NCBI GenBank assembly: GCA_964016885.1
Contig: OZ024743.1
Location: forward strand, 353,152,001 to 353,216,000
Length of the DNA: 64,000 bases
Direction of reading: 5' to 3'
DNA from: Eledone cirrhosa
Lineage: Eukaryota
In this document: positions 1 through 64,000 of the stretch, one piece after another
Position numbering within the stretch: position 1 is the first letter of the stretch
Layout of the letters: each line of letters opens with the position of its first letter
Translations under genes and position numbers: made by a program
Notes under the pieces: model-generated
The model's database searches: none
Told to the model about the DNA's origin: nothing
The model's input: the letters and a program-made list of their open reading frames with translations, nothing else

Positions 1-277
1 TGCTGGACACCGCCAGAGGACGATAGCCACTGTGTTTTTTGCATAACTACGGCTTTCTAAATGTTTATCTATAAACATACCATGTTTCTTTAGAAATACG
101 AAATTCTAATACATATCTGTATATAACATGAAGCTAAATCCTAATTCTATTCTATTATAAGTTGAGCCAACTTATGCAGCATCATATGCAAATGAGATTA
201 ATCAACTCATTTACATAGACGGGAAAACAATATATTCTCGACTCTTTTCAAGTCCAGCAGCCGCAAGAGTGGATGGG

Positions 278-321
278 GTCGTCCTGATGAGAACTAGTTA
301 AGTTCGAAATGTATCGACGAT
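278..321 (+). ncRNA. Minimal type I hammerhead ribozyme (PLE terminus)
   Basis: GTCGTC-CTGATGA-GAAC(tagttaa)GTTC-GAAA-TGTA-TC-GACGAT: stem I GTCGTC/GACGAT, stem II GAAC/GTTC, vestigial stem III, AUC cleavage triplet; directly upstream of a (CA)n/(TA)n array. Confidence 0.85.
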
Positions 322-353
322 TGTCCCCCTTGCTTTTTTAGAAATACAAAATT

Positions 354-755
<402 letters not shown>

Positions 756-767
756 TATTGCAGGGTG

Positions 768-906
<139 letters not shown>

Positions 907-934
907 TTGCAGGGTGTTATATATATATATATAT

Positions 935-2431
935 AAATCTGTATTCCAATGTTACTAAGTAGTCGTATTGGATGGAGTCAACCGACGTCGGAGATTGCTC
1001 AACGTATAATAAAGTGTGTTTTAAAATCCGGAGAAAATATGAAGAAGAAGTTTATGAAACGGAAATGGGGTATAAAGAATGTATTAGGTAACAATTGTTT
1101 CTATAGTGTATGGGTTACCTATACCTCACTATTTGTATTCGCTAAGGCTAACTCGGACCTCACAAACGAGGAAATTAATATTATACTTGAAGCTAGACGC
1201 ACAGTAGTTCATTTTGAAAATAGTTATTGGGTCCGCAGAGATAGACCCTCGGAATTTGACATTACGATGGGTTCTAATGATTCGGCGGAGGTTACGGATC
1301 TGGTTGGGATCTATATAGCCCACAGACTCCAGAGCGAATTTACTGACCTCCACGGTGGAATCTACCGCGATGATGCACTTCTATTAGTCAAGAATATGAA
1401 CAAACAAAACCTAGAAAGGCGACGTAAAAACATTAGGAAACTTTTCTTAGAACTAGGGCTTAATATTACCTTCGAACACAATCTTAAGGTGGTCAACTTC
1501 TTGGATGTCACCTTCAACCTTAATAACGGTAATATAAAGCCATTTCACAAACTTAATGAAAATCTCAAGTACGTTAATGTAAAATCGAACCATCCCCATT
1601 CCATTATTAAAATGCGCTCCGTAACAACCCTCGCCGATAAAGCCTGGCAGCTTCGGAGGAACAATCAAACATTCTCCCTTGATTGGCAAATTATTTAAGT
1701 TGGGCCTGCATATAAGCAAAATCATGGATTCTGTAAATTATGCAATATGGAGATATACTGCATTTTAACGTCGGAAAACAAACTCTTGAACAGCAAAATT
1801 GAACGTTCACTTTACTGTAACCATCGTTTGAAAACGACTTTTTCTTTTTTAAATGCATGTAATGTTACCTTTTTACACCACCGTTTGCAAATTTTTGTTT
1901 TATATGTTTATACACACGATATGGCTTTCTATAATAATAGTACTAAACACTGTTTTTTGGACCCCTTTAGAAATAACCTGCTACTATAATAGCCCCAATA
2001 ACTTGTCTGTAATTCTGTACTACTTTGACCCCTTTAACTAAATTTTGTCCAAACAACACCACTAGAAGAATTTACTTCCCCCGCCAACCCTAACACGCCT
2101 CATTAAGCTAACTGCTGCCAAAACATTTTTTCCTTACAATCTCTACTACTCTGACAGTCTTAAATCCTAAGACTCCCTCCCCCTTACTCGCTTCCCTCTT
2201 CCTCTTCCCTTCCTACCTCCTTCTTTCTCTTATATCTAGTGTATAAAATATTTTCATATCATTCTACCACTAAGGTCTGACGACATGGTGTGTTTTCTTA
2301 CAGTGTACCTACGATTTATGATAATATTTTTATATTATACAAATAGCGAGGTATAGGTAACCCATACACTATAGAAACAATTGTTACCTAATAAATTCTT
2401 TATACCCGCATTTCCGTTTCATAAACTTCTT

Positions 2432-2440
<9 letters not shown>
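935..2440 (+). mobile_element. 5'-truncated, internally deleted Penelope-like element (Naiad-like RT) with inverted terminal arm
   Basis: ORF 949-1698 contains FDITMGSNDSAEVTDLVG, GIYRDDALL, VNFLDVTFNL, SNHP, then jumps to the GIY-YIG C-terminus (TTLADKAWQL..CKLCNMEIY); about 1040-1140 is the reverse complement of about 2335-2435; (TA)n on both sides. Confidence 0.9.
2273..2389 (+). ncRNA. Hammerhead ribozyme with very long stem II loop
   Basis: AGGT-CTGACGA-C-ATGGTGTG...TACACTAT-A-GAAA-CAATTG-TT-ACCT; stem I AGGT/ACCT; palindromic stem III ACAATTGT. Confidence 0.7.
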
Positions 2441-2482
<42 letters not shown>

Positions 2483-2485
<3 letters not shown>

Positions 2486-2900
2486 CACCCTGCAATAGAT
2501 TGCTTATAAACACTGTTGTCGTTCGTATTCGCGAAATTAAGTGAATAATTAACAGCTTTGTGAGTATATAAATGCAATACTTAATCTGACATATGAAGCC
2601 CTACCACTAATGATGACATACCAGGTAGAATAGATTGTAATATAGTGAGTAAAATGTTTGATGCCAACGAATTTGCTCGAATTCCGTTCTGCAGCACCAA
2701 ACATCCAATGTCTTCCACGCCACTTTCCTCTGTGATATTACCGATACATATATTTTGACTCCACTGTAATCAGAATCTTGTGCCATACAATCCTCCGAAT
2801 TACTTTGGATGTGCTGCTCGCTCATATCTCTACCTCAAATTTGGAGCCAAACTTAGTTTAAGGGTAAACTGTCGCCCAAATACACAGGAAATGAATTACG
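2483..2900 (-). pseudogene. Merlin (ISXO2/IS1595-like) DDE transposase relic
   Basis: Minus-strand translation across stops and frameshifts gives VESKYMYR*YHRGKWRGRHWMFGAAERNS, ILPG..IIS and HKAVNYSLNF...KQSI, matching Merlin motifs ES..RKYHRG..W.FG..ER and H..VNHS.NF. Confidence 0.6.
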
Positions 2901-3040
2901 GTGAAGGATCGATGTAAAGGACAAATAGAAAGAAAGTCCATTAAACTGAAGGAAACCCAGGGGCCATTTTTATTGTTTTTAATCTAAAATTACCTTCAAT
3001 ACAATGTAAACTATTTCATAATATAAAATTATTCTATTAT

Positions 3041-3221
3041 AATTGTTTCTACTTTTGGCACAAGGCCAGTAATTACCCAGTGTATTACTGGTACTTTATT
3101 TTATCGACCCCATAAGGATGAAAGGCAAAGTTAACCTCGGCGGGATTTGAACTCAGAATGGCAAAGGGCGTAACTCTATGCGTCAAAGCATGGCGTCCGA
3201 CCCTCTACCGATACTGCTAAT
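3041..3221 (-). mobile_element. tRNA-derived SINE with Nin/Deu-type central domain
   Basis: Reverse complement has A-box GCAGTATCGG, B-box GAGTTCAAATCC, central GCCTTTCATCCTTA.GGGGTCGATAAAATAAAGTACCAG and an (ATT)n-like tail; many copies in the window. Confidence 0.85.
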
Positions 3222-4984
3222 AAACTATTATAATTGAATAATATTTACTTACCTTTAAGACTCTGTAGTTGAAGATGTTGGGGTTTAATTGTGGTAAGAT
3301 AGTCCTTTTTATTTAGTAGTTGAAGATAGAGCTGAAGAATCCTCAGACAACTAGTGCTGTCTGTTTGTGGTGTATAGGCTGTTAGAAGTGAAACAAGAGT
3401 GGGAGTCGGTGAAATTGGCTTAAAGAAGACATCCAGTTACAGTCGCTTGTCACTAATATTGTTTCTTAATTATGGCCACTCGAGTTGTAGAAAATATTCA
3501 TAGTCAGAGACAATTTCAGGATCGGATGTACTTATGAAATGAATGGTGATACCCTTGAGATTCCTTATTTCAGACAGTATTAGCTTCTTTCTTAATGTTT
3601 TCTCTTTTTTTTTTTTTTTTTTTTGCCTTGCTATACACAGCCTCGTCCATAACCTTTTACTCAGTAAAGATTTAATAGACAGAATAACTTTGGTCATTTA
3701 AGCCATCTCCGAACATCATCTTCACTTGTTTCTCAGTTGCCATCATTTACAAAAGTTAGCTCAAAGTAATTTGCCTTTAATCCTTCAAAATGTCATACAA
3801 CGTCTCCCAAGCATTGACCAAAGTAATTTTTTCTTTATCTCTTATCAAACAATTGTGTCCCCACTCCGCTTCCTTGCATCTTTTTCATCTTCCAATTCAA
3901 CCATCATCTCTTTCAAAAAATTCCTTTTATATTGCTTGGGGACTAGAATTAATCTCTGTTCAACTGACTAAATAACTGAAGTTGTGTTAATATTAGTCGA
4001 CCAGCGGATTTCTAGGAATATGACGGTATATCAAGCCAGCTTCATCGGTATAGTAAGCATGTAATAAGATAAAGCCCTCAAATTTATAAGTTTTAAATTG
4101 TGAAGTATTCGCATTCACATATTCACTAGAGATTTTCCAGGTCTATACAGCTAGAGGTTTTCATGTTTACTACAACTACGCATTAACAATACATTCCATG
4201 TGATTTCCAAGAGTTTCATATGAATATTTCAACTCGAGACTCATAAAGAAATACCACAAACTCTTCTTTTTACCTTGCCATATTGTCATGTATTTTACAA
4301 AGTTGGTCTTTTGTTTGCATATATAGAACACATTTTTTACACAGTAAATTTCACAAACACCTTGTTACTGAGATGCTATGTTCTAATTTAACAATTAGCT
4401 TTAATTTCTTTGCCTTTTTGATCTTCACGGGTTTCTTTTAACTCGTAATTTGACTTGATGCTATTTTAAATAGGAAAAATCGCTACACTTAAAAAAAATA
4501 AAGTAATTTGTATGTCACTGGAATAATCTGTATATAACTTGACCACCGGATAATTTGAGGCAGAAAGCATCTCTACATTATGCTCCTCAAAAACAAATAT
4601 GATATAAAGTTCGCACGTTCTTGTCCACACACACGCACATACACACATAGTCACTGTTGAAAACACCCCTTATACACAGCCTTTTCTGTTTTTATCTTAC
4701 CAAACTTTTAATTTTCATTATTAAGAAAACTTGCAATTTCCATCTCATTTATTTCTACACAGCACACATCTCGCTTCCACTCTATCATTTCTAGAATGTC
4801 TCCAGATCTATCGTTTACCTGTACATGAAACGAAGAGGAAATTTCTACAAGCGGTGCTGGTCGATTGATGTTTATCTGTGCCTGAAAGGAAGAGAATGTA
4901 TATTTAAGTATACTAAATGACGGGATTCACGAGCGGAACGCCTTTGATTCAAGATTTGTTTGATCAGATTTGATTTGAAGCCAA

Positions 4985-5197
4985 AATAACAATTTTGTAC
5001 ACAGGTTCACGGCCAGAATTTTGAGGGTAGGAAACAGTTGATTATATCGACACCAGTATGTGACTGGTACTTTATTTTATATCGACCCTAGAAAGATGAA
5101 AAGTAAAGTTGACCTCAGCGGGATTTGAGCTCAGAACCGAAACAAATACCCAAGGTCTTTTGTCCGATCTATTACCAATTGTATCAACCCAACACCC
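4985..5197 (-). mobile_element. Diverged SINE of the same Nin/Deu-domain superfamily
   Basis: ctggtactttattttatatcgaccctagaaagatgaaaagtaaagttgacctcagcgggatttgagctcaga. Confidence 0.7.
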
Positions 5198-5638
5198 TCA
5201 TTTGTAACTAGATAATAAAAGCAACTATATTTAGTAAATCATTTGAGAAGTTGAAGGATTTCACTTCATATGTGTGGCGACTGCTGTCTATTTCACTACA
5301 TCTATTCTGGTTCTTTGTCAATCTGCCAGATCTCCCACTTCACCATGTATACATCATTTGCGCTGTGTATAGAGTATTAAGTTCCTATATACATCTGTAT
5401 TACATGTTATGTAAGGTTTCTTCTCAAATGTCACCTGGATTTTACGCGCTCTAATTCTAACTTCAACTGTTTGGTTTTCAGATTATAAATCATTTTTCTA
5501 GTTTTAAATATTTTACTGCTCTAAACTTTCTTGAATGAAAATCAGGCTATTACTCCCGCACACACGCTACCACACACACGCACATACATACATACATACA
5601 AATATACAAACATACATACATACACACATTTATATATA

Positions 5639-5674
<36 letters not shown>

Positions 5675-5782
5675 CATACATACATACACATGTGCGAAAC
5701 ATGTGAAAGTGCAAACACGTGAGAACAATACAGTAAAATGATGATATATATTAATTTAACGCTTGATATAGTATGAAAAGTG

Positions 5783-5818
5783 TCATAACATTTCGAACGT
5801 TGGTTCTTCTTCGGAAGA
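5783..5818 (-). ncRNA. Minimal hammerhead motif (family also at 32233 and 39408)
   Basis: rc: TCTT-CCGAAGA-A-GAAC(caac)GTTC-GAAA-TGTT-ATGA, followed by the family tail caagcgttaa. Confidence 0.55.
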
Positions 5819-5994
5819 TGCAATGAGAAAGAAAAGAAGAAATATAAGAGTAGACGAGACTAAGAAAAGAAAGAAAATGAGGTAGTGTCCCGGCGGTGAG
5901 CCATACCGTCTCAAATTGATTCCACAAGTTTTTTCTCGTCTTCCCGACCTTCGCACTGCAGACACACAGACACACATACACACGCACTCACACT

Positions 5995-6089
<95 letters not shown>

Positions 6090-6092
<3 letters not shown>

Positions 6093-7012
6093 TTAGTTAA
6101 GCCAAACAAGACCACAGATTTCACAAGGAAGACATTATTAAAAGATTGTCAACATATTTTAGTTTGATGTAAGGAATGTAGATAATAATAATAATAATAT
6201 TAATAAATTCCAAGGGCGGTGCCCCAGCATGGCCTCAGCCGGATGGCTGAAACAGGTAAAAGAGTAAAAGAGTAAATGATAATGTCCGTTTACAATTGTT
6301 TCGCTACTCCATATAATATTTCTGGATTAAATGATTATATATCATTATTGATCTGGTTCAGTTGAAAATAATTAACATAGGTAGAACTAGAGCAGCTCAT
6401 CGGAACTTCAAAAGACCCATAGGCAGATCTCACACAATGCAGCCTCGACAGAAGAATACTGCTCCACTATGGCAGACAATTGATATACCCAGGACGCCAT
6501 AGTGAAATACCAACATATGGAACATTACATTTATGTAACATTCTTTCCTTATTTTAATTTATATTCCTTTTGAAGTTCCGATGTGCTGCTCTAGGTCTAC
6601 CTATGTTAATTATTTTCAACTGAACCAGATCAATAATGATATATAATCATTTGATCCAGAAATATTATATGGAGTAGCGAAACAATTGTAAACGGACATT
6701 ATTATTATTAATATTATTATTATTATTCTCTACATTCCTTACATCAAACTAAAATATGTTGACAATATTTTAATAATGTCTTCCTTGTGAAATCTGTGGT
6801 CTTGTTTTGCTTAACTAATGAATATTTCCAGCTCTGTACACCTAACCTCTGAATGAACCTAGCCACCTAACTGCCTTCCACTTCATATTGCACATTGAGC
6901 ACATGCCTTTACGCTTTGGCTTCTAACTAATTCACCAATCTCTCCTCTCCTATCTCCTCTCCTATCTCCTCTCCTATCTCCATCTCTCTCTTTAAGATTG
7001 ATTACTCTTGAA

Positions 7013-7015
<3 letters not shown>
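6090..7015. mobile_element. Non-coding inverted-arm PLE remnant with HHR in both arms
   Basis: 6090-6415 is the reverse complement of 6570-6825; a SINE-tail fragment is inserted at about 6210-6275; flanked by (TA)n. Confidence 0.75.
6288..6406 (-). ncRNA. Hammerhead with about 80 nt stem II loop (mutated + copy at 6575-6693)
   Basis: rc: GTT-CCGATGA-GCTGCTC...GAGTAGC-GAAA-CAATTG-TA-AAC. Confidence 0.65.
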
Positions 7016-7080
<65 letters not shown>

Positions 7081-7085
<5 letters not shown>

Positions 7086-7425
7086 ATATAGAAATGGCTT
7101 CTACAGGACTAGAACTGTTTCATTCGAGGGAAATCACCAGGAAGCCGACTGTCCAAGTGGTTACGCCCGATTGAACCCGGGATAAACTTATCTTTTAGCA
7201 CTCACTTTGCCCCTCTTAACCATCACCAAGAAACCATGCTGACCAAACTCGACCCCGATGTCTCCATGCCATACTACTTGGACAGTCGGCTTCCTGATGA
7301 TTTCTCCCGAATGAAACAGTTCCAGTTCTGTAGAAGCCATTTCTATATTAAATATTTATACTCTGCTTTATATTGAGTACCTTACTTACTGTGGTTACCT
7401 CCGACTGAACCCGGGATAAACTTAT
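7081..7425. mobile_element. Short inverted-arm PLE remnant with two HHR copies
   Basis: 7081-7158 is the reverse complement of 7276-7355; a further partial copy lies at 9378-9485; bounded by (TA)n. Confidence 0.75.
7288..7338 (+). ncRNA. Type I hammerhead with full stem III (inverted copy 7096-7146; decayed copy 9378-9426)
   Basis: GGCTTC-CTGATGA-TTTC(tccc)GAAT-GAAA-CAG(ttccagtt)CTG-TA-GAAGCC; GUA cleavage triplet. Confidence 0.85.
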
Positions 7426-7519
7426 ATATATATAGTAGAGTGTGGTAAAATGAAAGAGTCGGCTGAGCTCTTGCCGTTTCAACAGCTAGTCCTAAAACTA
7501 CCCGCCGGGGTCACGACTC

Positions 7520-7574
<55 letters not shown>

Positions 7575-7684
7575 TGCTGAAGTTTGCTTGAAGCATTGTG
7601 GAATAATAAAATTGGTTGTTTTGGAAGCCTCAACAATGCAGATGGGTAAATCTCCGGGTAACAGAATCAGGTGGTAATGAGTGT

Positions 7685-8430
7685 CTAGCAACCACCGTTG
7701 CTCATTTGTTCAACACTGACAAAGGAACGCTGTACTAGTTTCAAGCTTATTAGCTATCGTCAGCAACGTATACCTTCCTGCCAGATTGTTGAACGTATAT
7801 ACTTACCTTATGCATATTAACGGCTGAGTAGCCCAATTTGCATATCGAGTGGGTTAATGTACACATATATATATATGTACGTATGGATTCACCAAACATT
7901 TATTATAATGCTCGGTGTGTTTGTAAACAAACATCCCGTATTAAGCCGTAGTGTGCATGTATGTGTATATATATATATACTACTGTACGTCTATGTACGT
8001 GTACATACTTATATTTAAGTAACAGCCCTACTAAGAGTGGGAAATGAAATTTCGTTTCATTTTTTCCGTTTATCGTTTTCGGTACCCCGGCCGATTAACC
8101 CACTCGATATGCAAATTGGGCTACTCAGTCGTTAATATGCATAAGGTAAGTATATACGTTCAACAATCTGGCAGGAAGGTATACGTTGCTGACGATAGCT
8201 AATAAGCTTGAAACTAGTACAGCGTTCCTTTGTCAGTGTTGAACAAACGAGCAACGGTGGTTGCTAGGCACTACGGCTTAATACGGGATGTTTGTTTACA
8301 AACACACCGAGCATTATAATAAATATTCGGTAAATCCATACGTACATATATATGTGTGCATGTATGTATATATATATACATACTACTGTACGTCTGTATA
8401 CATATATGTATGTACGTGTACATACTTATA
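7685..8430. mobile_element. Rearranged inverted-arm PLE remnant
   Basis: 7685-7857 is the reverse complement of 8095-8270; 7865-7950 is the reverse complement of 8272-8355; 7953-8013 is repeated at 8355-8430. Confidence 0.75.
8183..8225 (+). ncRNA. Minimal hammerhead (inverted copy 7727-7769)
   Basis: ACGTTG-CTGACGA-T-AGCT(aata)AGCT-T-GAAA-CTAG-TA-CAGCGT; palindromic stem III ACTAGT. Confidence 0.88.
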
Positions 8431-8432
8431 CT

Positions 8433-8511
<79 letters not shown>

Positions 8512-8515
<4 letters not shown>

Positions 8516-8730
8516 TAAGGTGTGGTAAAATACCAAGTGGACCATAACCCACCAGAGTACTCGATACTTGGGGTAGTAGAAATATTCAGGGCCCCGACGG
8601 CTGAGCTCCGGCCGTTTCGACAGCTAGATCCGAACTAAATAGCTAGCTTCCTGCCGTTCGAATACCGCCTATTTAGTTCTCGCTGTCGAAACGGCCGGAG
8701 CTCAGCCGTCGGGGTCCTGATTGTTTTCAT
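8512..8730. mobile_element. Short tail-out pair related to the 41.7-45.0 kb PLE terminus
   Basis: ccccgacggctgagctccggccgtttcgacagc and its reverse complement; 8520-8580 resembles the reverse complement of 44895-44960; a related fragment is at 7440-7525. Confidence 0.7.
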
Positions 8731-8734
8731 ATAT

Positions 8735-9353
<619 letters not shown>

Positions 9354-9482
9354 GTGAGAGAGAGAGAGAGAGGGGGGGCTTCTACAAGACTAGAACTGTT
9401 TCATTCGGGAGAAATGATCAGGAAGCTTTGTATTGAGTGCCTTATTTACTGTAGTTACCCCCGATTGAACTCGGGATAAACT

Positions 9483-9930
<448 letters not shown>

Positions 9931-9945
9931 CATGTGAGTGTGTGA

Positions 9946-10012
<67 letters not shown>

Positions 10013-10149
10013 CGTGTGCGTGCGCGCGCGCGCGCGCGTGTGTGTGTGTGTGAGACTGTACGTTTAGAATTTTCCCATTTCACAGTGAAACGGGTCGTTC
10101 TACAATAGAGCATAAAGCTCTAATAAATATTGAAACGCTAAAGATCAAT

Positions 10150-10585
10150 CTTCTTCTTCTTCTTCTTCTTCTTCTTCTTCTTCTTCTTCTTCTTCTTCTT
10201 CTTCTACTACTACTTCTTCTTCTTCTTCTTCTTCTCCTCCTCCTCATCCCTCTTCTTCTTCCTCTTCTTTTCGCCTACTTATTCCTGAGAGGTTCGTGGA
10301 GTCAGAGTCCTCAAACACTCCTTCCAGCGGGTCCTATCAGTAACAACCGTCTCTAATTGATCCTGTTGGATCCCCAAGCAAGACCAGTCTAACTCATAGA
10401 TGTTATCCAGCCATCATGCCAAGGGGTCTATCACTGGGTCTCCTGCCTGTTGCTTTTGTCCGTAAAATCTGCCTTGCAATTTTTTCCTGGGATATTCTAA
10501 CCACATGTCCGTAATATTGGAGCTGTGATCTCTCAATTCGGAGAAGTAGTGGCTCTATCTGAAGCGACACTCTGATCTCCGAGTA
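10150..10585 (-). mobile_element. RTE LINE 3' fragment with (GAA)n tail
   Basis: rc translates LRIERSQLQYYGHVVRISQEKIARQIL...DRTRWKECL; (TTC)n 10150-10235 is the tail; a sister copy is at 34870-35150. Confidence 0.75.
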
Positions 10586-10909
10586 ACATTACTCCAAAGA
10601 TATACACACACGCGCCATGCACACGCACACAAACACACACACGTGCACACTCACATTATATATATATATATATATATTGTATATATTGTATATAATGTTA
10701 TTCAGGTCGAGTCCTGTTGTTATGGAGTTTCATCTGTGTTTACAGCCATATATAGATAGATAGATAGATATTACAGATAGACATACACATGCAGAGAGAG
10801 AGAGGGGGGGGAGAGGGGAGAGGGGGAGAAAGAGAGAGACTGATAGATATACATACACACATATATATACGCGAACTCACACACATGCATGCATATATAT
10901 ATTCACACG

Positions 10910-11044
<135 letters not shown>

Positions 11045-11072
11045 TATATATATATACAATGATATTAAATAA

Positions 11073-11103
<31 letters not shown>

Positions 11104-11109
11104 TATTGT

Positions 11110-11390
11110 AACTGGCAGACTAAAAGAAAACGAGGATATCTTGAAATGTGTCAGATGTATGACGGGAAAGAACTAGCAGTAAAGGCTCACATGACATGAT
11201 GTTACAGGAACTGCTCATATAACTTGCTAGATGTAGGTGATAGTTTCTGCTACCTGGGTGACCTAATTAGTGGTTAAGGTGGTTGTTGTAAATAAACAGT
11301 ATCTAGAGTAGAAAAAAGAAACAGCAGGGGTGGAGTAGAAAAAAGTAGGTCAGTGTGCTGTCAGTAACAAAGGCGCCTTTTCTCTCTCCC
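11110..11390 (+). mobile_element. RTE LINE internal fragment
   Basis: LDVGDSFCYLGDLIS, homologous to 50060-50105 (EVVDSFRYLGDQIS). Confidence 0.55.
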
Positions 11391-11599
11391 AGTCTTATTC
11401 CTTCTCTCTTTATCTCTTCTAGTGTATCTATCTACGAGATAGATAGATAGACAGATAAATAGATGAATGGAAGGATGGATGGGAAGGTAAGTAGATATAT
11501 ATATAAGATCGATCGTCTTTCGTCAAATCGGATCGAGGAAACAATGTTTTCGTCGATCTTTCCGGTTGCTAATACTATCGTTTCGCAACTCCAGGTAGA

Positions 11600-11717
11600 A
11601 GGGGCAACGTGAAATAAAGTGTCTTGCTCAAGCACATAACGTATCGCCCGGCCCAGGAATCGAACTCACAACCTCAAGAATGTGAATCCAATTCTCTAAC
11701 CACTCAGCAATACGCCT

Positions 11718-11720
<3 letters not shown>
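11600..11720 (-). mobile_element. tRNA-derived SINE head
   Basis: rc: TTGCTGAGTGGTTAG (A box), GAGTTCGATTCC (B box), cttgagcaagacactttatttcacg. Confidence 0.65.
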
Positions 11721-11807
<87 letters not shown>

Positions 11808-11808
11808 A

Positions 11809-13133
<1,325 letters not shown>

Positions 13134-13205
13134 GTGTATATATATATGTATATAAAATAAAATAAAATAAATAAGTCAAATGTTTAAAATTTGGCTTCAT
13201 TTATT

Positions 13206-13260
13206 ACTGCTATATATATTTCGGTGACAGCAATCTTTGGCTGTGATCTCTTCAGGCAGT
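13206..13260 (-). ncRNA. Hammerhead motif
   Basis: rc: ACTGC-CTGAAGA-GATCACAGC(caaagatt)GCTGTCACC-GAAA-TATATA-TA-GCAGT. Confidence 0.75.
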
Positions 13261-13370
13261 CCAAAGTAGTGTGGTAGAGACGAGTACACATGTTGTTTAG
13301 GTGTTTAACTTTGTCAATACTCTGATATGCCCAGTTCCTGGTTGGGTTGTTATTTCACTGAGGAACTGGA

Positions 13371-13418
<48 letters not shown>

Positions 13419-13425
13419 TATATAT

Positions 13426-14003
<578 letters not shown>

Positions 14004-14044
14004 CATATATATATACATATATATATACATATATATATATATAT

Positions 14045-18533
<4,489 letters not shown>

Positions 18534-18535
<2 letters not shown>

Positions 18536-19830
18536 AGGAGGTTATAGTTCACTTGAAGCATTGTGAAATGAGGTATAAATGTTTGTATATGTATAATAAA
18601 GCCAAAATAATGCACGTATGGACGTAGAATAAAGAATGCAAATGCAAAAGATATTGTTGACAATTAGTCTTTTACCTTAGATTTATTTAAATGTCCTTAA
18701 TTTTCGAGATAATATCTCTTCTTCAGAGCGAAGTAAAGTTGTCAACCAGTGTTCTAAATTGCTTGCCAAGTCATGCTGACAGGAAATGGTATAGAGTATC
18801 CGTTCTATCTCTAATGTCAAAGAGTTAAGATTAAAAGGGGTTTTGGGGGGGTTATATATATGCCTGTTTAAGTGTGTGGGAGAATGCATGAAGGTGTAAG
18901 TATGTGAGTGTGTGTGTGTGAGTGTGAGAAGATATGTCTATTCGTAAATGTGGGGGATAGGTGTTATTTCGTGTTAGAACTGGTTTTGTGTGTGTATGTG
19001 TGAGAGAGAATAAGTGGAGGTGTAAGCGTGTGTGTGTGTGTGTGTGCGTGCGTGTGTGTGTGTGGGGGGTGTAAATATGGGGCTAGAAGCTCTATCAAGT
19101 TATAAATTGGGTGTTGAGTTCTAGTCTATTATTGATTGGTGGTTGTGTTTTGTCTATAATTAGTGCTTCCTTAATTCTAAGATTGCCGAGGTTTCTTTCC
19201 TTGTTTTCTATTCTAACTGTTATGGTTTTGTCGGTGTTTTTGCATTTAACTAGGTGTTTCTTAAAGGAGGAAGCGTTAGTATTGAGGTGTTCTTTTATTC
19301 TTATGTGGAGTGGTCTGGTGGTGCTACCTACGTAGAAGTTGTTGCATTTGTCACACTCTAGTCTGTTTACTACGTAAGCTTGGTGGCATAGGTCTGTGTC
19401 GTTGATGGGGCAGTTGGCTAGTCTGCAGCAGTTGTCATGTCTGGTGGAGTGTCTTTTGGTTAGCTGTCCGCGTAGAGAAGGACCTGAGTGGGCCAGTTGG
19501 ATATCTAGTCCCTCTCGTCTGATAGCTCTGCGGATGGCTGTTGTTGTTTCTTCACTGAAGTGTGGGAGCTTCAGGAAGCAAGTGTTAGGTTTCCTCCTAA
19601 GTTGTTGGGCCTCTGGTCTGCTCTGTCTCTTAGTATACCTGTCTACTATTTGTCTAATCTTATTTCTAGCTATGGTGAACTGTGCCTCTGTCTCGTCATC
19701 TATTTGTTGATGACGAGATGACGAGACAGAGGCACAGTTCACCATAGCTAGAAATAATATTAGACAAATAGTAGACAGGTATACTAAGAGACAGAGCAGA
19801 CCAGAGGCCCAACAACTTGGGAGGAAACCT
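18534..19830 (-). mobile_element. PLE 3' fragment (GIY-YIG and 3' UTR) with short inverted duplication at its 5' end
   Basis: CFLKLPHFSE..CPINDTDLC..LECDKCNNFYVGSTTRPLHIRIKEH..IKEALII..PPINN; HHR-like CTGAAGA-A-GAGAT/ATCTC-GAAA at about 18693-18730 (minus); 19588-19700 is inverted at 19715-19830. Confidence 0.85.
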
Positions 19831-19839
19831 GTAGAAGGC

Positions 19840-21318
19840 TTGGTTAGCCTCAAGCAGCGCACAAGGGATGGTGAGGTAGTATGTCTACCCACGGATAAGT
19901 CTGGTAGGATGTCAATAGATAGCATGCCGAACTATATCAAGGCTATGCAACCCCACATCACCAACACGAGCGAAATTGCACAACAAACACACGATGGGAG
20001 AGAGAAAATCCTCAACGCTCATATGATGATGTGGACTGACATCCTAAAGCCAAGCAGACGCACTGCCAACAACTTCCAGGCGTCTAACAATGACATACCA
20101 CCCTTGTATGGGCTCCGCAAAGACCACAAGACAGTCGACGACCCGACAACAGGACCACCAACAAGACCCGTATGCGGAGCTAATATAGCTAGTAACTACA
20201 GGATCTCCTACTTCCTCTCAATGATTATACGCCCCATAATCAAGATGTCCCCAGATGTATGTGACAGTACAGAGGACCTCCTCAGCAGAATCAGTGAGTG
20301 CAACAAAAACTGGAACCTATCCAACTGCATAATAGGCAGCATGGATGTGGTGTCACTGTACCCATCCATTAACATTGATTTTGCTGTGAAAAGATGTGTG
20401 GAGGTGATCATTGAGAGTGGGGTGGAGTTCTGCGACGTCGACACAGACGAGCTGGGCCTCCTACTTAGACTTACCTACGACACTGACTACCTAGACAGCC
20501 ATGACCTTAGATGTTTCTGCCCTAGTAGACCTAAAAGAGGTAGACCCCCCACCATAACATCAATGGCAAAAAAGACTCCCATGGGAAGGTGGATTGGGTG
20601 GACCAAAGCTATACGGACCCCCCAAAACATTTATCAGGTAAGAAAAATGGTCGCACATACAATAGGGGCTAGTATCAAAACTACCCTAAAGGGCCACATA
20701 TTTAAGTTCAACGAGAAGATCTACACCCAAAAGGAGGGAGCAGCCATTGGCGTCAGCATAGCTGGTGATGTTGCCAACCTTTTCATGGTATGGTGGGAAA
20801 GGAGACTTAAAGATCTCCTTAATGAGAGCTCCATAGACCTCATCATGTACTCTCGTTATGTAGACGATATCAATATAGTTATAAGAACATCCCCACTAGA
20901 AAGCACTAACAAGTTTGATTTAGAACGTAGCACGATGGAAAGCATCCAGCAGATAGCTAATTCGATACACCAGAGTATAACTGTAACTATCGACTTCCCT
21001 TCCAAACACCCTAACAATAGACTACCTGTATTAGACACAGAACTCTGGATTAACACTAAAGACGAGAGAGCCCAAATTCTCCACTCACACTATGCTAAAC
21101 CCATGGCCTCCAAATACCTGATACTCAAAAACTCAGCAATGTCCAGTAGTGCTAAGTTTAATATTCTGATCGCAGATTTGGTACGAGTGATGAAGAATGT
21201 GTCCCGCATGTGCGACCCAACAGAAATGGAAAGACACATCCAACACTTCATCAACCACATGCAGTTCTCTGGCTACAACCAAAGAGACAGTGTCAAAGTA
21301 TACGAAAGACCCTCATAG
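19840..21318 (+). CDS. PLE reverse transcriptase (5'-truncated, 492 aa open stretch)
   Basis: RT motifs including YSRYVDDINIV; frameshifted into thumb/endonuclease at about 21310. Confidence 0.8.
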   Translation: MVSLKQRTRDGEVVCLPTDKSGRMSIDSMPNYIKAMQPHITNTSEIAQQTHDGREKILNAHMMMWTDILKPSRRTANNFQASNNDIPPLYGLRKDHKTVDDPTTGPPTRPVCGANIASNYRISYFLSMIIRPIIKMSPDVCDSTEDLLSRISECNKNWNLSNCIIGSMDVVSLYPSINIDFAVKRCVEVIIESGVEFCDVDTDELGLLLRLTYDTDYLDSHDLRCFCPSRPKRGRPPTITSMAKKTPMGRWIGWTKAIRTPQNIYQVRKMVAHTIGASIKTTLKGHIFKFNEKIYTQKEGAAIGVSIAGDVANLFMVWWERRLKDLLNESSIDLIMYSRYVDDINIVIRTSPLESTNKFDLERSTMESIQQIANSIHQSITVTIDFPSKHPNNRLPVLDTELWINTKDERAQILHSHYAKPMASKYLILKNSAMSSSAKFNILIADLVRVMKNVSRMCDPTEMERHIQHFINHMQFSGYNQRDSVKVYERPS

Positions 21319-22233
21319 AACTGGACATGAAAGGAATTTGCCCATTATACAGGAGCAAATCATGGAATAGCTTAGATAGGGCTAGACATAAGATAGGGAA
21401 AGCCACCTCATGGTACGACAACCAGAGATACCAGAGTGTCATGTTTGTGGACGCTACCCCTAGAGGGAAATTAGCTAACCAGTGTAGAAAGGCCCTGAGA
21501 AAGACCCACTTAAAAATTTAGGTGGTAGAAAAGCCAGGAACCACCATAAAATCCCTGATCAGCAAAACCTACCCTTTTAAGAAAACCCACTGTACCAATA
21601 GGAAATGTATCATATGTAAGGTAAACCCCCGGATAAACTGTAAAACTAGAAACGTAGTCTATAGCATAAGATGTACAGAGGGCACTTGCAGAAACACGAC
21701 AACAACATACATAGGTGAGACAGCTCGTAGCATAGGTGAAAGGATAGACCAACACTGGGGGGAACTAAAAGGACGAAAAAACGGGTCAGTACTATACGAA
21801 CATGCTAGACAACAACATGACGGTAACATAGACAACAAAGAAATTAGAATAATATCTAAACATAGAAATGACCCAGCAGATAGGCAAATCAGAGAGGCCA
21901 GTGAAATAGAAATTAGAAGGCCAAGACTAAACAGAAAGAATGAATGGAATAACAACAACACCCAAACAAACAACACTGACCTAAGAGAAGTATAAATAAG
22001 TAAATAAAATAAATAAATAAATAAATAAATACATACACAAGCACAATAACAACAAGCACATAAACACACACTAGTCACCCATCACACAGCAAACAAAACA
22101 CTATACACACACGCAAACGCATGCGAAAAGAAGACAAAATAAAATAAACAAACAAGCAAATAAATAAATAAATATATAGACAGACTGAATAAAAATGGCG
22201 TAGACATACAATATAACAGGAGGAAACAATAAC

Positions 22234-22275
22234 ACCACTGACGATGTTGCAGATGTGCAACGAAAGATTTATGAT
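22234..22275 (+). ncRNA. Minimal hammerhead
   Basis: ACCA-CTGACGA-T-GTTGCA(gatg)TGCAAC-GAAA-GATT-TA-TGAT. Confidence 0.75.
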
Positions 22276-22479
22276 AAACTATATATATGTGTTTGTGTCT
22301 ATATTGTATCTGTATTATTTTTGACCGTCGGTCAGTCAATGGCAACATTGAGGACCGAGTAAGTTAGATTACCGATATAAAAGACGCAGAAGCGAGAAGC
22401 GAAAACCAACCAAACATTGAGTGTGTTCTGTTATTAATTCTGGCAATATTACACAAATATGACCCTCCCCAAGTATAAC

Positions 22480-22545
<66 letters not shown>

Positions 22546-22547
22546 TC

Positions 22548-22663
<116 letters not shown>

Positions 22664-22665
22664 TC

Positions 22666-22753
<88 letters not shown>

Positions 22754-22754
<1 letters not shown>

Positions 22755-22857
22755 TAACAGATTAAAGTTTAAGCAAAGAATCGCTGCTTTCACCCAATAT
22801 ATATATATATATATTGGGTGAAAGCAGCGATTCTTTGCTTAAACTTTAATCTGTTAT
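22754..22857. repeat. Perfect palindrome centred on (TA)n
   Basis: ataacagattaaagtttaagcaaagaatcgctgctttcacccaa-(ta)n-ttgggtgaaagcagcgattctttgcttaaactttaatctgttat. Confidence 0.9.
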
Positions 22858-22918
22858 TTTAATAAATATATATATATATATATTTATATATATGTATATA
22901 CATATATATATATATATT

Positions 22919-26998
<4,080 letters not shown>

Positions 26999-27004
26999 CA
27001 TATA

Positions 27005-27218
<214 letters not shown>

Positions 27219-27222
27219 GCAT

Positions 27223-27357
<135 letters not shown>

Positions 27358-27358
27358 C

Positions 27359-27397
<39 letters not shown>

Positions 27398-27398
<1 letters not shown>

Positions 27399-27642
27399 AA
27401 CCTGGAGTAGTTGCGAAACGATAGTATTAGCAACCGGAAAGATCGACGAAAACATTGTTTCCTCGATCCGATTTGACGAAAGACGATCGATCTTATATAT
27501 ATACCTACTTACCTTCCCATCCCTCCTTCTATCCATCTATTTATCTGTCTATCTATCTATCTCGTAGATAGATACACTAGAAGAGATAAAGAGAGAAGGA
27601 ATAAGACTGGGAGAGAGAAAAAGAGCCTTTGTTACCGACACT
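27398..27642 (+). repeat. Interspersed repeat with truncated hammerhead half; second copy at 11365-11596 (minus)
   Basis: CAAC(ctggagta)GTTG-C-GAAAC-GATA-GTA; reverse-complement match to 11365-11596. Confidence 0.65.
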
Positions 27643-27731
27643 ATAACTATTTTTCACTGGAAAAAATTTGTTACCATTTTCTTTTCCTTTTACTAATATA
27701 TCACAACTCGTGTGTTACACCTCTATTTTTT

Positions 27732-27784
<53 letters not shown>

Positions 27785-27974
27785 ATATATATATTTGTAT
27801 ATATATATATACAAATTTGGCTGTATTGTACTGTGCTTTCTAGCAGAAAGCCACCAGCCGTAAGCAACTACCACATCCCTTCCAACCTGACCGCTGCTAC
27901 GTCACGATTCTTAGCCATTTTGAATGAATTCTTGGCGCGATCACTGGAAAATTTTATGTCTAGATTAGAGCAAA

Positions 27975-28050
27975 ACTCCTGAAGAGTCCGGTGCTCGAAT
28001 TTCCAAAGTTACTGGAAATCTCAAAATGCGGACGAAACCATGGTAGAGGT
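27975..28050 (+). ncRNA. Hammerhead with extended stem II
   Basis: ACTC-CTGAAGA-GTCCG...CGGAC-GAAA-CCATGG-TA-GAG; palindromic stem III ACCATGGT. Confidence 0.85.
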
Positions 28051-28314
28051 AAATAAATGTATTCTATTTTCTCCTAGTTTATTTTACACCTAATTCTGTT
28101 TAATTGACTGTATCTGGGCGATTACGCTGTCGAAATATTCGATAAATATTCCGTCGCGGCCGACGCGAAGGGCTAGTTTCAGTTATTTGTTGGAGATTTC
28201 TTCATAGAAGCCTTATTCTTATAGCCTGGTCTATTCGATTTTTTATATAGTTAATTATGCTAATTGGGAGAGGAAATGGTATATATTTTATCTGGTGATT
28301 CTATAGACATGTTT

Positions 28315-28418
<104 letters not shown>

Positions 28419-28419
28419 A

Positions 28420-28836
28420 TTTAAAAAAATAGAGGTGTAACACACGAGTTGTGATATATTAGTAAAAGGAAAAGAAAATGCTGACAAATTTTTCCTAGTG
28501 AAAAATAGTTAAATTAGGAATAAGTATAAATTAGTAATAAGTATTGGTTAGTATTCAATTTTAGTTTTAAGTTTTTACCGGTTGCGCATATCTAATGCTT
28601 TTCATAAATAATTTTGAGATAGAGCGCTCGTGATGTTTTCTCTAATCTGATTAGAGCAAACATCACGAGCGCTCTATCTCAAAATTATTTTTGAAAAAGA
28701 TTAGAAATGCGCAACCGGTAAAAACTTAAAACTAAAACTGAATACTAACCAATACTTATTACTAATTTATACTTATTCCTAATTAAACTATTTTTAAATG
28801 GGAAAAATGTTTTCAGCATTTTCTTTTCCTTTTACT

Positions 28837-28838
<2 letters not shown>
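28420..28838. mobile_element. Inverted pair of pseudo-LTRs of the 55.7-61.1 kb PLE family
   Basis: Arms centred near 28645 match 55895-56110; a further piece is at 27643-27735. Confidence 0.8.
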
Positions 28839-28934
<96 letters not shown>

Positions 28935-28939
28935 AATAT

Positions 28940-30122
<1,183 letters not shown>

Positions 30123-30708
30123 TTTATAATGACACACAACCCATGTCACCAGAATATATTCAACACTGCCAAAGCAAACCTACCGATCATTGCACAAAGA
30201 AATTAATTAAAAGGTTTAATCACAGACCGAGCTTTGATTCTTAGTAAAAGACAGCCGAAAAATTTGAAGCAATTACTAACAAAAGCAATTTTGACCTTAA
30301 CAACAAAGACCAATCATTCACTGTATCTAAATGCAATGATAGTCGATGTGGCACATGTCAGTTCATACATACTGGTCAATATATGAACACAAAAACTGGA
30401 AAAATATTCTCAAATGCAAATATGAACTGCAAAAGCAAAAATCTAATTTACTGCATTAAATGCCCGAATTGTGAAGAACTATATGTCGGTCAAACTGGAA
30501 ATGCACTATCGGAACGTGCACGGGTGCACCGACAGCAAATCAGATACCCAAATGTCCGTCAGATACCCCTGAGTAACCCTCTAGCAACATGTGGTCAGAA
30601 AATATTTATAGTATTTCCATACTACAAACTACACAGCCCAAGTGAAATCAAGAGAAAAATTAAAGAAAAGAATTTTATTGATACATTCCAACCCAAGCTA
30701 AATGAACA

Positions 30709-30898
30709 ATAATAATTGTTTCTACTTTAGACACAAGGCCAGCAATTACTCAGTGCATTACTGGTACTTTATTTTATCGACCCCGTAAGGATGAAAGGCA
30801 AAGTCAACCTCGGCGGGATTTGAACTCAGATCGTAAAGGGACGTAACTATGCTGGAAAGCATGGCGTCCGACCCTCTACCGATACTGCCAATCCACCT
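30709..30898 (-). mobile_element. Nin/Deu-domain tRNA SINE
   Basis: Same consensus as 3041-3221. Confidence 0.85.
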
Positions 30899-31307
30899 AA
30901 ATGAACAATAATAATGCTTAGTGGTATTACTTCTACTACGACCGTGTCGACTACCACCACTAACAACAACAACAACAACAGTAATAATAATAAAAGTAAT
31001 GTTGATGTTGATGATTACTGAAGATTTTTTTGTAAAAACCCTAGAAAATGCTATTTTCATCATTTCTAAAAATAGCAAAACAATTGATGCTTTGGATAGG
31101 GTCAAATAGAAGTCGTTAGACATGCTCAACCAACCGTGACGCCTAAACCAATCAACTTTAGTAATCTAGTGAAACCACACACCGATTGGTCGAAATACAG
31201 TTTGCAAAACTTAGCATTCTGTAGCCCCTTTTTACTGTATATAAGGCACAGATTTTAGCCATCTCATTACAGTTTAAAATTGCAAACTTGACTGTCACCA
31301 CTGAATA

Positions 31308-31346
31308 TGAACCTGAAGATTGCGAAAGCATGAAAGTATTTGTTCA
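31308..31346 (+). ncRNA. Minimal hammerhead
   Basis: TGAAC-CTGAAGA-T-TGC(gaaa)GCA-T-GAAA-GTAT-TT-GTTCA. Confidence 0.82.
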
Positions 31347-31494
31347 ATTAACATTTAACATTGAATATTCTACCATACTATTTCATTATAATATCATTAT
31401 AATTTTAAAGGATTGTAAATAAAACGAGTAAATCAGAGAAAGTTGGAATTCCTTTTATTAATATAAACTCCTATACACAATCATACACACCCGA

Positions 31495-31573
<79 letters not shown>

Positions 31574-31964
31574 CAAAATTAAGATAAATCAAAATGAATT
31601 TAATCTAAATCAAAATTATGGGTGTCATGCCAGAAAGACATGCGCCATATCACCCGCAAAATAAGCTCTAAGGTTCTAACGAATAGGTCCGATTTGAACT
31701 TGAAGTGCAAACATAGATCGCTGAAACTTCTTCCTTGTTGAAAATCCAAGTATCGGCATCCGTGGTTTACCATTCGATTAATTGGTGAAATATATTCCTT
31801 TAATGGAATATATACAGGGAAGATTAATCATATTATAAGGTATCTATTTTTGAAGTTCTGGTTAACTTTATTTAGTTACCTACCTAGCTATGTGTGCTTA
31901 CACACTTGTAAAAATTATCTCCTGTGATTATTCATGTTTATTTATATGTTAATCAATTTCTAGT

Positions 31965-32007
<43 letters not shown>

Positions 32008-32116
32008 AAGAGAGGGGGGATAGAGATAATAGCTGACTAAGTACACACGTATTTTCCTCGTGAAAATGTTTCCCGTTTTCCTATTTTTTTTCCTTACTTT
32101 CGTCTATTTTTCTATT

Positions 32117-32218
<102 letters not shown>

Positions 32219-32693
32219 GTCTCTCTCATTCTATTTTACGATGAGGGACTAATGTCCGAAATGTTGAGATTCTTTTCTTACTAGACCAAGCGTTGAACTA
32301 ATTACTCTTTTACTCTTTTACCTGTTTCAGCCATCCGGCTGAGGCCATTATTGTATTGTGTTGTTCTTCTGTGTGGTTTTTGCTTGTTGACTTCCCTCAT
32401 ATATATACATATATATGTGTGTGTGTGTGTGTGTGTATGTTCGTTTTTGTGTGTGTGTGTAAGACTGTGTGTATAATTGTAAATATAATCATAATTATAT
32501 GTAATCTTCAAGAGGTGAGGTGTACTCTTATTTTAAACAAGTAAGACATTTAGCACTAATTCTGCAGAGGAGAGGGGTATGATTTCTTTGGTGTACACGG
32601 TAATCCGATCACCTAGAATGCGATAAATATAGAGTTCGTGTCCCGTGAGACTTCCTTCCTTTTTCTGTCGAATATTAATGCTAGTAAACGTCT

Positions 32694-32762
<69 letters not shown>

Positions 32763-32832
32763 TCACCCGGGTGAGCACTCGATGTTTAGGTTCACGTCAG
32801 TATCGAGGTGTAGAGCTAGACAGAGAGTAGTA

Positions 32833-33020
32833 TAATAATTGTTTCTACTTTTGGCACAAGGCCAGCAATTACCCAGTGCATTACTGGTACTTTATTTTAT
32901 CGACCCTGTAAGGATGAAAGGCAAAGTTAACCTCGGCGGGATTTGAACTCAGAATGACAAGGACCGTATTTCTATGCGTCAAAGCATGGCGTCCGACCCT
33001 CTACCGATACTGCCAATCCA
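32833..33020 (-). mobile_element. Nin/Deu-domain tRNA SINE
   Basis: Same consensus. Confidence 0.85.
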
Positions 33021-33029
33021 GACAGTAGT

Positions 33030-33292
33030 ATAATAATACAAGGACGAATGGTTACTCCTTCATTACGTTTATTGGTTGGTGACGCGCATTTCGCTACTGA
33101 TCAGCTCAAGGTTCGATCTGTATCGATCCAGCCCGATTCTTGAATCACTACCACAGAGTTCCGACGAACTTTTGATTCCAGAGTCGGGCTCTATCGATAC
33201 AGATCGAACCTTGAGCTGATCAGTAGCGAAACGCGCGTCACCATCCAATAAACGTAATGAAGGAGTAACCATTCATCCTTGTATTATTATTA
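33030..33292. mobile_element. Tail-out palindrome with half-hammerhead, in (ATT)n context
   Basis: About 115 bp inverted arms; GTAGC-GAAA-CGCGCG-TC-ACCA; ends ataataatacaagg / ccttgtattattat. Confidence 0.7.
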
Positions 33293-33299
33293 TTTGTTG

Positions 33300-33990
33300 A
33301 GATTGGGGAAATTTCGGAGCAGAAGATGACTGGAAATGGAAATCCAAAGGCTTCGGTAGTTCCTGATCTTCATCTTGTGACTTCCGTAATCCAGAAATTT
33401 GTCAGAGATCGTCGGTCGACTTACACTAGGACTGTTGCTCGGGATGTGATGGACTACTCTATTGAAAATGGTTTCATTGCTGTTGACCGTGATCAACCAA
33501 AGCAAGTCCAAGCAACTCTGCGGTCTGTTCAAAGATTCCTTAAGTGAAAGGATACCATCGCGGAAAGAAGAAAGAAATAATGTGCTACAAGCTCCGAGCC
33601 GAGAACATTCGTAAGCGGGATCTCAATACAGTCAGATTAGTTTTTCTCAATGCAGCGAAGAAGCGACAAATTGTGTAGATGGATGAAAGCTTCACAAGCA
33701 TATTAGAGCCATTGAAGACGATGAAGAGTTTGAAGACGAAGTCAGTGATGGTGAAAGTAATACTTCGAGCAGTAGAGATGAAGATAACTTCAATAAATGA
33801 TAAAATACACTACTTATAACCATGGTTTCTTTTATTTTCTCTCAAAATCGAAAACCGTTCATAACTTTTGAACTAGAATTGCAAAACTACTAAACTATAG
33901 CTTATTCTACTCGTCAAAGTATATTTATTTCTCAATAACATCAGAGCATTGTGTTTAAAAAAAACGGCCTCAATGGTGTCACGGTCTATA
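33300..33990 (+). pseudogene. IS630/Tc1/mariner-like transposase relic, internally deleted
   Basis: FVRDRRS..RTVARDVMDY..LRSVQRFLK*.GYHRGKKK..IRKRD..RQIV*MDESF (first catalytic D); putative end ...ggtgtcacggtc-TA. Confidence 0.45.
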
Positions 33991-34035
33991 AATACCGCAA
34001 ACCATTTTCGCTACAGAACGGCCTTCAGAAACGAA

Positions 34036-34113
<78 letters not shown>

Positions 34114-34344
34114 CATAAATGTACGTACGAGCATACCAAAGGTGCTTTTGAAAGAACTAAGAAACATATTTATCCTGCATATTCTATAACCAGCAACCAC
34201 ATCTGCTAAAATAACAAACTGCCATCATCATCATTAACATCAACACTACCACCATATCTATCACCAACATCGTTATTGTCGACGTCATTATCACCCCTGC
34301 ACCTTCAACCACCACCATCACAACCACTTCCATCATCATCAATG

Positions 34345-34376
<32 letters not shown>

Positions 34377-34869
34377 GTCGTGATTACCACATGGTGTTAC
34401 AATCATTCCATATCAACCGTCTCCAGTTTCCTCATCCGTTTATTATAACCCCTGGGAATTCATTAATGTTCCTCAGTTCACTAATTAGGCTATAAACAAA
34501 CATACACAGGCACGTGTTATTTTGATTAAATAACTGAGTATTCTGCGAAGTATTACAATTTCTGTAATATATATAAATAAAGGCCAAAAAGTTATCGATG
34601 TCACCGCGATAAAAATAAGCACTACGGCTGAAGTACATCAAATCTTGGTATTTAATATCTTGTCTGTAATGCGTGAGAATTAAGTCGTTTAAATACATTT
34701 GGTTATATTTTTATTGCTGTTATAACAAACTTTAATAGACTCTTTTTTCTTTTTCTTCTTGAGACTGATTCGCGAGAAATTTGGCTGCTCTTTCTAGCAA
34801 GTGGAACGACCACGTAGAGTTTCCTTCATTGGCGTGTAAATATATTTTTTTCTGTAGACTTTCCATCAT

Positions 34870-35150
34870 TGGCTTGTATCTTCTGCTTCTTCTCCCACTT
34901 AGTCCTGAGGAGAACGTGGGGGCAGAGTCCTCAAACACTTCTTCCAGCAGGTCCTATAAAAAGTAATCGTTTCCAATTGATCCGGCTGGATCCCCAAGCC
35001 GAGCTCATGGATGTTATCTAACCATCGTGTTCAGGGTCTACTCATTGGTCTCCTGCCGGTTGGATTTTGCCCGTAAAATCTGTCCAGTGATTCTTTCCTG
35101 AGACATTCTAACTACATGGCCGTAATATCGGAGCTGTGATCTCTCAATTC
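34870..35150 (-). mobile_element. RTE LINE 3' fragment
   Basis: RIERSQLRYYGHVVRMSQERITGQIL; homologous to 10270-10545. Confidence 0.7.
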
Positions 35151-35631
35151 TTATTAAAATGCGGAAAACTGAGTAAAGAACATTTTTTTTCTGAGTGCCC
35201 TGTGTAACTTCGGCTGAAATCAGATGTTTACACGAGTTCTTCCCATTCATTTAACCCCGAAAAAATGCTATGCATTGTTTCATATGGGATAAAGGGGGTT
35301 TCAAGACGATGAACTTGAAGGATGTCCGTCAACTTCTACAAACCCTCAACTATTTTCCAAATCGAAGAAGTAAATGGTTAACGCCGTTTTAAGGTAAAGG
35401 AAGTTAGATTGGGGAGTTTAAACAGAAGTTTCTGCATCACCTGTATATAAATAACGTGAGTACAAGGTGGGTAGCAAAACTTCAGTCTTTAGAAACGCCA
35501 AGAATGTTTGAACAAGGTTTGTACCGATCAATCGGCAGATAATAGGTATCGGCCATAGCGACCATTTTGCTGAATAACTGATATCGACTTTTTCGCAGAT
35601 TAATCGGTTTTGATAATCGGCCAAAATTGTT

Positions 35632-35992
35632 TCGCGACATAGAGTTACGGCCCTTTATGTTCTGAATCCAAATCCTGCCGAGGTTAACTTTGCCTTCCAT
35701 CCTTACGGAGTCGAATAAAAAGCACCAGTAATGCACTGGGGTAATTATTGCCCTTGTGCCAAAAGTAGAAACATTATTATTATTATCCAAGAGTGGTGGA
35801 TTGGCAGTATCAGTAGAGGGTCGGACGCCATGCTTTGCAGCAAAGAGTTACGGCCCTTTATGGTCTGAGTTCAAATCCTGCTGAGGTTAACTTTGCCTTT
35901 CATCCTTACGGGGTCGATAAAATAAAGTACCAGTAATACACTAGGATAATTGCTGGCCTTGTGCCAAAAGTAGAAACAATTATTATTATTAT
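35632..35992 (+). mobile_element. Two tandem Nin/Deu-domain SINEs (5'-truncated then full)
   Basis: Second copy has A box TGGCAGTATCAG, B box GAGTTCAAATCC and an (ATT)n tail. Confidence 0.85.
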
Positions 35993-36149
35993 TAAGTAAG
36001 CATGTTTTGAAACAGCGAGTTGGAAATTAGAAGCTTTCGCCGTATTTTTTTACTAAAGAAATTTTAGCCTGATAGTGGGGTTTATAACCCTTTAAAAAAT
36101 GGAAAAAGATGAGTATTGTCGTATTATTATTATTATTGAACATTCGGGG

Positions 36150-36410
36150 TTATTCCTTTGTTTCGATGAATCTAACCCCATATGTTTCACTGTCATCGAG
36201 CCGATAAAGAAATCATTTCATCTCTCCCTTTGTGGCATCCCTCTGGTTGTGTCTATTCACGAAAACTGACTTTCCCAGACACCATAGCTCGGAACTCAGG
36301 GTTGAACATAAGGGATCTGGGGACAGCAATGCTGGATCGAACAGTGTGGAAAGGGATTGTCAAGAGAGTTCTGACTGCCCACAGAGAAGTCGAAGGATGA
36401 TGATGATGAA
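36150..36410 (+). mobile_element. RTE LINE 3' fragment with (GAT)n tail
   Basis: HCHRADKEIISSL.LW.P..LTFPDTIAR..DLGTAMLDRTVWK then gatgatgatgatga. Confidence 0.7.
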
Positions 36411-36552
36411 CTGTTACGCTAAAGGATCACTGGCAACTGATTGGCCGTCTTTTAGATTTAAGTCTATAACTAGAAGAGTAAACAGTCGATTAACTTAAGG
36501 AACATTAGGAGAATTTAAAATTTGGAATGTAGAAGTCCCAAATCAAATGACT

Positions 36553-36743
36553 ATAATAATTGTTTCTACTTTTGGCACAAGGCCAGCAATTATCCCAGTG
36601 AATTACTGGTACTTTATTTTATCGACCCCGTAAGGATGAAAAGCAAAGTTAACCGCGGCGGTATTTGAACTCAGAACGCAAAGGGCCGTAACTCTATACT
36701 GCAAAGCATGGCGTCCGACCCTCTACGGATACTGCCAATCCAC
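36553..36743 (-). mobile_element. Nin/Deu-domain tRNA SINE
   Basis: Same consensus. Confidence 0.85.
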
Positions 36744-36919
36744 TAAGGTTAAACTCCTGTTTATCTACCTATATGATGCTTCCATATCGCCGTATAGATT
36801 TTGTCATATTCAGGATTTTGTCAATTTTTATGGTGTCTCTAGTGGAGGGAATATTGGCAGATTCTTAACACACCAACACTTGATTCTGATATCAATTTCT
36901 TTCTGCTGTTCGTTCTCAC

Positions 36920-36945
36920 CTACTACTACTACTACTACTACTACA

Positions 36946-37001
<56 letters not shown>

Positions 37002-37005
37002 AACA

Positions 37006-37070
<65 letters not shown>
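36920..37070. repeat. (TAC)n microsatellite
   Basis: About 50 units. Confidence 0.97.
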
Positions 37071-37589
37071 ATTCTTATTGATTACTCTGATACAAAACTT
37101 GTATTAACTATGACTTCCACCTTTCCAAGGTCGTTATAATAAAGTAGCAGTCAAGTACTTGGCTGATATAGTTGACTTTCTCCTTCGCCACAAAACTACT
37201 GACCTTGTGTCTAAATTAGAAACCATTATATCATAATATATATTTTTCAAATCCATAGATATATTTTAGTTTCCTTCTTTGAAATACATAATTTCTTCAT
37301 TTCTGCAACTAGCCAATAGATACGTTTATTCCAAGGTCAAACATTTTCGATTCAATACAAGTGACATTTCACTTCTCAATCGACATTTATCAATGAATTT
37401 CAATTAATATTTGTTTTTAATAACTGAATATTTTCTCATTAACTATGAATTTCCTGTCAAGTCTTCATTACGGTTGATTTCAATGATTTCGTTCAAATCA
37501 GTGTATTTTGAAAAGACATACTTCGACATCAGCCAACAACTTGATAGAAATCCAAACACTTTTCTTAGTATCGTCTTTAAAAATGTTAT

Positions 37590-38150
37590 ATAATGATTTC
37601 TACTATAGGCACAAGGCCAACAATTTTGGGAAAGGGGAAGTTCATTACTGGTGCCTTGGCGGGATTTGAACTCAGACCATAAAGGGCCGTAACTCTATGC
37701 TGCAAAGCCTGGCGTCCAACCCTCAACCGATACTACCAAACCACCGCCTAGTAACTAATATAATTGTTTCTACTTTTTGCCACAAGGCCAGCAATTACTC
37801 AGTACATTACTGGTACTTTATTTTATCGACCCCGTAAGGATGAAAGGCAAAGCTAACCTCGGTGGTATTTGAACTCAGAACGTAAAGGGCCATAACACTG
37901 TGCTGCAAAGCATGGTGTCTGACGCTCGACCAATGCTGCCAATCCACCGCCTAGTAGCTAATATAATTGTTTCTACTTTTGGCACAAGGCCAGCAATTAT
38001 CCAGTGCATTACTGGTACTTTATTTTATCGACCCCGTAAGGATGAAAGGCAAAGTTAACCTTGGCGGGATTTGAACTCAGAATGGCAAGGACCGTAACTC
38101 TCTGCGTCAAAGCATGGCGTCCGACCCTCTACCGATACTGCCAATCCACC
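37590..38150 (-). mobile_element. Three head-to-tail SINE copies
   Basis: Units at about 37590-37750 (deleted), 37758-37951 and 37963-38150. Confidence 0.85.
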
Positions 38151-38931
38151 AACTAATATAATACACACAAAATAGCAGTGGATTATATAAATGAGCCTTC
38201 AGCTAGTCAACTAGTTCGAGTGTCATCTTAGTGTAGTGGTCAATGCAGTTGTCTGACATACAACAAATATGTGGTTCGATTTCCGATTAGGTACGCCCGA
38301 GAAAGAGCAAGATTCAATTTCAAAAGGTAAAAAATACAAATTGAAATTCAATAATGTTTATATTCCAACGCGTCTCCCTCACCATCCCCCCCCCCCGGGA
38401 AACGCCTTCCCTTTTCTGTCCACTGGGGCCACGGGGTGGCCAACTTGTGGTGCCCCATTTGCTTATAATAGTAAGAGATGAGGAGAGCGAGACAGACGGA
38501 GGCGGCGAGTAAATGATATCATACTTACTTTAAAGAGATGAATGTAATTCATTACAGCATTCGTATCTCCAGGTTATAGGGTCTTTAGCTTTGATGTTGT
38601 TGACTCCCTAACGTAAAGTTATAAGAAATCTGTAAAGAAAATTACAGAGAAAACAATGCAGGATATCTTTTCTAGTGTCAAACCTGCTTGACCTGGTCAT
38701 TAAAAAGCAATTCATGATTTTTTTTTAAATTGTCAAAGTGGGGAAACAACTAAGAATATTGCCAAAATATTGACTAATATTGGCTGAAGAAGTAGAAAGA
38801 ATTATTCTGTATTCTTATTTTGACTTATGCTCTGCTAATATGTATAAATTTTATAATTTAGGAAGAAAGGGTTTTTTTTACGTTTTCTAAAATGCATAGA
38901 TATATAAGATATATATATGTGTGTGTATGTA

Positions 38932-38990
<59 letters not shown>

Positions 38991-39407
38991 ATTGTCAAAG
39001 CTCTTTCGTCACTCATTCTGTGACCTCCTCAATGACTATACTTGTTACTCTGTGTCTTCTCTTTGTTCTATTTTACTCTCTCGTCCTTTTGAGATTTGTT
39101 TTATGATGGATTTGTTTTGGGGTATATTTCGATGTGTTTTGAAATGTGTCATGACAATTAACAAATAAACAACCAACCGGTTGCTAAAATACCGATGAAT
39201 GGATAAGCTACCGAAATAATAATAAACTGAGGTTGAAACTCAACTGGTGCGTGTGTTTTTATTGGCAGCATGACACTCCCAAAGTATAAATATATATATG
39301 TGTGTGTGCGTATTTAAAGAGTAAAGGTAAAGAGAAATAACAACACAATCGGTACAGTATATGGAAGGAATATATTAGGTTAACGCTTGAAATAGCAGGA
39401 AGAGTGT

Positions 39408-39445
39408 CTCTTAACGTTTCGCACACTAGTCCTTCATCAGAAGAA
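39408..39445 (-). ncRNA. Minimal hammerhead (relative at 32233-32270 +)
   Basis: rc: TTCTT-CTGATGA-A-GGAC(tagt)GTGC-GAAA-CGT-T-AAGAG. Confidence 0.7.
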
Positions 39446-39560
39446 AGAATGAGAAATTAGATAGATTGAAGGGACGGATGGGGTGGAATTGTAACAAATG
39501 TCTTTAGATAAAAATAACAAGTCCAACATTCATGTTGCCATTCATGCATCTCTTGGATAT

Positions 39561-39649
<89 letters not shown>

Positions 39650-39652
<3 letters not shown>

Positions 39653-40343
39653 CGGATTAACAAATAATAGTTAAATGCAGTCCACTTAGGTGAAGTCCAG
39701 TTATGGTATTCCAGGTAGTGGATGATATTAACGCTTGGCTTGGTTTGACTCAACAAGGCGTTTTCATAGTGATGCTGCGGGTATGCTGTAATTCCTATGT
39801 TGTAAACACTTGGAGTAATAATAAATCAGGAAAGAAGGTTTACATGGTTTGCTATACAAAAAAGTTTTTAATCACATAGCTTACATTTGTTTCACTGAAC
39901 TGGTATGTCTAGAGATCGCTATCCGCCTAATTTTGCGTCACTCGATCGCCAATACAGAATTATAACCAGTCAGATCTTCGGAGCATGCGAGAATGAAGAA
40001 AATACACAGGCAAGAAAATAAAAGAAAATATGGAGTAGTTATGGCATTCAATTAGAACAATAAACAACAACAATTATTACAACAATGCTATCAATAAACT
40101 ATTTAAGGAGACCCTGACATTACTTAGGTGGGGGGTATATAATGTATCTAATGTTACGGCGTGAAAACCAGCTGTCATAAGGCAAAAAGTATCGTAGTGT
40201 GTATCAATTTAAATTATAAAGATAAGCTAGTTTTTACAGTCTTTCTCTTCATCTTCAACCGTATACATGAGTGGGACCACTGTCAAAGCTCAATAGTTGT
40301 AGAGTTAATACAGAGGTTAACGAATTAATATACGCATATATCT

Positions 40344-40424
<81 letters not shown>

Positions 40425-41646
40425 AATATAAATACATATACACATATATGTGTACATAGACACATACATACACACTAATATACACTCGTACAAAAATATA
40501 CATACATGCAAAGAGAAAAGCGTGCTAATTGTAATATGGCAAAAAGAAGGTAAAGTAACATTGTAGTAGTGAAATGAGAAAAACTAGGATCTAGGATCAA
40601 ATGATTGCAGCAGCTGAGAAGGAGTAAGATTGTTGGTAGATGAGGTATTTACAGACTATTGTGTGGTATAGACTTGTGAAGGAAATAGTATACTTAATGA
40701 ATATATATTTTTTGTGGGTAGTAGGTATCCTAATTTAAAGCTATGTTATGTTGGTTCGATTCACGGAGGTTTGAATCTTATGAATTTAGTGGCTATTCTA
40801 TGCCTGCAGAAGATAGATCTTTCTAACTTATTATTAAGTAGTCTTTTAACATTTCTAAGGATATACAATAGCTCAAGATCACACAGCCCGCAATAGGACA
40901 TACCTGTACTATAGGTTTTAGCAGCCGACAACTTCGACCAGTTGATAGTGTAGCTAGCGTTGCTGTCCTTCAATTCCCATATTTTTCTGGCGAGGGTGGT
41001 GGAACCCATAAGAGCTCGGTTTTTCATCGAGTGCCTGTGCACATACCATCTTTTCTTAAAAGAACCCGCGGTGGATCCTATGTAATTCCAAGTGGAGTTA
41101 CCCGAGATGACAGTGCACATGTACACCAGGCTCGAATCGAGACATCTATTCGCCAATGGGCACCTATCTGGGAGGTGACAGTTGCAGTTTGAGGCGCTAT
41201 TATGTGCAGCTTTTACATTCCTATTTAGTACCCTGTTATAAGCTTATCTTTATAATTTAAAATTGATACACACTACGATACTTTTTGCCTTATGACAGCT
41301 GGTTTTCACGCCGTAACATTAGATACATTATATACCCCCCACCTAAGTAATGTCAGGGTCTCCTTAAATAGTTTATTGATAGCATTGTTGTAATAATTGT
41401 TGTTGTTTATTGTTCTAATTGAATGCCATAACTACTCCATATTTTCTTTTATTTTCTTGCCTGTGTATTTTCTTCATTCTCGCATGCTCCGAAGATCTGA
41501 CTGGTTATAATTCTGTATTGGCGATCGAGTGACGCAAAATTAGGCGGATAGCGATCTCTAGACATACCAGTTCAGTGAAACAAATGTAAGCTATGTGATT
41601 AAAAACTTTTTTGTATAGCAAACCATGTAAACCTTCTTTCCTGATT

Positions 41647-41650
<4 letters not shown>
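39650..41650 (-). mobile_element. 5'-truncated PLE (Naiad-like GIY-YIG) with about 410 bp inverted arm
   Basis: CNCHLPDRCPLANRC..YIGSTAGSFKKRWYVH..CGLCDLE; 39822-40230 is the reverse complement of 41240-41649. Confidence 0.9.
41483..41595 (+). ncRNA. Hammerhead with about 60 nt stem II loop (inverted copy 39875-39987)
   Basis: CATGCT-CCGAAGA-T-CTGACTGGT...ACCAGTTCAG-T-GAAA-CAAATG-TA-AGCTATG. Confidence 0.72.
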
Positions 41651-41720
<70 letters not shown>

Positions 41721-42948
41721 AACCAGTAAGACCCCGACAGCTGAGCTCAAGCCGTTTCGACGGCTAATTCTGGACTAAATGAAAATTTATCCTGGTATTT
41801 AAATAGCCGATCTTCTCAAGGGGTAATTCCATATATGGTCAAAGTGATTGTCAAAAATCAGTAGTAATTCTGTGGTTGCAAATTAGTAGGGGAGATGGTG
41901 GCTAAACCTGCCAGTAGGAGAAAGAGGGGAGGGGGTGGAGTAGACCCAATCAGGCGTTTGTATTGCCAGCTACAGCTGGGCATGAGGTCAAAGAAGATAC
42001 AGGGGAGGGGGAGGGGGAGGAAGTCGGAACGGTAGGTAGAACAATGGGGGGTAGAAATATATAGGAAAGAAAAAATACTGAGAGTGAAGAAAAGCAAATA
42101 AGTGTAAAGAAAAACAAATGAGTGTAAAGAAAAAAGTAAAGTAAATTAAATTCTACGACCTAGGTCTCTAGCTATTGTTAGGCTAGAATAAATAAATAAA
42201 TAAAGAAAGAAAGAAGTAAAGAAAGAAATAAAGAAATAACGAAATAAGTAAAAGAACTAGGTGGGACGGATAGGCGAGGACCCTTTTAAGAGGTATAAGT
42301 ACGTAAATGATACGGTGACGGGTCAACAAAAGGGGCCAAAATACTAAAGAGACTACCACGAAATAAACAATAAAGGTTTCCATCCCGGGCACAATTCCAG
42401 CAACCACCCAGTGCAGCAAAGTGAACTAATACGAGATAATAATTCTGAGTCCCGAGAAAAATATATACTAATGCTAACTCTAAAAGATCTAAAACAAGCT
42501 ACATGAAAGTTCGTACGAAGTAAAGGTAGAATACGGAAAAATAAGTTCAGAATCCACCCCGCCCAAAAGAAAAGCGAAGAAAGAAATACTGAAACGAAAA
42601 AATAAGGCATAAGTGCCACTAAGAAATATAGAGGGCACAGAGAATAGTGGGAGCGGTCGGAAAAAGGGGACAAGTATCCGGGGTCTAAACCAACTGCTAT
42701 AAAGGGCGGAGTCCGCCAAATCTATCCTAGACTAGGGGAGGGGGTGGGGGTACTAAGGCTACAAGGGGCCAAAGGGCAGCCTCGGGTGGGCGAGAAAAGA
42801 CGCCGACAAAGGAGAAGAGCTGGGGTAGAAGGACTAAGGAGAGAGGGGGAAGGAAGGAAATAAAGGAAGCGATAAAAGAATACAAAGAAGATCTTACGTC
42901 TCCCTTGGCAAGCAGGGGTTACCCATTGCAAAATCGGCAAGTGGGGTG

Positions 42949-44187
42949 TTATAGCCCTAGTCTACCCCCCCCCCCCCCCCCCCCCCCCCACACCCCCGGG
43001 TCATTATGGGGTTTGAGGGCGAGGTAAGTCCTACGCAATCTATGTTTACATGCAGTAACCAGTTCATCTTTCTTGTTTAGGAGTTGGTCCGTCGAAAACA
43101 GCATTTGTAAAGTTTCCTCCGAGCATAAATTGCACGGACGGCGTCCTCCCGTGTAAGAATTGGCTCTGGACAGTAATCTCCAAGTGAGATCATAGGTGAT
43201 GTTGTTGTCCTTGAGGTCCCATATGTGGCCCGAAAGTGTAGTGGCGTGACGCCGGGCCGGGTTTCGGAAGGTATGTCTATGTTGGTATAGCCGGGTCTTG
43301 AAGTCACATGCGGTAAGTCCTATATAGGCTTTGTTGGAGGTATCCGTCCTCACGTTGCACTGGTAGATCACATTACGGTCTCTGCATCTATTGTCGAGTG
43401 GGCAAATAGATCTATCCGGGCAGTTACACCTCCTGGTCGGTTCTCCACTGCTATTTAGGTTATTTCTGCCATCGGCGTTGAGTTTTTTGTTGTTAGAGGA
43501 GACGATGTTTTGTGCGAAGTTTGGTGTAGTGCTGTAAGAGAGTTTGATGGTATTTTTGTTAATTATGTTGTGGTAGCGGTGTTGTAATGGGAAGTGTTTT
43601 TCAATGAGCCTAAAGAATAGTTTCCCGATGGGAGTTGTCACCTCTGCGTTGTGGGGAGGATTGAACCATGTTACATTGCGTGAGCGGCGGTGTCTCCTGC
43701 TGGTTCCGCTAATGGGAGCTGGACAGTAGGATATTTCCTCCCGGAAACCACTCCGCTTGAGGGCCTGGTTGTAATAAGGCGCATGTTCATCGAATATCCG
43801 CTCATTAGCTGACAAACGGGATATGCGGAGGGAGATGTTTTTGACCAGGTTGTTTGTGATGTTCCTAGGATGGTTTGATCGGCGGTGGATGTAGTGCAGA
43901 TTGTCATTAGGTTTCCTGTATGGGTAGTACAGGTCGTTTTCGAGGTCGAGGGTCACGTCCAGGAAGTTTACTCTGGTCAGGGACGTTTGTAGGGTTATTT
44001 TAAATCCCCAGTCGCGGAAGAATCTGATTAATTGTTTCCGGACCCGATCTGTACTACTGGGGTTGTACCCTTTAAGGGTAAGGAGCCCATCATCACGGTA
44101 CAATCCACCACCGAATGCAGGAAACATATCAGTGAATTTGGCTATTAGGAATAATCCTATAAGATCTGTGACCTCCGCCGAATGCAC
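42949..44187 (-). CDS. PLE RT C-terminal half plus GIY-YIG endonuclease (5'-truncated; the start codon is created by the junction)
   Basis: SAEVTDLIG, GLYRDDGLL, VNFLDVTLDL, SNHP, WFNPP, CNCPDRSICPLDNRC, YIGLTACDFKTRLYQH, CNLCSEE. Confidence 0.88.
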   Translation of the reverse strand: MHSAEVTDLIGLFLIAKFTDMFPAFGGGLYRDDGLLTLKGYNPSSTDRVRKQLIRFFRDWGFKITLQTSLTRVNFLDVTLDLENDLYYPYRKPNDNLHYIHRRSNHPRNITNNLVKNISLRISRLSANERIFDEHAPYYNQALKRSGFREEISYCPAPISGTSRRHRRSRNVTWFNPPHNAEVTTPIGKLFFRLIEKHFPLQHRYHNIINKNTIKLSYSTTPNFAQNIVSSNNKKLNADGRNNLNSSGEPTRRCNCPDRSICPLDNRCRDRNVIYQCNVRTDTSNKAYIGLTACDFKTRLYQHRHTFRNPARRHATTLSGHIWDLKDNNITYDLTWRLLSRANSYTGGRRPCNLCSEETLQMLFSTDQLLNKKDELVTACKHRLRRTYLALKPHNDPGVWGGGGGGGGRLGL

Positions 44188-44782
44188 TGGGTGGTTGCTG
44201 GAATTGTGCCCGGGATGGAAACCTTTATTGTTTATTTCGTGGTAGTCTCTTTAGTATTTTGGCCCCTTTTGTTGACCCGTCACCGTATCATTTACGTACT
44301 TATACCTCTTAAAAGGGTCCTCGCCTATTCCGTCCCACCTAGTTCTTTTACTTATTTCGTTATTTCTTTATTTCTTTATTTCTTTCTTTACTTCTTTCTT
44401 TCTTTATTTATTTATTTATTCTAGCCTAACAATAGCTAGAGACCTAGGTCGTAGAATTTAATTTACTTTACTTTTTTCTTTACACTCATTTGTTTTTCTT
44501 TACACTTATTTGCTTTTCTTCACTCTCAGTATTTTTTCTTTCCTATATATTTCTACGCCCCATTGTTCTACCTACCGTTCCGACTTCCTCCCCCTCCCCC
44601 TCCCCTGTATCTTCTTTGACCTCATGCCCAGCTGTAGCTGGCACTACAAACGCCTGATTGGGTCTACTCCACCCCCTCCCCTCTTTCTCCTACTGGCAGG
44701 TTTAGCCACCATCTCCCCTACTAATTTGCAACCACAGAATTACTACTGATTTTTGACAATCACTTTGACCATATATGGAATT

Positions 44783-44876
44783 ACCCCTTGAGAAGATCGG
44801 CTATTTAAATACCAGGATAAATTTTCATTTAGTCCAGAATTAGCCGTCGAAACGGCTTGAGCTCAGCTGTCGGGGT
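44783..44876 (+). ncRNA. Hammerhead with U3-A8 core variant (inverted copy 41731-41824)
   Basis: ACCCC-TTGAGAA-GA(t)CGGCTA...TAGCCG-TC-GAAA-CGGCT(tgagctc)AGCTG-TC-GGGGT; GUC cleavage triplet. Confidence 0.8.
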
Positions 44877-44967
44877 CTTACTGGTTCCTATTACCCACTC
44901 TACTACCTCAAGTATTGAGTACTTTGGTGCGTTATGGTCCACCTGGTTCCTTACCACATTTCCTTCG

Positions 44968-45119
<152 letters not shown>

Positions 45120-45559
45120 ATCTACCAAAAGTTTACGGTAGTGTCCAATCCGTATGAAGAACTCAATGTAATCCGGATATCATGAAAAGAGAAGATGCAT
45201 TCAAAAACATTATTTCTGAAGACACCATATATATGTGTAGGTATGTATATTCCCTCTGATAGTTTGTCTAAATATTGTACATAGAATATGCATACCAACT
45301 CTAACACATATATATCCTAGAAACGATCGTAAAATGATGAATTTTTTTTTTTTAATATAAGGAACTGTTTCTTTGTTTATTCATTATTTTATTAATTTAT
45401 ATATATATATATATAATATTAATTAGAGTATGTGTGAGTTCATCACCGACACTTCAGTATGCAGAGTAGAGCATTCGACGAAGTACACAAATAGGTCTAT
45501 TTACTCCCGGGTATATTTATAAACATGAAGTACAAGTCAACAGGCTATAATTCACTTCG

Positions 45560-46440
45560 TTTATTCATAATAACCCAAGTTTAAATGTAGAATGAGCTGG
45601 TGGTCCTCCAGATTACAAGGCGGCTACTGTCAATGCAATATAGTTTTGTTCTCTAGACTTTGCTAACAACAGAGACGTCACAAATGTCTTCCCTGTACCT
45701 CTAGGGGAATCTAGAAAATAGAGACCTCCTTTGTTTTTCCTGGCATGATCTGACACAGTTTCATATACAAATCTCTGTTCAGGCAACAGCTTCGGATCAT
45801 TTTCTTGAACATAACCTTTCATTTTTTTATGTCATAGGACGTGTCTCTTAGAATTTCATGCGATAGCCAGTTCTTGTTAGTCCAAAAGTCTTCAAATCTT
45901 GACCGCCTATGTGGATGGTTTTACTTTCTATTTCAATCAATGCTTGCTGGTAAATTTCATCGGTGAATTGAATATTTAGGTTAAGATTAGATATTTCTGC
46001 TTGATATTTTATCTTTGTATTTTTCCTATAGATTGACTGGGCTGCTAACCTCACATGTTTTTATTAATACAGCAAATAATGGCCGGAGACTTGCAGGGCT
46101 TCGGGAAACACAGGCTTCTGACTTAGTGTCACCCACTGAGAATCATTCTTCAATACCCCTCTTCTTAAATAGGCCTCACTATACATTGAACAAATATGTC
46201 CATCAAATGTTCTGAGGTCTTGAAAAGATGTTGGTCCTTGAACAATGGGAAGTGAAATACGCAATTAGAAGCATTCACGCTGGTTAGGGTGATTTCCATA
46301 CATAGGGCCCAAAGTGTTGTCTAACTTTATCCCAAGCCATACTTCTACATCAGGCCAAGCTTTCTTCGGTTCCATTGTATATTCCATGTGTAGTAGGATG
46401 AGAGTTCGTTGTAGAATAAATGATCACATAGGTAATCAAT
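45560..46440 (-). pseudogene. Helitron RepHel (PIF1 helicase) relic
   Basis: LLPEQRFVY..GGLYFLDSPRGTGKTF (Walker A); VQGPTSFQDLRT..EAYLRRGVLKNDSQW; QRECF. Confidence 0.85.
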
Positions 46441-46449
46441 AATTTGATA

Positions 46450-46640
46450 ATTAATTGTTTCTACTTTTGACACAAGGCCAGCAATTATCCCAGTTATTAC
46501 TGGTACTTTATTTTATCGACCCCGTAAGGATGAAAGGCAAAGTTAACCTCGGCGGGATTTGAACTCAGACCGTAAATGGACGTAACTGTGTTGCAAAGCA
46601 TGGCGTCCGAACCTCTACCGATACTGCCAATCCCCCGCCC
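46450..46640 (-). mobile_element. Nin/Deu-domain tRNA SINE
   Basis: Same consensus. Confidence 0.85.
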
Positions 46641-46974
46641 GTGGATAATTAATAACCGTAAAATCCTTTGGATACAGATTTCTAAAAACAAAACCGTCTC
46701 TCATCTTTACTGACTTACCTGATAAATCAACAGAGAGAACTGGCAGGCGTGATTTATATACATATAGAGAGTGAGAGAGTAAGGTAAATACAGAGAGGGA
46801 AAGAGTAAACGCTAGAGAGAGGTATCATACACACATATACAAACATACATACTCAGTTAATCAAAAGTTGTGGATTCTAATGATATCCAATGTTAGACGC
46901 AACACACATAAACACCGCCACCCTCCCCCTAGTGAGGGGAAAATCATAAAAGACAGAGAGAGACAGGCAGATAA

Positions 46975-47265
46975 GGGTAAAATATACACATATAGATACA
47001 CACATATACAAATATACACACATGTACACATATATACATACATACATATACGCATATATACATATACAACATACACACATGTACACATATACACATATAC
47101 AACATACACACATATACAACATACACACATATACAAACACATATACACACACACATATACAAACATACACACATATACAACAAACACACATATACAACAT
47201 ACACATACACACATATACAACATACACACATATACAAGATACACACATATACAATATACACACAA
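46975..47265. repeat. CATATACAACATACACA-type minisatellite, continuing at 50690-50985
   Basis: About 17 bp degenerate units on both sides of the RTE insertion. Confidence 0.85.
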
Positions 47266-50200
47266 ATTGGTGCGGGGTAGAGAAGTCCCCTAAGTCCAGT
47301 AAGACAACCTCTCTAGTGCTGGTGGCACGACACGAATAAAAGCACCCAGTCCATGCTGTAAAAATGGAGGGGTGTATAGGGCCTCTGAGTCCAGTAAGAC
47401 AACTTCTCTAGTGCTGGTGGCACGAATAAAAGCACCCAGTCCATGCTGTAAAGTGGTGCTGGTGTTAGGAAGGGCATCCAACCAGTATATATACTACTGC
47501 CAAACACTATGAGCACAACAATTGAGAATTGCAACAACTGCGTCAATAGCAATAACACTAACCATATTAGGGCTGCGCACAGTAGTGGGGTGGTTGGTGC
47601 GGCCATGTGCGAGAACCCCCCGACCGTCATCAAGCAATCGCACTACCGGAAAAAGAACAAGAATATGAAGACGTCACGTCTCAGAGTTGCCACACTTAAT
47701 GTTGGCACTCTCACAGGTAGATCTGGTGAGATAGTGGAGATGCTGGAGAGAAGGCATGTGGATGTGTGCTGCGTGTAAGAGGTGAGATGGAGAGGTGCCT
47801 CTGCAAAACTAATCGCAGGCAAACATCGTAGTTATAAGCTTTTCTGGGTGGGTAATGATGATGGGTTAGGTGGGGTGGGCATATTTCTGGCTGAGAGGTG
47901 GATCGATAAGACAATAGAGGTAGTTAGAGTTAGTAATAGAATAATTAAGCTTAGATTAGTTGTAGGCAAGAGACTACTGACAATCATCTCTGCCTATGCT
48001 CCCCAGGCAAGCCTAGGTAAAGAAGAGAAAGACTGCTTTTACAAGCAACTTTTACAAACGGCCTCAATGACAGAGGACGGAGACATCGTTATGCTAGAAG
48101 GGGACTTCAATGGTCATGTTGGACAGCTCCAGGATGGTTACACTTGGGTACATGGTGGGCATGGTTACGGCTCAAGAAATGAAGGAGTGAGGCTTCTCGA
48201 ATTTTGTGATGCAAGTGCACTAACCATTTGCAACACTAACTTCCAGAAACCTGCCAACCACCTAATAACCTACAAATCAGGCGAGCACATAAGCCAGATT
48301 GATTTCTTGCTAATTAGGCAACGAGACAGACAGATGGTGTTAAATACCAAGGCATACCCCGGGGAAGAATGTACCCCACAGCATAGGTTAGTCGTTAGTG
48401 ATATTTCAGTAAGAATGAGACATACAGGAAGGTGTGAAAAAGAAAGTTCTGGAAGCTAAAAGACCTTTCACTAAAATACAAATTTAGGAAAGCCCTTCAA
48501 GATGTGTATGACGAAAAAGAAGACGGTTTGGAGTCGTATGACATAGATGATAACTGGAATTTCTTACGTAACAACTTACTGCAGGCTTCTGCTCCAACGA
48601 AACAGAGTGACCTGGTGGTGGAACAGCACGGTAGATAGGGCCATTAGAGACAAAAGACTAGCATGGAACGCTTGGAAAAATGGTGGGAGTAGAGAAGGAT
48701 ACACAGCCGCTAAGAGAGAAGCTAGACGTCAGATGTATTTAGCCCGCAGGGAGGCTGAGAGTAGGAGGTTTGCCAGTGTTCTGCGACGGGAAGATCAGAG
48801 ACGTGCGGTGTTCCGCATTGCAAGGCAGTGTCGGTGCAAATCAGGATGTTGTTGGAGATAAGTGTGTCCGGAATGATGCCGGTGTACTTAGTGTCACGAA
48901 TGATCAGAAAAGGGAGGCCTGGAAATGTCATTATGAGAGACTGATGAATGTGGAGAACGAATGGAAGAGAAAGAAATTACCCACAGTAGATCCGACAGAG
49001 GGACCAGCTATTGAGATTGACGAATATAGGGTACAAGAGGCGATTAAGGAAATGAAAAATGGTAAGGCCGCTGGACCGTCGGGGATAGTTGCTGAGATGC
49101 TGAAGGCATCAGGGGACATAAGCACTAAATTGGTTGCACGCATCATTAACCAGGCTATATATGGTGGCGTCATACCCAAAGACTGGTGCAGCAGTATTCT
49201 CATGAATTGCTACAAAGGTAAAGGGGATGGTCTGGAGAGGAGCAATTATAGGGGTATAAAGCTGATGGATCAGGTTATGAAAGTGGAAGAGAGAATATTA
49301 GCGCAACTGATTAGAGAAAGGGTCAAATTAGATGAGATGCAGTTTGGTTTTGTGCCTCGGAAAAGTACAACAGATGCCCTCTTCTTAGTGAGACAACTAC
49401 AAGAGAGGTTCTTAGAGAAGAATAAGCCCCTATACTTAACTTTTGTTGACCTAGAGAAGGCCTTTGATACGGTACCCCGATCTGTCATCTGGTGGTCCCT
49501 AAGGAAACTAGGTGTAGAGGAATGGTTTGTGAGGAAAGTGCAGGCTATGTACAGAGGGGCTGTCAGTAAAGTGAGAGTAGGAATGGAGTTTAGTGAGGAA
49601 TTCCAGATACAAGTAAGAGTGAATCAGGGTTCGGTCCTCAGTCCGCTCTTGTTCATTATAGTCCTCTTAGCCATAACAGAGGAGTTTAATACTGGCTGCC
49701 CATGGTAACTTCTCTATGCTGATGATCTGGTTCTTATAGCAGAATCAGTAGACGCGCTAGAGAATAAATTCTGGCTATGGAAACAGCAGTTAGAATTAAG
49801 ATGAGTGAGAGTGAACCTAGCTAAGACAAAAGTGTTGATGAGTAGAAAAGAAGACAAAACTGATTCCATCAGGGAAATGGCCATGTTCGATATGCAGAAA
49901 AGGAACTGGCATAAATTCTATAAAATGTACACAATGTAGATATTGGGTACACAAGAGATGTAGTGGGATAGCAGGCAAACTAACAGGTAGGGAGAAAAAT
50001 GTGTGCAGTAGATGTACAGGGAAATTAGACAGTAGAAGTTCAAATGCAGGTGGGTTCTATAGAAGTGGTTGATAGCTTCCGGTACCTAGGTGATCAGATT
50101 AGCATGGGGAGGGGTGATCCGAGGCCATAGTATCTAGAATAAGGACGGGTTGGAAGAAATTTAGGGAGCTGCTTCCTCTGCTGATGAAGAAGGGTTTCTC

Positions 50201-50689
50201 CCTGCGTACGAAAGGACGGTTATATGATGCCTGTGTGAGGTGCGTGATGCTGCATGGTAGTGAGACATGGGCAGCAACTGCAGAGGATATGCGACGGCTG
50301 CAGAGAAATCAAGCAAGCATGCTCCGTTGGATGTGTAATGTCAATGTGCGTGAACGACCGAGCATGGATGTGTTGAGAGAGAAACTGTGTCTGAGAGGGA
50401 TAAGTTAAGTGTGCAGGAGAGAAGACTGCGATGGTATGGACATGTGATGCACATGGAGGATGACCACTGGGTAAAGAAGTGCCAGGAAATGCCAGTGGAA
50501 GGAAGACGTAGTAGAGGAAGACCATGAAAAGCATGGGCGGAGGTGGTGAGAGCAGCCCTCAGATCGCTGAAGCTCACGGTGGAGATGACGAAAGACCGTG
50601 ACAAGTGGAGAGATGCTATGCTGAATAGGACTCGTCCCACCCTTGCGAGCAGGAAAAAGCGGACGTAAAATGCTGATGATGATGATGAT
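47266..50689 (+). mobile_element. Full-length decayed RTE-clade LINE (APE endonuclease plus RT)
   Basis: ATLNVGTL, V*EVRW, SAYAPQ, GDFNGHVG, QIDFLL, QHRLV; KGKGD..NYRGIKL, MQFGF, FVDLEKAFD, QGSVLSPLLF, LYADDLVL; (GAT)n tail; probable diverged TSD tacacacatatacaatataca at 47240 and 50697. Confidence 0.93.
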
Positions 50690-51529
50690 ACAAACGTACA
50701 CACATATACAATATACAGACATATACAACATACACACATATACAACATACACAAGCACACATATACAACACACACACATATACAACATATACGCATATAT
50801 AACATACACATGCAAACAGACACACATATACAACATACACACATATACAACATACACACATATACAACATACACACATATATAAACACACACACATATAC
50901 GCATACACACATATACAAACACACACACACATATACAACACACATATACAAACATATACACATATACAAACATACACACACACATGTAATCAACAGCTTT
51001 TGATAACTAATAACCGTAAAACATTCTCCTTGGGGTGCAGATTTCGAAAATCAAAACAGACCCTCCCCTTCACTGGAACTGGCACGTATGATTTATATAT
51101 AGAGAGATATATAGCGAGGGGGAAAGCGTAAAAGACAGATAGAGAGAGGTAACATACACACATATACAAACATAGATACACAAATATATACATACACTTT
51201 CATTTATAGTATAGAAGATATAGAAAGAGAGTGAGAGAGTGTTGTAAAGATATATATAGAGAGGGAAAGTGTAAAATACAGAGAGAGACCGATAGAAAAA
51301 CTTAAAAGACATAGACAGATTGATATATAGAGAGAGAGATTCTGACAGTTGTGGAGATAAATGATATTCAATATTGGTGATCTTGAAGTTGATTTATATC
51401 TCGTAGCAATTACATTTTTGATAAGTAACAACCCTTAAACATTCTCCTTGGGACGCAGATTTCGTTTGCGAGCCTTTGGAAGACATACACAAATACACAC
51501 ATTCACTCTCATTTATAGTATAGATATGT

Positions 51530-51910
51530 ATGTTCTTCTGGTTTTATAATTTCACAAATGTTTGCCAATAGAGATAGAGTCGGTTTCTAACATAGATACA
51601 AGACTCTCTCATTGGAATTTAAACATCAACTAGGTATATATGTATGCATGTCTGCATGCATGTGTGTGCAGGTATGGATGTTATTGTATGTGTGGATGTG
51701 CATGTTTTGAGTTGTATGTGTGCATGTGTATATGCTTTGTATCTGTACAAGTGTATGTGCAGTTATTAGACGCAACATTTTTGGAATGTTTTACATACTT
51801 TTTACTTTTCCATTAATGGATTGTACTTGTAATTTCCTAACTAGTTGTGTTCTTTCTGTTCCTGTGAAGCCCAGCTTCTCAAGATTTGTATTGAGGCAGT
51901 TACTAACATG
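51530..51910 (-). mobile_element. 3' end of restriction-like-endonuclease LINE (R4/Dong-like), short copy
   Basis: Homologous to 52655-53025; abuts (ATGT)n. Confidence 0.75.
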
Positions 51911-51995
51911 TATGTATGTATGTATGTATGTATGTATGTATGTATGTATGTATGTATGTATGTATGTATGTATGTATGTATGTATGTATGTATGT

Positions 51996-52654
51996 TATGT
52001 CAGGTCACCAGTTGGTGCTACTGGTAACATGTATCCCAGTACAACCTGTCTCATGGTCGGGTCGTTGGCGACTAAACTGGCAATCCCACCAAGGTTTCTT
52101 GGGGAGGAGGGTGACTTTGGACATCCTGCCGGACTAAAAACAAAACCTGTCAAAGGGCAAAGGAGCTCTTAAGAGTCAATGGCCATCCAAAATCACTGGG
52201 AGAGATGACCCCTTAGCCTTTGTCAAGGCAGAATTCTAGGAGAAGGAAAACTCTGATATAACACCTGCAACTCTGATGGTATCCAATGATGTTGACTTGT
52301 TCATCTTTTTGGTAAATATCATCTTGGTTAAGAGAGTGGGACTGGCTTTGTGCAGTGCCTTTGCTCACTATAAAAGCTTCACGGCACAGGCATTGCTTTA
52401 TATCTGGAGATCTCTCTGCACTTGTCGTCACATGGTACCATGGGCCTAGCACTGTGTCAATAATTGTCACAGGTGTAGTGTTTGTACCAGAGTTTTTCAA
52501 GTCGCTGGCTGGACTAAAGTCACATTCGTTCAGCGCATTGGTAGGAGTTCTCCTACATGGATATAAAGTAGTGGCCGTATTCGAAAACGAGTTGGCAGCC
52601 ACCATGTATGTATGTATGTATGTATGTATGTATGTATGTATGTATGTATGTATG
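51996..52654 (+). mobile_element. Non-autonomous RTE-related element with (ATGT)n tail; second copy at 53467-54100
   Basis: Two about 570 bp similar copies; contains ctaggagaaggaaaactctga typical of RTE 5' UTRs; ends cagccacc(atgt)n. Confidence 0.55.
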
Positions 52655-53391
52655 TTCTTCTGGTTTTATAATTTCACAAAGTTTTACTAATAGAGAGAGA
52701 GTCGGTTTCCAACATAGACACAAGACTCTCTCATTGGAATTTACACAACATCAACTAGGTAGATTATGTATGTAAGCATGCATGTGTAGATATGGATGTT
52801 ATTGTATGTGTGGATGTCTATGTTTTGAGTTGTATGTGTGCATGTGTATATGCTTTTCATCTGTATATGTGTATATGCAGTTATTAGATGCAAAATTTTT
52901 GGAATGTTTTACATATTTTATTGTTCCATTAATGGATTGTACTTGTAATTTCCTAACTAGTTGTGTTCTTTCTGTTCCTGTGAAGCCTAGCTTTTCAAGA
53001 TTTGTATTTAGGCAGTTACTAACATATCCCAGTGCCCCAATAATCACAGGCATAAATCTGAAGGTGTAATCAGGATGGAGTATCTGCAGATTTCTCATCA
53101 GTTCTGCATAAATATTCTCCTTTTCACTAATCTTTGATATTATATTGGCATCTGTTGGGCAGCTAATTTCCACTACTGTGCATGCTTTCTTCTCCCTGTC
53201 CCATATCATAATATCTGGTCTGTTATGCCTGCATTTTATTGGGGTTTTTACTGGAACATTCCACCAGTACTCTTTCATATTATGTACATGGATGTCTTCC
53301 ACATTGCTGTAGCTTTTAATGTGTTTATTATCGGGGCTATCTTTTTTACGAACTGCATTGTACAGTGTTTTGGCCACTACATCATGCCTCA
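52655..53391 (-). mobile_element. 3' end of RLE-type non-LTR retrotransposon (R4/Dong-like)
   Basis: RHDVVAK..YWWNVPV..HNRPDIMIWD..VVEISCP..EKENIY..PVIIGALG (RHD, PD..E restriction-like endonuclease); flanked by (ATGT)n. Confidence 0.85.
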
Positions 53392-54604
53392 TGTATGTAT
53401 GTATGTATGTATGTATGTATGTATGTATGTATGTATGTATGTATGTATGTATGTATGTATGTATGTGTACAACCTGTCTCATGGTCGGGACGTTGGCGAC
53501 TAAACTGGCAACCCCACCAAGGTTTCTTGGTGAGGAGGGTGACTTTGGACATCCTGCAGGACTAAAAACAAAACCTGTCAAAGGGCAAAGGAGCTCTTAA
53601 GAGTCAATGGCCATCCAAAATCACCGGGAGAGATGACCCTTAGCCTTTGTCAAGGCAGAATTCTAGGCGAAGGAAAACTCTGATATAACACCTGCAACCC
53701 TGATGGTATCCAATGATGTTGACTTGTTCTTCTTTTTGGTAAATATCATCTTGGTTAAGAGAGTGGGACTGGCTTTGTGCAGTGCCTTTGCTCACTATAA
53801 AAGCTTCACGGCACAGGCATTGCTTTATATCTGGAGATCTCTCTGCACTTGTCGTCACATGGTACCATGGGCCCAGCACTATGTGTCAATAATTGTCACA
53901 AGTGTAGTGTTTGTACCAGAGTTTTCAATACGCTGGCTGGACTAAAAAGTCACACTCGTTCAGCGCATCGGTAGGCGTTCTCCTACATGGATATAAAGTA
54001 GTGGCTGTACTCGAAAACGAGTTGGCAGCCACCATGTATGTGTGTGTATGTATGTATGCATGCATGCATGCATGTATGTATGTATGTATGCATGTATGTA
54101 TCTCTTCTTTGTTATACAACCCAACACGCCTGGCACTGAAGGGAGTAGTTGTACTGCTGCCTCTCTTTAAGACAGCGATAGGTAGGAAGACCTGTTGGTA
54201 GGAAGACCTGTTGACAAGATCCCGTATTCCTAGTTTGCCAATAATAAATTTTCAATAATTGTGGTTGGCAAATTTGTTTCGGGCGTCGAAACCAAAATAT
54301 TCTGGTCCAGGTGAAGAAGAATGTGTTAGTATCTCAACTCTTTCTTTGTTAAACTGCTGGAATTCTTATAGCTTTTTCATCGATATCCGCCTGATCGTTT
54401 CCACATGCGTACTGCAGTCCTATGAACGAATCGATATGATATGCTCTAAGGCTAATTTCCACCCGTGATCTTTGCTGTTGTACAGCTAAATCAATAACTC
54501 ATGTCAACAAATCGATTTAAATTCTGTACCTTACTTACTGTGGTTACCCCCGATTTAACCCGGGACTCTCTCTCACACACACACATATATATATGTGTGT
54601 GCGC

Positions 54605-54668
<64 letters not shown>

Positions 54669-55604
54669 GTGTGTGCGCGTGCGTGCGTGTGTGCGTGTGG
54701 GTGGGTGGGTGGGGGTGGGTGGGGGTGGGGGGGTGCGCGCGTGTGTGTGTGTGTGTGTGTGAAAAATCACAGATGCTCAGACGTTAATATTCAATATATC
54801 ATTTATTAATAATTCTGACACGTGTTTAGCTGCAATTGTATACGCCTATATATTGTCTGTCTATTTAACTTTATTTAATTACTGTTCAGTTCTGTCTTCA
54901 TCTAATTGTTAAGTTAATGGCTAAATTAGGTATCTGTTTAAATGGGTTTAGTTGGGTTGTAATTTGGTTTCTGTTTCGTTCAGTTTTATTTAATCGTTAA
55001 GCGAGTGATTTATTTCGGTGAGATTGCTTTATTTAAGCTTAGTTGTAAGTTTTTTTCGATTGTAGGTAATATAGTGAGTTTAATATGGGTTGATGTAAGT
55101 TCTGTTTATGTGGAAGTAGTCACGGTGTTATTTTGAGTAATTGATATGATTATATATCGAGTCACCTTTCGATTTGATTTCGGTTCGGTTCTATTTTATT
55201 TAAATGTTAAGTTGATTTCGGTTTTCTTTTGTGTTGGTATTTTGTAGATTTAGTCTGTTAATTGGTGTTTGATTTGATTCTGTGTAGGGTACACTACTGA
55301 ATGCCTAACGGAATGGTAGTCGCTGCAGATAAACAGAAACGACGTCATCAAACAGCTGTCACCGATGTACAGGTACTTAAGGTGGGTTTATTTATTGTTT
55401 TATGCGTGGTTGGGAAGTGCTTCTTATGGGCATGGTTATTATTTTTTTTTTTAGTATGTTTCGTATGAAGTGTATATAGTAGTTTAGGTCGGTAATTTGA
55501 TGGTATTTGTTTGGTTCGTTTTTTTGTTTTATTTCACACGTTTATGATATGACATATAATAGTTTTGGTGATATATATGATTCAGTGAATTACTGGTGGT
55601 GGTA

Positions 55605-55701
<97 letters not shown>

Positions 55702-55929
55702 CTCAGTCAGCCGACACAAACCTACATTTGGCGCAAAATCAATTTTTTACATTCACATGACCTCTACCGACCAATCAAAATTGTTTTGACCACAAGAATT
55801 TTTGCAACACGAATTGGCGCAAAACTTATTTTAATACCACTGGAGCCACTTTTTTAACATAAAAACAGGTAGAATTCCCAAAACTAATCAGATCAGAGCA
55901 AACATCACGGACGCTCTATCTCAAAATTA

Positions 55930-55966
55930 TTTTTGAAAAGCATTAGAAATGCGCAACCGGTAAAAA
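55930..55966 (+). ncRNA. Atypical hammerhead-like motif (also 60972-61008, 28688-28724, 28572-28608 minus)
   Basis: TTT-TTGAAAA-GCAT(tagaa)ATGC-GCAA-CCGG-TA-AAA. Confidence 0.5.
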
Positions 55967-56137
55967 CCAAAACTCAATACTAACCAATCTATTACTAATT
56001 CTCACTTATTCCTAATTAAACTATTTTTCACTCTGAACAATTTGTCAGCATTTTCTATTCCGTTTACCAACATATCATAACTCGTGTGTTACACCTCTAT
56101 TCTTTTAAATATCATATCCTCACACGAGATACAGAAA

Positions 56138-57414
56138 ATGCCAACAAAAACGGATACAACCCTCATCAACACAAATGAAGAGATTCTACAGGAACTCAAG
56201 AAAATTAACACCAACCTATCTGTGCTGGTCGACAAACTTGACTCCACAAATAAGGAAACCGTCACCGGATACAAACCCCCCGAAATCGGCGATAAACTCC
56301 AAAACCTTTGCGATACGATCCAAACTATGTTCACTACTACCAACCCAGGAAAAACCAACGAAGAACCATGTGAGATTGATTCATACAAAATGAAAATTCG
56401 AACAATTCCAAAATGGAACAAATCCCTCAGAGACAGAAAGTTCTCATTCTGGAAGATGATACAAAATCACAACAAAGCGGAGATATATGAAAAATGGCTT
56501 AACTCAACGCCTCTAACTCTCCCCCGTAAAATACAAATAAAGTCCATTCCAAATGAACCCGAACCTCAAAGACACCTTAGGGAAAGAATGGTATTGGAAA
56601 AAATGAAGACAGAAATTGAACTTCTTAAACTGAGGGCCCAGACAAATGAGGAAACAATCAAAACCATCGATGAAGAGATCCTCCTGGAAATCAACAATAA
56701 AACTGAAGGCCCCAAGATATAGAAGATCTCCAAATTATGGAAAGGGGACTGCAACAGAGAAGAACTGAAATCCCTTCAACGCTGGGAAAAAAATGCCGCT
56801 TGGTTCCTACACTATGAATCGATTTTCAAACGGATTACACCTCCAATAACCCGTTCATAAAAATAGGAAAACCCATAACTGAACCGCACAACAACTTCGC
56901 AAACCCCCAAGCCACTAACAAACGAAGAAGGAAGCACCACACCGAAGATGAACTTCCCAACCTCGCTACCATAAGAAGGAACAAAAACCCTAGAAATCAT
57001 CTCCCCCAGAATGACATTTATAACTTTCCCCCTTCAAGGCGACACCATACCAAATCACTCAACTGCTACGCGGATGCCTCATCGTCAAACATAGGGAAAA
57101 GATACCACCACCATGATAGATGTAACAACTTCCCCGCTTCAAGGGGACAGCAAGGTAATTTCCATTTTCTCAACTCTCGCTTCCACAATACACAACAAAC
57201 CCACACCACACGATACAACCAACAACGTAGGCCACCTATAACACCACAATCCAACATGGCACATAGAAACACACACCCATACTCGCAGTACAGGAACACC
57301 CCATTCAATCTACAACCACCAACCCGAACCACATTTTACAACAACAAGGAATATAACAAACACAGGAGACCACTTAACATCAGCAGACAACCCCTCTACC
57401 CAACCATTTTTTAG
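56138..57414 (+). pseudogene. Upstream ORF1-like region of the PLE (helical/coiled-coil N-half, N/H/R/P-rich C-half)
   Basis: MPTKTDTT..EILQELKKINTNLSVLVDKL..LEKMKTEIELLKLRAQTNEETIKTIDEEI; one stop (56720) and one frameshift (about 56820), then open 56821-57414. Confidence 0.6.
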
Positions 57415-57583
57415 ACACAGCACACAGATACAGGCAAACAAGATAACACAAGACAGGGAGGAGAAACCGATAGTAATAAAAATTATCAATCTTACTAGTG
57501 CAGAACCAACACCCAACCTTATCAACTTACTCTCTAAAAGTCTTAAATTCACACTGACCCCACTACGTCCTAACTACTATGAA

Positions 57584-58939
57584 ATGAAGGAAGACATCAC
57601 AGACTTCTGTAGAAAGTTACGACTCAGTGAACAACTATTCGACCAGTACAATGAGGATGAATCATTAGCCAGAAATAGAAGCAATTACACCCCATCAAAA
57701 GGTAGAAATAAAATCCTGGACGAATTCTGTGAACATATCACAAACTTCCCTTACCAACACTTGCACAGACAAAAACACAAGCCAAACCTCAACAAGAAAG
57801 AATGGGAAGAATTAAATAGATTAAAAACCGACAGAACCATTACAATTAAAGAGGCTGATAAAGGGAATACAGTAGTCCTAATGGAGACAGAATTCTATAT
57901 CAACTTAGCGCTCTCCACTTTGGAAAACGAAACATACTACGAAAAGGCTGAACACTACAATCAACAGAAAATTATGAGAAACCTAAAAACTCTGATCAAC
58001 CAATACAAAGAAGGACTCACTAACAAGGAATTCAGCTTCATCACAGACTTCACAAGTAAATCCAGCCTTTTCTACGATATCCCTAAAGTACATAAAAGCG
58101 AATTAATAAGTAAGGCATGCAAGGAAGCCACAGACATAGTCATCAATGTCCCCTCACCCAATGATCTCAAATTAAGACCTATAATAGCAGGCCCCGCTTG
58201 CGAAACCCACCGCCTTAGCAACTTCATTGATACCCTTCTCAAGCCTTTTCTCAAACACATCAAAAGCTATATAAGGGACGACCTAGATATGCTTAATCAC
58301 TTCCCTAATATGCCACTTTCTGAACAAACCCTACTAGTGACGTTTGATGTAGTCAACCTATACTCCAATATCCCCCACAACCTAGGAATAGAAGCTATCC
58401 AATTCTGGCTGGATAATTACCACAATGAACTCCTACAACGCATCAAAAAAGAATTCGTGATAGAAGGACTCAAATTTATCTTGGAGAACAATTACTTCGT
58501 TTTCAATAACAAACCCTACAGGCAGAAATCTGGGACCGCTATGGGAACGAAAACAGCCCCCACTTATGCCAACCTAGTCATGGGATACCTGGAAATCACC
58601 CTCTACACTAAAGTCCTAAACAAATTTGGAAACACTCTCCACTTACACATAGAAAGGAACTGGAAGCGATATCTAGATGACTGCTTCATCCTTTGGCACG
58701 AAAACATCGAGAAACTTAAAGAATTTCACACCCTTATAAATGGGCTCAACACAAATATTAACTACACGATGGAATACAGCCATCAACAACTCCCCTTCCT
58801 CGACATCCTCATTAAGATCCATAACAAAAAAATAGAAACAGACATATACTACAAGCCCACAGACCCCAAGCAATATCTTCCTTTCAACTCTTGCCACCCT
58901 AGACACGTTAAAATTAATATTCCCTACAACTTAGCCTAG
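57584..58939 (+). CDS. PLE reverse transcriptase (frame open from 57242; continues after stops into thumb and GIY-YIG to about 59730)
   Basis: RT motifs as listed for the element; conserved IINL..LLSK.LKF..TP lies upstream of the first ATG. Confidence 0.85.
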   Translation: MKEDITDFCRKLRLSEQLFDQYNEDESLARNRSNYTPSKGRNKILDEFCEHITNFPYQHLHRQKHKPNLNKKEWEELNRLKTDRTITIKEADKGNTVVLMETEFYINLALSTLENETYYEKAEHYNQQKIMRNLKTLINQYKEGLTNKEFSFITDFTSKSSLFYDIPKVHKSELISKACKEATDIVINVPSPNDLKLRPIIAGPACETHRLSNFIDTLLKPFLKHIKSYIRDDLDMLNHFPNMPLSEQTLLVTFDVVNLYSNIPHNLGIEAIQFWLDNYHNELLQRIKKEFVIEGLKFILENNYFVFNNKPYRQKSGTAMGTKTAPTYANLVMGYLEITLYTKVLNKFGNTLHLHIERNWKRYLDDCFILWHENIEKLKEFHTLINGLNTNINYTMEYSHQQLPFLDILIKIHNKKIETDIYYKPTDPKQYLPFNSCHPRHVKINIPYNLA

Positions 58940-59942
58940 AGAATCTGTACTATAGTCTCCAATAAAAACACCTGCTACTTACGGCTACAAGAACTAAAGG
59001 ACACTCATAGGCAGGGACTACCCTGAATCACTAATTGACAATGGAATCCAAGGTGCCCTAAAACTCAGTACCCAGGACCTTAGACACCCTAAAGTAAATC
59101 AACCGAAACTAAAAGCTCTTCCATACATCTCCACACACAACCCCCTCAACAATGAGGCCTTTGACACCATCCTCCAGAACATCCCTGTGTTGAAAAAGGA
59201 CCATAGAATGAACCAAATCCTACGAACACACGATATCATAAAGAGCAAAAGACAATCTAAGTCAATGAAAAACATCCTAACACATGCCAAAGTACTGCCA
59301 ACCACAACAACGAAACCCACAGTAAAAAAAATGCGATAGACCCAACTGTGGCATTTGCATCAACCTAATAGAGGGTTCGGAATTCTATTTCAAAGAAGGA
59401 CAACGTTTTATAGTAAAACACAATTTCACATGCGCATCAGAAAATCTAATATATGTATTAACTTGCTCAGGTTGTCGAGAACAATACATAGGCCAGACCA
59501 AAAACAGCCTCCGCCAACGCATGACTGTCCATAGATCCCAAATTAAAATACGGGAATAGAGGAAAATACCACTGAGTGAACACATTGATACCTGTGCCGC
59601 CCAAAATCATCCCAACTTCAGAATCTTTCCCCTCTACAAATTTAAAGATAGTGCCACCCACACCCAGCGCATCAGCAAGCAATCTTACTTTATTAACAAA
59701 TACGGACCCCGTCTAAACACTTCTCCCTAAGACGAACCCACAACATACACACGTCAACATACATACCTACATCAGCATACATCTCTACCCACATATAAAC
59801 ACAATGACATACGTAAACACACATGTTCTATGGTGCAACACAAATATACACAAATTTGCATACCTTTTGATGTCTATAGATATAAACGTGCCGACTCACA
59901 CACATACATAAACGCACACATGCATTGCACACTGATGGGCAC

Positions 59943-60200
59943 ATACATATTTGTGCACAGGTATTCCAATACGGCAAGGCCTAATGAATTCCCCTTGCAG
60001 TACGTACAATCTGGACACACTCCAGATACATATTTGTGCACAGGTATACAATTTCTGGACACACTCCAGATACATGTGTACAATTTGTGCACAGGTATAC
60101 AATTTCTGGGCACACTCCAGATACATATTTGTGCACAGGTATTCCAATACGGCAAGGCCTAATGGATTCCCCTTGCAGTACGTACAATCTGGACACACTC
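59943..60200 (+). repeat. Tandem repeat in PLE 3' UTR
   Basis: Units start atacatatttgtgcacaggta and end ctggacacactccag; long-short-short-long arrangement. Confidence 0.8.
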
Positions 60201-60340
60201 ACACACACCTTGGTATTATGCCAATACTATATATCATTTCACACCTTTTATTATTAAGGTTTTTGATGTTCTATTGAGAGAATCGATTTTACTGAAAATA
60301 TCGAATAATGTACACCATTTTACCAGTAATAAATACTGGT

Positions 60341-60396
<56 letters not shown>

Positions 60397-60417
60397 ACGC
60401 GTACATTAACATACAAA

Positions 60418-60470
<53 letters not shown>

Positions 60471-60580
60471 CTCCGTATAAGACAAGAGCTGAAAAAATAT
60501 ATTTTAACATGTTAAAATATCCCCCACACACTTACAGACACATTCCTACTGACCATCCCTCTACCACGAATTACTCTGCT

Positions 60581-60611
<31 letters not shown>

Positions 60612-61109
60612 TCTTAATAGGCATTTGAACTATCAACAGGCTGCGGTTCGCACACACATCCCTGCTGCCCATTATCACAACAACGAACCTCTTTACTACT
60701 ACTACACACACACACACACATATTTGTTGTGAAAGACTTATTTCTCACTCAGCCGACACAAACCTACATTTGGCGCAAAATCAATTTTTTACATTCACAT
60801 GACCTCTACAGACCAATCAAAATTGTTTTGACCACAAGAATTTTTGCAACACGAATTGGCGCAAAACTTATTTTAATACCGCTGGAGCCACTTTTTTAAC
60901 ATAAAAACAGGTAGAATTCCCAAAACTAATCAGATCAGAGCAAACATCACGGACGCTCTATCTCAAAATTATTTTTGAAAAGCATTAGAAATGCGCAACC
61001 GGTAAAAACCAAAACTCAATACTAACCAATACTATTACTAATTCTCACTTATTCCTAATTAAACTATTTTTCACTCTGAACAATTTGTCAGCATTTTCTA
61101 TTCCGTTTA

Positions 61110-61164
<55 letters not shown>

Positions 61165-61166
<2 letters not shown>

Positions 61167-61540
61167 CAGAGTTTTGTAGCTTTCTTGAAGCCTTGTTAAA
61201 TAGGAAACACAAATTTAAATAATTTTGAAAACCAAAACAATGCGTTAGTAAGAACATTAAATCACCAAGATAACAAAAGAATCTTACCTTAGCAAATTTA
61301 ACGATCCCATTATCTAGGGTTACACCCTATGAGAGACTTGATCGGATTGACTTGTTTGTTTGGAGAACAGATTTAATTTAAATCTCATAGGGTCACTCCC
61401 TTGATAATGGGGTTTTAAACCCGAAATATTTGGGATGGTTAAATTTGCTAATGTAAGATTCTTTTCTTATCTTGGCGATTTAATGTTCTTACTAACGCAT
61501 TGTTTTGGGTTTCAAAATTATTTAAATTTGTGTTTCATAT
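61165..61540. mobile_element. Inverted-arm PLE remnant with HHR at 61397-61435
   Basis: 61203-61309 is the reverse complement of 61431-61536; TCCC-TTGATAA-TG-GGGTT(tta)AACCC-GAAA-TAT-TT-GGGA. Confidence 0.7.
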
Positions 61541-61924
61541 ATATGGAGTATCGCTTTTAGCTTTCTCCGATTATGTATTTATATATTTACTCTTGGAGCA
61601 ACAGATATGAACTTTCCCGATATAAGGTATGACTCTCTTTGTTTATTTTTTATATGAATATTGATTGTTTCTTGTATCTCATTCTCTTATTTTTGCCCGA
61701 GAAAATATCTATATGTGTCATAAAGCGATGCGCACATATAGTTATTTTTTCATATCCAATTGAGTTCTTAGCACATGGCTTGAATTCTTGTCAGAGTTCA
61801 ACGACCTGAGCATGTATTGTTTTTGGCGGTAGCTTCCTTCCTCCCATTTTCGGGATAGTGTGAGATTTTCTTAAGAACTGATGGTGATTATCGCTAAATA
61901 TTGATGTTGATTTGGTTATCAATA

Positions 61925-62092
61925 TTAATTGATTCTACTTTAGGCACAAGGCCAGCAATTACCCAGTACATTACTGGTACTTTATTTTATCGACCCCGTA
62001 AGGATGAAAGGCAAAGTTAACCTCGGCGGGATTTGAACTCAGACTGTAAAGGGACGTAACTATGCTAGAAAACATGGCGTCCAACCCTCTAA
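61925..62092 (-). mobile_element. Nin/Deu-domain tRNA SINE
   Basis: Same consensus. Confidence 0.82.
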
Positions 62093-62417
62093 TGTTATTG
62101 GGTACCCACTGAAGATTTATAAGAGCCCACTTGAATAAGTATCTGTTGATCTTATACAAGCTTCTACATAACTTGGTATAATTTCACCCAACTTGTAGAA
62201 ATCTTAAAATGAAACGAGTCTTCTGGGAAATGATATATTTGATATATCTCATATGAAATAATACAGCCAATTATCCACACAATACAATATAGTTAGCACC
62301 CCAAACGTTTAATTGGGAATATACTCAGGTATTTCCTAATGTTTGTTGAGTGAGTTGGAATTTGGCCGGAGTATCGCATTTAGCTTTCTCCGATTATGTA
62401 TTTATATATATATATAT

Positions 62418-64000
62418 ACAATGATATTAAATAAATGGAAACTATATTTATAAAACCATATTTATTTTATTATATATATTTCAAGGACAACCAAGACAAC
62501 ATTGGTACGCTTTCATCAGATAAAATACAAAGTTGGGTTTATAAATAGAGACGTACCCATGAAAATCATACCTTATCGGTTGGAAATTCACTGGATAGTG
62601 GAAATATATTAGGGATTATTCAAACTTATGTGTGAATATGCAAATGAATATATAAATAATTGAACAACAACCGTTTATTTAAATGACACTGGAGAAAGAT
62701 AGAGAAGAAAGAGAGAGAGAAAAAAATATTAATATTACGAGAGAAATAGAGAGAAGAAATTAACAAGAGGATGAATAGAACTCATGTAACGTTAATATGG
62801 GAAATACATTTTAAGTATATATCTACTAATGGTACGTATATTTATTATTATTTAATTGTTAAAATTCTTTTCTAATATAATATTTACTGTTATAAGTAGA
62901 TAGAAAAATAAATAGATATATATAGAAAAATAAATATATATACAATTAGATAGAAAAATATATGGAAAAATAAATAGATAGAAAAATAGATAGAAAAATA
63001 AATAGAAAAATAAATAGAAAAATAAATCAATAAATAGATATATTTCTTTAAATAGATAAATAGATAAATAGATAGATAAATGGATAGATGGGTATATCGT
63101 GTTATAGATAATTGTTTTAATGAGTTACGAGAGATATTGGTTTATATTTAATGTAAGTAATTAAGTTAACTGAGTTAATAAGAATATTTATATTTATATA
63201 TTTTAAATTGGGAAGGTACAGAAAAAACTCCAGTTTTGTTTATTTATTCGTTAGTATGAGACTATTTTGTCAAAATAAGTTTAAATGTTAAAGATATAAA
63301 TGTTGAAAGATATATTTAGCCTGAATTAGTTAGTGGTTATAAATCTAATAAAAGATATTAAAAAATATTAAAAATTCTGGAAAAATTTTTTTAAATAAGA
63401 GATAAGTAAATTTTAAAAATAAGTAATTTTTAAAATATATGAAAAATTTAAGAAATAAAAAATAAAAAATAAAGAATTTAAAAAAAAACCTAAAAAATAT
63501 AAAAATTAAAGTTAAAATTAAAAATTTAAATTAAAAAAATGTTTAAGTTAGGATTATATATGTATATATTATAAGAAATTTTAAGAAGTGAAATTATAGC
63601 AAATATTATAGATATGATTTAGAGATAATAATATATTAAAACAGAGTGGATAAGATTGTTATGGAAATAAGTAGAAATATTATAAGTGTAATTATAATTT
63701 ATATATAGTTCTAAACGTTGAATTTAGGCGATGTTTACAAGAACTAAATAAATTCGTCCGTACATTAATAGAGTTCTTACATTTAAGTATGAAGAAAATT
63801 TCATCAACACACAATTTGCAAAATCTAGATAAAGCTGTGTTTCAGTAGGCAGGTGCTTTTGAAATTATTTCCCAAGTTAAAGAATAGTCCATATTTTTGG
63901 ATTTTAAGTTCCATATCAGGTTTGATAGAGAAGTTGAAGATTTTTTATCAAGTTTTCGGAAAGAGCATTTGTGATTATTCCAGCGACTTTTAAAGTCTGT
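62418..64000 (-). mobile_element. PLE 3' part (relative of the 14-18 kb element), running off the window
   Basis: rc: DFKSRWNNHKCSF..SSTSLSNLIWNLK..WEIISKAPA..CKLCVDEIFFIL..SSCKHRLN; HHR at 62463-62527. Confidence 0.88.

Follow-up and report, generated by a model that had tools for sequence, protein, structure and literature searches.

The window, a 64-kb stretch of DNA, contains a Penelope-like element (PLE) that sits between two (TA)n tracts and inside 380-nt direct repeats. Its 5' edge is formed by a (TA)n microsatellite (55608..55700), the likely insertion target, and is followed by the parts of the element, all on the plus strand. First comes a 5' pseudo-LTR (pLTR; 55697..56075), which shows 98.7% identity across 380 nt to the 3' pseudo-LTR (60739..61118); behind the latter, (TA)n continues up to 61165. 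In the family form, ORF1 (56138..57446) has a length of about 436 aa, obtained by arithmetic from 1309 nt plus 2 bases taken from other copies. It consists of a conserved half that is predicted to be all-helical and coiled-coil-like (56138..56830) and a low-complexity half rich in N, R, Q, P and H (56830..57406), which is predicted to be disordered in a homologue model. In family copies, the slippery heptamer T TTT TTA (57407..57413) is in phase with ORF1, and the family-form ORF1 stop, TAA at 57444..57446, is located 12 codons past the F codon of the heptamer. The reverse transcriptase (RT) frame stands at -1 relative to ORF1 and runs from RT through thumb and Cys linker to the GIY-YIG endonuclease (EN; frame 57407..59730); its conserved N-terminal motif IINL..LLSK.LKF.LTP (57482..57562) is situated 5' of the first RT-frame ATG (57584). 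The RT is of the PLE type (RVT_1, E 2.1e-7), and an RT homologue search found 573 proteins, many of which combine RT and GIY-YIG; among the named relatives, that of Octopus sinensis is the most identical (68% across 75% of the query), which makes a cephalopod host probable. The linker, of the form CX4CxxC, and the endonuclease together occupy 59326..59730; the linker CDRPNCGIC follows 59326, with the same pattern in all four full-length clade relatives labelled A, and the GIY-YIG signature LIYVLTCSGCREQYIG is legible directly in the window, where the PF01541 match (E 1.5e-4, 22.4 bits) scores 0.2 bits below the cut-off of 22.6. ORF1 is damaged in this copy at 56720-56722 (TAG), near 56822 and near 57398, and the RT-EN frame is interrupted by TAG at 58937, frame breaks at about 59000 and 59330, and TAG at 59557. 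The window copy of the element is dead.

Several further features surround this element. Part of the pLTR (55884-56117) recurs at 28413-28890 and 27645-27779 with 70-88% identity and in both orientations, and the depth of the public run X1 in the bin 56050-56118 is more than 100 times that of the next bin, a figure that loose (TA)n ends may inflate; the recurrence and the depth peak suggest a very high-copy non-autonomous derivative. The T/G-rich region 54800-55610 resembles the reverse strand of pLTR-like sequence and terminates, as does the 3' pLTR, in TACCAA(TA)n; it may mark the terminus of a further element lying in that microsatellite. Short tandem duplications (an 83-nt pair at 98% and 44-nt units) and (CA)n tracts occupy 59940-60200, past the stop codon of the endonuclease and ahead of the 3' pLTR. 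A decayed fragment of another GIY-YIG PLE is found at about 30120-30640 (tblastx 33-43% to the endonuclease region). On the minus strand, a 265-codon frame (52799-53596) is interrupted by an HTYI microsatellite and gave no convincing Pfam match; its pattern RHD...W...PD...D...E resembles that of the restriction-like endonuclease with which non-LTR elements end at the C-terminus. Searches of 54000-62000 yielded neither an Rfam hammerhead nor a match to the core pattern, although minimal variants may escape such searches, and the matches of the Rfam search were limited to miRNA models hitting microsatellites.

As it stands in this copy, the junction between the two coding regions reads ATT TTT TAG (57406-57414), which closes the upstream frame on the TTTTTTA run at 57407-57413, and these coordinates, given by the first-pass annotation, are correct. 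The RT frame is indeed open across the site (TTT TTT AGA), with IINL beginning at 57482 and the first RT-frame ATG 59 codons past the heptamer. The roughly 1.3 kb of coding-like sequence reported ahead of the RT is present, but it does not form one open frame here, as it contains the TAG at 56720-56722 and a break near 56822. Two ways of joining the frames had been proposed: a +1 shift at UUU-UAG as written, or slippage by -1 on the heptamer if one base had been lost upstream.

Contigs of four public runs (X1, X4, X6 and X7, from three studies) were aligned to 56050-58100, keeping in mind that contigs under-report indels. At 56720, other copies read G instead (6254.1 of 6254.2 depth in X1, 4.64 of 4.64 in X4, 3.3 of 3.3 in X6 and 201.5 of 222.8 in X7), which converts TAG to GAG, and in 4/4 runs one base is inserted behind 56822 or 56820. 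A further C is inserted behind 57398 in X1 (2330 of 7470 depth, 3 contigs), in X7 (6426 of 8974, 21 contigs) and in X4 (8.86 of 8.86, a single contig over 57091-57624), whereas run X6 has no coverage there; in X1, the base is carried by 31% of depth, compared to 50% for the control indel at 56822, so that a subfamily in the form of the window copy may exist. No indel within the T6A run is among the contig differences listed. With these corrections, ORF1 becomes by arithmetic a single frame of 436 codons that reads T TTT TTA and ends at 57444-57446, and the RT frame lies at -1, opening just 10 codons before the heptamer. Other copies are thus free of all three ORF1 breaks, and the third difference, the base at 57398, places the heptamer in -1 phase. 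The suggestion of a heptamer whose phase was obscured by a lost base is thus borne out, and the +1 reading, which depends on the base missing from this copy, likely reflects decay of the window copy.

The same junction was sought among 123 related loci retrieved with an RT alignment, made up of 47 from genome_contigs and 76 from metagenome_contigs (from the best 80 of 442 confirmed stretches). An ORF1-profile match and an RT N-terminus occur together in 6/123 loci, five of which carry TTTTTTA (L048, L049, L052, L054 and L056) and one TTTTTTG (L002), all in ORF1 phase and with the RT at -1. In each of these six, the RT frame opens 0-12 codons before the heptamer and its first ATG lies beyond the IxNLS motif (read by eye in L054). 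Two additional loci, L059 with TTTTTTG and L055 with AAAAAAC, show the same phase; the portion of ORF1 on their contigs is too short for a profile match. An in-phase slippery heptamer is therefore present in 8/8 clade loci with junction DNA (5 TTTTTTA, 2 TTTTTTG, 1 AAAAAAC), which answers the earlier call to examine conservation of the T6A run. As a control for chance, the ORF1 bodies of five relatives were scanned, and in-phase TTTTTT(A/G) occurred at 0/1435 codon positions. An RT tree of 42 rows, built from fetched loci only, unites the window element, four of the six loci, L055 and L059 in one clade with an SH-aLRT value of 99; the tree excludes L054 and L056, which are broken or truncated. 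Clade RTs are 32-47% identical to the window RT where measured. The eight loci are not eight independent cases, since L049, L054 and L056 share an assembly prefix and the junctions of L049 and L056 are similar, and L002 and L054 are themselves decayed. Locus L049 comprises two tandem units in which ORF1 and RT form separate open frames, of 434 and 784 codons. The frame relation that was to be verified across the family is one of separate ORF1 and RT frames, with the RT at -1 and no continuous ORF among the clade loci compared.

Further searches were directed at the spread of ORF1. The profile detected one more locus with a match (L125), whereas a search of 380 genomes returned two marginal matches (E 9e-4) that were not used; 0/87 pattern matches of ORF1 alignment A4 in genome_contigs were confirmed, adding no loci, and viral_contigs gave 0/60. 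Many of the animal retroelements among P0168, P0179, P0221, P0240 and L001-L047 are filed in public databases under the names of bacterial symbionts or MAGs; the bacterial labels on genome_contigs records are most likely host contamination, and mis-assignment of such records is noted in excerpts of PMC8557442.

At the protein level, the N-terminal 194 residues of ORF1 were compared by phmmer with 1.84 billion representatives, giving 382 matches, of which the best 150 were examined. Among the matches listed, 57/69 ORF1 homologues of at least 340 aa contain FL or FF within the last 35 residues, compared to 3/69, 6/69 and 8/69 in control windows. In 8/69 long homologues, FL/FF is absent from the last 45 residues, with some ending in FR and others appearing truncated; these were excluded, and residue and distance counts use the 61 homologues with FL/FF in that range. 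The residue preceding F never has a codon unable to end in T (M, W, E, Q or K; 0/61 versus 20% background). An AlphaFold model of the homologue P0012, based on a 10-sequence alignment, consists of long helices across residues 30-263 (pLDDT 87-98 across 111-260) and a disordered tail, and the window ORF1 protein shows heptad patterns. The proposal of a separate helical, coiled-coil-like ORF1 ahead of a GIY-YIG-bearing RT is in agreement with both the homologue model and the homologue searches. Foldseek comparison of the model with PDB and BFVD gave no matches at E<=0.001, the Atlas yielded no usable match, and no Pfam family is common to 44 ORF1 members. Alignment of the helical domain by hhalign with the ORF1 of a second lineage (described below) and with the N-terminus of single-ORF PLEs gave 0.8% and 0.5%, and both comparisons align a P-I-I-P-R-K-F-like motif; judged from sequence comparison, the domain would be remotely related at best to the usual PLE N-terminus.

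These observations make it very probable that this Neptune-like element family uses programmed -1 frameshifting. Most ribosomes would terminate 12 codons past the heptamer and release free ORF1, which is likely an RNA-binding or scaffold protein with a role like that of gag or L1 ORF1p. A minority would slip back by one base on U UUU UUA to produce an ORF1-RT-EN fusion of about 1200 aa, and restricting the shift to a minority would give a high ORF1-to-enzyme ratio.

An improbable alternative is that ribosomes reinitiate, or initiate internally, close to the ORF1 stop and so synthesize RT-EN as a free protein, FL being kept for protein reasons. An IxNLS-type pattern is found near the called start of 51/120 RT database proteins, in many cases preceded by a called M at a distance of 5-14 residues, which is about where the ORF1 stop lies, and some families may have their own RT start; moreover, a stop-start overlap (TAATG, ATGA) would also yield a -1 relation and could fix the position of the stop. 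The called M may, however, be GTG or TTG picked by gene callers, and in the window and the six loci there is no RT-frame ATG between heptamer and IxNLS, and the ORF1 stops are TAA or TAG without an overlapping RT-frame ATG. In addition, a signal at the nucleotide level is indicated by the third-position T before F and by L055, which has changed to AAAAAAC.

Splicing, in which TTTTTTAG serves as acceptor and an intron links an upstream exon to the RT frame without slippage, is most unlikely. The sequence TTTTTTAG is present in the window and five relatives, the codon after FL/FF begins with G in 43/61 homologues, and introns are known to be kept by PLEs according to passages of PMC8557442. Nevertheless, this codon cannot begin with G in the remaining 18/61, and the AG needed by an acceptor is missing in 3/8 loci, namely L002 and L059, where TTTTTTG is followed by T, and L055 with AAAAAAC. 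An acceptor would also have no reason to keep one ORF1 codon phase, and five donor-like sites upstream do not offer a suitable exon when phased by hand: the three inside ORF1 join to a non-RT frame, and with the two in the pLTR the first RT motif would not be preceded by an ATG. Since three of eight loci are devoid of the AG and one exchange leads to another classic heptamer, slippage is favoured over splicing.

There is hardly any probability that the frames are connected by +1 slippage at UUU-UAG, be it in one subfamily or more widely. The window copy reads so and 69% of X1 depth at 57398 is without the extra base, but the base is found in X4 (100%) and X7 (72%), X1 likewise under-reports the control indel at 56822 (50%) that is needed for an open ORF1, 8/8 relatives stand at -1, and the window copy has at least six other breaks. 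It is equally hard to credit that the family is truly single-ORF and the frame break a product of decay: this is the published norm in passages of PMC8557442, and PLEs with an in-frame N-terminal helical domain were found (L017, L062 and L066; P0277 and P0281), but the same -1 phase and heptamer recur in 8/8 clade loci whose RTs, where measured, diverge to 32-47% identity, and the two open, separate frames of the tandem L049 units contradict it. No ORF1-RT fusion is among the best 150 of 382 ORF1 matches, the longest of which has 541 aa and none of which has the RT N-motif. Similarly, no ORF1 domain precedes the RT in 144 RT homologues, a single weak match lying behind the RT, while the 24 RT homologues longer than 851 aa are all at most 36% identical and three of them match the ORF1 profile of the second lineage. 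A search for longer ORF1-containing proteins gave 0/973 candidates; searches for longer proteins, for ORF1 and RT alike, are weak tests.

Programmed -1 frameshifting raises the question of a stimulator. The absence of a clear hairpin downstream of the site, as first remarked, is confirmed by folding of the 50 nt that follow the heptamer, whose minimum free energy is 0 kcal/mol. A consensus fold of six junctions contained no pairs, scans for local hairpins and pseudoknots identified nothing conserved in the clade, and a clear hairpin is found at the junction of L048 only (z -4.1). A different regularity concerns the position of the ORF1 stop. Among the 61 homologues, the distance from F to the end is 12 codons in 24, 13-14 in 8, 3 in one and 15-43 in 28, so that tails longer than 12 codons occur in 36/61, whereas distances of 4-11 occur in 0/61 versus 29-41% expected if independent. 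At the DNA level, the F-to-stop distance is 12 in the window, L054 and L059, and 14, 14, 18, 19, 21 and 3 in the others. Mapped on an ORF1 tree from which the tails were excluded, the 12-codon state proves to be clustered (9 changes versus a shuffled mean of 20.1), and it persists in 19 rows of a 30-row clade with end branches of 0.4-1.3 changes per site, and the tail sequences at this distance are unrelated.

A stop 12 codons from F lies 33 nt from the UUA codon. In passages of Arpat et al. (2020, PMC7397865), the A-site offset is about 45 or 48 nt for a leading ribosome versus 15 nt for a trailing one, which corresponds to 30 or 33 nt, and the 12-codon stop position, as read from these sequences, would match this spacing of collided ribosomes. 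It can be tentatively imagined that a widespread invertebrate EN+ PLE clade uses structure-free -1 frameshifting in which a ribosome terminating at the ORF1 stop replaces the pseudoknot as roadblock. The ribosome paused at the stop would then block a trailing ribosome on U UUU UUA, a guess that is favoured although doubtful. Other candidate stimulators are long-range RNA pairing, a protein, or a heptamer that is slippery enough alone. If causal, the 12-codon rule would mean that termination drives -1 frameshifting in a natural system.

A second EN+ lineage with an RT about 30% identical was detected in at least 12 loci of one metagenome record (WLWD contigs) and likewise carries the Cys linker and endonuclease. 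Its upstream ORF (357-431 codons where complete) ends 2-4 codons past G GGT TTT/TTC, with the RT at -1; the sites are located at L083:405-510, L095:3539-3644, L100:905-1010, L107:3482-3587, L110:241-346, L111:1090-1195, L114:3629-3734, L117:757-862, L118:3662-3767 and L120:2196-2301, whereas L093 and L103 carry a variant site, and several of the loci are arranged in tandem arrays. Ten aligned junctions share two hairpins: a covarying one of 16 pairs (z -2.3 to -5.3), separated by 5 nt from the heptamer that follows it, and a weaker one located 6-9 nt past the heptamer; 11 of the 19 predicted pairs in total show two-sided changes. The ORF1 of this lineage has its homologue in single-ORF PLEs, where it forms the N-terminus in one frame with the RT (P0277, E 3.5e-13). 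The different heptamer with its flanking hairpins suggests that the frame switch arose, or was rebuilt, more than once. Other EN+ PLE loci (L067, L071, L075, L086 and L088) have upstream frames of 231-715 codons that slightly overlap the beginning of the RT frame, in one or the other phase, and a pattern scan revealed no heptamer in them. Loci between the lineages (L007:3713, L011:2819-4040, L013:3764 and L063:2596-3390) possess a separate upstream frame with the RT at -1, in some cases with GGGTTTT or TTTTTTA distant from the stop.

In the literature, canonical EN+ PLEs are described as single ORFs (passages of Craig et al., 2021, PMC8557442), and excerpts of PMC6431247 distinguish PLEs having a single ORF with RT and GIY-YIG from those having two ORFs without endonuclease. 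The legend of Fig. 1 in PMC8557442 states that ORF1 can be split off by a frameshift with a pseudoknot, with the clade not named. Apart from this figure, which is known by its legend alone, the literature search found no frameshift described for EN+ PLEs, and the portions covered of PMC6515669, PMC3846280 and PMC5408684 hold nothing on frameshifting in EN+ elements. In one search, the clade extends to 382 ORF1 clusters at 50% identity, and named RT relatives come from octopus, mussel and oyster. A large EN+ clade with a gag-pol-like two-frame layout changes the annotation of PLEs described as single-ORF, as gene callers truncate the RT to a start further downstream, and ORF1 is left without a name. 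This layout also implies a stoichiometric structural protein in a PLE particle, and the mechanism of PLE transposition is poorly known.

Among known systems, the element resembles the Neptune clade of EN+ PLEs as portrayed in parts of PMC8557442, with which it shares the PLE-type RT, C-terminal GIY-YIG and direct pLTRs, as well as a CX2-5CxxC linker spaced, by eye, as in Neptune1_Nv (Fig. S2). It differs from Neptune elements, which are described there as single-ORF, in that its family keeps ORF1 in a frame apart, closed by a stop codon of its own, and conserves the heptamer. Because it agrees with Neptune in RT, endonuclease, linker and pLTRs but not in the single ORF, it is likely Neptune-like rather than a canonical member, an assignment made from these features. 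No pseudoknot was found at the window junction, in contrast to the frameshift with pseudoknot of the Fig. 1 legend in PMC8557442, for which the clade is not named. Two ORFs with a coiled-coil ORF1 5' of the RT are also known from the EN-less Athena and Terminon PLEs (excerpts of PMC6431247 and PMC5408684). Unlike those, the window element has a GIY-YIG endonuclease and is flanked by (TA)n instead of telomeric repeats. The -1 frameshift of HIV-1 gag-pol uses U UUU UUA and follows a logic of structural protein and enzyme, and the window family shares both the heptamer and this logic, while it differs from retroviral gag-pol in the lack of a detected downstream stem-loop and of LTR, gag or integrase homology, and in its conserved 12-codon stop distance. 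In SARS-CoV-2, the position of the 0-frame stop tunes -1 frameshifting via trailing ribosomes (sections of Bhatt et al., 2021, PMC8168617); there, the stop lets the pseudoknot refold, whereas the window family showed no structure and has its stop at a distance that equals the length of one collided ribosome.
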